Below are positions 1 to 49,915 of a stretch of 49,915 bases of DNA, in pieces (within the stretch, counting starts at the first letter, position 1; each line of letters opens with the position of its first letter). The DNA comes from a virus (Duplodnaviria; Caudoviricetes), in the IMG/VR virus record IMGVR_UViG_3300037761_000215, positions 1 to 49,915 of that record; one strand, given 5' to 3'. Both the position numbers and the translations under genes were made by a program. Below the pieces are notes generated by a model, which was not told the DNA's origin, made no database searches, and was given only the letters and a program-made list of their open reading frames with translations.

Positions 1-86
1 GCCATGCGGCTACCTCCCCCTCCGTGACCCCCCGTGTCCCCTCCGTAGTGGACGCACCCCCGCGCGCGATACGTCAGGATGACGAC

Positions 87-512
87 ATGCCACCGAAGCG
101 TCAGCTGAAGGCGGTCCCCGACCAGCCAACCCGCGAGCCCGCTCCCGACCTTCGCGATGCGGTCCGCACCGCCGTGGAGGCGATGGACTGGCTGAAGGAC
201 ACCGATGCGGCCATGAGGGCGCTGGCGCTGCGGCAGGCCGAGGAGATCGAGAAGTCGGTGGACCGGGCCGCGGAGCTGGCGGAGCTGCGGCGGGAGCTGG
301 CCGCCGACGACTCGGCGCTCAAGCGGCTGCGGCTGCTGGAGGCGCAGTGCGACCTGACCAAGACCGTCGGGTGGCTGGGTCCGCAGCTGCAGGGGGTGCT
401 GCGTGACCTCGGGGGGGCGCCGGCGGCGCGCAAGGCGATGAGACCGGACAAGCCGATCGGAGGCCGCCTTGCCGAGCTTCGCGCTGCCGCTGAGAGGGAA
501 GATCACACCTAG
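87..512 (+). CDS. terS: Terminase small subunit
   Basis: Helical ~141-aa ORF directly upstream of and overlapping TerL; 'LGPQLQGVLRDLGGAPAARK' is typical of actinophage TerS. ATG 87 chosen over GTG 24. Confidence 0.8.
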   Translation: MPPKRQLKAVPDQPTREPAPDLRDAVRTAVEAMDWLKDTDAAMRALALRQAEEIEKSVDRAAELAELRRELAADDSALKRLRLLEAQCDLTKTVGWLGPQLQGVLRDLGGAPAARKAMRPDKPIGGRLAELRAAAEREDHT

Positions 513-2079
513 GCTCTGGACCCGCCCGCTGGTGGTCGGGCCGCCGGGGCCGTGCGGTTGTGGTTGCGCACTGTCGCCGCAGACCACCAAGGGTTTCTCG
601 GCGGTGGACTTCTCCCGCGACGTGCTGGGGATTGAGCCGCTGCCGTGGCAGCGTTGGCTGCTGGTCCACGCGTTGGAGCTGCTGCCCGATGGGTCGTTCC
701 GTTTCCGGGTGATCGTGGTGCTAGTCGCCCGTCAGAACGGGAAGACCATGGTCCTGCAGGTCAAGAACCTGTGGAAGATGTTCGTGCTGGGCGTGCGGCT
801 GGTGATCGGCACGGCCCAGGACCTGGACACCGCGGAGGAGGCCTGGGACGCCGCGGTGGAGATGGTCGAGTCGAAGCCGGAGCTGGACGCCGAGAAGGCG
901 CACGTGGACAAGACGAACGGCAAGAAGGCGCTCAAGCTGACCAACGGTTCCCGGTGGAAGATCGTTTCGACGTCGCGCCGCGGTGGCCGCGGTAAGGCCG
1001 GCGATGACGTGAACCTGGATGAGCTGCGCGAGCACCTTGACTGGCTGGCGTGGGGCGCGATCACCAAGACGACGATGGCTCGGCGCAATGCTCAGATCTT
1101 CGGGTTCAGCAACGCTGGTGATGACCGGTCCATCGTGCTCAACGATCTGCAGGCGAAAGGCCATGCGGCGGCCGCCGGCGCGGCCGGTGCGGACCCACAG
1201 CTCGGCCTGTTCGAGTGGTCGGCACCCGACGACGTCAAGTGCACCTGCGCCCGACGCTCTCCTGATGCCCCGCATGCTGCTCGCTGCCGGTTGCGGGATC
1301 GTGCCGCGTGGGCGCAGGCGAACCCGGCGCTCGGGTACACCATCACCGTTCAGGCCATCGAGTCGGCGCTGGCGACGGACCCGGAGGCGGTGTTCCGGAC
1401 CGAGGTGCTCTGCCAGCGGGTGCCGGATCTGACCGAGGGGATCATCACCGCCGGGCAGTGGGCGAAGCTGCACGACCCGGGCTCCAAGCGCGCCGGGGAT
1501 GTGGCGCTGGGCGCGGACATCTCCCCGCTGCGGGACTACGCGGCGGTGGCGGTGTACGGGCTGCGCGAGGACGAGCTGGGCCACGGGCAGCTGATCGACT
1601 ACCGGCCGGGTACCGAGTGGCTGGTGGGCCGGCTGGTGGAGCTGAAGGATGAGCTGGACCCGGTGGCGATCGGGATGGGCCGCGGCACCTACCAGTCGCT
1701 GAAGGAGGATCTCACCGACGCCGGCATCGAGGTGCCGGAGCTGTGCGAGGTGTCGAAGTGTGCGGATCCGCTGCATCCGAACGAGCCGCACCGCGGGGAC
1801 CTGGCGGTGACCACGGCCACGAGTATGGCCGCGGCGTGCGGGCAGTTGATCGACGCGGTGCGCCAGGGGACGTTGCGGGTGGTGCCGTCCGATGATCTGG
1901 ACGCGTCGGTGACCGGCGCCCGGACCCGGATGTCCGGTGACACGATCGCGTGGGCGCCGCGGGACTCGAAGTCTGATACCGCCCCGGTGGTGTCGGTGAC
2001 GGTGGGGCGTTGGGCGTATGAGACCCGGGCGCATCTGGTGATCGACGCGGATTATGACCTGATGATGAGCGTCTACTGA
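469..2079 (+). CDS. terL: Terminase large subunit
   Basis: Walker A 'VARQNGKT', Walker B 'VNLDELRE', coupling motif 'FSNAG', 'WAQANPALG', RNase-H-like 'LGADISP'. Confidence 0.95.
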   Translation: MPSFALPLRGKITPRLWTRPLVVGPPGPCGCGCALSPQTTKGFSAVDFSRDVLGIEPLPWQRWLLVHALELLPDGSFRFRVIVVLVARQNGKTMVLQVKNLWKMFVLGVRLVIGTAQDLDTAEEAWDAAVEMVESKPELDAEKAHVDKTNGKKALKLTNGSRWKIVSTSRRGGRGKAGDDVNLDELREHLDWLAWGAITKTTMARRNAQIFGFSNAGDDRSIVLNDLQAKGHAAAAGAAGADPQLGLFEWSAPDDVKCTCARRSPDAPHAARCRLRDRAAWAQANPALGYTITVQAIESALATDPEAVFRTEVLCQRVPDLTEGIITAGQWAKLHDPGSKRAGDVALGADISPLRDYAAVAVYGLREDELGHGQLIDYRPGTEWLVGRLVELKDELDPVAIGMGRGTYQSLKEDLTDAGIEVPELCEVSKCADPLHPNEPHRGDLAVTTATSMAAACGQLIDAVRQGTLRVVPSDDLDASVTGARTRMSGDTIAWAPRDSKSDTAPVVSVTVGRWAYETRAHLVIDADYDLMMSVY

Positions 2080-2582
2080 TGGAGCGCGTCGGCCACCGGT
2101 ACCGGGCTGCGATCGAGGCGGCGTACTCGCTGATCCCCGCGGGCATGCACCGGCTGATCCGGCCCCACTTCCTGTGCGCCGTGGACCCGGTGTTCGTGGG
2201 GTTGCACCGCTACGAGGACGCGTCGTTCGGCCGCTCGTACCGCAGCACCGCGCATGTCGCCTACGAGTTCCACCAGACCGGGACTGCCCGGACGAACCGC
2301 CGCACCACCGTCGTCCTGCCGGGGCGCCCGGCCGCACTGGAGCTGCCGGTGTTGGTACACGAGCTGGGCCATGTGCTGGACGCGTCGCTCGGGTTCGCGC
2401 ACCGGGCCGAGCCGGTTGGCGACTACGCCGCGACCGACCGGTTCGAGGCGTTCGCCGAGGCGTTCACGGCCTGGGCCGTGCCGCCGGGCTACGGGTACGG
2501 CGCGCGGAAGGGTCGGCTTTACGCCTCGGATCGGTCCACCGTGGCGCTGTTCGATGACTTGTCGGAGGCGGGTGTGCGGTGA
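2079..2582 (+). CDS. Zinc metallopeptidase (HExxH, anthrax lethal factor/ATLF-like zincin)
   Basis: 'VHELGH' plus downstream 'YAATDRFEAFAEAF'; TGATG overlap with terL. Confidence 0.7.
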   Translation: MERVGHRYRAAIEAAYSLIPAGMHRLIRPHFLCAVDPVFVGLHRYEDASFGRSYRSTAHVAYEFHQTGTARTNRRTTVVLPGRPAALELPVLVHELGHVLDASLGFAHRAEPVGDYAATDRFEAFAEAFTAWAVPPGYGYGARKGRLYASDRSTVALFDDLSEAGVR

Positions 2583-2737
2583 AGGAGATCATCACGGACG
2601 TGCTGGATGCGCTGGGCCTGCTCGCGGTCGCGGCCGGAGCCGGTGCCGGCGCGGCTACCTGGGTGGGCTGGTGGGGTCTGGCGATCTCCGGCGGCATCCT
2701 GGTCGGCGGCTCCCAGTTGGCGGCGAGGCTCGGGTGA
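2579..2737 (+). CDS. Small membrane protein (52 aa) upstream of portal
   Basis: GTGA overlaps at both ends; hydrophobic 'DVLDALGLLAVAAGAG...WWGLAISGGILVGG'. Read by hand, below the ORF-track cutoff. Confidence 0.7.
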   Translation: MKEIITDVLDALGLLAVAAGAGAGAATWVGWWGLAISGGILVGGSQLAARLG

Positions 2738-4017
2738 GCCTGTTCACCCGCGGCCGGCACCGTCGCGTGTCGAAGATCGACGGGCCGCCGCTGTTCGACG
2801 GGGACATCCCGCCGCGCTCGGGCGGCGGCCGCCGCGGCGTGGTGTCGGTCACCTCCGACTCGGCGTTGCGGCACTCCGCGGTGTGGGCGTGCCTGCGGAT
2901 CCGCGCCGACCTGGTCTCGACATTCCCGTGTGATGTGTTCCGCCGGATTCAGGGGCTGCGGCCGGCGGAGGTGCCGAAGCCGGCGGTGCTGGTCGATCCG
3001 GGTGGCGAGCGATGGGACTACCAGGACTGGATGTACGCGAGCCAGGTGGACCTCGACCGGGCGGGTAACGTGCTCGGGCTGGTGACCGAGCGGGACGGGA
3101 TGGGCAAGCCGGCTCGGATCGACCTGCAGGCCCTCGGTGACTGGACGGTGCGGGAGCTGCGGGACAGCGGCGAGCTGCGCTACCGGGTGAAGGGGCGGGA
3201 CTACACCGCGGATCAGGTATGGCATGAGCGGCAATACGTGGTCTCCGGCCTGCCGGTGGGCTTGTCGCCGATCGCCTACGCGGCCTGGTCGGTGTCGGAA
3301 TACCTTTCGGCCCAGCATTTCGCCCTGAGCTGGTTCGCCGGCGGTGGTGTGCCGAAGGCTCGGATGAAGAACACCGCCAAGACGATCCCCCCGGCCGAGG
3401 CGGCGGCCATCAAGCTGCGGTTCGAGGAGACCATGGACCACGGCGGGCTACTGGTCCACGGTCGGGACTGGGAGTACGACCCGCTGCAGAGCCAGCAGAT
3501 GGGCATGGAGTGGTTGGAGGGCCGGAAGTACGGCCTGGCCGACATCTCCCGCTTCCTGGGCGTGCCGGCCGACATGATCGAGGCGGCGGTCAGCGCCGGC
3601 GGCTCGGTCAGGTACGAGAACATCACCAGCCGGCATTTGGACTTCCTGATCCTCCACCTCGGCCCGGCGGTGGCCCGCCGGGAGAAGAACCTGACCAAGC
3701 TGCTGCCGGTGCCCCGGTTCGTCAAGCTCAACACCGACGCGCTGTTGCGGATGGACCCGGAGAAGCGGGCCAAGATGATGGACGAGGCGATCAAGCATCG
3801 CCGGATGACCGTGACCGAGGCGCGGGAGCTGGACAACCGGGCGCCGCTGACCACGGAGCAGGAGGCCGAGTTCGTGCGGCTGTTCGGCACGCCGCGGGAG
3901 CTGCCGGAGCGGGACGGTGCGCGGGTGGCCGAGCCGGAGGGCTGGGAGCGGGTCTCCCCGTTCTCGGCGGTGCCGGCGCCACGGCCGCCCACATTCGATG
4001 CGGTTGACGCATGGTGA
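2734..4017 (+). CDS. Portal protein, HK97 family
   Basis: 'ALRHSAVWACLRIRADLVSTFP', 'GLSPI', 'ISRFLGVP', 'MTVTEARELDNRAP'. GTG 2734 overlaps the preceding stop. Confidence 0.93.
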   Translation: MSLFTRGRHRRVSKIDGPPLFDGDIPPRSGGGRRGVVSVTSDSALRHSAVWACLRIRADLVSTFPCDVFRRIQGLRPAEVPKPAVLVDPGGERWDYQDWMYASQVDLDRAGNVLGLVTERDGMGKPARIDLQALGDWTVRELRDSGELRYRVKGRDYTADQVWHERQYVVSGLPVGLSPIAYAAWSVSEYLSAQHFALSWFAGGGVPKARMKNTAKTIPPAEAAAIKLRFEETMDHGGLLVHGRDWEYDPLQSQQMGMEWLEGRKYGLADISRFLGVPADMIEAAVSAGGSVRYENITSRHLDFLILHLGPAVARREKNLTKLLPVPRFVKLNTDALLRMDPEKRAKMMDEAIKHRRMTVTEARELDNRAPLTTEQEAEFVRLFGTPRELPERDGARVAEPEGWERVSPFSAVPAPRPPTFDAVDAW

Positions 4018-4027
4018 GGAGGCGACG

Positions 4028-5650
4028 GTGAGCCAGAGCATCCACATGCGCCGGCTGCAGGATCTGAAGGACCGGACGGCGGCGCGGATCATCGCCCGGG
4101 CACAGCGCGAGGGCCTGGGCGTGGCCGAGCTGGCCGATGTGCGGCTGCCCTGGTATGCGATCAGCAACCAGGCGGAGGAGTCGGACGAGCCGGTAACGGT
4201 GTGGATCTATGACGAGGTCGGTGGCAGCTTCGGCGTGGACGCGGAGCAGTTTGCCCGGGACCTGGACGAGATCCAGGCGAAGGAGATCCTGGTCCGGGTC
4301 AACTCGCCCGGCGGCGGCGTCTTCGACGGGATCGCGATCTACAACAGCTTGCGGCAGCACCGGGCGCGGATCGTGGTCTCGGTGGACTCGCTGGCGGCCA
4401 GCATCGCCAGCGTGATCGCGATGGCCGGGGATGAGATCCGGATGCACCCGGGCTCGCAGATGATGATCCATGACGCGCTCGGGGTGGAGCGTGGTCACGC
4501 CGCCGACATGGCCAAGATGTCCACCTTCCTGGACCGGCAGTCGGACAACGTGGCCGGGATCTACCGGCGCCGGGCCGGCGGTGAGGCCGCTGACTGGCGT
4601 GAGCTGATGCTGGCTGAGACGTGGTTGTTCGCGGACGAGGCGGTCGAGTTGGGCCTGGCTGACGTGGCGGTTGAGGACGAGCCGGAGCCCCCGGCTGACC
4701 CGGAGGTGAAGGAGCGGATGCAGCATCGGCACGCGTTGACGGACTTCCGGTACGCCGGCCGTCGCGCCGCTCCGGCGCCCCGGCGGCGGGCCGTGGCCAA
4801 GGTCCAGAAGCGGGAGGAGACCATGCCGGTGGCGATTGCGCGGGCCAGCAGTGACGCGGAGCGCCGGCAGGCGGCCGCCGCGCGCCGTGAGGCTTCCGGT
4901 GACCGCTCGGGCCGGGTGACGCGCCGGTCGGCGCCGGTGGGTGTGGGCTCGGCCCGGATCGCGTCGTTCCCGGCCCGGATGCGGACCGAGCTGGTGGAGC
5001 ACAACGGCCAGCGCCGTTACCACCTGCAGGGCCACGCGTCGGTGGTGGACACCCCGTACGAAATGTGGGATGAGAGCGGCCCCTACCTGGAGGTCATCGA
5101 ATTCGGGGCGTTCGATCTGACTCTGGCGGCCGGCCCGGACGTCGCGTTCCTGGTGAACCACCGCGGCGTGACGATGGCCCGGACCACCAACGACTCGCTG
5201 CGGCTGTCGATGGACGACGTAGGCCTGAAGACCGACGCGTGGCTGAACCCGAAGCGCCAGGACGTGTCGGACCTGGTTACCGCGGTGGAGGATGAGGACG
5301 TCACCGAGATGTCCTTCGCGTTCATGTTGGTCGAGGGCCGCTGGAACGGGGACTTTACGGAGTTCCGGATCGGCGAGGCTGACATCGACCGGGGCGACGT
5401 GTCCGCGGTCAACTACGGCGCGAACCCGTGGACCGATGTCAGCGCCCGCTCCGGTGAGGTGCTGGCCGACCTGGACCACCTGCCGGCCGGTGCCGCCCGC
5501 GCGGCGGTGGCCCGCCTGCAGGCGCGGCAGGATGTGACCGCGACGGTGGCGGCCCGGGCGGCCGAGCTCGACCAGGTCGCCGCGGCGGAGCGGGAGGAGC
5601 CCCGGACGGGGCGTAGCATCGCTCACATCGAGGCGTTACTCGAAACGTAG
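4028..5650 (+). CDS. Prohead protease fusion: ClpP-like (S14) domain + HK97-type (S78) domain
   Basis: N-half 'VNSPGG..FDGIAIYNSL', 'LAASIASVIAMAGD', 'MMIHD', 'ETWLFADEAVELGLAD'. C-half 'GHASVVD', 'FLVNH', 'EMSFAF', 'DVSAVNYGANP'. RBS GAGGAGG before GTG 4028. Confidence 0.88.
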   Translation: MSQSIHMRRLQDLKDRTAARIIARAQREGLGVAELADVRLPWYAISNQAEESDEPVTVWIYDEVGGSFGVDAEQFARDLDEIQAKEILVRVNSPGGGVFDGIAIYNSLRQHRARIVVSVDSLAASIASVIAMAGDEIRMHPGSQMMIHDALGVERGHAADMAKMSTFLDRQSDNVAGIYRRRAGGEAADWRELMLAETWLFADEAVELGLADVAVEDEPEPPADPEVKERMQHRHALTDFRYAGRRAAPAPRRRAVAKVQKREETMPVAIARASSDAERRQAAAARREASGDRSGRVTRRSAPVGVGSARIASFPARMRTELVEHNGQRRYHLQGHASVVDTPYEMWDESGPYLEVIEFGAFDLTLAAGPDVAFLVNHRGVTMARTTNDSLRLSMDDVGLKTDAWLNPKRQDVSDLVTAVEDEDVTEMSFAFMLVEGRWNGDFTEFRIGEADIDRGDVSAVNYGANPWTDVSARSGEVLADLDHLPAGAARAAVARLQARQDVTATVAARAAELDQVAAAEREEPRTGRSIAHIEALLET

Positions 5651-5844
5651 GGCCGAGGGTCATACCGGCCTAAGCAGTACCGGCAGTCAGACCGGCAATC
5701 ATCCACAGCACGTAGCACCGCGGACAGCGAGCCGACTCTCAGATCGGTGGCCATCCGCCAGACGCGCACGCCCGCACTCGTACCGGCGGCGCCCGGCGGA
5801 CGCGGAGCAGCCCAACAGCTGACTCTGTGAGGAGCAACCGAATC

Positions 5845-7275
5845 ATGGCAACAATCGAGGATCTGATCCTGTCCATCGAGGTGGAGCAGGAGCAGACGAC
5901 CAAGAAGCGGGATCGTGCGCTGGCCGAGGTGCAGAGCATCCTGGCCCGGGCCAAGGCCGACGGCCGGCCGAAGCTGACCCCTGAGGAGGATGCCGACTGC
6001 GACGCGGCGGTGAACCGCCGCAACCAGGCCAAGGCTGATCTGATCGGCATCAAGGAGAAGATGCGCCGGGCCAAGGAGGCCCAGGATGCCGAACGGGAGA
6101 TCGAGGCCGCGCTGCAGGAACGCAGCGTGGACCCGAAGACCACCGCCGGGGCCAAGCCGGCATACGACCGGGTCGCCCGCGTGGGCAGCGAAGAGCGGAC
6201 CTATCACCCCGGCAACTGCCGTCGTGGCCGCGAGTTCCTGATGGACGTGGTTCGCAACTTCCTCTACCAGGACCCGAGCGCGCAGACGAGGTTGGCGCGG
6301 CACCTGTCGGAGGAGCGGGTCGAGCGGGGCCAGTACATGGAGCGTGCGACCGGCACCGGTGCGTTCGCGGGCCTGACCGTGCCTCAGTACCTGACCGAGA
6401 TGTTCGCTCCGGCGGTGGCCGCACGTAGGCCATTCGCGGACTCGATGACGCCGTTGCCGCTGCCGCCGTCCGGCATGACGGTGAACATCAGCCGGATCAC
6501 CACGCCCACCGCGGTCGGCAACCAGGCCAACGAGAACGACGCGGTGACCGAGCAGGACGCGGACGACACGCTGCTGACCGAGAACGTCCAGACTGCCGCC
6601 GGGCAGCAGACCGTTTCGCGGCAGGCGATCGACCGGGGCACCGGCATCGAAGAGATCACCATGCGGGACCTGCAGCGCCGGTATGCGACCAACCTGGACA
6701 GCACGATCGTCAACCAGGCGACCACCGGACTGCTCGCTGTCGCAACGGACATCACGTGGACCGAGGCCGCACCGACCGGCTCGAAGTTCTACCCGAAGAT
6801 CCTGGAAGGTGCGGCTGCATCCGAGGCGGCACTGTTGGGTCAGGCGGACCCGGATGTCGTCGTGATGCACTCGCGGCGCTGGTACTGGCTGCAGAGCCAG
6901 ATGGTGTCCACCTGGCCACTGATCGGCCAGCCGGGTATCGACCCGCGGCATGGTGGCGAGAACCTGGTCGAGACCTACGGCTCCGGTTTTCGGGGCACGC
7001 TCCCGTCGGGTATGCGGGTGATCGTGGACAACAACATCCCGACAAACATCGGCAGCACTCAGGACACGGTGGCGGTGGTGCCGCGGGACGAGTCGTTCCT
7101 TTGGGAGGACCCGGACGCGCCGCAGTTCATCCGCGCGGAGCAGGCCAAGGCGGCCAACCTCGGGGTGCTACTGGTCCTTTATGGCTACTACGCCTACACC
7201 ATGCGTAGGTACGCGAACAGCCACCAGCAGATCGTCGGGTCTGGACTGACCACGCCGACGTTCGTCGGGACCTGA
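5845..7275 (+). CDS. Major capsid protein (HK97 fold, N-terminal coiled-coil delta/scaffold domain)
   Basis: Follows the protease; N-terminal coiled coil; 'GLTVPQYL', 'QTVSRQAIDR'; RBS GAGGAG. Confidence 0.9.
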   Translation: MATIEDLILSIEVEQEQTTKKRDRALAEVQSILARAKADGRPKLTPEEDADCDAAVNRRNQAKADLIGIKEKMRRAKEAQDAEREIEAALQERSVDPKTTAGAKPAYDRVARVGSEERTYHPGNCRRGREFLMDVVRNFLYQDPSAQTRLARHLSEERVERGQYMERATGTGAFAGLTVPQYLTEMFAPAVAARRPFADSMTPLPLPPSGMTVNISRITTPTAVGNQANENDAVTEQDADDTLLTENVQTAAGQQTVSRQAIDRGTGIEEITMRDLQRRYATNLDSTIVNQATTGLLAVATDITWTEAAPTGSKFYPKILEGAAASEAALLGQADPDVVVMHSRRWYWLQSQMVSTWPLIGQPGIDPRHGGENLVETYGSGFRGTLPSGMRVIVDNNIPTNIGSTQDTVAVVPRDESFLWEDPDAPQFIRAEQAKAANLGVLLVLYGYYAYTMRRYANSHQQIVGSGLTTPTFVGT

Positions 7276-7286
7276 GTCATCTATCA

Positions 7287-7325
7287 GTTGGGTGCGGCTC
7301 AAGGATCTCTTGGGTCGCACCCAGC
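7287..7325 (+). terminator. Stem-loop after the capsid gene (terminator or mRNA stabiliser)
   Basis: gttgggtgcggctcaag-gatct-cttgggtcgcacccagc forms a 17-bp stem with G-U pairs on the + strand. Confidence 0.7.
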
Positions 7326-7355
7326 CGTGGAACTAGCGCAAGGGGTTAAGAAACC

Positions 7356-7682
7356 ATGCCAGATCAGCGAGCCATCACCCTGGGCAAGGTCGTCAGGGCG
7401 GCGACCTCAAGCTCTCCGGCGTACCCGGCGCCAACAGCCTCGCCGGCTCTGTCACCGACCTCCGGCGCCGCTGCCGGCGGGACGGCGGTGACCGTCACCG
7501 GCACCAACCTGTCGGGTGTCGTGGCGGTGCTGTTCGACGACGTCGCGGGTACCGGGCTGAGCGTCACGAGTGACACCTCGGTCGTGGTGACAACCCCAGC
7601 TCATGGCGCCGGGGCGGTGACGGTCACGATCGTCACCCCGGGCGGTGCCGTGAAGAAGACCACCGCGTTCACGTTCAGCTAG
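7356..7682 (+). CDS. IPT/TIG (Ig-like) domain protein, likely capsid decoration
   Basis: 'LSPTSGAAAGGTAVTVTGTNL...VTSDTSVVVTTPAHGAGAVTVTIVTPGG' matches the IPT/TIG pattern. Confidence 0.85.
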   Translation: MPDQRAITLGKVVRAATSSSPAYPAPTASPALSPTSGAAAGGTAVTVTGTNLSGVVAVLFDDVAGTGLSVTSDTSVVVTTPAHGAGAVTVTIVTPGGAVKKTTAFTFS

Positions 7683-7690
7683 GAGTCGCG

Positions 7691-7939
7691 ATGAGCAAGG
7701 AACCGACGCATGTCGTGCAGGCCCGTAACGAGCTGGCCAACGCGGAGGCGTATGGCCAGAAGGATCGGGTGCGCGCGGCGGAGAAGGTGTTGGCCGCGGC
7801 CGGTGTCACCCGGCGTGCGGCGGCCGAGGAGGAGGAGCCGGAGCCGGAGAAGGCGCGCCGGGCCCCGCCGCGTGGGCGGACGGCACCGGCGGCTCACAAG
7901 TCGGTGACCGCCGGCGGGGGTGTCCACGGTGGCCGATGA
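7691..7939 (+). CDS. Hypothetical protein (head module)
   Basis: RBS AGGAG; phage-like codon usage. Confidence 0.7.
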   Translation: MSKEPTHVVQARNELANAEAYGQKDRVRAAEKVLAAAGVTRRAAAEEEEPEPEKARRAPPRGRTAPAAHKSVTAGGGVHGGR

Positions 7940-8045
7940 GCCGGTACCCCCGGAGCCCGAGCGCGTGCCCCAGGTGACCGCTCAGATCAACCTGTCGTTG
8001 GCCACCGGCCAGCCCATCCCCGAGCCGGACCCCGAGGAGGAGTAG
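7929..8045 (+). CDS. 38-aa acidic, proline-rich peptide
   Basis: GGGGGTG RBS then GTG; translates VADEPVPPEPERVPQVTAQINLSLATGQPIPEPDPEEE; fills the gap to the next gene. Confidence 0.55.
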   Translation: MADEPVPPEPERVPQVTAQINLSLATGQPIPEPDPEEE

Positions 8046-8048
8046 CCG

Positions 8049-8531
8049 ATGAAGACGCATATCGCAGGGTTTACCGCGCTAGCTCTCGCTCTGCTGCTGG
8101 TGGGTGGTGCCGCAGTCGCGTCCATCCCAGCTCCCGACGGCACCATCAACGGTTGCCGGCAGGACAGCACCGGAAACCTGAGGGTGATCGATTCCGAAGA
8201 GACCTGTCCGTCTGGCTGGTCGCCGCTCAACTGGCCGTCGCAAGATCGGTACGCCTACTGGGCCGACGGTTACAACGTGGTCATGTCACAGGCAATCGTA
8301 CCCGCCAACACCACCATAACGGTGGCTGCGACGTGTCCGCCTTCGCAAACGGCCATCCATGGTGGTTGGAGTATCGGGACTGATCAGGACGTACGAATCA
8401 GGCGATGGGGGCCATCGGGAGGGAGCCCGCCTGCCGGGTGGTTCGGGCGCTTTACCAACCACGAAGACATCCCCACGACCGGTGCGGTGTCAGTTTTCGC
8501 TAGCTGCGTCGATCTCAATCCCTTTCCGTAG
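8049..8531 (+). CDS. Secreted protein with signal peptide (moron-like)
   Basis: Signal peptide ending AVA; 'IPAPDGTINGC...GNLRVID...C...LNW'; visibly lower GC than neighbours. Confidence 0.75.
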   Translation: MKTHIAGFTALALALLLVGGAAVASIPAPDGTINGCRQDSTGNLRVIDSEETCPSGWSPLNWPSQDRYAYWADGYNVVMSQAIVPANTTITVAATCPPSQTAIHGGWSIGTDQDVRIRRWGPSGGSPPAGWFGRFTNHEDIPTTGAVSVFASCVDLNPFP

Positions 8532-8550
8532 ATCAGGAGACCGATAGCCA

Positions 8551-8886
8551 ATGTCCGACCCGACACTCAGGAACGCGGCCGCCGACGGGGCCGCCGCCGA
8601 CCTGGCAACCAATGCCTGGTACGCCATCGGAGATGGCCCATTGACCGGTGACCAGGTGTCCAACGAGCGGTTGCAGCCTGCGTACAACACCGCGGCCGCC
8701 GGTGTGGCCGCGTTGACCGCCACGCTGAGTTTCACCGGCACCGGCTCGGCCGCAGTGAGCGACCTGCTCGTGTATGACGCGGCTGCCGCCGGCAACCTCC
8801 GGTTCTCGGTGACGCTGGCCGGCGACCCGACCTTCAATGCCGCGGGGGAAATCGAGCTTACTGCCGCACCGATCACCGTCACGTAA
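8551..8886 (+). CDS. Small putative virion protein
   Basis: RBS AGGAG; Ala/Thr/Gly-rich beta-type sequence in the structural operon. Confidence 0.7.
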   Translation: MSDPTLRNAAADGAAADLATNAWYAIGDGPLTGDQVSNERLQPAYNTAAAGVAALTATLSFTGTGSAAVSDLLVYDAAAAGNLRFSVTLAGDPTFNAAGEIELTAAPITVT

Positions 8887-8895
8887 GGAGGAGCC

Positions 8896-9195
8896 ATGGC
8901 CGCTGGGTTCGCTGCATTCACGACGAAGGACGAGATCAACCGGGGGGGTGGCCGGATGGTCTATGCCGGCCGGGAGTTCTTCCGGCTGGTGGCGATGATG
9001 GACGCCTTCCACGCCCCGCTGGGATCGGCCGGGCTTCAGGCCAATTACGGTTTCGATGAGCCGTCCGCCGTCCTGCTCGGATCTGCGATCGGCGACTCGA
9101 AGCAGCTGATGGACATCCGCAATAGCCTGGCGACCCTAGCGGTCGCCAAGGACTTCGATTTCTTCGCGAAGCAGCTGCTCGGTCTCCGGCCGTAG
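8896..9195 (+). CDS. Hypothetical protein
   Basis: Strong RBS TAAGGAGGAG. Confidence 0.75.
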   Translation: MAAGFAAFTTKDEINRGGGRMVYAGREFFRLVAMMDAFHAPLGSAGLQANYGFDEPSAVLLGSAIGDSKQLMDIRNSLATLAVAKDFDFFAKQLLGLRP

Positions 9196-9216
9196 CTCGG
9201 CTGAGGTGGTGCCGCG

Positions 9217-11934
9217 ATGACGATCGTCCGTTCGCTCGACGCCGCCAGCGACATCATTTTCACCACCGGCACCGGCGGCCTGGATGGGATCACCTACGGC
9301 ACCGTGGCGGTGCTGTTCAAGCCGTTGGCGCTCTACGACAATGCGGCGCGGACCCTGTTCCGGCTGCACGACTCGGCCGGGCTGGACCTCGGCGGCGTCG
9401 GGCTCAACGCATCCAACGAGGTGGTGTGGTCCGACGGGACCACCGAGTCAGCCGGTCCGGTCACCACCGCCGGTGACTGGCACGCGCTGGTCGCCCGCAA
9501 GGTCACCGGCAGCGCCACCCCGCGGTTCAGCCTGCTGAATGTCACGACCGGTATCCCATCTCACGCCGACGGGGACGTGGCGGTCGGGGACTGGACCGCC
9601 CCGGCCGGTGGCAGTATCCGGATGGCCATCGAGGGCGCGGTCGGCCCCGGCTCCTACGTGGCCGCAATGGGCGCGTGGGCGGACGAGTTGCCGTGGACCG
9701 CCGACTCGTTCGGTGACGACGACATCGAGGCGGCGCTCCTGGAGGAGCACCTCGACAACTGGCTGGCCGCCGTACCGTCGGCCGCGTGGGGATTCGGCCA
9801 GCCCTCGGACCACAACGTAGAGGATGTCACCGGCGGCCGGGCCGACCAGATCACCTTCGGCGGCGGCGGCTCAGTCTCGGCCGCCGACCTCGGCTTCCTG
9901 TACGAGGACACCGGCCTCTTCACCTTCAGCAAGAACTTCTACCGCACCACCCAGACCGAGCCGTTCACCGGCGGGATCGTCCGGGACCTGTCCGAAGCCG
10001 AGGGCACCCCGACCACCCTGACCTCGGCCAACGTGTCCGGCGGGTTCACGGAGGTCTTCCGCTTCCAGCGGGAGGTCGGCACCGCGGTCGGCAGCAGCAC
10101 GATCTCCACCCAGCTCCAGGTCACCGCGGTCAGCGCGGCCACACTCAGCTACCGGTGGCGGGTCCAGCGCTGGGACTCATCCGGGGTGCTCCAGGCCAGC
10201 TCGAGCTACTCGAGCGAGCAGAACACCGTCGGGATCAAGGTCCAGAGCTTCGAGTTGGCCACCACCTGGTCAGCCGGGGACATCCTGGCCGTCTCGGTCG
10301 AGCTCCGGAAGGCCTCCGGCGGCGGCAGCCGGAATATCACGATCGCAGTCAACGACCCCGACTCCTGGGCCGAGTTCGAGGTCGCGGTCGTGTCCCCCGC
10401 CCAGGTCACCGCATCCATCCCACTGACCGTCGCAGTCGCCCCCACCGCAGCCACCGACCACGCGGTCACCGCCGACATCCCGCTGACCGTGGCGCTGGCC
10501 GGCACCGCCCAGGCGCCCAGCGATACCGGGCTGATCTCCGGAACCGTCTCGGCCAACCCGGTCACCCTGTCCTGCGGGGTGGGCGAGCGGCTGATCTGCA
10601 TCGCGTTCAGCCGCGGCGGCGGCACTGGCTTCGCGGTCACTCCCAACGCCGGCGGCGCGTCTTGGGTCAACCGGGTGGCCGAGGCCACCTTGCCGGCCAA
10701 CGACCTGGCCCGCCGCTCACTCGGCGTGGCCGAGCTGGTCCCCACCTCGACGGTCACCGACGGGCTGTTCACCGCCGCCTGGTCGGCCGACCCGACCGAC
10801 GCTATATGGCTGCGGGTCCAGGAGGGTGGGGCGTTCGGTTTCGCCGACGCCGCGGTCGCCGACTCCGACACCGGCTCCGTCACATCCCTGGCCACCGGCG
10901 ACACCGCCAGCATCCCCGCCGGTGATCTGCTGCTGCTGGCCGCCGCGGCGATCCGCGACGGCGGCGCGGCCGGCATCGGCTGGGCGGCCACGGATGTGAA
11001 CCCGGGGCTGGTCGGCGGCGGGAACCTGCTGCTGGACGCCTACGCGGGCAAGGGCGCCGGGGGGAACGCCGGGGTCGGCGGCTACCTGATCCTGGACGGG
11101 CAGGGCGCCGGGGTCAGGGCGGACACGGTCACCCTGCCCGGTGGGGACGCCGGCAAGCGGATCACCGCCGCGTTGGTGGTGTGGTCCACCGGGGTCACCG
11201 CCGCCGCCCAGGTCACCGCCAACATCCCCCTGTCGATCGCGGTGGCCGGCACCACCGAGGCCGAGCACCAGGTGACCGCCGGGGTCGAGCTGGCGGTGGC
11301 GCTGGCCGGGACTGCCACCGCGCAGCACCAGGCCACCGCCGAGGTGGACCTGGCGGTCACGCTGGCCGGCACTGTCGCCGCCGACCACACCGTGACCACA
11401 GCTGTGCCGCTGGCCCTGAGCGTGGCGCCGGTGGTCGACGCGCCGGTGGTGGGCGCCCCGGCCGAGGTCACCGCCAACATCCCCCTCACGCTCGCCCTGA
11501 CCAGCACCGCACAGTCCGACCACCAGGTCACCACCGCCGTGCCGCTGACCCTGGCCACCGCCGGCACCGTGCAGGCCGAGCACCAGGCCACCACCACGCT
11601 CCCGCTGGCCCTGACCATCGCCCCGGTGGTCGACGCGCCCGTGCCCGGCGCGCCCAACCAGGTCACCGCCGGCATACCACTCGGCCTGACCTTGGCCGGA
11701 ACCACCACCACCGGCTACCAGGCCACCGCCGGCATACCACTCACCCTGACGCTCACCCCAGTCGGACACAACGACCGTGCCGTCACCGCTGCGATCACCC
11801 TTGCCCTGGCGCTCGCGGGCGTCGTCGCCGCGTTCGACCCGAACCGGCCCGGCCACTCGTCACCGGTACCGCCGCAGCGGCCGACCGCCACCCTGATCTG
11901 GCCACGGGTCCCAACCTCAGGAGGTGTCGCTTGA
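9217..11934 (+). CDS. Large fibre-like virion protein (LamG/ConA-like N-domain, ~20-aa repeats)
   Basis: 905 aa; 'GDWHALVA' lectin-like strand; about 12 repeats of xxQVTAxIPLxxALAGT. Confidence 0.75.
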   Translation: MTIVRSLDAASDIIFTTGTGGLDGITYGTVAVLFKPLALYDNAARTLFRLHDSAGLDLGGVGLNASNEVVWSDGTTESAGPVTTAGDWHALVARKVTGSATPRFSLLNVTTGIPSHADGDVAVGDWTAPAGGSIRMAIEGAVGPGSYVAAMGAWADELPWTADSFGDDDIEAALLEEHLDNWLAAVPSAAWGFGQPSDHNVEDVTGGRADQITFGGGGSVSAADLGFLYEDTGLFTFSKNFYRTTQTEPFTGGIVRDLSEAEGTPTTLTSANVSGGFTEVFRFQREVGTAVGSSTISTQLQVTAVSAATLSYRWRVQRWDSSGVLQASSSYSSEQNTVGIKVQSFELATTWSAGDILAVSVELRKASGGGSRNITIAVNDPDSWAEFEVAVVSPAQVTASIPLTVAVAPTAATDHAVTADIPLTVALAGTAQAPSDTGLISGTVSANPVTLSCGVGERLICIAFSRGGGTGFAVTPNAGGASWVNRVAEATLPANDLARRSLGVAELVPTSTVTDGLFTAAWSADPTDAIWLRVQEGGAFGFADAAVADSDTGSVTSLATGDTASIPAGDLLLLAAAAIRDGGAAGIGWAATDVNPGLVGGGNLLLDAYAGKGAGGNAGVGGYLILDGQGAGVRADTVTLPGGDAGKRITAALVVWSTGVTAAAQVTANIPLSIAVAGTTEAEHQVTAGVELAVALAGTATAQHQATAEVDLAVTLAGTVAADHTVTTAVPLALSVAPVVDAPVVGAPAEVTANIPLTLALTSTAQSDHQVTTAVPLTLATAGTVQAEHQATTTLPLALTIAPVVDAPVPGAPNQVTAGIPLGLTLAGTTTTGYQATAGIPLTLTLTPVGHNDRAVTAAITLALALAGVVAAFDPNRPGHSSPVPPQRPTATLIWPRVPTSGGVA

Positions 11935-12776
11935 TTGATCTCGGCGACGTTTTCCAGGTTGCCCTGGCGATCCGGGATGCCGACGGTGAGTTGACCGACC
12001 CGGCCACCTCGGTCCTGACCATCACCCTGCCCGACGGCACCAGCGTCACCCCGTCGGTGCCGGCGCCGGTCGAGACCGGCATCCTGCGGGTGGACTACCC
12101 GACCGTGCAGGCCGGGCTGCACCGCTGGCGGATGATCACCACCGGCCCGATCACCGCCCACACGGATGTCTTCGATGTCCGTGACGCCACCCCGCCGCTG
12201 CTGTTCTCGCTAGCTGATGCCAAGGAGCATCTGAATATCGCCGCCACGATCACCACCCATGACGAGGAGGTGCGCCGCTTCTTGGAGGCGGTCACCGAGA
12301 TCGTTGAGCACAACCCGGAGTGGGGGGTGGGTCCGGTGGCGGTGCGCACCTACACCGACCGGGTGCACGACTACGCCACCCGGACGCTGGTGCTGCGACA
12401 CCGGCCGGTGCTGGCCGTCACCTCGGTAACCGCGGTGCTGGACGGCGGCACCGACTACGACCCGCTGGAGCTGGACGTGGACGAGCAGGCCGGGGTGGTC
12501 ATCCGCAAGGGCGCCGCCGGGCTGTGGTTCACCGGCGGCCCGTGGGACGTGGTCTACCCCGCCGGCCGGCGGCAGGTGTCGGCCGCGATCACCCACGCCG
12601 GCCGGATCATCCTGCAGCACCTGTGGGCCACCCAGCGGGGGCGGGAGTCCCGCCGGCCACCGTCGGCGAGCTCCGGCGACGGGGTCGAGGCCCGGGCGGC
12701 GGGCCTGACCTTCTCGGTGCCGCGGCGGGCGATCGAGCTGCTGGGCGGCGAGGCTCAGGCCGGCGGGTTCGCGTGA
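11931..12776 (+). CDS. Head-to-tail adaptor (gp6-like) with N-terminal extra beta domain
   Basis: RBS AGGAGGT then TTG; 'SLADAKEHLNI...DEEVRRFLEAVTEIVE', 'ILQHLWATQRG'. Confidence 0.8.
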   Translation: MIDLGDVFQVALAIRDADGELTDPATSVLTITLPDGTSVTPSVPAPVETGILRVDYPTVQAGLHRWRMITTGPITAHTDVFDVRDATPPLLFSLADAKEHLNIAATITTHDEEVRRFLEAVTEIVEHNPEWGVGPVAVRTYTDRVHDYATRTLVLRHRPVLAVTSVTAVLDGGTDYDPLELDVDEQAGVVIRKGAAGLWFTGGPWDVVYPAGRRQVSAAITHAGRIILQHLWATQRGRESRRPPSASSGDGVEARAAGLTFSVPRRAIELLGGEAQAGGFA

Positions 12777-13219
12777 GCACGATCCCGGCCGCGCTGGATG
12801 CGATGCTGGCCGCCTTCCGGGCGGCGCTACCCGGTGTGCAGGTGCTGGATGGCCCGGACGTGGCCGACTGGGAGGACGAGCTGGTCATCGTCGGCTGGTC
12901 GGAGCAGCTTCCGTCGGTGGCCGTGGATCTGGCCCGGCAGTCGGCGGGGGTGGATGACCGGGAGACCTACGACGTGGCCTGTCACATCTCGGTGGTCTCC
13001 GGTGACACCGTGCTGCGACCGCCCCGGCTCCGCGCGTTCGAGTTGTTCGACTCGTTGGTGGCCGAGCTGCGGCGTGACCAGACCCTGGGTGGGGTGGTGA
13101 TGCGCGCCCGGCCGGCCGTGGTGGACCTGGATCAGGTTCAGCTGGAGGGTGAGGAGACCGCCGGGGGTGCTTCGGTCGCCCTGACGTTCGTGGTCAGCTG
13201 CGACGCGTTTGCCTACTGA
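12773..13219 (+). CDS. Tail terminator / neck protein
   Basis: GTGA overlap; 'VLDGP', 'LRRDQTLGGVV'; position in the neck module. Confidence 0.7.
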   Translation: MSTIPAALDAMLAAFRAALPGVQVLDGPDVADWEDELVIVGWSEQLPSVAVDLARQSAGVDDRETYDVACHISVVSGDTVLRPPRLRAFELFDSLVAELRRDQTLGGVVMRARPAVVDLDQVQLEGEETAGGASVALTFVVSCDAFAY

Positions 13220-13710
13220 CCGATCGTCAGCGTTGGTCCGTCCAGGACGGTTGACAGGTCACTCTCCTGATACACGACCACGCCCCGATGTGAGACCTCA
13301 ATGCCGTACAGGCCACGTCCGGCAGGAACGCCGGCAACCTCAAACGGGAACACGCACGAACCCCCGATCCTGGACCCGTCACCGCCAACGGTTCCCCCTG
13401 CCCCGAGGTGACCGACCGCAAGCACCGTCCCGTCAGGTGCGGTGACGGTCACCTGGGCGCCCGGTGCGATGTCGTCATAGCCACCTTCCCCGATGCATTC
13501 CTGGGTGTAGATGCCATACCCAGCATCGGGGTCGCGGAGGGTCAGTGTGCCGCGGACATGCAGGGTGTCGGGCTGGTTGTCGGCTGTGGCTGCTACAGCA
13601 ATCATGGTCGACCCGCCGCCGACTAGGAGCGCCGCGACGGTGGCCAGTGCCCATCGCCGCCGCTTGATGAAGGCCTTGAGCCGCGTGCGCGGCATGTCTG
13701 TGGAGGTCAT
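13213..13710 (-). CDS. Membrane-anchored protein, antisense moron
   Basis: Basic N-terminus plus a TM helix, then 'C.G.GGYDDI.PGAQVTVT...CVFPFEV..VP...YGIEVSHRG'; lower GC. Confidence 0.75.
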   Translation of the reverse strand: MTSTDMPRTRLKAFIKRRRWALATVAALLVGGGSTMIAVAATADNQPDTLHVRGTLTLRDPDAGYGIYTQECIGEGGYDDIAPGAQVTVTAPDGTVLAVGHLGAGGTVGGDGSRIGGSCVFPFEVAGVPAGRGLYGIEVSHRGVVVYQESDLSTVLDGPTLTIGQ

Positions 13711-13773
13711 GCCGCGCACGCTACACCCCGTAGTCAACCGGCAGTAGAGCCGAACGTCCCCAAGGGGGGTGCC

Positions 13774-14202
13774 GTGCCAGTCCACGGGCGTGATGCGGTG
13801 CGGAAGCTGGTCCAGGACTTGGGCGCGCTGCCGGAGACGCTGCGCAAGGAGCTGGCCCCGGAACTGCTCCGCGCCGCCCGGCCGGTGCTTGAGGACGCGC
13901 GTCGCCGGGCAGGCTGGTCCAGCCGGATCCCGGGTGCGATGTGGCTGCGGATGTCCCGCTCCCGGAAGAAGCCGGGAGTGCGGCTGGGGGTCTCCACCAT
14001 CAAGGCCCCGCATGCGCGGCTGTACGAGTTCGGCCAGGACCGGCGCGGCTTCCGTCATCCCGTCTTCGGCAACCGGGAGCTGTGGGTCCAGGAGCGGGTG
14101 CGGCCGTACCTGATCCCGGCGGTGAAGGCCGGCCGGGACGGGTTCTTGGAGGCTGCCGACCGGGCGGCCGCGACCGCGGCGCGTCGCCGCGGCTGGCGAT
14201 AA
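13774..14202 (+). CDS. HK97 gp10-like tail completion protein
   Basis: 'APHARLYEFG...RHPVFGNR..WV.E..RPYLIPAV'. Confidence 0.75.
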   Translation: MPVHGRDAVRKLVQDLGALPETLRKELAPELLRAARPVLEDARRRAGWSSRIPGAMWLRMSRSRKKPGVRLGVSTIKAPHARLYEFGQDRRGFRHPVFGNRELWVQERVRPYLIPAVKAGRDGFLEAADRAAATAARRRGWR

Positions 14203-14215
14203 GAGAGGGCAAGAC

Positions 14216-14536
14216 ATGGCGACAGTGGCAACCGAACCGGTGCCGACGACCGGCCTGGACGCGACCGCGAACGCGGCTACCCCCACCACCGGGGACAAGG
14301 TGCGACCGGACAGCATCGTCCGGGTGATCAACGCCTCGGGCGTGTCGGTCACCGTGACAATGGTGACGCCCCAGCTGGTCGACGGCGACCTGACCGTCAC
14401 TGATCGGACAGTGGCCGTGCCCGCAGGCGATGCCCGCTATATCCGGGCCACCAGCACCTACCGGAACCCGACGGACGGGTTGGTGACGCTGACTTGGTCG
14501 GCGACGGCCTCCGTCACCTTCGAAGTTATCAGCTGA
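14216..14536 (+). CDS. Hypothetical structural protein
   Basis: RBS GAGGG; Thr/Val-rich; lies ahead of the tail tube gene. Confidence 0.7.
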   Translation: MATVATEPVPTTGLDATANAATPTTGDKVRPDSIVRVINASGVSVTVTMVTPQLVDGDLTVTDRTVAVPAGDARYIRATSTYRNPTDGLVTLTWSATASVTFEVIS

Positions 14537-14545
14537 AGGGAATAC

Positions 14546-14875
14546 GTGAAGATGACTACTGTATTTACCACTGTCTGGGGTCATCAAAGCACCATCGCGA
14601 ACGCCAAGGGCATAGCCATGGTTACGGCCGGCGCTCAAGACATTGGGACGCACGCCATTAGTGGTGGTGGGTTCGCTGAAACTGAGAGTTCGTCCAACAC
14701 CAACAGTACGGACGTGTGGGGCAATGATGCGTCCGGAATGGTCCCTATCGTCCTAATGAGCCGTCAGTACGACTCCAATACGGACACCACATGGTGGGTG
14801 CTGGCATTCGCGGCACCACCGAACACGGTGTTGCGTTGCCATACCTTCGCCGTTACGGCCGAAGAGGTGTCCTGA
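14546..14875 (+). CDS. Hypothetical protein (low-GC insert)
   Basis: RBS AAGGGA; TGATG coupling to the next gene; atypical codon usage. Confidence 0.6.
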   Translation: MKMTTVFTTVWGHQSTIANAKGIAMVTAGAQDIGTHAISGGGFAETESSSNTNSTDVWGNDASGMVPIVLMSRQYDSNTDTTWWVLAFAAPPNTVLRCHTFAVTAEEVS

Positions 14876-15066
14876 TGGCGTGGATCTACCATCCGACGCT
14901 GGATCGGACCGTCGAGGTCCCCGACTCGGCCGTGCTGGTGTGGGCCGCCGCCGGCTGGCAGGAGACCGAACCACCGCCGCCGCCTAAGCCTGAGCCCGAG
15001 CCGGTCGTTGGCCGGCGCCGTAAGAGCCAGCCGGCCGCCGCCGGCACCGACAGCACTGAGGAGTAG
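14875..15066 (+). CDS. Small hypothetical protein
   Basis: RBS GAGGTG; 'WIYHPTLDRTVEVP...AAGW'. Confidence 0.7.
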   Translation: MAWIYHPTLDRTVEVPDSAVLVWAAAGWQETEPPPPPKPEPEPVVGRRRKSQPAAAGTDSTEE

Positions 15067-15069
15067 CAA

Positions 15070-15564
15070 ATGGTAGCGACACCGATCACCGCGGCGGTCC
15101 GGTACATCCACCCCGGGGTCTCCAAAATGTACTTCCTGACCTCTATCGCGGCGGCCAGCCTTCAGGCGACCCGCTCCGAGCTGAACGCCGGCACCGACCT
15201 GAGCCCGGAGCTCCGTGCCACCACCGGGTGGAACGTGTCCAGCAACATCGTCGACGCGCCGGATGCCGGCAGCGCGTTCACAAGCAAGGTCATCGGCCGC
15301 ACCACGGCCGACAGCAGCACGGCGACGTTCTACATGACCAAGACGGGTGCGGATGCGTTGCGCGCGCTGCTGCCTCGGGGCACGGTCGGGTTCGTGGTCT
15401 TCTGCTGGGGTGGTGACGTGTCGGCGAACCTGGCGGACACGTTCCCGGCCACGGTGGCCTCGGCGGCCAAGTCTGTGGACCTTGCGGGTGAGGACCCGGC
15501 CAACGTGGTGATCAGCTTCGCGATCACCCGGACGCCGGCTATTGACTGGGCGTTGCCGGCCTGA
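15070..15564 (+). CDS. Major tail (tube) protein
   Basis: 'TRSELNAGTDLS', 'FTSKVIGR', 'GGDV'; directly precedes the chaperones. Confidence 0.88.
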   Translation: MVATPITAAVRYIHPGVSKMYFLTSIAAASLQATRSELNAGTDLSPELRATTGWNVSSNIVDAPDAGSAFTSKVIGRTTADSSTATFYMTKTGADALRALLPRGTVGFVVFCWGGDVSANLADTFPATVASAAKSVDLAGEDPANVVISFAITRTPAIDWALPA

Positions 15565-16142
15565 TGGCCCAGCGCAAGAGGGCGGCCGGGGCCGGTAACA
15601 GCCAGCGGGACCGGCTGCTGCGCCGGCCCCGGCCGTCGTTGCCGTTCCCGATCCAGGTTGACGACCCGGCCGAGGCCCGAAGGCGGCTGGCCGAGGTGCG
15701 ACGGCTGGCCCGGCAGGCGATGTTGCGGCATGAGGAGGACACCGACGAGTACCGGGCGGCTGCGGCGGAGCTGGCGAAGGCTGAGGCTGCGGTGGACGCC
15801 TGCTACGAGGTGGTCACGTTGACCGCGATGCCGCCGGCGGCGTACGAGCTGGCCAAGACCGAGCACCCGCCCACCGCCGAGCAGATCGCCGAGGCGCAGC
15901 GCCGGGAGCAGCTTCCGCCCGACTGCAACGAGGACACCTTCCCCCCGTTCGTGCTGGCCGCCGGCTGCAACAACGGGATGACCGTGGAGGACTGGGAGGC
16001 GTTCCTGACCGAGCACTGCTCGGACGGTGAGGCCACCGAGCTGCGGGTGGTGATCCTGGGGCTGAACGAACGGCCGCGGATGGCCGAGTCGGCAGTGCTC
16101 CCAAAAGGATGGACCACGACCCTCAGCTCGCCGTTGAGCTGA
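15564..16142 (+). CDS. Tail assembly chaperone (gpG-like)
   Basis: Between tail tube and tape measure; slippery site near the 3' end. Confidence 0.85.
   Translation: MAQRKRAAGAGNSQRDRLLRRPRPSLPFPIQVDDPAEARRRLAEVRRLARQAMLRHEEDTDEYRAAAAELAKAEAAVDACYEVVTLTAMPPAAYELAKTEHPPTAEQIAEAQRREQLPPDCNEDTFPPFVLAAGCNNGMTVEDWEAFLTEHCSDGEATELRVVILGLNERPRMAESAVLPKGWTTTLSSPLS
16100..16106 (+). other. Programmed -1 frameshift site C CCA AAA
   Basis: XXXYYYZ heptamer in the chaperone frame; a -1 shift reads CCC AAA AGG ATG GAC, the frame of ORF 16109-16459. Confidence 0.85.
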
Positions 16143-16459
16143 GGGTCTGCCGTGCGTACGGCATCCCACACACCGCGTTCCTGGAGTGGGAGAAGTCCGA
16201 CCGGGACAAGGCGATCTGGGAGCACGTCCGGTCGTTGACCGCCTGCGGTGGCTGCGGTACCCGGCCGGAGGAGTGGGACCCGAACCGCGGCGGGCATCCG
16301 CACGCCTACCGGGCGGTGCCTGAGCCCTGCCCCGGCTGTCAGCAGCTGGAGTCGTTGCGGGCCACGTTGTCCAAGCGGGACCCGGCCGAGACCCGCGGCA
16401 TCCACGTCAAGCTGATCCGCAACGAGGAGGTGCGCCGTGCCCGGCTCGATGCGGCGTGA
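16109..16459 (+). CDS. Tail assembly chaperone frameshift extension (gpT-like)
   Basis: -1 frame overlap; 'YGIPHTAFL..W...DRDKA', CxxCG...CxGC. Confidence 0.82.
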   Translation: MDHDPQLAVELRVCRAYGIPHTAFLEWEKSDRDKAIWEHVRSLTACGGCGTRPEEWDPNRGGHPHAYRAVPEPCPGCQQLESLRATLSKRDPAETRGIHVKLIRNEEVRRARLDAA

Positions 16460-19289
16460 CCTCGTCCTGGACATCCGAGCCGAGGACAAAGATTTCGAGC
16501 GGCCGGTCAAGTCGGCGGCCGCCTCCGCCAGTGTCTTCGAGCGCGAGCTGGCGAAGCTGGAGGCGCGGCAGGCCCGGGTGGACCGGGCCATGACCGGTCT
16601 CGGCCGGGGGATGCTGGTCGCCGGGGCGGCGATCGCCGCCGGGCTGGCCCTGTCGGTGCGGGCCGCGATCGACTGGGAGTCATCCTGGGCCGGGGTGCTG
16701 AAGACCGTCGAGGGCACCGACGCTCAGATGGCGGCGCTTGAGGAGGACATCCGGGACCTGACCGGGGTGCTGCCGGCCAGCCACCGGGAGATCGCGGCGG
16801 TCGCCGAGGCCGCCGGCCAGCTTGGCATCCAGCGCGAGAACGTCGCCGCCTTCACCCGGACCATGATCGACATGGGTGAGGCTACCAACCTCACCTCGGA
16901 TGAGGCCGCGACCTCGCTGGCCCGGCTGATGAACATCATGCAGACCGCCCCGGAGAACGTGTCCCGGCTGGCGTCCGCGATCGTCGACCTGGGCAACAAG
17001 GGTGCCACCACCGAGAGCGAGATCACCGAGATGGCGCTGCGGATCGCCGGCGCCGGCAACACCATCGGGCTGACCGAGGACCAGGTGGTCGGGTTCGCCG
17101 CCGCACTGTCCAACGTTGGTATCCGGGCGGAGGCCGGCGGCACCGCCATCTCCAGAGTCTTCCTGGAGATCGACTCGTCGGTGCGCCGCGGTGGTGACCG
17201 GCTGGAGATCTTCGCCGAGACCGCGGGGGTCACCGCCGCCGAGTTCCGGCAGGCCTACCAGGTCGACGCCGGTGGCGCGATCGCCTCGTTCATCGCCGGG
17301 CTGGGCCGGGTGCAGACCTCCGGCGGGGACGTCAATGCGGTGCTCGACCAGCTCGGGTTGACCAACATTCGGGTGTCGGACGCGCTGCGGCGGCTGTCCG
17401 GGTCCGGGGACAACCTGACCCGGACGCTGCGGATCGGCTCGCAGGCGTGGGACGAGAACACCGCGCTGGCGGAGGAGGCGGAGCGCCGGTACGGCACCAC
17501 CGCCGCGCAGCTGCGCATTGCCAGGAACCAGGTGAATGACTTCGCGATCGACATGGGCAACAACTTCCTGCCGGTGCTCGGCGAGGCGGCGGACAAGCTG
17601 GCCGGTATCGCCGGGGTGATCGGTGACCTGCCCCAGCCGGTCAAGGCGGCGCTGGCCGTGCTTGCCCTGGCGGCCGCCGCGATCACGCTGACCGGCGGTG
17701 CCGCGCTGGTGGCCGTCCCCAAGGTGCTGGCTTTCAAGGCTGCCCTGGACACGGTGCAAAACTCCGGCGGCCGGGCGGCGACCGCGGTGGGCCTGTTCCG
17801 CCGGGTGACCGCGGCGGTGCCGCTCGGCCCGCTCGCCGCCGCGCTGGGCGTGGCCACCGTCGCGTTCGGGATCTTCGCCGCCAAGCAGGCCGAGGGCAAG
17901 CAGCGGATCGAGGAGGTCTCCGAGACGCTCGACCAGCAGACCGGCGCGGTCACCCACAACACCCGCGCCTGGGTCGCCAACGACCTGGACAAGCGGGGCA
18001 TCCTGGAGCGGGCCGAGCAGCTCGGCCTCGACCTTGCGACCGTCACCGACGCGGTGCTCGGCGAGGAGGTCGCGGTCCAGGAGCTGAACGCCGCGCTGGA
18101 GCAGGGCGCCATGGCCACGCTGGACATCGACTCAGCGGTCCGCGAATACGCCGCATCCCTGAGGGAGCAGGGGCTGACCCAGCTGGACGTGGCGGCCAAG
18201 ACGGCCCAGTACGAGGCGGAGCTGGAGGGGCAGGCCCGGGCGGCGCGGGATGTCCGCGGCGCGTACCAGGGACTGACCGATGACCTCGACGAGGCCGGCG
18301 AGTCTACCCGCCGACAGGCGGAGGCCATGGGTGAGTCGGGTGATGCTATGGATGCCCTTGACCCTCAGGCGCGGAACCTCGCCACCACGTTCGGGGTAAC
18401 CGCCGAGGAGGCCGAGGGGTTGACCGCCGGTGTGGACGATCTCGATAAGGCGCTGAAGGGCCTGTTCGACATCATGTTCAGCGTCGAGGAGGCCCAGGAC
18501 GCTACCGCCGAGGCGATGCGCCGGCTGGTCGAGGCGGCGAAGGAGGGCGGCACCGCGCTGGATGGGAACAGCAAGGCGGCGTTGGACAACCGCGGCAACG
18601 TCCGGGATCTGATCTCGGCCGACATGGATCTGATCACGGCGATGGCCGATGCCGGAGCCGGCGCTGAGGATCTACAGACAGAGACGGAACGGCTGCGGCA
18701 GAAGTTCGTCGATCAGATGCGCCAGGCCGGGTTCAGCGAGGAGGCGATCGAGCGCTACGCCGAGGCCTACGACCTGATCCCGTCCGAGGTGGCCACCCGG
18801 ATCCAGACGCCGGGGATGAGCAGGGCGGAACAGAACGCGCGAAATCTGAGGCTGGCGATCGACCGGATACCCGCATACAAGCGCGTCAACATCGACATTC
18901 ACCAGTCATACATCGCGCCGGTGGGCTCGCAGCGGATTGCGTTCCAGCACGGCGGCGAGGTGCGCGGCCCGGCCGGGCCGGACCAGGTACCCGTGATGGC
19001 CACCGCCGGTGAGATCATGATCCGGCGGCCGGTGGCCCAGCAGAACCGGGCCGCGCTGCTGGCGCTGAACGCCACCGGCCGGTGGCCGGTGGGCGGTGCT
19101 GCGGCTCCGGCGGCCAGTGCGGAGCCGGCCGCCGCACTGCTAACCCGAGCAATCCAGCAGGAGAGGGCGCCGCTGGTGATCCGGGTCGAGTCGGGGCCGT
19201 CCGAGCTGGACCGGGCGATCGCCACGATCGTGGCCCGCGGTGTGCGTAACAACCCGGCCTTCCGAGCTGTGATGAGGGTGCCGGAATGA
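16437..19289 (+). CDS. Tape measure protein (TP901-like core)
   Basis: 950 aa, Ala-rich helical; 'AEAAGQLGI', 'LGNKGATTESEI', 'AEAGGTAISR'. Confidence 0.95.
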   Translation: MPGSMRRDLVLDIRAEDKDFERPVKSAAASASVFERELAKLEARQARVDRAMTGLGRGMLVAGAAIAAGLALSVRAAIDWESSWAGVLKTVEGTDAQMAALEEDIRDLTGVLPASHREIAAVAEAAGQLGIQRENVAAFTRTMIDMGEATNLTSDEAATSLARLMNIMQTAPENVSRLASAIVDLGNKGATTESEITEMALRIAGAGNTIGLTEDQVVGFAAALSNVGIRAEAGGTAISRVFLEIDSSVRRGGDRLEIFAETAGVTAAEFRQAYQVDAGGAIASFIAGLGRVQTSGGDVNAVLDQLGLTNIRVSDALRRLSGSGDNLTRTLRIGSQAWDENTALAEEAERRYGTTAAQLRIARNQVNDFAIDMGNNFLPVLGEAADKLAGIAGVIGDLPQPVKAALAVLALAAAAITLTGGAALVAVPKVLAFKAALDTVQNSGGRAATAVGLFRRVTAAVPLGPLAAALGVATVAFGIFAAKQAEGKQRIEEVSETLDQQTGAVTHNTRAWVANDLDKRGILERAEQLGLDLATVTDAVLGEEVAVQELNAALEQGAMATLDIDSAVREYAASLREQGLTQLDVAAKTAQYEAELEGQARAARDVRGAYQGLTDDLDEAGESTRRQAEAMGESGDAMDALDPQARNLATTFGVTAEEAEGLTAGVDDLDKALKGLFDIMFSVEEAQDATAEAMRRLVEAAKEGGTALDGNSKAALDNRGNVRDLISADMDLITAMADAGAGAEDLQTETERLRQKFVDQMRQAGFSEEAIERYAEAYDLIPSEVATRIQTPGMSRAEQNARNLRLAIDRIPAYKRVNIDIHQSYIAPVGSQRIAFQHGGEVRGPAGPDQVPVMATAGEIMIRRPVAQQNRAALLALNATGRWPVGGAAAPAASAEPAAALLTRAIQQERAPLVIRVESGPSELDRAIATIVARGVRNNPAFRAVMRVPE

Positions 19290-19771
19290 GCCCGCCGCCC
19301 CTGTTCCCGGCGGTCCGCCACATTTCCGCGGGCATGATCCGGACCTACTGGGTCGTGTCGATCGCCACGCTCACGGCACCCACCCGGGCCGAGCTGAACG
19401 CCGGCACGGACGCCACCGGCGAGATCGCCGGGTTCGTCGGTTGGCGGCTTCGCGCCGAGGCCCGGAGCATCCAGGCCGCCGGCGAGCAGTTCGTGGCCAC
19501 GCTCGACGGGTCGCTGGAGGTGGATGACACCCGGCTGGTCTTCTACGCCGATCCGGCCGGCCAGGACATCCGCACGCTGCTGGCGCGCGGCACCATCGGG
19601 CATGTGATCTTCCTGGACGGTGGCGATGTCGCGGGCAGGCCGATGGACGTGTGGCGGGTACGGGTCGCGGCGCTGGCGCGGCTGCGGGGCATCGGCGACG
19701 ACCCGGACATGATCGACGTCCAGTTCGCGGCCTACGCCACGCCGGCCATCGGCGTGAGCGTCCCGGCGTGA
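19286..19771 (+). CDS. Tail-tube paralogue in the distal-tail position
   Basis: 'APTRAELNAGTDATGEIAGFVGW', 'RTLLARGTIGHVIFLDGGDVAG' align with 15070-15564. Confidence 0.8.
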   Translation: MSPPPLFPAVRHISAGMIRTYWVVSIATLTAPTRAELNAGTDATGEIAGFVGWRLRAEARSIQAAGEQFVATLDGSLEVDDTRLVFYADPAGQDIRTLLARGTIGHVIFLDGGDVAGRPMDVWRVRVAALARLRGIGDDPDMIDVQFAAYATPAIGVSVPA

Positions 19772-19783
19772 GCGGGGGGTGTC

Positions 19784-21976
19784 ATGTCCGGTGAGTTGGT
19801 TGCGTGGATGGTGGAGATCTTCTACTCCGGCAGCTGGCATGACATCACGGCTGACGTTCTGAACCGCGACCCGGCGGTCATCACCCGCGGGGTGGCGAAC
19901 GAGCTCGGGGCGGCCAGCCCGGGCACGCTCTCGTTGACGCTGAACAACGGCCTCAGCAAGGTCAACACGGCCGTGACCAACCGGTACAGCCAGCGCAACC
20001 CGGCCTCCGACCTGTATGGCCTGATCGGCCCGAACACGCCGATCCGGGTGAGCGCCGGCCTGGCCGGTGACACGCCGACCGTGCGGACGGTCCAGGAGGT
20101 GACATCCTGGCCGCCACGCTCGGACGCGTCGGGTAGCGACCTGTGGGTGCCGCTGGAGGCGGCCGGGATCCTGCGGCGGCTGGGGATTCAGGGCTCGCCG
20201 GTCGCGGATACGATCACCCGGCTGGCCCAGCAGAACGGGCCGACCGCGTACTGGCCGCTGGACGACCCGGAGGGCTCACGCTCGGCCCGTGGGCTCTACG
20301 GCGGTCGGTCGCTGCGCACGGCCTCCACCGTTGCGGCACCGTCGTACGGGGCGGGGAGGCTGGCGCCGTGGCTGCCGGCCGGTGCGCGCACCAACGGCCC
20401 GACGGGGTCAACCGGGCTGGTCACCGCATCGGTGGTCGGCGCCACCGCCGGCGGATGGGTACTCGACTTCGCCTACCGGGCGGCCGATCCGGCGACCTGG
20501 GACGGGAACACGCCACATTTGTTCCGGTCGACGGTCACGACCGAAGACCAGTCATGGTCGGTGTCCATCGACGCCGTCGGGATCCTGGCCACCATCCTCG
20601 GGATCGACACTGACACCGCCGCGGTGGGCAGCCTGCTCGATGGGCAGGTTCACCACGTCCGGCTGTCAGCGGTCGAGGCGGCCGGGAATGACGCAACCCT
20701 GACGGTGGACGTGGACGGGGTACAGGTCATCAGCCTGACCGCCGATATCGGGATGGCCACGATCCCGGCGGCGAACCTGGTGAGCATCACATCGGTGGCC
20801 TTCAGCGCTGCGTTGGTGCCGGTGGACTACGGCCAGTTCATCTTGTGGAACACCGCACCCAGCTTGGCGGACGCCTACGCGGCCTACTCCGGCCACGCCG
20901 GGGAGGCTGCCGGCCGGCGGGCGGAGCGGCTGTGCGATGACAAGGACGTCGCGTTCGCCAGCACCGGCGACCTGGACGGAACGGCGCTGATGGGGCCTCA
21001 GTATCCGGGCGAGTTCCTGGCGGTGCTGGGTGAGTGCGCCAAGGTGGAGGCGGCCGGTTCCCGGGCGCCGATCCTGGTCGAGCAGCGGGCCGCGGCCGGG
21101 TTGCACTTCCACACGCTGGCCAGCCTCTACCTGCCACGCGCTGCGGACCTGACGCTCGACTTCGAGGAAGGCCAGCTGAGCCCGCCGCTGGACCCGACCC
21201 CGGACGATTTCGGGCTGGTCAACGACGCCACCGCGCAGCGCCGCGACGGTGGTGAGGCGCAGGTGGAGGTGGCCGACGGGCCGCGCGGGATCACCCGGGC
21301 CGGCCGGTACGACCGGGCCGAACGCTTCGACGCGGCATCCGACCTCCAGCTGGACGACATCGCCGGCTGGTGGGCGCACCACGGCACCTGGGACGAGGAC
21401 CGCCACCCGGCGCTGCGGGTCAACCTGCGTGGGCTGTCCACCCGCACCGACGGGGCGGCGCTGGTCGCCGCCGCGCAGACGCTGGATCCGCGGGCGCTGG
21501 TCGTCGTACAGAATGTGCCGCTGTGGGTGGCGTCTGAGGACATCTGCCAGCTGGTGCTCGGCATCACGGAGACGATCCGTACCGAGGAATGGCTGCTCGA
21601 CGTGCACACCACGGCGGCCGGCCCGTTCCGGGTCGGCCTCTACGCCGATGATGCCGAGGAGCCGGCCGAGGACGCGCCGATGCGCTACGGCCCGTACGAC
21701 TCGCGGGTGGAGTCTGCCTTCGACGTGGGTACCGACACCGCGTTGAGCGTGGAGGACCAGACCGGCGGGAACGACTTGTGGTCGCAGGGCGCCGACTTCC
21801 CATTCCTGATCCGGGTTCGGGGGGTGGTGCTGCGGGTCACCGCGGTCGGCGCCCCGACGGGGGCGGTGCAGACCTTGACGGTGGACCAGACCCCGGTCAC
21901 CGCGGGGGTGACCGGGGTGAGCATCGCCGCGGGTGAACCGGTGGAGCTGGCCGTACCGGCCGAACGTGGACTGTGA
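19784..21976 (+). CDS. Minor tail / baseplate hub protein with LamG-like domain
   Basis: 'WHDITADV', 'LYGLIGPNTPIRV', 'AYWPLDD', 'MGPQ', 'VNDATAQR'. Confidence 0.8.
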   Translation: MSGELVAWMVEIFYSGSWHDITADVLNRDPAVITRGVANELGAASPGTLSLTLNNGLSKVNTAVTNRYSQRNPASDLYGLIGPNTPIRVSAGLAGDTPTVRTVQEVTSWPPRSDASGSDLWVPLEAAGILRRLGIQGSPVADTITRLAQQNGPTAYWPLDDPEGSRSARGLYGGRSLRTASTVAAPSYGAGRLAPWLPAGARTNGPTGSTGLVTASVVGATAGGWVLDFAYRAADPATWDGNTPHLFRSTVTTEDQSWSVSIDAVGILATILGIDTDTAAVGSLLDGQVHHVRLSAVEAAGNDATLTVDVDGVQVISLTADIGMATIPAANLVSITSVAFSAALVPVDYGQFILWNTAPSLADAYAAYSGHAGEAAGRRAERLCDDKDVAFASTGDLDGTALMGPQYPGEFLAVLGECAKVEAAGSRAPILVEQRAAAGLHFHTLASLYLPRAADLTLDFEEGQLSPPLDPTPDDFGLVNDATAQRRDGGEAQVEVADGPRGITRAGRYDRAERFDAASDLQLDDIAGWWAHHGTWDEDRHPALRVNLRGLSTRTDGAALVAAAQTLDPRALVVVQNVPLWVASEDICQLVLGITETIRTEEWLLDVHTTAAGPFRVGLYADDAEEPAEDAPMRYGPYDSRVESAFDVGTDTALSVEDQTGGNDLWSQGADFPFLIRVRGVVLRVTAVGAPTGAVQTLTVDQTPVTAGVTGVSIAAGEPVELAVPAERGL

Positions 21977-21994
21977 AAAAGGGAGGGCTGAGGC

Positions 21995-22438
21995 ATGCCG
22001 CAGGCTGGTGACACGATCCGGGCGCTGGACTTTCCCGCCACGCAAGAGGCTGACGTGACGGCCGACGAGACCGGGATCTCCAGCACCACCTACATTCCGG
22101 GTGGCTCCACCTGCTCAACCACCTTCCTGGTCGGCACGTCCGGGAAGGTGGAGATCAAGGTCAACGCCCGGATCCACAGCGACGGCACCAACCGGATCTG
22201 GCTGGCATACGAGTTGTACCAGGGGACCTCCGCGGGGGGGACCCTGATCGCCGCCGCCAACGACAACAACGCGGTGGCCACCAAAACATCGGGCGCGGAG
22301 GAAGGCCAGTCCATCTCCAAGACCCACACCGGGTTGGTGGTGGGCGCCACCCACTTCGTCCGCACCGTCCACCGGGTGGCCGGCGGCTCCGGCGGGGCGC
22401 TGACGCACCGGCGCATCATCGTCGGCCCCGTAAACTGA
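21995..22438 (+). CDS. Minor tail protein
   Basis: 'AGDTIRALDFP' N-terminus; end of the tail module; RBS GGAGGG. Confidence 0.65.
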   Translation: MPQAGDTIRALDFPATQEADVTADETGISSTTYIPGGSTCSTTFLVGTSGKVEIKVNARIHSDGTNRIWLAYELYQGTSAGGTLIAAANDNNAVATKTSGAEEGQSISKTHTGLVVGATHFVRTVHRVAGGSGGALTHRRIIVGPVN

Positions 22439-22453
22439 CAGGAGGACGCGCTG

Positions 22454-23326
22454 ATGAGCTTCGCACCGCAGACCCTGCTCGACGCCCGGGCCTACCTGCA
22501 GCCTCACACCGGCCTGTCGTGGGTGGCGCTGGGCATCGTCGGCAGCACCGGCCACACCTTCGGCTACCACCTCGGGCGGGACCGGCTATCGGCCGACGAC
22601 TACTCGGCGCGGGTCACCCGGGACCTGGCCGGGCTGACGGATGCCGCCGCCGCCCTGGACGTGGGCAGCTTCCCGCGGCTGCGGGAGCTGACCGCGTACA
22701 TGGCGGCCGAAGCCCGGGCCGGCCGGCTGCCGGATGTGCGGGAGCTGATCGGGCCCGGGTCGGACGGGCGGGCCTACCGGTGGGACCACCTCGCCGGCTG
22801 GTCACCGGTGCGGCGGGCGGCCGGCGACTCGCATGAGTGGCACCTGCACATCTCCTACTACCGGGACTCCGAGCACCGCTCGAAGGTGGCGCCGTTCCGG
22901 GCATTCTTCGAGCCAGAGCCAGAGGAGGACGAGTTGAGCTGGACCGAGAAGCTGAACCTGCCGGACTGGATCACCAAAGCCACCGGCGACAAGGACGGGG
23001 TGGCGTCCGCTGGCGGGCTGCTGGTGTCCGCGTACGGGCACAGCTGGTCGGCGAACCACCGGACCTCGACGATCCTGTCCGAGCAGCGGGCCGGGCAGGC
23101 GGCGATCCTGGCGGCGGTCGCCGGCGATGACGTGGGGGCGGCGGTGCGGGCCGAGCTCGACACCCACCGGGCTGCGCTGCTGGCCGAGCTCGGCGAGGTG
23201 CTGGTGCCGGCGGTGCTGGCCGGGCTGCGCGAGCAGCTGGGCGAGGTGGCCGACGAGCGGCTGGTGGCCGCCGCGGAGGCCGGGGTGCGGGCGGCGCTCG
23301 GCGGGCTGGACGAGGCGAAAGCGTAG
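22454..23326 (+). CDS. Endolysin, probable M15-like Zn peptidase
   Basis: 'GYH', 'AALDVG', 'SHEWHLHISY'; first gene after the tail and ahead of membrane genes. Confidence 0.75.
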   Translation: MSFAPQTLLDARAYLQPHTGLSWVALGIVGSTGHTFGYHLGRDRLSADDYSARVTRDLAGLTDAAAALDVGSFPRLRELTAYMAAEARAGRLPDVRELIGPGSDGRAYRWDHLAGWSPVRRAAGDSHEWHLHISYYRDSEHRSKVAPFRAFFEPEPEEDELSWTEKLNLPDWITKATGDKDGVASAGGLLVSAYGHSWSANHRTSTILSEQRAGQAAILAAVAGDDVGAAVRAELDTHRAALLAELGEVLVPAVLAGLREQLGEVADERLVAAAEAGVRAALGGLDEAKA

Positions 23327-23333
23327 ACACGAT

Positions 23334-23597
23334 GTGGTTGAGACCGTGGTCGGTCTGGGCGGCGCCGGCGGCCTCCTCGCCGCGTTCGGCTACCTCCTCA
23401 TGGCCAACCGCGCGGACAGGCGCGACTACCGGCAGGCGGCCGACCAGGAGGAAGCCCGGGCGGAGCGGGCCGAGCAGCGGGTCAGGGACATCCGGGCCAA
23501 GCTCGAGGAGCAGCGCACCGCCCGGTACGCGTGCGAGGAGGCCGCGGCCGGGCTCCGGGCGGAGCTGGCGGCGCTGCGGCGGGACGGTGGCCGGTGA
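23334..23597 (+). CDS. Membrane protein with coiled coil (lysis cassette)
   Basis: N-terminal TM segment followed by a charged coiled coil. Confidence 0.65.
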
Positions 23598-24130
23598 GCG
23601 CTGAGACACGCCAGCTGGCCCGGGTGATCGCCAAGCGGCGCCGCCGGACGGTGGCCTCGGTGGTGGTTGCGGTCGTCGCGTTCACCGCGCTCGGGTTCTC
23701 CGGGTGGCAGTTCGCCGGCCGGGTCAACGAGCAGGAGCAGCGGGCGGCCGAGGCGCGGGCGGCGGTGGAGCAGCTGTGCACCCAGGTGGAGCAGCTCGGC
23801 CGGCGGTGTGTGGTGGACCCGGAGGAGCTGCGGGGCGAGCCGGGGGCGCCGGGGTTGCCCGGACCTGCAGGGCCACCCGGCCCCGCCGGTCTGACGGGCG
23901 AGCCCGGCCCGACCGGGAGCACCGGCCCGGACGGGCTGCAGGGTCCGGCCGGTGACCCGGGGGCGGCGGGCCCGGCTGGTGAGATTGGCCAGCCGGGGCT
24001 GCCGGGTCCACCGGGTGAGCAGGGTCCGGCGGGTCCGCAGGGTGAGCCGGGGCCGACGTGCCCTCCGGGCACCATTTTGCAGGAGCGGCAGGTTCGGCAA
24101 GAGACGTGGTTCGTGTGCGTGAGGGAGTGA
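23594..24130 (+). CDS. Membrane-anchored collagen-like protein
   Basis: TM helix, coiled coil, '[14 protein letters not shown]', 25 contiguous Gly-X-Y triplets, C-terminal Cys pair. Confidence 0.85.
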
Positions 24131-24134
24131 GAAC

Positions 24135-24386
24135 ATGACACCGGTCAAGGAACAGGTGAAGGCGATCGCGGCCGGTGTGGGTGCCGGGCTCGCATCGGTG
24201 GCCACGGCGCTGGTCGACGGACAGATCACCGCGCTGGAGTGGGTGATCGCCGCCGGGCTGGCGGTCGGCGCCTACCAGGCGGTGTTCTGGACACCCCAGC
24301 CGGCGCCACTGCCGACGCTCACCGCGGCCGAGCTCCGGGGCATGGCGGACCGGGCGGCCAGGCAGGAACGGGAGGCGCCACGGTGA
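24135..24386 (+). CDS. Holin-like protein
   Basis: 83 aa, two hydrophobic segments around 'DGQITALEW'. Confidence 0.65.
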
Positions 24387-24652
24387 GCGCGGCCACGTAC
24401 CGGAAGCGGCCGGTGGAGATCCAGGCCGTCCAGTGGACCGGCAGCAACCCGGACCAAATCGCGGCCCTGGCCGGAGACGAGTGGATCAAGAGCGTGGTGC
24501 CCAACCCACCAGGCGACGACCTGATCGTGGACACCCTGGAGGGTGAGATGCGCTGCCGCCCCGGCTGGTGGCTGATCCGCGGTCTGCGTGGCGAGTTCTA
24601 CCCGTGCGACCCGGACATCTTTGCCGCGTCGTACGAGCTGGTGGCGCCGTGA
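24383..24652 (+). CDS. Conserved phage protein (PGDYG-like)
   Basis: 'YRKRPVEIQAVQWTG...TLEG...GEFYPCDPDIFAASYE'. Confidence 0.8.
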   Translation: MSAATYRKRPVEIQAVQWTGSNPDQIAALAGDEWIKSVVPNPPGDDLIVDTLEGEMRCRPGWWLIRGLRGEFYPCDPDIFAASYELVAP

Positions 24653-24882
24653 GCCCGGCCACCCGTTGGCGGATCGCGTTCCTCGGCCTGACCGGGCTGG
24701 TGATCGGCATGGAGCTGTTCGCCGCCTGCGACAGCAGCGCCGATACCGAACCGTGGACCACCCTGATCGTGCGGCACGTCCCCGGTGAGCTGACCGCCGC
24801 GCTGATCGGCGCGCTCAGCCTGTGGGTTCCAATTCACTTCTGGCTGGCCTACCGGCGCAAGCGTCGGCGGGCCGCGCGATAA
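24649..24882 (+). CDS. Small two-TM membrane protein
   Basis: GTGA overlap; two hydrophobic segments and a basic tail. Confidence 0.7.
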   Translation: MSPATRWRIAFLGLTGLVIGMELFAACDSSADTEPWTTLIVRHVPGELTAALIGALSLWVPIHFWLAYRRKRRRAAR

Positions 24883-24906
24883 TAGACCCGAACAGAGGAG
24901 AGCAAC

Positions 24907-25116
24907 ATGCGTAAGCTGCTCATCATCGTGGCGCTGGTCGCCGCCGGCGTCGGCGCCGCGGCCAGCCCGGCACAGGCCGACCCGATCACCTGCCCACCCG
25001 GCCAGGAGGCCACGGCCAACCCCAGCCAGGGTGGGTGGACGTGTGTCAACAGCGGCGGGAACACCAACGAGTCGGAAGACCCGCGCCCACCGAACGCCGA
25101 CAAGAAGAAGTTCTAG
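24907..25116 (+). CDS. Small secreted peptide with two Cys
   Basis: RBS GAGGAG; signal peptide ending AQA. Confidence 0.75.
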   Translation: MRKLLIIVALVAAGVGAAASPAQADPITCPPGQEATANPSQGGWTCVNSGGNTNESEDPRPPNADKKKF

Positions 25117-25577
25117 TCATCATCGGGGCGCGCAGCGAAGGCGCGCAGCATGTTCTCCGCCCGGGTCACCGGCTCAAGATGACCTGGGCGGAGGCATAGC
25201 CTGGATCGGCAGCCACGTTTCCACACGTGATCGAGGTCCATCCCTTCGGGGATCGGCCCCACTTCCAACTCATACGCCACTCGGTGTACCAATAGGTTCT
25301 GCCACTTCCCGTCGACCCAGCCAACGATGGTGCCGTAACCCTTGGCTGTAGCGCCGGGCCAGATCCAACAACCGTCCGCCGTTCGATCTATCCGTGCCCA
25401 CAGTCGGTCGGCAAGGTCGCGGCGCTGGTAGTCCTGGCGTGAGGTGGGGCGGCGGTAGTGTGCTCCACCAGCTGGATCGCCATGTCGCTGGAACCGGCGG
25501 TAGTGTCGACGGCAGAGTCGTCGGACTTGGATCAGGATAGGACGGTCGCAAGCGTCCACGCAGCATTCGTCCACCAC
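25113..25577 (-). CDS. Free-standing HNH homing endonuclease
   Basis: N-terminal Zn finger 'C...C...LCRRHY', 'CWIW', 'VHRVAYE', 'DH...C...C..P.HLEPVTRAEN'; TATAAT 7 nt upstream of GTG. Confidence 0.9.
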   Translation of the reverse strand: MVDECCVDACDRPILIQVRRLCRRHYRRFQRHGDPAGGAHYRRPTSRQDYQRRDLADRLWARIDRTADGCWIWPGATAKGYGTIVGWVDGKWQNLLVHRVAYELEVGPIPEGMDLDHVWKRGCRSRLCLRPGHLEPVTRAENMLRAFAARPDDD

Positions 25578-25584
25578 GGCTTCG

Positions 25585-25590
25585 ATTATA
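25585..25590 (-). promoter_or_regulatory. -10 box TATAAT for a leaderless HNH transcript
   Basis: attata on + strand; perfect consensus is rare at this GC content. Confidence 0.6.
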
Positions 25591-25709
25591 CAGAACCCGA
25601 ACAAGGACAAGGGCGACTTCCGCCCCTGACCCAACGTTCGTTGGCAGTTGCGGCCTGACCTATAACCGAACAGCCGTTCCGTTGCACCCCGGGGGTGCGG
25701 CGGGTGATG

Positions 25710-25743
25710 GGAGCCCTCCCGGGTGACAGCCCGGGAGGGCTCC
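25710..25743. terminator. Terminator between late and leftward operons
   Basis: Perfect 14-bp stem ggagccctcccggg/cccgggagggctcc followed by ttcgt. Confidence 0.8.
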
Positions 25744-25772
25744 TTCGTCGTGCCCGGGATTCAGGGGTGCGG

Positions 25773-26222
25773 TCAGCCGGCCGCGTCGCGGCACTGGGCA
25801 GCGTTGTCCCGGTAGTCAGACGAGCCGATCTGCTCGGTCAGCTCTTCCACGTCCGCAGTGATCGTGTTCAGCTTGTCGGTCAGGTCCTCGACCGCCGTAG
25901 CGTCGTAGGCCATCCCAGCCTCGATCCCGTCGTAGATCATCATGGGCATTTCGGCGGCGATGTCGGCGAAGTCGGCGCTGAACCCCATCAGGTCCTCGGC
26001 GTTGTTCAGGGCCTCGAGGCAGACATCCGGGACGTCGGAGACGGTGACCACGGTCGCAGGTGGGCTGGTGTCGGTGGTGGCCTCGGCGCCCTCACCGCTG
26101 CCGCCGATGCCGATGCCGATGAGCAGGGAGGCCAGGCCGGTGAAGGTGACCACCAGCCACGCCGGTGGCCGGTGCCTCACCGGTGTTACCGGCTGCGGCT
26201 GGGTGGGTGCGTTGATGTCCAT
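25773..26222 (-). CDS. Membrane-anchored acidic helical protein
   Basis: TM segment 'LASLLIGIGIGG'; two Cys in the extracellular part. Confidence 0.75.
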   Translation of the reverse strand: MDINAPTQPQPVTPVRHRPPAWLVVTFTGLASLLIGIGIGGSGEGAEATTDTSPPATVVTVSDVPDVCLEALNNAEDLMGFSADFADIAAEMPMMIYDGIEAGMAYDATAVEDLTDKLNTITADVEELTEQIGSSDYRDNAAQCRDAAG

Positions 26223-26275
26223 GATCTACTCTCATATCTGCCCGGGTTGCAGCCCGGGCTGGTCGGGTGGCGGGT

Positions 26276-26333
26276 CTGTTCCGCCACTCGGCCCCCGCCG
26301 CCCCTCGGGGCGGTTGGGACCGGGCAGCGTCAG
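26276..26333 (-). repeat. Intergenic hairpin repeat, copy 1
   Basis: Shares a 20-nt and a 17-nt identical block with 26666-26720. Confidence 0.9.
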
Positions 26334-26641
26334 GATGCAGGCCCGACCATGGCGTTGCAGATGGCGTCCCACCGGGCGCGCTCGGTCGCCTCGTCCAGCC
26401 GAGGGATCGGCCGGTCCGGCTGGCAGCCGAGCGCCACGAAGTGACGGAGCTGGATCACCGGAGTGGCTGTCCACTCCCGCGCCCACACCACCCCCGCGGT
26501 GTCGGTCCACTCGACCAGGTTCAGGCCGTAGTGGTCCCACCCCTCAGACATCGGGTGGATGATGGCGCCGCCATGCCGCCCGCCGGACAGGCGGAGCGGG
26601 CCACCCTGTAGGGCCTCTAGCAGCTCGTAGCTGTTGTACAT
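26330..26641 (-). CDS. Hypothetical protein
   Basis: RBS GAAGGAG 6 nt before ATG. Confidence 0.75.
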   Translation of the reverse strand: MYNSYELLEALQGGPLRLSGGRHGGAIIHPMSEGWDHYGLNLVEWTDTAGVVWAREWTATPVIQLRHFVALGCQPDRPIPRLDEATERARWDAICNAMVGPAS

Positions 26642-26665
26642 GGTCATCTCCTTCGAGTGGGCGGG

Positions 26666-26720
26666 CTGTCCGCCACTCGGCCCCCGCCCGCCGGAGCGGG
26701 TGAGGACCGGGCAGCGTCAG
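26666..26720 (-). repeat. Intergenic hairpin repeat, copy 2
   Basis: See copy 1; both begin at a TGA stop codon. Confidence 0.9.
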
Positions 26721-27163
26721 CCCAGCTCGGTCACGGTGCTCGGCCGCTCGTCCGCCTCGTTCCGCAAGGCCAGGCGGATCGCGGCCTCAAGGTCCTGGGC
26801 GCCAGCCTTGGCCCACACGTGCAGTGTGCGGGTCTGAGCGCCGGCCGGCGGCCGGTGGTCGACCAGGTACTCGAAGCGGTCATGCTCCGGCCCGGGCGGG
26901 GAGTCCAGCTTGATGCGGCCGGACAGCCGGATGCCGTTGCCCAGGTCGCGGGGTGGTACGCCCTGGCGGCGGCGGTCGTACTCTGCGTGCAGTTGGCTGA
27001 TGATCTCCGGCCCGCCGGCCACGAACACGGCGCGGCCGTCCAGCTCGAAGGCGCCGGTCTCGCCGGCGGCCAGGGACCGGGCGTGCTCGGCGGCGGTGGC
27101 CGGCCGGATCTGCTCGCCGGTGACGTAGTCGGTCAGGGTGCCGTAGTCGGTGGTCTCGCTCAT
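26717..27163 (-). CDS. Hypothetical protein
   Basis: RBS GAAGGAG. Confidence 0.75.
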   Translation of the reverse strand: MSETTDYGTLTDYVTGEQIRPATAAEHARSLAAGETGAFELDGRAVFVAGGPEIISQLHAEYDRRRQGVPPRDLGNGIRLSGRIKLDSPPGPEHDRFEYLVDHRPPAGAQTRTLHVWAKAGAQDLEAAIRLALRNEADERPSTVTELG

Positions 27164-27217
27164 GATGGTCTCCTTCGGTGGTAGGTCTGTCAGTGTGTCT
27201 GGCAGGTGGGGCGGGGG

Positions 27218-27475
27218 TTAGCTGATGGCGATCAGGTGCTTATCCTGGCCGCCGTGGTGGATCGCGCACTCACGGTCCCAGTCGCTGAGCATCTTCTGGT
27301 TCGATTCGGGGATCAAGTTGGCGCCGGGCTGGCGGGCGAGGCTGCGGAGCGCGGCGTCGACCAGCTCCCGGTTGCCGCCCACCTGAGGGCGGAGGTCGCC
27401 GAGCCCGACCAGTTGCCCGGGCTGGGTGGTGAGGTGGCGGTAGGCGCACCGGATCCGGTCTTCGTAGGTCTTCAT
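27218..27475 (-). CDS. Small protein, possibly winged-helix
   Basis: RBS GAGAGGA; 'VGLGDLR...VDAALRSL...LIPESNQK.L...DR..A...GG'. Confidence 0.7.
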   Translation of the reverse strand: MKTYEDRIRCAYRHLTTQPGQLVGLGDLRPQVGGNRELVDAALRSLARQPGANLIPESNQKMLSDWDRECAIHHGGQDKHLIAIS

Positions 27476-27479
27476 GATC

Positions 27480-27880
27480 GTCCTCTCGTTCCTGCGTCCT
27501 GCGGTTGCGTGGCCGGCCGGTGTCGGCTCCCGCCCCCCGGTGGCCCCGTCAGGCCTGGGGGACTCGGCGCGCCCCGCTGACGGGCGGGTGACCGGTGATC
27601 CGGTGTGCTCGGCACCCTTCCGGGTGCCTCTCTCGTAGCCTGGCCTGCCGGCCGGCCGCGTAACCGCAGGTGGTGGGTCCTGGTGCCACGGGGGGGCCGA
27701 TCGGATATGCCTCCTGCGGCCAGCCCGAGCATGTCGGGTGTCGCGGTAGGAGTGCGGGGAAGCGATTCGGCCCCCTCGAAGCACCAGGGGTGCTTCTTCT
27801 TTGTCCTCCCGGTTCCGGCTTCCCCTTCCGGGGCCCTGTGGTTTCTCCTGAGCTTTTGTGTTCTCTGTTTTCTTGTACCT
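27480..27880 (-). ncRNA. Putative large structured ncRNA or 5' leader
   Basis: No credible ORF; 23-bp closing stem, GGAA tetraloops, complementary loop pair; promoter immediately upstream. Confidence 0.65.
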
Positions 27881-27882
27881 TA

Positions 27883-27910
27883 AGCGTATCACGTAAACTC
27901 CCGGGTGCAA
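27883..27910 (-). promoter_or_regulatory. Leftward sigma70-like promoter
   Basis: TTGCAC-N16-TACGCT with extended TGn. Confidence 0.65.
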
Positions 27911-27974
27911 GCCCCACAGCTCATCCTTTCGGGTGGTTCACGTGATACGCGCGGTCAGGGTTGGCGTGATACGC
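27884..27974. promoter_or_regulatory. Three copies of CGTGATACGC (putative RHH operators)
   Basis: 27884-27893 (minus), 27941-27950 and 27965-27974 (plus); two of them overlap -10 boxes. Confidence 0.75.
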
Positions 27975-27981
27975 TGGTGGG

Positions 27982-28185
27982 ATGGACGCGACACCGAAGC
28001 GGCGCCCGGGCCGGCCGACCGCCGGCGGCACCCCACCCGCCCGGGCCATCCGGGTGCCGGATGACCTGTGGGAGGCGGCCCGCAAGGTGGCGGCCGATGA
28101 CGGCGAGACGCTGCCGGAGGTGATCCGCCGGTTCCTGGTCTCCTACGTCCGCCGGCGCCAGCGCAAGGCAGGAGCGGGGACATGA
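27982..28185 (+). CDS. Ribbon-helix-helix DNA-binding protein
   Basis: 'GRP...RAIRVPDDLWEAARKVAADDGETLPEVIRRFL'; leaderless, TACGCT 6 nt before ATG. Confidence 0.85.
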   Translation: MDATPKRRPGRPTAGGTPPARAIRVPDDLWEAARKVAADDGETLPEVIRRFLVSYVRRRQRKAGAGT

Positions 28186-28631
28186 TCACGCTGGTGGAGT
28201 TTCTGCTCGCCCGGCTGGACGAGGACGCGCGGAAGGCGCGGGCCGCCGAGACCGGTCGGCGCTGGGAAGCGCTGACACGTGCCGATAGTGGGCCTCAGGT
28301 GCGCGTCGGCGATGGTGATATGGACGACCCGGGACCGGAGTGGCGCCGGGAAGTTGTTCACCCGATGTGGCATTGCGATGACGAGTTGGACGGCTGTCCC
28401 GATGTGGCGCGCGGCTGGATCGCCGAGGCTGAGCACATCGCCCGGCATGACCCGGCGTGGGTGCTGGCCGAGGTGGCGGCCAAGCGGCGGATCGTGCGAC
28501 TCTGCGAGGCAGGTATCGACCCCAAGGCGCCAGCCACCCCGGGAGTCCGCGCTGGCTATCGCGCCATCCTCGGCTACCTCGCCCTGCCCTACGCCGAGCA
28601 CCCGGATTACCAGGAGGAGTGGAAGCCGTGA
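28182..28631 (+). CDS. DUF6221-like actinophage protein
   Basis: 'EFLLARLDED...HIARHDPA.VLAEVAAKRRI...LALPYAEHPDYQEEW'. Confidence 0.8.
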   Translation: MITLVEFLLARLDEDARKARAAETGRRWEALTRADSGPQVRVGDGDMDDPGPEWRREVVHPMWHCDDELDGCPDVARGWIAEAEHIARHDPAWVLAEVAAKRRIVRLCEAGIDPKAPATPGVRAGYRAILGYLALPYAEHPDYQEEWKP

Positions 28632-28709
28632 CGGGCGAGCCCACCGCCGGCCCGCCACCACCGGCCGGACAGGCGACCCCGACCGGGTGAGCCAAGAGAG
28701 GATCAACTC

Positions 28710-28931
28710 ATGCAGACCATGAGGATCGGAATGAAAGTGCGGGCCGGGCCTGACGAGGTGTTCGCCCCAGATGCGTTCGACAGCCAGATCGGGAAGACCG
28801 TGCCGGTGCGTCTGCCGGGCCTGTCTCGACGCGGGAGGGTGGTTGGGGCACAGGTGAGCCCGGATGGCCGGAGTTGCACGCTTACGGTGGAGGTCCCGGA
28901 CATCCGTCCCTTTGCCGACCTGGCTTGGTGA
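28710..28931 (+). CDS. Hypothetical protein
   Basis: RBS GAGAGGA. Confidence 0.65.
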   Translation: MQTMRIGMKVRAGPDEVFAPDAFDSQIGKTVPVRLPGLSRRGRVVGAQVSPDGRSCTLTVEVPDIRPFADLAW

Positions 28932-29015
28932 GCCGGCTCACAGCAACCCGAGCCGCTCTCGGATCGTTGACCCGGTACCCCCTCGTCCGTGGCGGGAGTG
29001 AGGAGCCCCGCCCCC

Positions 29016-29288
29016 ATGCCATCCCTACGTGCTGTGCTGTACATCCCTCACGGTACCGACCAGACCCTTTGGCAGCATGAGTGCGCGGCGCTGTGCCGGG
29101 CACGCGGCTGGCTGGTGGCCGCGGTCACCGCGGATGCGGTGACCGCCCGGCGGCTGATACTCGCCGGGGCGGCGGAACTGGTGGTGGTGGCCCGGCCGCG
29201 TCATCTGGCCGCGGTGGCGCTGGCGGTGGCGGTGGTCACCGACCCGCCGGGCCGGGACCGGCGGGGCCGGCCCCGGCGGCTGCGATGA
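29016..29288 (+). CDS. Degenerate resolvase-N-terminal-like small protein
   Basis: 'RAVLYI...QHECAALCRARGW.V...RLILAG.AELVVVAR..HL'; no YxRxS motif. Confidence 0.55.
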   Translation: MPSLRAVLYIPHGTDQTLWQHECAALCRARGWLVAAVTADAVTARRLILAGAAELVVVARPRHLAAVALAVAVVTDPPGRDRRGRPRRLR

Positions 29289-29565
29289 GCGCGCGTTCCT
29301 GTCGGCTGGCTGTGATCAGCTTCTGCGCCCGCTGGTAGGTGCCGAGCCCGGCCGCTACCGCCACCGCCTCCAGCGACAGCCCATCCCTGGCCTCCGCCAG
29401 AGCCGCGCCGCGCAGCCGCTTGACCTCGGAGACCAGGGCGTCAAGCAGCGCCTGCTCTCTGGTCAGGGCGTGGTAGCGGCGCATCGGGTCCGGCTCGGTC
29501 AGCAGGTCGCCTAGCAGGCTATCCCGCAACGTCTCCACCTCGTGACGTTCCGCCTCGTACATCAC
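29236..29565 (-). CDS. Small HTH-like protein
   Basis: RBS AAGGAGGA; 'GLSLEAVAVAAGLGTYQRAQKL'. Confidence 0.65.
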   Translation of the reverse strand: MMYEAERHEVETLRDSLLGDLLTEPDPMRRYHALTREQALLDALVSEVKRLRGAALAEARDGLSLEAVAVAAGLGTYQRAQKLITASRQERALIAAAGAGPAGPGPAGR

Positions 29566-30425
29566 TCCTCCTTACGCCGCACCGTTGCGGCGAGCTGATT
29601 TAGTGCTGCGATGTAACGGTTACGCGCTTCCGCCCTCGGGCTGGTCTTGCCGCACTCCCACCGGGAGACCTGTGCAACATCCACTCCCAGGTGTTGGGCG
29701 ATCGCCGTCATCGTCACCGCAGCCTGCTGGCGCAACTTGCGCCACTGCGGCGGCGCTGCATCGACAACTGGCACCCAGCCAGGTGTCGGGGGCGACGTAC
29801 GCCGCGCTTTCTCGGACGCGCGATGTCGCCACCGCTCCCGTTCCTTTCGGCGCTGCTCCTCCAGTTCCTCGGGTGACATCTGCGTCCGGCGTCGGCGTTT
29901 CCGCTCTCGTTCGCTGCGCCGGTGCTCCTCAGTGCTGAGACTGCGGCGGGCGCGGCCGTACGCCGCAGTGACGGCCTGGCAGTCGCCGCAGTGACAGCCG
30001 TACCGCACATACCCCTGTCGCGTCCCATGCCGAGGATCTCCCGCAGGCAGTCCGGAGGCGCGTTCCCGTCGCCGGTGTTGGTAATCCCGGGCTCGCTTCG
30101 CCTCGCATTGCTCGCAATGGCAGCCTGCCGCCAACCCCTCCGACGTGCCGTGGAGCGGTTCGATCTCCCCGGCCTTGATCATCCTGTACCGGTCGCGGAG
30201 ATACCGGCGCTGGTGGACTCGGCTACGCTCGTGCGCCAGAAGATCGGCAAGGTCTTCCCCCGTGAGTTGGACCAGTCGCGACACCCCATCCAGGGTCATG
30301 CCCCCGGCCAGCATGTCGCAGGTCGCTTCGGCCAGGTCAGTACGCGCCCGCTGCGCCCACCGGCGCGTGTCCCGCTCGATACGGGCCAGCTCGGCAAGCC
30401 GTTGAGCCGAGCCCTCCTCAGTCAT
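29562..30425 (-). CDS. Multi-domain regulator: two HGT..CxCxxC knuckles + C-terminal XRE HTH
   Basis: 'HGTSEG..AGCHCEQC', 'HGTRQGY..YGCHCGDC', 'AIAQHLGVDVAQVSRWECGKTSP'. Confidence 0.75.
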   Translation of the reverse strand: MTEEGSAQRLAELARIERDTRRWAQRARTDLAEATCDMLAGGMTLDGVSRLVQLTGEDLADLLAHERSRVHQRRYLRDRYRMIKAGEIEPLHGTSEGLAAGCHCEQCEAKRARDYQHRRRERASGLPAGDPRHGTRQGYVRYGCHCGDCQAVTAAYGRARRSLSTEEHRRSERERKRRRRTQMSPEELEEQRRKERERWRHRASEKARRTSPPTPGWVPVVDAAPPQWRKLRQQAAVTMTAIAQHLGVDVAQVSRWECGKTSPRAEARNRYIAALNQLAATVRRKEE

Positions 30426-30747
30426 CCTCGTCCTCGATCACGTAGTTGACGATCTCGACCGGGCCGATCAGCTCGGCGTGGCAGTTGACCATCAGCGGCT
30501 CGCCGTCGCCGCCGCGCTGGCCCAGCAGGTCGCCGGTGACGATGTACACGGGCCGGTCGAACAGGCCGGTCACCACCCCGCCCATGTACTCGGCGTCAGA
30601 GCGGAGCATGATCGAGATGACGCTGTGGTCCTGGGTGGTCCACTCGGCGCGGTAGACCGAGATGCCCGGCTCTGGCTCGTCCAGCTCGGCGTTCCAGGAG
30701 GCACCTTCGGCGGAGAGGTCTCCGAAGCGGATGTACATCTCGGTCAT
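30418..30747 (-). CDS. Hypothetical acidic protein (leaderless)
   Basis: 'YIRFGD...EPGISVY...GGDGEPL'; ATG 6 nt after the -10 box. Confidence 0.75.
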   Translation of the reverse strand: MTEMYIRFGDLSAEGASWNAELDEPEPGISVYRAEWTTQDHSVISIMLRSDAEYMGGVVTGLFDRPVYIVTGDLLGQRGGDGEPLMVNCHAELIGPVEIVNYVIEDEDD

Positions 30748-30753
30748 GCCACC

Positions 30754-30783
30754 ACTGTACACCCTATGGGGTGTGGGTTGCAA
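30754..30783 (-). promoter_or_regulatory. Promoter TTGCAA-N18-TACAGT with palindromic operator
   Basis: ACACCC-tatg-GGGTGT at 30759-30774 lies in the spacer. Confidence 0.7.
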
Positions 30784-30792
30784 GGGTGGGCG

Positions 30793-31614
30793 TCACCTAT
30801 TCGGGTGGACCGGGTCGCCGACCAGCGCCGGCAGCCGCCCGACCGCGGCCGCCAGCCGGGGTGAGGCGACCCGCACGTACCCGAGCGTGGTGGAGATCGA
30901 CGCGTGGCCCATCAGCTCCCGCACCTCCTCCAACCCGGCGCCGGAGGCCACCAGGCTGGTGCCGTACCAGTGCCTCAACATGTGCGCGGTCACGTCCACC
31001 CCCAACCCGAGGTAGCAGCGGCGGAGCTCGGCGGAGACCCGGTCGCGCCACGGATCCCGCCCGGGTGCCACCGGACCGGCCGGCAGGCCCTCGACCGCGG
31101 CCCAGACCAGCGGGTGGGCAGGCACCCGCCGCAGCTTGGCGCCCTTCCCGTGTAGCGTGACCCGTTCGGGTGACAGGTGCTCGCGCCGGAGGCGGGTGAT
31201 CTCGATGCACCTCGCGCCGGCGTAGGCGGCGACGACGGACCACATGTGGTACGGCTCGGGGGCGTGCTGCAGGATGACCGCGAGCTGCTGGTCGCTGCAC
31301 GGGTTGGGTAGGCCTGGGCGGACCCGGGGGCGGGGCACCAGCGCACCCTCGTCCCGGCTGATGTGCCCCACGGCGGCCGCCCACGAGGTGAGCCCGCGGA
31401 TCGCCGCGTGGTAGGTGCGGCGGGTGGCGGCGCTGGGGTAGCGGCCGAGCCATTCGGCGAGCTCGGCGGCGGTGGCGGTGGGCACCCCGCAGGGCAGCTC
31501 CCGGTGGGCTGCCCTCAACGCGATGCCGTAGGTGCGGATCGTCTTCGGGCTGCGGCCGAGGGTGGCGAGGTGGGCGAGGTAGTCCTCGAGGATGTCGGCG
31601 TCGGGGGTGGTCAT
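30793..31614 (-). CDS. int: Tyrosine integrase, short Xer-like, no arm-binding domain
   Basis: 'AGARCIEI' (R), 'GKGAK' (K), 'HMLRH' (HxxR), 'LMGH...TTLGY' (H, Y); 273 aa. Confidence 0.93.
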   Translation of the reverse strand: MTTPDADILEDYLAHLATLGRSPKTIRTYGIALRAAHRELPCGVPTATAAELAEWLGRYPSAATRRTYHAAIRGLTSWAAAVGHISRDEGALVPRPRVRPGLPNPCSDQQLAVILQHAPEPYHMWSVVAAYAGARCIEITRLRREHLSPERVTLHGKGAKLRRVPAHPLVWAAVEGLPAGPVAPGRDPWRDRVSAELRRCYLGLGVDVTAHMLRHWYGTSLVASGAGLEEVRELMGHASISTTLGYVRVASPRLAAAVGRLPALVGDPVHPNR

Positions 31615-31620
31615 CTCAGG

Positions 31621-32136
31621 TTATCGGCTGGTGGCGCTGTGTGGTGCCGGGGCTGGCGGGTGGGAGAGTCGGGCCGGGCGGCTGATGCCGGCGGCGGTCG
31701 GTGCGGGTACGCGGCTCATGCTTCTGGGGGAGCCGGCGGGTCGGACGGATGGGCGAATGTGGTGGCTGTCCGGCTGGGTAGGGGTGGCTGTGGTGGTGGC
31801 GATGGGATAGCTTCCCGTTAACCTGCGGCGGCGGGTCAAGATCCGCGGCTGCTGGGCCGCCGCCCGGGCGGACTCACCCTCGGGGATCAGTTCACGCGGG
31901 TGGATACCGAGCGCCGCCGCGATCGCCGCCAGGTCTTCCACGTCGAACAGGATCTCGCCGGTCATCCTCCGGGAGAGGTACGCCTGCTTCATGCCGGCCA
32001 GCTCGGCGAGCTTCACCGCGGTCAGGTCGTGCCAGATCATCAGGGACTTGATCTGCTTGACAACCCGATCGTGGAGGCGCTGCTCCTGGCTGGTCGGTGC
32101 CATGGTCTCATCCATACCGGTCATCTTTACTCGCAT
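31621..32136 (-). CDS. Immunity repressor (XRE HTH) with low-complexity C-terminal tail
   Basis: 'LTAVKLAELAGMKQAYLSRRMTG...DLAAIAAALGI'; divergent from cro. Start uncertain (32136, 32124, 32115 or 32103). Confidence 0.85.
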   Translation of the reverse strand: MRVKMTGMDETMAPTSQEQRLHDRVVKQIKSLMIWHDLTAVKLAELAGMKQAYLSRRMTGEILFDVEDLAAIAAALGIHPRELIPEGESARAAAQQPRILTRRRRLTGSYPIATTTATPTQPDSHHIRPSVRPAGSPRSMSRVPAPTAAGISRPARLSHPPAPAPHSATSR

Positions 32137-32228
32137 TACGAGTGCTGCGGTAGTCCACCGAACGGCTGAATCTCGCTGGGGGAGTTGACAGCATCTCGCA
32201 TCGCGATTACCGTCCCTGCTATGCGAGA
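32129..32228. promoter_or_regulatory. Lysis/lysogeny switch: rightward promoter and operators
   Basis: TTGACA(32185)-N17-TACCGT(32208); operator-like CTCGCATnnCGAG variants at 32129, 32171, 32194 and (minus) 32214-32228. Confidence 0.8.
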
Positions 32229-32484
32229 TGAAAATGCCCCCCGCGAGATCGCCAAGCGTGTTCGACTCGCAATCCGCGTGTCGGGGCTGACCCAGCTTGA
32301 GGTGGCCCGCCGGCTGGGCTGGCCGCAGCAGCGGCTGAACCGTCGGCTCACCGAAGCGGACTACGCGGCACCCTTCGAGGCGGCCGAGCTGGCCCAGGTA
32401 GCGGGCGTGCTCGGAGTGCCCCCGTCGCAGTTCCTGCTCGATCCGGCGGAGCCCACCGCCGAGCCGGCAGGTGACGCGCGATGA
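32221..32484 (+). CDS. Cro-like XRE protein (leaderless)
   Basis: 'GLTQLEVARRLGWPQQRLNRRL'; ATG 7 nt after the -10 box. Confidence 0.85.
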   Translation: MRDENAPREIAKRVRLAIRVSGLTQLEVARRLGWPQQRLNRRLTEADYAAPFEAAELAQVAGVLGVPPSQFLLDPAEPTAEPAGDAR

Positions 32485-32660
32485 GCGAGAACAGCCTCAC
32501 CTTCCCCTGCCCGCTGTGCAGCGTGGTCGTGACCGTCATCGTCGACAACCTCAACGTTCAGGTCACCCCACCGGAGGCGGGTAAGCAGCTCAAGCGCTCC
32601 ACCATCACCGCGACCGGCATCGGCGTGACCAACCACGTCCACGGACGGAGCAACCACTGA
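32481..32660 (+). CDS. Small CxxC protein
   Basis: ATGA and TGATG overlaps; 'FPCPLC'. Confidence 0.6.
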   Translation: MSENSLTFPCPLCSVVVTVIVDNLNVQVTPPEAGKQLKRSTITATGIGVTNHVHGRSNH

Positions 32661-33382
32661 TGACCACCACCGAAGCCCCGATCCTGCTCACCGAGCAGGA
32701 GTACCAGGCTGCGCTCGCCGATCTGGCCGACTACGAGAAGCGGATCGCCGAGTCCGACCGGCTCTCGCAAGCCGGCAGCCTAGCCAAGGCCGAGATCCTC
32801 GACAAGCTGTACCGGGATCACCGGTGGGTGGCTGAGCGGAACGCCGAGCGTCTGAAGACCGCGAAGACGGCACAGGGCGGCCGACCGGTTGACCCGACCT
32901 CGCGCTCCCAGTTCTCGACGTGGGTGCGCGGTCGGTTCCCTCGGATTCAGCCACGTACGACCTACCAGCTTCTCGACGCAAACATGCTGGTCAGGAGTTA
33001 TTTGCGCAATGCGCAAGTAACTCCGATCAATGAGTCTCAGATCCGCCCCCTGAAGCCGCTGCTGAGTGTTGCCAACGGATCAGGCTCACGTATCCCCGAT
33101 GTCTGGGACCTTGCCTGCAAACTGGCCGTCGACGAAGGCCGCGATCGGCCCGGCGCCGACGATGTGCGGCGCGGCATCACAGAGTGGCGGCGCCTGCACC
33201 TGCCGCCCGCCCAGGCGCGTAAGGAGCGAGCCGAGGACCACGGCTGGGTGCTTGAGCGCAAGGCCGAGGCTGCGTGGGACCAGCTGGTAAGGCACGGCAA
33301 GAAGGAGCAGATCGAGAAGTTCCTCAGCCGTGTGTCCCAGGACATCGACCACATGAAGCAGACCGGAGAGCGTCCGTCATGA
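32660..33382 (+). CDS. Hypothetical protein
   Basis: 240 aa, coupled starts and stops; 'PINESQIRPL'. Confidence 0.7.
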   Translation: MTTTEAPILLTEQEYQAALADLADYEKRIAESDRLSQAGSLAKAEILDKLYRDHRWVAERNAERLKTAKTAQGGRPVDPTSRSQFSTWVRGRFPRIQPRTTYQLLDANMLVRSYLRNAQVTPINESQIRPLKPLLSVANGSGSRIPDVWDLACKLAVDEGRDRPGADDVRRGITEWRRLHLPPAQARKERAEDHGWVLERKAEAAWDQLVRHGKKEQIEKFLSRVSQDIDHMKQTGERPS

Positions 33383-33945
33383 CCGTAGATGAGCAGACGG
33401 CAGCAGCTCAGCGGATGGCCAACGCGCTCGGCCTGCCGTTGCTGACGATGCAGGCTGCCATGCCGAGCTTCAGGTCGGCAGCCTGCCGAAACCCCCAGGC
33501 AGGCCAAGCCGAGCTCATCGAACAGGATCTTGCACGCGCCACCCGGCACCCATTCAAGGGCGCACGTCCGACTTGGAGCGGGTACTGCCTGTTCCCAGAT
33601 CGTTGTGAATGCTCATGCCATGGTCCCGACCGTGGCGTGGACGGGATAGACAGTCCTACCCTGAGCCTCGGCGAGTTGGAGATTGGCGACCCGGTGGCGG
33701 TCGCAGACTCCTCGCCCGATGACTGCCGCTGCCGCTGCGGTGCAACCTGGCGCGGATTCTCTATCGCCCACTGCGCCGTCTGCCACCTGACCTTCACGAC
33801 GGTCGGCAACTTCGACCACCACCTGTTCCGTGACGGCTGCCGTACCGAGGCTGAGCTACGGGACAAGGGATACGAGCCCAACGCTGCGGGGCACTGGCGC
33901 AAGCCGATGCCCGAGGGCCGGATGCCGTGGGCGGTGACCCGATGA
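33379..33945 (+). CDS. Zn-binding protein with FDXHR-like C-terminal domain
   Basis: 'CGATW.G...AHCAVCHLTF...NFDHH'. Confidence 0.7.
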   Translation: MTVDEQTAAAQRMANALGLPLLTMQAAMPSFRSAACRNPQAGQAELIEQDLARATRHPFKGARPTWSGYCLFPDRCECSCHGPDRGVDGIDSPTLSLGELEIGDPVAVADSSPDDCRCRCGATWRGFSIAHCAVCHLTFTTVGNFDHHLFRDGCRTEAELRDKGYEPNAAGHWRKPMPEGRMPWAVTR

Positions 33946-34109
33946 TCCGCGACCCGCAGCCGCTCACCGGCGAAACCGTCCCCTGCCCCGAATGCCGCGA
34001 GGACCTGAGGAACCACTGCCCCTGCCGTGAGCCCGGCTGCGGTTGCTGGTGCATGGACCCGGACACGCCCGCGCACATGCTGCGGCCACCGCGGGTGGTG
34101 GGGTCGTGA
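33942..34109 (+). CDS. Small Cys-rich protein
   Basis: ATGA overlap; CPEC...CPC...CGCWC. Confidence 0.6.
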   Translation: MIRDPQPLTGETVPCPECREDLRNHCPCREPGCGCWCMDPDTPAHMLRPPRVVGS

Positions 34110-34357
34110 GCGCCTCCACGCCGGTCGCCGGCTACCCCGCCCACGCCGTGGTCGAGTACCGGCGGTGGACCAACGAGTTCGGCGCGCGGTTCACCGACTG
34201 GCGCGGCCTGTGCGCCGCCACCGGCATCGACACCGGCCACGAGCCGCTGCGGCTGGCCGGTGCGGCACGCAAGCAGGAGCTGTGCCGCCGCTGCTTCCCC
34301 TGGCGCGGCTGGGAGCCGGCTCAGTCCCTCAGCGCGCCCAGGGAGGTGACCGAGTGA
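34106..34357 (+). CDS. Small hypothetical protein
   Basis: GTGA overlaps; 'CRRC'. Confidence 0.6.
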   Translation: MSASTPVAGYPAHAVVEYRRWTNEFGARFTDWRGLCAATGIDTGHEPLRLAGAARKQELCRRCFPWRGWEPAQSLSAPREVTE

Positions 34358-34548
34358 ACGCCCGCGACGCCCGCGACGCCGGCGTGGCCAGGGTTGCCGA
34401 GCTGCTCGGCGCCCCAGCTTCCCGCTGCCCCCAGTGCCACCGGCTGCTGCTGCTGGCCGCTGAGGGCACCATGCTGCCGGGCCATTACCGGCCAGAGGCG
34501 GGTCACAGTTGGTGCCCCGGCTCGGAGCAGCCGGCGGTGACGCGGTGA
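34354..34548 (+). CDS. Small Zn-ribbon protein
   Basis: RBS GGAGGTG; 'CPQC...H...CPGS'. Confidence 0.6.
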   Translation: MNARDARDAGVARVAELLGAPASRCPQCHRLLLLAAEGTMLPGHYRPEAGHSWCPGSEQPAVTR

Positions 34549-34859
34549 ACACCGTTGCCCGTGACGGGGAGCTGGACCGGGTGCTTCGGCTGGCCGGCGC
34601 CACCTACCGGCAGCTCGACCACTGGTGCCGACGCGGCTACCTCCGGCCAACAGCAGATGCCCCATCAGACCACCCAGGGATCCCAGGGAGCGGTCGGAGG
34701 CGAGTGTGGACTAGGTCGGAGGTCACGGTTGCGGCGGCGATGGTCCGCCTGACGGCGGCCGGGATCCTGCCTGAGCTTGCGGAGCTGGTGGCCCGTGGCC
34801 AGACCGAGATCGGCCCGGGAATCTACGTCATCGTGACCAGCGCGGACGGCGAGTCATGA
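34545..34859 (+). CDS. MerR-type HTH protein (candidate excisionase or regulator)
   Basis: 'AGATYRQLDHWCRRGYLRP...GSGRRRVW'. Confidence 0.8.
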   Translation: MNTVARDGELDRVLRLAGATYRQLDHWCRRGYLRPTADAPSDHPGIPGSGRRRVWTRSEVTVAAAMVRLTAAGILPELAELVARGQTEIGPGIYVIVTSADGES

Positions 34860-35179
34860 GCCCCCGCCGCGAGTACCTCAACGGGTATGAGGCCGGCCGC
34901 GAGCACGTCCGCTCCGGCCGGCTCACCCGCGCCCAGAAAGCCGCCGTCCGTCGCAGGGCCAGGCGCAGCGCGAGGCGCTCCGGCTGCGCGACCGCGCTGC
35001 TGATGCTGCCGTGGCTGCTGCTGCGGCACCGCGCCGGGGAGCAGCCCGACCGGCACGACCCCCGCCCCGACCGGCTCGGCGCGCACGAGACCACCGGGTT
35101 CTCGGACCACCTGACCCCGGCGGCCGAACTGATCCGCCGGCTCAACCACCCCACCACCGGCACCGCCAAGGAGAGTTGA
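34856..35179 (+). CDS. Hypothetical protein
   Basis: ATGA overlap. Confidence 0.55.
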   Translation: MSPRREYLNGYEAGREHVRSGRLTRAQKAAVRRRARRSARRSGCATALLMLPWLLLRHRAGEQPDRHDPRPDRLGAHETTGFSDHLTPAAELIRRLNHPTTGTAKES

Positions 35180-35180
35180 C

Positions 35181-35513
35181 ATGGCAGCGAAAACCAGGCC
35201 CGCGCGGGTGATCCAGTTCGCGGAGATCGAGAAGCGGTTCCGGCTGGTGCCGTTCCAGCTGTACGGCATCAACGGGCTGACCACCTACCCGGCGGTGCGG
35301 AAGCGGGGTGACGGGACCTACTCGATTCGGGTCGACGCTGGTTCTTCTGTTCGGGGCGGCACGACGACCGAGAAGTCCGACTACTTCCGGTTCGACGCCG
35401 AGGGCACGATCACGCAGGCGCCGCGCGGATTCGCCCGCGACTACCGCCCGGGCCGGGTTCCGGTGGAGGAGCTGGACGCGGCGGTAGCCCGCTACGCCGA
35501 GGCAGTCCGATGA
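35181..35513 (+). CDS. Hypothetical protein
   Basis: RBS AAGGAG. Confidence 0.7.
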   Translation: MAAKTRPARVIQFAEIEKRFRLVPFQLYGINGLTTYPAVRKRGDGTYSIRVDAGSSVRGGTTTEKSDYFRFDAEGTITQAPRGFARDYRPGRVPVEELDAAVARYAEAVR

Positions 35514-35749
35514 GCGACCCGGTTGCCATCCCCCACACCGCCCTCACCGCCGCCCTCACCACCTGGGGGGTCGACCCCGCCGACCTGCTCGACCTCACCA
35601 TCCGCGCCACCCGGGACGGCGGCTGGCTACAGGTCACCCGCGCCCGCCGCGACCCCGACGGACATCCGCTGTACGCCGGCGGTGGGCTGGCCACCGTCAC
35701 CGTCATCGTCGGCATCGACCCGGCCACCACCGGAGAGGAGCTGTCGTGA
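35510..35749 (+). CDS. Hypothetical protein
   Basis: ATGA overlap. Confidence 0.6.
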   Translation: MSDPVAIPHTALTAALTTWGVDPADLLDLTIRATRDGGWLQVTRARRDPDGHPLYAGGGLATVTVIVGIDPATTGEELS

Positions 35750-36045
35750 GCAGCATCGCCGAGCGGGTCAACGCGGGTGCGGCCTGGCTGGACGAACACG
35801 AACCCGGCTGGGTGGACCGGATCAACCGGGACCGGCTCGACCTCGAAGACTGCAACCGGTGCGTCGGTGGCCAGCTCGCCGGGTGGTACCACTACTTCCT
35901 GCAGCGGCATGACCTGACCGACGACACTGCGGTCCGACTGGGGTTCGACCACCCGTTGGGCATCAGTGGGGATTTTGACCCGCTGACCGCCGCGTGGCGG
36001 GAGCTGATCGCCACCCGCCACGCCACCCCGGGCGGTGCGCCGTGA
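35746..36045 (+). CDS. Conserved actinophage hypothetical protein
   Basis: RBS GAGGAG; 'RVNAGAAWLDEHEPGW..RI...LDL...CV.GQL'. Confidence 0.75.
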   Translation: MSSIAERVNAGAAWLDEHEPGWVDRINRDRLDLEDCNRCVGGQLAGWYHYFLQRHDLTDDTAVRLGFDHPLGISGDFDPLTAAWRELIATRHATPGGAP

Positions 36046-36158
36046 TGCGCCGGGACCCGACGCTGGCCCGGCACCTGCGCGGCTGGGCCGTACTGACCCT
36101 GTGGTCCGGCGCGGCCGTGGCGGTGGCGCTGGTCATCATCCACGTGGCGGGGTGGTGA
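36045..36158 (+). CDS. 37-aa membrane peptide
   Basis: TGATG and GTGA overlaps; one hydrophobic helix. Confidence 0.55.
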   Translation: MRRDPTLARHLRGWAVLTLWSGAAVAVALVIIHVAGW

Positions 36159-36361
36159 CCGTGGCCATCTCGGCATCGGCCATCCTGCCGCTTGGGGCCA
36201 TCCCAGGTACGACCGTGCGCGGCATCCTGTGCCTCAAGCGGGACGGCGGCGGACTATGTGCGCCAGTCCCCCTAGCCTTCGGGCCGATTTGCGACCGGTG
36301 CTGGATTGAACGCGAAGCGATACGGACCGAGCGGCACTGCCACCACGGCGGTGCGTCGTGA
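36155..36361 (+). CDS. Small hypothetical protein
   Basis: GTGA overlaps; 'CDRC'. Confidence 0.5.
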   Translation: MTVAISASAILPLGAIPGTTVRGILCLKRDGGGLCAPVPLAFGPICDRCWIEREAIRTERHCHHGGAS

Positions 36362-37005
36362 TCCGCCGGCACCTGGCCGTGTGGGCCACCCACCCCACCA
36401 CCCTGGCCATCGGCGGCGCCATCACCGGTACCACCGTCGGGCTGTGGCTGCTGCTGGTCGCCGGCCCCATCCCGCTGCTCGGCGCTGTTTTCATCGTCAC
36501 CCAGCTTCTGATCAGACCCCACCCGGCTCACGTCCGCCGGGTGGCCCCCCAGGCTCCCGCGTCAGGTGTCGTGGTTGCAGCCGGGGTTGCGGCGCCCGCC
36601 CCTGGTTGGGGTGCGGGGGCGGGCGCCGCCAGGCTCCCATTAGGGCCGCTACCCCGTGGCGCAGCTGCGGGGTCAGGGCATGCACTGCCGGCCGGGGTTC
36701 GCCCCGCGAGTGCGGGTAAGGGCGGCCCGCCCACAGGATGCACCATCCTCGCCGTGGCACCGGCAGCCACGGCGAGGCCCAACGCTCCCACCTCGGGCCG
36801 TGCCACTGCGGTAGTGGCAGCGGCGCCGAAGCCACGTAATGGCCGGGCATTAAGCCCGAGGTGGGCCGGCCGGCCGGTGGTGGGTCCCCCCTTCCCCCGG
36901 GGGTCTGCCGCCGGCCGGCATCGCACTGGCGGCACCCAGCTGCCCGCCCGCCCGCGGCAGGTGGTCTACCGGCCCGGCCGGGCGGCCGTGCGAGGTGCGG
37001 CATGA
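36358..37005 (+). CDS. Membrane protein with long low-complexity tail
   Basis: Two TM segments, then Ala/Pro/Gly/Arg sequence over hairpin-rich DNA. Confidence 0.5.
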   Translation: MIRRHLAVWATHPTTLAIGGAITGTTVGLWLLLVAGPIPLLGAVFIVTQLLIRPHPAHVRRVAPQAPASGVVVAAGVAAPAPGWGAGAGAARLPLGPLPRGAAAGSGHALPAGVRPASAGKGGPPTGCTILAVAPAATARPNAPTSGRATAVVAAAPKPRNGRALSPRWAGRPVVGPPFPRGSAAGRHRTGGTQLPARPRQVVYRPGRAAVRGAA

Positions 37006-37023
37006 CTCCCGCCCGGGTCGCAG

Positions 37024-37116
37024 CCCAGCCCGGGCGGGGCGGCTCTCTGGTGGCGGCCGCTGCCACGCAGCCGCTGACGGCCGCCACCAGACACACACCA
37101 GCCCCGCCCGGTTGGG
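37024..37116 (+). other. Long intergenic hairpin
   Basis: 11-bp outer stem (37030-40/37101-11) and 14-bp inner stem (37046-59/37078-91), both perfect. Confidence 0.75.
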
Positions 37117-37149
37117 AGCGGGGCCAGCACATCACCGAAAGGAGCTGCC

Positions 37150-37386
37150 ATGAACAGCCAGACCGAGCCTAGCACCGACCCGCAGTCGGGGCCGGTGGGC
37201 AGCCGCGCCGTCGACCCCCGGTCCCAGGCCGGCCAGTGGACCAGCGCCGACCTGCTCGCCCACTACCAGCGGTTCGCCTGGAGGGTCGAGACCATCCTCG
37301 GCCTCGACGACGACCTGATCAGCGACAGGATGCGGCTGGTGCGCATCACCAGCGCCCACACCCGGCTCACCGAGGACACCCGGTGA
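37150..37386 (+). CDS. Hypothetical protein
   Basis: RBS GAAAGGAG. Confidence 0.7.
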   Translation: MNSQTEPSTDPQSGPVGSRAVDPRSQAGQWTSADLLAHYQRFAWRVETILGLDDDLISDRMRLVRITSAHTRLTEDTR

Positions 37387-37727
37387 GCGGCCAGCTGCTC
37401 GCCACCACCGGCCTCATACTCGGCCGGCTGCTGGACGAGCACCGGCCGGACGCGGCCAGCATCACCCTCCACTACCCGTCCGACCACCCCGAGACGGTGG
37501 ACGCGGCGGCCCGCGCCGCCGGCATCCCCACCGGCATCCGCTCACACGGCCACGGGGTCGACATCCACGTCGCCACCGGCACCCTCGCCGGCGGCAGCGT
37601 CACCCTCAACCTGATGTGCGGCATGCCCGCGGAGACGCTCGCGCAGCGGCACGCCCGGGCCGCGGCCGAGCTGGTCGCGCTGGACCGGGAGATCGCCGCC
37701 AACGGGACCAGGGAGGCCGGCCAATGA
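37383..37727 (+). CDS. Hypothetical protein
   Basis: GTGA overlap. Confidence 0.6.
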   Translation: MSGQLLATTGLILGRLLDEHRPDAASITLHYPSDHPETVDAAARAAGIPTGIRSHGHGVDIHVATGTLAGGSVTLNLMCGMPAETLAQRHARAAAELVALDREIAANGTREAGQ

Positions 37728-37972
37728 TCGTCGACAGCCGGCACGGACTCACTCTCCAGGTCGTCCGGCGCCCCGGCTGGTACTGGCGTCGGTGGCTGTG
37801 GATCGTCCGACGCCCCGGCGGCTGGGCGACCGAAGGTATCGAGGGCCGGGCGTGGACCCGCCGCGGCGCCATCGCCCACGGCAACATCTGCCGGACGCTG
37901 ATGCTGGTCGCCCGCAGCCCGCTCACCACCCGCCGCTCCCAGGACGATTTGGAGGGATGGCGCCATGGCTGA
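37724..37972 (+). CDS. Trp/Arg-rich hypothetical protein
   Basis: RBS GGAGG; ATGA overlap. Confidence 0.6.
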   Translation: MIVDSRHGLTLQVVRRPGWYWRRWLWIVRRPGGWATEGIEGRAWTRRGAIAHGNICRTLMLVARSPLTTRRSQDDLEGWRHG

Positions 37973-38132
37973 GCCGCTGTACACCGACGACACCCGCGCC
38001 GTGGTGGTTGAGGAGATCGCCCGCGACTTCGAGGGCCAGTGCCAGTGCCCCACGCCCGACCCGCCGTGCCTCCACCAGATGGTAGCGGCCATCGTCCGCG
38101 CCCACGCCCGTGAGATCGGGGGCCGGCCGTGA
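37965..38132 (+). CDS. Small hypothetical protein
   Basis: RBS GGAGG; MAEPLYTDD...; fills the gap to whiB. Confidence 0.55.
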   Translation: MAEPLYTDDTRAVVVEEIARDFEGQCQCPTPDPPCLHQMVAAIVRAHAREIGGRP

Positions 38133-38617
38133 TGCGTCTGCCTGAGCTGAACACCCCCCACACCCCCCGCGACCCGGACTGGCGCACATTTGCCGCCTGC
38201 CGGGACGTCGACCCGGAGATCTTCTTCCCCATCGCGGCCGAGCGCGGCGCCAGCGGCCGCCACCCCGACGTGCGACCCGCCGTCGCCATCTGCCGCCGCT
38301 GCCCCGCAGAGGGTGCCTGCCTACGGTGGGCGGTCGACACCGGCCAACGGTGGGGCGTGTGGGGCGGCCGCACCCCGGCCGAACGCACCGGCCGCGCGCT
38401 GGCCACCTGCGGCCAGTGCGGGGAGCTGTTCGCCCCCCACCGCAGCCAGCGGTACTGCGGCCGCGACTGCCAGCGCGCGTCGCTGCTCGACCGGCCACCG
38501 GCGTGCGGCAGCCCCACCGGGGCGCGCAGGCACCGGCTGCGGGGCGAGCCGGTCGACCCGCTGTGCCGGCTCGCAGAGACGCTCACCGCCAGCCAACCAG
38601 AAAGGACACGCTCATGA
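38129..38617 (+). CDS. whiB: WhiB-family transcription factor with C-terminal Zn fingers
   Basis: 'AACRDVDPEIFFP', 'CRRCP....C', 'GVWGG'; then CxxC..YCxxxC and 'CG...H..RGE..D..C'. Confidence 0.92.
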   Translation: MMRLPELNTPHTPRDPDWRTFAACRDVDPEIFFPIAAERGASGRHPDVRPAVAICRRCPAEGACLRWAVDTGQRWGVWGGRTPAERTGRALATCGQCGELFAPHRSQRYCGRDCQRASLLDRPPACGSPTGARRHRLRGEPVDPLCRLAETLTASQPERTRS

Positions 38618-39060
38618 TCCGTATCGTGCTCTTGCTGCTCATCGCCGGCGCCATCGCCGGCCTGTGGTGGTGGTCCGGCATCATCGGCCGCCGCCGCCTC
38701 GATGCCGAAGACCAGGCGCTGCTCGCCCGCACCGAACGACTGCCAGCCGCCGGCGAGCTGACCCCCGCCGGCCCACCATGGCGCACCGCACCCGCCCGCC
38801 CGGCCGGGTGGAGCTGCCCACACTGCGGCATCACCCGCTGCCGCACCGGCCTGGAGGGTGGCAACTGCCTGGTCGACGGGCTCACCCAACGGACCGCCTA
38901 CTGGCGCACGGTGGCGCTCGGGCGGCACGAGCTGAGCGTGGCCGTGGCCCGGTGGATCGCCGGCAGCTGGGGCCAGGAGCCGCTGCCGGTGGCCGTCCGG
39001 CGGCGGCTGGGCTGGCTGGCCGGCACTGACCGGACACCCACGATGGAGGTGCTGGCCTGA
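38614..39060 (+). CDS. Membrane-anchored hypothetical protein
   Basis: RBS GAAAGGA; N-terminal TM segment; 'CPHC'. Confidence 0.65.
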   Translation: MIRIVLLLLIAGAIAGLWWWSGIIGRRRLDAEDQALLARTERLPAAGELTPAGPPWRTAPARPAGWSCPHCGITRCRTGLEGGNCLVDGLTQRTAYWRTVALGRHELSVAVARWIAGSWGQEPLPVAVRRRLGWLAGTDRTPTMEVLA

Positions 39061-39857
39061 TGATTCGCAGAGTCGACCGTGGCCGCAACCACTGGTACGA
39101 GGAAACCGACACCGGGAGTCGAATCCCCGGCGTCACCAAAGCAACAGACAACGGCGTCCCCAAGCCCGCGCTGATCACGTGGGCTGCCAACACCACCGCC
39201 GAATACGCGGTCGACAACTGGGAGCGCCTCAGCGAGTTGGCACCGTCCACGCGGCTCAAAGAGCTACAGGCCGCCCGGTGGGCGGTCAAAGACACCGCCG
39301 CCAACAAGGGCACGGCCGTGCACAAGCTCGCAGAGAAGCTGGTCATGGGTGAGCGGGTCGCCATCCCCGACGGACTGGCCGGACACGTCGATTCCTACGT
39401 ACGGTTCCTCAACGAGTGGGACGTGCAGCCCGTGCTGGTCGAGGTCACCGTCTACAGCCCCACCCATGGCTACTGCGGCACCCTCGACCTGATCGCTGAC
39501 CTGATCGACGCCGACGACCCCGGCCGCAGGCTCCGGTGGCTGCTGGACGTGAAGACCAACCGCAGCGGAATCTACGGTGAGACCGCGCTCCAGGAGGCCG
39601 GCTACCGCCACGCCGAGGTGTACGTCGACGACGACGGCCATGAGCACGACCTGCCCGAGGTCGACATGGTCGGCGCGGTGCACGTCCGGCCGGACGGGTA
39701 CAGCCTGGTCCCGCTGGAGGCCGGCCCGACGCAGCACCGCCAGTTCCTCTACGCCATGCAGATCGCCCAGTTCGTTGAGCACTCCCGGGATCTGGTGGGC
39801 GAGCCGCTGGTGCCGCCGCACACCTCCACCTACCGGCTAGTCAGGGAGGAGACATGA
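39060..39857 (+). CDS. PD-(D/E)xK exonuclease (RecE/Cas4-like)
   Basis: 'PGVT', 'KGTAVH', 'YCGTLDL', 'LLDVKT', 'ALQ..GY'. Confidence 0.88.
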   Translation: MIRRVDRGRNHWYEETDTGSRIPGVTKATDNGVPKPALITWAANTTAEYAVDNWERLSELAPSTRLKELQAARWAVKDTAANKGTAVHKLAEKLVMGERVAIPDGLAGHVDSYVRFLNEWDVQPVLVEVTVYSPTHGYCGTLDLIADLIDADDPGRRLRWLLDVKTNRSGIYGETALQEAGYRHAEVYVDDDGHEHDLPEVDMVGAVHVRPDGYSLVPLEAGPTQHRQFLYAMQIAQFVEHSRDLVGEPLVPPHTSTYRLVREET

Positions 39858-40618
39858 GCACCGCCAACGTCGCCGTCGCACTCGCCAAGGTCCAGGCTGA
39901 GCTGCCCAAGCTAGAGCGTGACCGGACCGTCGAGGTCACCAAAAAGGACGGCGGCACCTACTCCTACAGCTACGTGACCCTGGCCAACCTGAGTGACGCC
40001 ATCCTGCCGCTGCTGGCCAAGCACGGCCTAGCGTTCACCGCCCTGCCCGGCGCCGGCAGCGACGGCAAGATGTGCCTTCGCTACCACCTGCTCCACGAGA
40101 GCGGCGAGACCCTGTCCGGCGAGTTCCCCATCTCCGGCGAAGGTGGAATCCAGATGATCGGCGGCCGCATCACCTATGCCCGCCGCTACTGCCTGGCCGC
40201 GCTGGTCGGCGTGGCCGCAGACGAGGACGACGAGGCGCGGCTGGACGAGGCCAGCCGCGGCACTGCCCAGCGGGCCGGCGGGGTGCCACGCGCCGCCGCG
40301 CCGCGGCCCACCAAGGCGACCGGGCGGACCGCCCAGCGGGCAGCGCCGCCACCACTGCCCAGCGACGGACCTGCAATGATCACCGCCCCGCAGCGGGCCA
40401 AGCTGATGGCCGGGTTCGGCCAGGTCGGCATCTCGGACCGGGCCGAGCGGCTGGACATCGCCACCAGGATCGTCGGCCGGCCCGTCGGCTCAGCCAACGA
40501 GCTGACCCTGACCGAGGCCAAGCTGGTGATCGACGCGCTAGAGAAGGCCATCGCCAGCGACAACCCGGCGTTGGCGCTGGCCGAGATCACCGCGGAGGTG
40601 CCCGATGCCACCACATAG
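39854..40618 (+). CDS. erf: ERF-family ssDNA annealing protein
   Basis: 'YSYVTL...PLLAKHGL', 'ITYARRYCLAALVGVAADEDD'. Confidence 0.92.
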   Translation: MSTANVAVALAKVQAELPKLERDRTVEVTKKDGGTYSYSYVTLANLSDAILPLLAKHGLAFTALPGAGSDGKMCLRYHLLHESGETLSGEFPISGEGGIQMIGGRITYARRYCLAALVGVAADEDDEARLDEASRGTAQRAGGVPRAAAPRPTKATGRTAQRAAPPPLPSDGPAMITAPQRAKLMAGFGQVGISDRAERLDIATRIVGRPVGSANELTLTEAKLVIDALEKAIASDNPALALAEITAEVPDATT

Positions 40619-41096
40619 CCCGCGCGGCATCGGCACCGCTGCCGAGACCGCCGTCGTCCGCCACCTCCACACCGCCGGCTGGCCATCAGCCGAACGCCGC
40701 TCACTGCGCGGACAGCTCGACGCTGGGGACATCACCGGCACCCCCGGCATCTGCTGGTCCGTCAAAGGCGGCCAGGCGGCCAAAACCGCCAGCGACGGTC
40801 AGATCGAAGCCTGGCTGGACGAGGCCGAGAAGCAGAAGACCAACGCCCTGGGCGCCATCGTGTTTCTGCTGGTGGTGCAGCGCAAGGGCATCGGCCCGGC
40901 CAACGCCGGCCGCTGGTGGGCGGTGATGCCCGGCTGGCAGTACGAGTCGCTGTGCTCCGTGCCCCAGCTCTACCGCGTCGGCAACCTGGGCCGCTGGCGC
41001 TTCGGCGACCGCGGGCCGATCCGCATGCACCTGACCCAGGCGTGCGCCCTCCTCAACTACGCCGGCTACGGCACACCGAACGGAGACGCACCATGA
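40605..41096 (+). CDS. Holliday junction resolvase-like protein (Hjc/PD-(D/E)xK)
   Basis: 'GTAAETAVVRHL...AERRSL.G..D.GDI.G.PG...SVK'. Confidence 0.75.
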   Translation: MPPHSPRGIGTAAETAVVRHLHTAGWPSAERRSLRGQLDAGDITGTPGICWSVKGGQAAKTASDGQIEAWLDEAEKQKTNALGAIVFLLVVQRKGIGPANAGRWWAVMPGWQYESLCSVPQLYRVGNLGRWRFGDRGPIRMHLTQACALLNYAGYGTPNGDAP

Positions 41097-41581
41097 CCAG
41101 CTACACCACCGCACCCGCCGTCGAGCGGATCGCCGAGAAGCTGATCGAGCAGCACCACCGGCACCTGCTCGACGTACCCATCCGCTACCTGTGGCGGGAC
41201 AAGGCCGCCAGCAGCAAGGGCAACGTGGTGCTCGGCAAGGCCCGCAAGGTCACCGGCCTACCCGCCCACCTGGTCCACCTGGTCCGCAAGGACGAGCCAC
41301 CCGAGGAGGTGGAGTTCTTCGTGTTGGAGATCGCCGCCGACATGTGGCAGACGCTGACCGAACCGCAGCGGGTGGCGCTGGTCGACCACGAGCTGTGCCA
41401 CCTCGGGGTGGAGATCCCGGAGCGGGCCGACGCCGACCGGAAGCTGGTCATCCGCGGGCACGACCTGGAGGAGTTCGCCGCCGTGGTCGAGCGGCACGGG
41501 CTGTGGCGGCCGGCGATCGAGACGTTCCGCGCGGCGGTGGACGCTCAGCTGACCTTGGACGAGGCGATGCGCGATGGCTGA
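41093..41581 (+). CDS. Putative phage metallopeptidase
   Basis: 'ALVDHELCH...HDLEEF..VVERHG.W'. Confidence 0.85.
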   Translation: MTSYTTAPAVERIAEKLIEQHHRHLLDVPIRYLWRDKAASSKGNVVLGKARKVTGLPAHLVHLVRKDEPPEEVEFFVLEIAADMWQTLTEPQRVALVDHELCHLGVEIPERADADRKLVIRGHDLEEFAAVVERHGLWRPAIETFRAAVDAQLTLDEAMRDG

Positions 41582-41822
41582 GATCGAGTACCTCACCGAC
41601 GACGAGAACGTGTCCGGCGAGTGCCTCCACTTCTGCGCACCCGGCGCGCCCGCGGCGTGTGACAAGTCGTGGTGCGAGTGCGACTGCCACCGCGCCGCCG
41701 AGCTGGATGACCGGCCGGCGGACAAGCTGGCCGCGGTCGCCGCCGAGCTGGCGGCCGAACGCGACGGTGACGTGCGGGATCTGACCGCCGAGAGGTTCGG
41801 CAGTACGAAGGGACCAAAGTGA
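41574..41822 (+). CDS. Small Cys-rich protein
   Basis: 'C...C.....C...WCECDCH'. Confidence 0.6.
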   Translation: MAEIEYLTDDENVSGECLHFCAPGAPAACDKSWCECDCHRAAELDDRPADKLAAVAAELAAERDGDVRDLTAERFGSTKGPK

Positions 41823-43096
41823 ACCAGACAACCACGCTGCCGATCGACCAGATCCGGTACGTCCAGGAATTCCAGCCACGCCTGAAGATCAGCGACGAGC
41901 GGGTGGAGGAGCTTCGGCTATCACTGGAGCAGCTACCGCCCATCGTGGTTGCCCGCGGCTCCATCATCGTCGACGGCTACCACCGCTGGCAGGCTCACGT
42001 ACGCGAGGGTGCGGAGTTCATCGACGTCGACGACCTCGGCGACCTGACCGACGACCAGATCTTCTGGGAGGCCGTAGCTCGCAACGCCGTCGGCCCACTG
42101 CCGCTGTCGACGGCAGACAGGAAGTCCATCGCTGTTGCCAAGTACGAGACGTTCACCCCCAAGGGGGCCGTTGCCGAGTTGGCCGCGCGACTAAAGGTGG
42201 GAGAGACCACGGTTCGGCTGTGGACCAAGAACGCCCGGACCGCTCAGGAGCAGCGCCGCCGTGCTGACGCGTGGTCTCTGTGGCTCGACTGTCTGACGCA
42301 TGAACAGATCGCGGCCGAGCTGGATACTCCTCGCCAGACCATATCGAAGTGGCTAGATGCTCAAAACGGCAACCTTGCCGAACTGAGCAATACCCCACCC
42401 GGGGGCAATTCGGACAGGCCGTGGGGCAGCATCCAGCACTTCGACGTGTGGCAGTTCCCCACCGCCGACCACGATGGTGGCGGCCAGCAGTCCTATTTTG
42501 GTGCGCTGCCGCCCCAAGTGATCGAGAACCTGCTGTGGTTCTGGACCGAGCCCGGCGAAACCGTCGTCGACCTGTTCGCCGGCTCAGGTACGACCGTGGA
42601 CGTCGCCAAGCGGATGGGTCGCCGGGTATGGGCTAGCGACATCCGCGGCAATCACTACAGCCCACACCTGCCCATCCACCAGCACGACGTCACCACCGGT
42701 TGGCCCGACGGCGCACCCCGCAAGGCTGACCTGGTGCTACTGGACCCGCCCTACTGGCGGCAGGCCGCCGGCCGGTACTCCACCGAGCCAGGCGAGATGG
42801 CCGAGATGGACCTCGAGGCCTTCTACGCCGCCTGGCGCACCGTGGTCAAGTCCGCCGTCGAGCGCACCGGGCGGGTGGCGTACATCGTCAGCCCTGCCGA
42901 GGTCAAGGACAGGGACCTCGTAGTCGACTTGGCGGCGGGCATGCTCAGCGTGTTCGCCGACGAGGGCTGGCGGGTCGAGCGGCGAGTCATCGTCACCTAC
43001 CAGACCCAGCAGGCCACCGGACAGCAGGTCGAGTGGGCGCGCGCCAACAAGAAGATGCTCAAGCTGTACCGGGACCTGGTGGTGCTCACGCCATGA
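41819..43096 (+). CDS. ParB-like N-domain + HTH + amino DNA methyltransferase
   Basis: 'LPPIVV...IVDGYHRWQA'; 'VVDLFAGSGT' (motif I); 'LLDPPY' (motif IV). Confidence 0.88.
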   Translation: MNQTTTLPIDQIRYVQEFQPRLKISDERVEELRLSLEQLPPIVVARGSIIVDGYHRWQAHVREGAEFIDVDDLGDLTDDQIFWEAVARNAVGPLPLSTADRKSIAVAKYETFTPKGAVAELAARLKVGETTVRLWTKNARTAQEQRRRADAWSLWLDCLTHEQIAAELDTPRQTISKWLDAQNGNLAELSNTPPGGNSDRPWGSIQHFDVWQFPTADHDGGGQQSYFGALPPQVIENLLWFWTEPGETVVDLFAGSGTTVDVAKRMGRRVWASDIRGNHYSPHLPIHQHDVTTGWPDGAPRKADLVLLDPPYWRQAAGRYSTEPGEMAEMDLEAFYAAWRTVVKSAVERTGRVAYIVSPAEVKDRDLVVDLAAGMLSVFADEGWRVERRVIVTYQTQQATGQQVEWARANKKMLKLYRDLVVLTP

Positions 43097-43740
43097 CCAA
43101 TGAACGGATGGACTGGGCACTGAGCCAGGCGGAACCGGCAACCTACACCGCACTGCGTAGGCACGGGTACGAGGTCCAACGGTACGGACAGGACGACCTG
43201 ATTGCTGCCGCCCGAGAGATGCTGCGGGGAGTTCCGACCCCCGCCCGGTGGCGCCCGGACTTCATCGCCTGCCGCCCCGCCGTTACCGACCGACCCCGCT
43301 GGCCGGACGCCATCCGCAGCAAGTATGCATTCCTGGTAGACGCCAAATACCGCTGGCCGAACAAGCGGAACCACACGATCGAGATGCGCTCGTTGCTCGC
43401 CGCCCCGACCTTCGGTATGGACGTGTTCTACGTCTGCTCCACCCGCCAGGGTGACGAGTGCGTCGACTTCGGCGTCATCCACCACGAGCAGGTCATCCGC
43501 AGCCATCACCGTCCGTGCTGTGCTGTCTGCTGGAAGGCGTTCACCACATCACCCGACCCGATCCGGGAGCTACCGGAGTACTGCCCGAATCAGCAACGCA
43601 ACCGGGAGGCGAGCGGTACACCGTACGTCGTGTTCCCGCCTAGCGAGCTACATCCGCTCAGCGACGGCGTGTTCGACATGCTCAGCCCAGACCAGCTCCG
43701 CAAGCTTGGCCCGCCCTACGGGCTGCGGGAGCGACCATGA
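43093..43740 (+). CDS. PD-(D/E)xK endonuclease-like protein
   Basis: 'WRPDFI...FLVDAK'; ATGA overlap with the MTase. Confidence 0.65.
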   Translation: MTNERMDWALSQAEPATYTALRRHGYEVQRYGQDDLIAAAREMLRGVPTPARWRPDFIACRPAVTDRPRWPDAIRSKYAFLVDAKYRWPNKRNHTIEMRSLLAAPTFGMDVFYVCSTRQGDECVDFGVIHHEQVIRSHHRPCCAVCWKAFTTSPDPIRELPEYCPNQQRNREASGTPYVVFPPSELHPLSDGVFDMLSPDQLRKLGPPYGLRERP

Positions 43741-43825
43741 CCCGCCACCGATCCATCCGGAAGCCCGCACCCGCCACCGCGGAAAGCGCACCGGAACAGC
43801 AACACCAGAAAGGAGCGTCGGCCTA

Positions 43826-44608
43826 GTGCCGTGGTTCCTGGTGGACGACCGATTCCACTCCCATCCCAAAGCGGCAGCCGCGTCGTTGGCCGCGCTCGGG
43901 CTGTGGACAGTGGCCGGATCATGGGCTCGCGACCACCTGCAAGACGGTGAGATCCCCGAGCACATGATCGAGTCGCTGTCCCGCGGCGCGACCGGACTAG
44001 CGGACGAGCTGGTGTCATGCGGGCTGTGGAGGAGGACGAAGGCGGGCTACCGGTACCACCAGTGGACGGCCGACGGGGACGGGTCGCCCCGCAACACGAC
44101 CCGATCGGAAGCGATCGCACAACGCCAACGCAAGTCATCGGGGGGTGCCCTCGGCAACCATCGGAGGTGGCACGCCGCCCGCGGGGTCAACGTGGACGAC
44201 TGCGCCTACTGCCAGCCTAAACGCGGCTCGCCTACCGATCGGACCTCCGATCGGTCTACCGATAGGGGTAGCGATCGGACTCCGAATCCCCCTGTACCTA
44301 TACCTATCCCTACCGGTGGTAAGGGTGGGGGAAAGACCTCACCCACCCCGGCCATCCACAGCCCACCGACCCCCCCTGTGGACAACCAACCCCGGGAACC
44401 CCCGGCACGTCACTGCCCGCGCCACCCTCGCGGCACAACCCGCGACTGCGGGCCGTGCAAAGACGCCCGGCTCGCCCACCAGGCGTGGGAGGCCGAACGG
44501 CAGGCACGGTGGCGCACCGCCGCACGCTGCCCGCAGCATCCCGACCAGCTCGACGGCCACTGCCAGGCCTGCCGCTCCGAGCGGCTCGCCAGAAAGGACC
44601 CACCATGA
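43826..44608 (+). CDS. Replication initiator (actinophage Rep-like)
   Basis: 'PWFLVDDRFHSHPK...LGLW..AGSW.....DG.IP'; internal iterons; C-terminal C/H clusters. Confidence 0.8.
   Translation: MPWFLVDDRFHSHPKAAAASLAALGLWTVAGSWARDHLQDGEIPEHMIESLSRGATGLADELVSCGLWRRTKAGYRYHQWTADGDGSPRNTTRSEAIAQRQRKSSGGALGNHRRWHAARGVNVDDCAYCQPKRGSPTDRTSDRSTDRGSDRTPNPPVPIPIPTGGKGGGKTSPTPAIHSPPTPPVDNQPREPPARHCPRHPRGTTRDCGPCKDARLAHQAWEAERQARWRTAARCPQHPDQLDGHCQACRSERLARKDPP
44231..44278. repeat. Four 12-bp iteron-like repeats (putative origin)
   Basis: cctaccgatcgg / acctccgatcgg / tctaccgatagg / ggtagcgatcgg. Confidence 0.75.
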
Positions 44609-44763
44609 CACTCAAACTCACCGCCAAGTGCACCGCCTGCAAGCACACCTGGACCATGACGCCGGAGCAGATCCGAGAAGCTCAGGACGTCGGGGTTGCG
44701 TGGTCGCCGTGCTGCAACACGATCGCGGTCGTGGACCGCGCCGCAGGAAAGGTCACCCGATGA
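44605..44763 (+). CDS. Small Zn-ribbon protein
   Basis: RBS AAAGGA; 'CTAC...SPCC'. Confidence 0.6.
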   Translation: MTLKLTAKCTACKHTWTMTPEQIREAQDVGVAWSPCCNTIAVVDRAAGKVTR

Positions 44764-45047
44764 CCACCCACCAGCCGCTGACCGCCGGCCTACCGCTGCG
44801 CCCGGTCGACCCGGACGAGGTCGACCAGCCATTCGACCGGCCGCCGAGGCTGCCCCCATCCGTCACCGTCCGGGTCGAGTACCGGCAACTCGGCCCCGGC
44901 CCCGAGTCGATCGAGGTGCAGTGGGACGCCGGCGCCCACATCCCGACCGCGGCCGACATCTGCGCTGTGATCCGCCAGCTTTGGGACCCGCCCCGAGCAT
45001 GGTCGGCCAGCTCCAGGACCCATCCCGGGGAGGTGGCGGGGTCATGA
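44760..45047 (+). CDS. Hypothetical protein
   Basis: ATGA overlaps. Confidence 0.55.
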   Translation: MTTHQPLTAGLPLRPVDPDEVDQPFDRPPRLPPSVTVRVEYRQLGPGPESIEVQWDAGAHIPTAADICAVIRQLWDPPRAWSASSRTHPGEVAGS

Positions 45048-47389
45048 TCACCCACCAGCCACCACCGCCGCCGAGCAAGCCGGCAGTCCCACCCGAGCCG
45101 CAGCCGGCTGCGGCATCTCACGGTGTCGGTGCCGGCTTCCCACACGTCGCCGGCCGCTGCCCGGCCTGCCGGGGCAGCTCGCTGTTCCTGGCCGGGTCCG
45201 GGTATGTCACCTGCTCGCGGCTGGAGTGCCCGCACCCATGCGCGGCCGACGACCTGCTGCACGCCGACCAGCCCGAGCCGCAGACCTCGGTCTGCGACAG
45301 GACGATGGGACCGATGGCGGGCGGTCGCACCTACCGCTGCGAACTTCCGCACGGACACCCGCTGCCGCACCGCGAGGGCGGGACCGTCTGGCAGCCCGTT
45401 GACCTCAGCAACCCGACAGCCATGGAACCGGAGTTCGATGACGCGGGCCGCCGCCGGGAGTGGGCCGCCGCCACCCCGCCGCCGGCCGGGCACTCATTCG
45501 TCCCAGTCGCCGGGCATCCTGACGACGACGAGTGCACCCATCGTGATGATGGGACGGACGGCACGTACTGCGGCAGGCCAGAAGTTGAGCATGAGCCCGA
45601 CGGTGGACGGCACGCCTCGCCAAACTGCGCTTGCGGCGAGAACGACGCCGGTGACCAGTACCGGGACCCGATCTGCGCCCAGCTCGACGCCGACCCTCCG
45701 GAGCCGCCAGCCCCAACCCCGCCCGAGCCCCAGCCTGAGCCGCGCGACTTCTACGCCATGCACGACCACGGCTACCCGGTCGGTCTCCGCCATGCCCACC
45801 ACGTTGAGAACCCGCACTCCGGCGACGTGCACAATCCGCGCGCCAACGACCACACCGGCGTACCGGTGGTGACCCAGGCCGAGGCGACCGTCCCACCCAC
45901 GCCCGAGCCCGCCCCGGACGGTACGGGGCCGGTCCTGGGACGGGCGCTGCTCGACGTGGACGGCGACTTATGGCAGGACCGCGGCAACGGGCTGTGGCAG
46001 GGCGTTGGCGTGGAGTCGTACATGCCCGAGGCGGAGCTCAAGAGAGACCACGGCCCGGTGCGGGAGGTGCTGCTGGTGGACCCGGCCGCCGCCCGGGTGC
46101 TGGGCGTGGCGCGGGCGTGGTGGGATTCCCTGAGCACTGACGGCCGGGAGCACCTGAGGCATGCCAGCGCCGACGGGGCGCTCAAGGCGCTTGCGGCCGC
46201 CGTGGACGCGCTCGGCGACATCACCGAGCCCACCCCGGAGCCGGCCGACGACGTGACCGACCAGATCGACGAGCTACGCGACTCCAGCGACTGGGCCGCA
46301 CTGCATGAGCTGGCCACCGATCTGGCGCACGACCTGGTGCTGGTGAAGAAGCGACTCGCCACGGCGTACGAGCGGCTGGACCAGCTGACAGTCCCACCTC
46401 CGCCCCAGCCGGCCACCGCCGACCAGGAGTGGGCCGCCAGGGTCGCCGACCATGCTCGGCGCCGCCGGGAGTGGGCCGCCGCGCTGCGCGCCGCGCCCGA
46501 CATCCTTGGCCTAGGCGAGAACCACCCGACCAGGCTGTCGCTGCTTGGCCTCGCCACCCGGATCGAGGACGGCACGCTCACCCCGTGGGCCGACCAGCCG
46601 GACGTGCTCGGGGACACCACCGAGGCCGAGCTTGACCGCCGCATGGCCGCGGGCGAGCCGGTGCTGGTGGTCGGCACCTCACCACCGTGGCGGGTGGAGG
46701 CCGCACCCCCACCGACGGCCGGCACACCACCTCCGGGCTTCGTCCGAGAGACGTTGGATGAGGCGTTGGAGAACGACCGTTGTGGTATCTGCCTGTCCGT
46801 CGATCACTTCCGTGAGCAGTGCCCGCAAGCCGATGCGGCTATGGCTAATCTGGCCACCGCTAGCCACGGATTGGCCAAGCCCGACCCGCTCCCGGCCGGC
46901 GGCCCCGGGCGGGATCTGACCGTGGCCCGGCTGGAGCAGGCGGTCCGCGCCGGCGCGCTGGAGCTGAAGGAGGCGAACGCCGAGCTGGCCGAGATGACCG
47001 CGCGGCTGCGGGTCGCCCTGGACGCCGGCCAGGACGTGCCCGACGCGGACCTAGTGCCACTGGCTGGCACCTACCGGGAGGCGCTGGCCGCCGCTGTCCG
47101 GGCCAACGGGGAGCAGACCGCCGAGGCGGAGCGGCTGACCGCCGAGCTGGCCGCCGCCCGCCGGGACGCCGAGCTGTGGGAGCGGGCCGCCGGGGACATG
47201 GAGGCCCGGGACCGGCACGCCGCCGCCGACACGCTCGACTGGGCCGCCGGCCAGATCGTGCTCAAGCACGCTGACCTACATGGGATCTCCATCAGCGAGC
47301 ATGTCGACCACTGGGCCGCCGAGGTTCGCGCCGGCAGCCGCCCCGTCCCCGGCAACCCGGAGCCGGACGGAGGTGGTGACGGTGGCTGA
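45044..47389 (+). CDS. Large mosaic protein with DUF6085-like Zn domain
   Basis: RBS GGAGGTG; 'VAGRCPAC..SLFL..SGYVTCSRLECP.P'; many small C/H modules between Pro-rich linkers. Confidence 0.7.
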   Translation: MITHQPPPPPSKPAVPPEPQPAAASHGVGAGFPHVAGRCPACRGSSLFLAGSGYVTCSRLECPHPCAADDLLHADQPEPQTSVCDRTMGPMAGGRTYRCELPHGHPLPHREGGTVWQPVDLSNPTAMEPEFDDAGRRREWAAATPPPAGHSFVPVAGHPDDDECTHRDDGTDGTYCGRPEVEHEPDGGRHASPNCACGENDAGDQYRDPICAQLDADPPEPPAPTPPEPQPEPRDFYAMHDHGYPVGLRHAHHVENPHSGDVHNPRANDHTGVPVVTQAEATVPPTPEPAPDGTGPVLGRALLDVDGDLWQDRGNGLWQGVGVESYMPEAELKRDHGPVREVLLVDPAAARVLGVARAWWDSLSTDGREHLRHASADGALKALAAAVDALGDITEPTPEPADDVTDQIDELRDSSDWAALHELATDLAHDLVLVKKRLATAYERLDQLTVPPPPQPATADQEWAARVADHARRRREWAAALRAAPDILGLGENHPTRLSLLGLATRIEDGTLTPWADQPDVLGDTTEAELDRRMAAGEPVLVVGTSPPWRVEAAPPPTAGTPPPGFVRETLDEALENDRCGICLSVDHFREQCPQADAAMANLATASHGLAKPDPLPAGGPGRDLTVARLEQAVRAGALELKEANAELAEMTARLRVALDAGQDVPDADLVPLAGTYREALAAAVRANGEQTAEAERLTAELAAARRDAELWERAAGDMEARDRHAAADTLDWAAGQIVLKHADLHGISISEHVDHWAAEVRAGSRPVPGNPEPDGGGDGG

Positions 47390-47615
47390 GCCCTTCGCCG
47401 CCACCGCCGCCCAGCGGATCCTGGACCAGATCGAGGCGGCCTACAACCGACAAGCCCCACAGGCCGAGATCGACGCGCTATGGGACCGGTACCACGCCAA
47501 GGAACGGGCCGTGCTGTGGCTGCTGGGCGGACTCCAGCCGATGTACCGCACGCTCGATCGGCTCGCCGAGGCCCGCCGGCTCGGCCTACCCATGCTGGAG
47601 GACAACCATGCGTAA
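47382..47615 (+). CDS. Hypothetical protein
   Basis: RBS GGAGGTG. Confidence 0.6.
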   Translation: MAEPFAATAAQRILDQIEAAYNRQAPQAEIDALWDRYHAKERAVLWLLGGLQPMYRTLDRLAEARRLGLPMLEDNHA

Positions 47616-47817
47616 CCCGCTGCGCAACCCGGTTCCGAAGCCCACCACCCTGCCACCAGGCCATCCCGACTTCTGGGCCGACAACGCCCGGTTCTGGCGG
47701 GAGGTGGAGGTCTTCTGGCGCCGGCAGTCACGCATCTGGCTGATCATCACGGGGCTGTGGGGCGTCGTATTGGTCTTGCTAGTGCTCTCGGTGGTGCTGA
47801 GGCTGGTCGGTGGCTGA
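47608..47817 (+). CDS. Small membrane protein
   Basis: RBS GGAGGA; C-terminal TM segment. Confidence 0.65.
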   Translation: MRNPLRNPVPKPTTLPPGHPDFWADNARFWREVEVFWRRQSRIWLIITGLWGVVLVLLVLSVVLRLVGG

Positions 47818-48668
47818 TGGCCGATTGCCAGGCCTGCTCCCGGCCGGTGCCAGACGTAGCCTATGTCTGCCCGGCGTGTGAGCGTGACCTGGCCGCCCAG
47901 CTCAAGGATGCGGCCGAGCTGTGGCCGGAGCTCCAGGTGACCGTCGCCCGGCTGGCGCGGATGTCCGAGCCGGGTCCGCATGCCCGTGGCCGGGCGCCGG
48001 CGCAGCCGATCCGCCCCGACTCGGGGGCGATGCGGCACTACGCCGACCAGGTCGTGGGCGCCGTGACCGGGCTGCCGTTCAGCTGGGCGGCGGCCCACGT
48101 CGCGGAAGACGTGCGGGATGCGGTCATCACCTGGTGCCGGGTTGTGCTGGAGGAGCGCCATGGCATCCGGGCCGCGCCATGGAGTCTGCCTGAGGACACC
48201 CCGGGCCTGATGCGGTGGCTGGCCGGCCAGCTCAAGTGGTGCCGCTACCAGCCGCTCGCCGCCGAGGCGTGGGACGAGCTGGCCTACGCGTGTGGCCGGA
48301 TCGAGCCGGCCGTGGACCGGCCACCACCGCGCCGGTTGGACGCCGGCCCGTGCCTGGCCCCCACCCCGGCCGGACCGTGCCGGCAGCGCCTGTCGGCGTC
48401 ACCCAGAGCGGCCTACGTCCACTGCCCCGCCTGCCGGGCATCCCACAGCGCCACCGGCCGCTCAGCGACCATCCTGGCCGCCGCGATGGACATCCGGCTG
48501 ACCGCGGAGGAGTGCGCGCACCTGCTCAGCCTCCACGGCTGGCCCACCCCGGCGGCCACGGTGCGGAAGTGGGGGCAGCGGCACCGCGCGCTGGCGGTGG
48601 CCGCAAGGTACCGGTTCGGCGACGTGCACAGGTTGCGCGTGGCCACGAGAGAGAGGATCAGCGTATGA
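47817..48668 (+). CDS. Zn-ribbon + C-terminal HTH protein, candidate late activator
   Basis: CQAC..CPAC; 'GPC...C....CPAC'; 'LTAEEC...TVRKW..R...YRFGDV'; sits ahead of the packaging genes. Confidence 0.7.
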   Translation: MADCQACSRPVPDVAYVCPACERDLAAQLKDAAELWPELQVTVARLARMSEPGPHARGRAPAQPIRPDSGAMRHYADQVVGAVTGLPFSWAAAHVAEDVRDAVITWCRVVLEERHGIRAAPWSLPEDTPGLMRWLAGQLKWCRYQPLAAEAWDELAYACGRIEPAVDRPPPRRLDAGPCLAPTPAGPCRQRLSASPRAAYVHCPACRASHSATGRSATILAAAMDIRLTAEECAHLLSLHGWPTPAATVRKWGQRHRALAVAARYRFGDVHRLRVATRERISV

Positions 48669-49066
48669 GCATCGAGCAGCGGCGCGGAGAGCGGTGCACC
48701 GACCCTGGGTGCCCGGACCGGCGCGAGGGCTACCAGCACGCGCACATGCGCCTACCCAGCCACCCCCTGGACATCAGGCTGACCGTCGACCGTGTCGAGG
48801 GCCGGTATGTCTACGAGGCGGCCCACGGTAGTCCGGAGCATGAGCAGTTGATGGAGTGGCTGAGGGCCAACGGGGTGGAGCCAGACGACACACCAGCGGA
48901 GTCGCACGCCATCATCAGCGACGGCAGTCTGACCATCCAGCAGTTCGCGCGCAAAGATGGGAAGCTGTACCTGAACCCCTCCGGAGACGGGGCAGCCCGG
49001 ACCACGGTCACGGTGCCGTTCAAGGCTCAGCCGCCGGACTTCTGGACCTTCTGGCAGCCGGAATGA
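48665..49066 (+). CDS. Hypothetical protein
   Basis: RBS GAGGA; ATGA overlap. Confidence 0.65.
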   Translation: MSIEQRRGERCTDPGCPDRREGYQHAHMRLPSHPLDIRLTVDRVEGRYVYEAAHGSPEHEQLMEWLRANGVEPDDTPAESHAIISDGSLTIQQFARKDGKLYLNPSGDGAARTTVTVPFKAQPPDFWTFWQPE

Positions 49067-49129
49067 GCAGGTCACCGGCATGATCTGCTACCGTGTCACA
49101 CGACCGTGCATGTGGACGAGGTGTGCCCG

Positions 49130-49372
49130 ATGAGCGGTGTGCCCACCCAACCGGAGGTCGTGCAGTACCTGCTCTCCCGCCACGCCCCCATCCGCTGGGC
49201 CGAGTTCCTCAACGGACTACCCTGGCGCTACCTGCGCCCGGTGGTCACCGTCGCGGTCAGCTCCAGGACCCACCCGTCCCTCGCGCTCAGCACCGCCATC
49301 GCGTACTCGGCCGACGCCGAGTTCAAGGCGACCGGGACCGCGCACCTCAAGCGCAAGGCGGCTGTGACGTGA
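49130..49372 (+). CDS. Hypothetical protein
   Basis: RBS GAGGTG. Confidence 0.55.
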   Translation: MSGVPTQPEVVQYLLSRHAPIRWAEFLNGLPWRYLRPVVTVAVSSRTHPSLALSTAIAYSADAEFKATGTAHLKRKAAVT

Positions 49373-49554
49373 GACCGGTTACCGCGCTGAACGACCTGGC
49401 TGTACGGCGGGCTGGTGACGGCGATGGGCCTCATGTCGAGGTCGTAGATGCACGTACCGGGCAGGTCCTGCTACTCCTGGCCCCAGGCCAAGCGGTGGCT
49501 TTCGCCGCACTGGTAACTCAGCTGGCATACGTCGTCGCTGGTGAGGGCACCTGA
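49369..49554 (+). CDS. Hypothetical protein
   Basis: GTGA and TGATG overlaps. Confidence 0.55.
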   Translation: MRPVTALNDLAVRRAGDGDGPHVEVVDARTGQVLLLLAPGQAVAFAALVTQLAYVVAGEGT

Positions 49555-49859
49555 TGGCAGCCACCGGCACCACCGCCGAGCGGGGCTACGGCCGGCCGCA
49601 CCAGCTGGAGCGTGAGCGGTGGCGCCCGCTGGTCGAGGCCGGTCAGGTCGCATGCTGGCGCTGCGGCTCGGAGATCTGGCCGGGCCAGGCGTGGGACCTC
49701 GGCCATGACGACGACGACCGGACGCAGTACCGCGGGCCTGAGCACATCAGGTGCAACCGCGGCGCCGGTGCGGTGCGTGGTGGGTACGCCCGCCATCGGC
49801 GGCCACGGTGCTGGTGTGGCGACGGGTGCAGGCTGCACGTCCCGGTTGACCAGCTCTGA
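49554..49859 (+). CDS. Packaging-associated HNH endonuclease
   Basis: 'RGYG..H...R', 'CWRCG', 'WDLGH', 'GPEHIRCN'; precedes terS on the circular map. Confidence 0.85.
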   Translation: MAATGTTAERGYGRPHQLERERWRPLVEAGQVACWRCGSEIWPGQAWDLGHDDDDRTQYRGPEHIRCNRGAGAVRGGYARHRRPRCWCGDGCRLHVPVDQL

Positions 49860-49915
49860 TGGGGACATGTAGTAAGATTCTTTTCAAATCGGACATATCA
49901 TGACCCTGCCAGCCA

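Follow-up and report, generated by a model that had tools for sequence, protein, structure and literature searches.

To our knowledge, no mechanism has been assigned to the abundant early non-coding RNAs of actinobacterial phages. Elsewhere among phages, the put RNA of HK022 spans about 70 nt with two fixed stems, the pRNA of phi29 has a domain that is closed by a long helix and bears two complementary loops, and the leaders of T7 and lambda carry RNase III sites. In the mycobacteriophages L5, D29 and StarStuff, the region that separates the early Pleft promoter from the first gene has been described as giving rise to an abundant, stable and processed RNA of about 500 nt (PMC5712189). Here, a predicted leader RNA of an uncultured phage is compared with these systems; the window refers to the whole stretch of DNA that was analysed, which is the whole 49.9-kb virus record (49,915 nt).

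The Pleft RNAs of these Cluster A phages resemble the element in that, in a temperate phage of actinobacteria, a regulated leftward promoter is separated from the first gene by about 400-500 gene-free bases (PMC5712189), and such a stretch behind a regulated early promoter is found here, with the promoter and its regulator predicted. The L5 region also folds beyond its shuffled versions (z -4.41). It shares no sequence likeness with the element (best blastn E 0.053 over 17 nt; no model match) and contains 19% U, against 7% here. The Pleft species share one 5' end, whereas a release of separate domains is proposed for the element, and the available parts of the source describe no swappable inserts, whereas those of the element are swapped (PMC5712189). 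The ornate RNAs GOLLD, ROOL and OLE are likewise large folded RNAs with no assigned function, and GOLLD and ROOL occur in phages and prophages and have kissing loops; their bridges are supported by covariation in the part of the source at hand (PMC12286853), whereas the loop contact of the element is not, seven close copies giving low power. Furthermore, the element has no Rfam match, its domains are smaller and exchangeable, and a tRNA gene is absent from this genome (ARAGORN found neither tRNA nor tmRNA), one relative having tRNAs nearby.

With the E. coli RNase III stems the element shares stems of about two helical turns with 0-3 mismatches that enclose a domain (PMC6212723), and with HK022 put, as the accessible part of its source presents it (PMC9378689), a folded RNA just downstream of an early phage promoter. 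It differs from put in leader length (260-490 nt among the carriers), in varying inserts and in having relatives without any leader. No description of the element was found in the literature, and six dataset numbers and four motifs gave no match in the parts searched of a catalogue of viral candidate RNAs, in the remainder of which the element may be included (PMC10690425). The element is real and uncatalogued; in its proposed working it resembles a leader RNA of the Pleft type with RNase III-sized stems, and it is not placed in any catalogued family.

Genome setting, promoter and strand

The phage is temperate; the genes for its integrase and repressor form a pair at 30.8-32.5 kb, and those for recombination and replication lie further on; the terminase, portal, protease, capsid and tail genes lie on the plus strand. 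The element is the head of a leftward operon of short genes without assigned function, located between the lysis region and the integrase (Table 1). An actinomycete host is likely, because among 151 genomes of the family to which G001 (Micromonospora) belongs, 12 encode relatives of the putative lysis protein (35-59% identity), one of these genomes being flagged as unpublished and given no weight. Family and homologue searches assigned no function to the first two operon proteins, and the slot of the first operon gene holds different genes among relatives. The divergent 67-aa protein itself has no Pfam or PHROG match, and its sole other homologue (63% identity) carries PF01402, which we take to be RHH_1; the ATG of its gene lies 7 nt after a TACGCT hexamer.

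Table 1. Coordinates of the predicted leader and of the features around it (window positions)
Feature	Position	Strand	Evidence or remark
First gene of leftward accessory operon, 85 aa, no family	27218..27475	-	ATG at 27475
Predicted leader, 401 nt, non-coding	27476..27876	-	From predicted start to ATG at 27475
Domain 2 type A, 173 nt, four inner arms, closed by 23-bp stem 27648-27670 with 27498-27520	27498..27670	-	Seven copies
Hairpin B, GGCC/GGCC stem, loop TGACGG 27546-27551	27542..27555	-	Loop invariant in 7/7
Hairpin A, CCCGC/GCGGG stem, loop 27578-27583 in two orientations	27573..27588	-	Alignment of copies
ACCGG-ATCA-CCGGT hairpin	27591-27604	-	Sequence
GGCACCC-GGAA-GGGTGCC hairpin	27611-27628	-	Sequence
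Domain 1, 110 nt, closed by 22-bp stem 27767-27788 with 27679-27700	27679..27788	-	Covariation
8-bp local hairpin	27778..27796	-	Predicted to sequester 5' arm of domain 1
5' module with CCCC-GGAA-GGGG hairpin (27822-27833)	27806..27853	-	Variant common to window and L222
Predicted leftward promoter, -35 TTGCAC 27905-27910, -10 TACGCT 27883-27888	27883..27910	-	Comparison with relatives
10-bp word, three copies 27884-27893, 27941-27950, 27965-27974	27884..27974	.	Two copies cover -10 boxes of divergent promoters
Divergent 67-aa gene, likely ribbon-helix-helix regulator, predicted leaderless	27982..28185	+	Homologue evidence

Some short elements of the operon recur beyond this locus. An intergenic repeat of about 80 nt, which starts at a stop codon, is present on the minus strand at 26645-26721 and 26255-26335; it has two alternative predicted folds with a variable inner hairpin, counts 11 copies in the window and nine related loci, leader-free phages included, and might serve as a terminator or a processing site, or as a point of recombination at which genes are swapped. 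Domain 2 type A was likened to this repeat by eye, and the idea was dropped as nhmmer gave no match. The operon-end hairpin (25710-25743) has a perfect 14-bp stem and the loop CTGTCA in 8/9 copies, and a ribosome-site cassette (27158-27197) recurs before different first or second genes in relatives.

The leftward promoter was missed by a consensus promoter scan. Similar TTG...TAnnnT boxes precede 11 of the 14 leaders, the other three not being caught by the pattern used. In two leader-free relatives (L199 and L193) the ATG stands at the seventh base after the same -10 box, which places the start near 27876, and transcription very probably begins at about this position from a host-type promoter. 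The copies of the 10-bp word are likely operators for the divergent small regulator, by which the promoter would be autoregulated. Most relatives, whether or not they have a leader and whichever regulator they carry, contain a palindromic word centred on CCG-WW-(C/A)GG some 10-20 bases upstream of the -35 box (about 27921-27935 in the window); its centre flips between TT and AA among these phages, and it is possibly the site of a host transcription factor.

Although a 230-codon frame is open at 27218-27910, its TTG coincides with the -35 box and so precedes the predicted start site, and in relatives the region is read in other frames or contains stops, which supports a non-coding reading. The leftward, folded and non-coding RNA proposed in an earlier note on this DNA is supported by the promoter comparison, by the GNRA-compatible loops and by the frames of the relatives. 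With regard to the strand, one-sided variants in the type A insert, read leftward, give G.U at five sites and A.C at one, and the tetraloop varies between GGAA and GGGA, both GNRA. The closing stems are uninformative in this respect because A.C and G.U variants are about equal (seven sites each). A leftward RNA is favoured by the wobble bias of the insert, the GNRA-compatible loops, the A-rich linkers and the promoter, and the leader RNA very probably represents the leftward strand; the promoter scan found no rightward promoter in 24500-32500. The leader contains 7.0% U, and the lowest-U 400-nt window of the genome on either strand falls here. Of the bases predicted to be unpaired, 45% are A and 6% are U, and across the 11 leaders for which this was determined the shares range over 41-50% for A and 5-9% for U.

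Predicted fold, modules and possible processing of the leader

The hairpins, the 23-bp stem and the complementary loops named in the earlier note were each found where it had placed them. Its irregular hairpin domain (27692-27775) is present with too small an extent, the real unit being the whole of domain 1 with its own 22-bp stem, and its 8-bp hairpin exists, but not as a separate element beside that domain, since it overlaps the 5' arm of the 22-bp stem. Rfam 15 gave no match at gathering score in the whole window, four matches at E 3.6-8 in 27000-28200, all far under the cut-offs, and three tRNA matches and nothing else in 12 related loci; in agreement with the earlier note, no family matches the element. 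In an 86-kb relative (L219), domain 1 of the leader is preceded, at a distance of about 370-590 bases, by three tRNA matches (positions 1911-2130).

The fold of 27480-27880 is more stable than that of shuffled sequences on the minus strand (z -4.86) and on the plus strand (z -5.18), and none of 100 shuffles was as good on either. This signal comes mostly from the closing stems, and the inserts alone are not unusually stable (z -1.37 for that of the second domain, and -1.28). The plus strand folds better (-227 vs -194 kcal/mol) because A.C mismatches of the minus strand, of which the 23-bp stem has two, are read there as G.U. The modelled secondary structure of the leader is considered highly probable.

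Variation among the copies differs from module to module. The 5' hairpin of L222 reads CCGC-GGAA-GCGG, a compensatory change relative to the window, and 11 other leaders have a three-way junction as their 5' module, each of whose helices shows two-sided changes. In domain 1, 10 of 37 predicted pairs have two-sided changes among six copies; its arm alleles are mixed between copies, the arms being perfect in 2/11. The seven copies of domain 2 type A are 89.7-97.1% identical and vary too little to be informative on covariation: none of 56 RNAalifold pairs has a two-sided change, and the covariation score equals that of the shuffle control. One stem pair of hairpin B is C-G in four copies and U.G in three. 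Two-sided stem changes can arise by template switching in one step, without stepwise selection, according to the available part of PMC8794818, and on that account covariation in the stems counts for less.

In the 8-bp hairpin the outer half of the first arm is bound by the linker, and this hairpin and the 22-bp stem are alternatives that exclude each other. An equivalent hairpin of at least 4 bp is found in 11 of the 13 leaders with an intact first domain (at least 6 bp in nine) and tracks the allele of the arm. The 8-bp hairpin is present in all four snapshots predicted for 100-190 nt and has given way at 200 nt, once the last bases of domain 1 are made; most simply it would be a folding intermediate. 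Before the second domain, no linker-arm hairpin beats a shuffled control (12 leaders, lowest p 0.13). In the predicted fold the ribosome site is left unpaired right after the last stem, and the start codon of the first gene is 22 nt past that stem; in all leaders the last stems end 18-111 nt ahead of the start codon.

The earlier note also suggested that RNase III excises a domain at its closing stem. Stem length is compatible with this proposal, since a near-continuous helix of about 22 bp is found in all four stem types (22-25 bp), which begin with CCT (CTT in three type B copies) and end with AGG, but the proposal has no support from sequence. With the pair table of PMC6212723 (E. coli), neither a signature or enriched pair pattern nor a common register was found (2/48 tests at p<0.05), and the best registers score within the range of real RNase III sites and no better than shuffled pairs on this E. 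coli matrix with 12-position scoring, from which the actinobacterial preference may differ. The accessible part of a source on Streptomyces RNase III (PMC4681348) offers no usable rule for cut prediction. A tRNA-like 3' NCCA follows the stems in type B copies and in two domain 1 copies and is absent in the rest. Trimming by RNase J and PNPase is the general basis for the idea of exonuclease survival, and paired ends could protect the domains from it.

Module exchange and the complementary loops

Protein and pattern scans of IMG/VR revealed such leaders in 13 other uncultured phage contigs, with a plan of promoter, 5' module and then one or two stem-closed domains. In the 14 leaders the slot is occupied by type A in seven, by type B in five and by a single third type in two, and domain 1 has a short insert in six and a longer, different insert inside the same stem in five; in L123 the 5' module is lost and the 5' half of domain 1 deleted, the 3' half being kept. 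Divergent genes, promoter sequences and first ORFs differ among the carriers. None of the four carriers that are at least 90% complete matches the terminase, portal or capsid of this phage, and among all five carriers compared the terminase and portal match in one (35% and 31% identity) and the capsid in none. Because those four carriers lack matching terminase, portal and capsid, genome comparison shows that the cassette moves between unlike phages, and the same finding argues against a pRNA role. The analogy to phi29 pRNA drawn in the earlier note is disfavoured: complementary loops together with a long closing helix are the likeness, in this genome only, the element lies far from the head genes, the carriers have no common terminase, portal or capsid, and the loops are kept in just 4/7 copies.

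The type A copies (90-97%) are about as alike as some shared genes (up to 96%), and their conservation may reflect recent exchange. The leader always comes first after the promoter, in one orientation, and no copies were found elsewhere in the window or in three carrier genomes, each of which, searched whole, has one copy of domain 2 type A. A miniature inverted-repeat transposon was rejected on the grounds of one site, one orientation and flanks that repeat on both sides in just 2/7 copies.

Cultured phages, plasmids and the actinomycete genomes sampled yielded no member of the leader family, these negatives resting on samples. Annotated phages gave one 49-nt match at E 0.5 and plasmids one 61-nt match at E 0.03, neither a homologue. 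In 401 genomes of the family of G001, eight short matches (27-91 nt, E 3.8e-6 or weaker) were treated as chance, and the four of them checked with the model gave no match; the domain 2 type A model had no match in 151 genomes, nor had the type B leader in 401 genomes of the order. All 45 of 45 hits of a genome motif scan were chance, as were the three loci from metagenome scans (0 and 3), and a 14-base viral pattern occurred at no fewer than 119 loci, with no homologue among them.

That the two loops of domain 2 type A are perfect complements in the window, as the earlier note had it, was confirmed, and the match is non-random: 6-bp complementarity arose in 0/700 shuffled and refolded inserts, with p 0.00015 and 0.00095 under other nulls, all post hoc. 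The kissing pair did not hold as a conserved feature. Loop A is CCGTCA in the window, L001, L003 and L210, and TGACGG, its exact inversion, in L123, L124 and L200, where both loops consequently read TGACGG in domains that are otherwise intact; no alternative partner is present elsewhere in the leaders of these three. In the homologues collected, the loop-loop helix is 71% paired without two-sided change, and it was in domain 1 and the 5' module that two-sided changes were found. The state of loop A occurs in all four combinations with 4/8 other two-state sites, forming a mosaic. One inversion interconverts the two states, either of which could be ancestral, and loop inversions are a documented mutation class in the part of PMC8794818 at hand. 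Since one loop inversion turns identical loops into complementary ones, a single genome with a perfect kiss does not count as evidence of function.

In the third insert type (two relatives), a similar 5-bp hairpin lies beside a GGCC-closed arm, and the adjacent loops are different but have five complementary bases (19/700 shuffles, p 0.027, post hoc); the type B insert reaches 4 bp only (p 0.07, post hoc). Loop-loop pairing in some domains is plausible, and it would not be required for function. Loop A has a 10-base match to a 16S locus, where 13 matches of 9-12 bases occur over both strands, this one included; rRNA mimicry by loop A was rejected, the match being at chance level.

Proposed function and alternative explanations

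The comparison establishes the sequence and its modules; it shows that these are exchanged between phages whose regulators, first genes and head genes are unlike, and that the kiss is not conserved. The modules seem to behave like genes and not like a control element of one gene. Given this gene-like swapping, the independence from neighbours, the dispensability and the Pleft precedent, our tentative reading, to which we give a little less than an even chance, is an exchangeable early non-coding RNA cassette whose closed domains would, in the manner of the mycobacteriophage Pleft RNAs, remain as stable decoys that act in trans. Leftward transcription from about 27876 would produce stem-closed RNA domains, in which the local hairpin would hold the first arm until its partner arm is made and each 22-25-bp stem would pair both ends of its domain. 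Nucleases would cut or trim in the A-rich linkers, or RNase III would cut the stem, leaving RNAs of about 110 and 170 nt with protected ends, and once an early burst had passed, the promoter would be turned down by the small divergent regulator. Our guess is that the domains serve as trans-acting decoys for an RNA-binding protein of the host, which would probably be a factor of defence or decay, with loop-loop pairing as an optional stabilising contact and not the core of the function. A bolder and unlikely extension is that the slot behind the autoregulated early promoter accepts interchangeable domains, sealed by a CCU...AGG stem and released nuclease-proof with an optional kiss, each insert type neutralising a different host defence or RNA-binding protein; at the RNA level, it would correspond to a variable slot for anti-defence genes.

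Control of its own operon in cis is less probable than the decoy cassette, yet deserves serious weight: the stems would stop 5' exonucleases or mark a stabilising cut, or the nascent RNA would aid read-through as HK022 put RNA does. The fixed place and orientation behind the promoter with one copy per genome in 3/3 carriers, the ribosome site unpaired just past the last stem and the conserved alternative hairpin, a switch-like step, would all suit such control, and the invariant loop B can also pair at 6/6 positions (one G.U) with the loop of the operon-end 14-bp hairpin, which alone among the eight other hexaloop hairpins scanned allows this (post hoc). That operon-end loop is, however, the same in two of the three type B carriers having it, though type B has no loop B; unrelated inserts of 110-175 nt exceed the needs of a stabiliser; and among ten loci found via the neighbouring gene three have no leader, two of which (L193 and L199) keep the same intergenic hairpin repeat of the operon, an observation that also bears on put-type read-through. 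It is quite unlikely that the palindromes matter as DNA or not at all, being inverted repeats built and homogenised by template switching and carried as near-neutral cargo or recombination points. The mixed domain 1 arm alleles, the exactly inverted and mosaic loop A, the flipping centre of the promoter palindrome and a plus strand that folds as well or better are what such an origin would leave behind, but it does not sit well with wobble pairs biased to one strand in the inserts, loop variation that stays GNRA-compatible, linkers rich in A and poor in U, compensatory changes in the short inner helices, or a fixed place right behind the promoter with no copies elsewhere in the genomes searched.

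A kissing-loop RNA, in which the contact is the function, through an oligomer (a cage like those of GOLLD and ROOL, or a pRNA-like ring) or a fold switch, would require the inverted copies to be recent losses of function and is very unlikely. The complementarity beyond chance, the different but complementary loops of the third insert type and an alternative 8-bp helix between the loops costing only 3.4 kcal/mol fit it, and natural RNAs of less than 200 nt can form cages and oligomers according to the available part of 10.64898/2026.07.01.735769; yet the kiss is broken in 3/7 otherwise intact copies with no covariation, the alternative helix has a probability of 0.0015, type B reaches only 4 bp between its loops, and the carriers have no common packaging genes. 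Least credible, and highly improbable, is that the 27218-27910 frame is translated through the element, or that the functional RNA is the plus strand ending at hairpin 27778-27796. The frame stays open for 230 codons and a scan flags that hairpin on the plus strand, with a T-rich tail, as terminator-like, but frame differences among relatives, the TTG inside the -35 box and the lack of any family match count against the former, and against the latter the lack of a rightward promoter and the coordinates, by which the 22-bp stem would be completed on the plus strand before the hairpin and pre-empt it.

The family provides natural controls for the decoy cassette and its alternatives: it offers three types of insert, relatives that have no leader, one copy that is half deleted, and a domain found both with and without the kissing pair. 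If trans-acting, the domains would be candidate RNA anti-defence factors, and the portable closing stem could stabilise RNAs in actinomycetes.

Two further genes of the operon region deserve mention. An HNH endonuclease gene (25113-25634) lies behind its own promoter-like sequence; it is present in L195, absent at the same place in L192 and L194, and likely mobile. A 149-aa protein (25773-26222), with a hydrophobic segment and an acidic remainder, matches phrog_34894 and has close homologues in L124 and L231; our guess is that it acts in superinfection exclusion.
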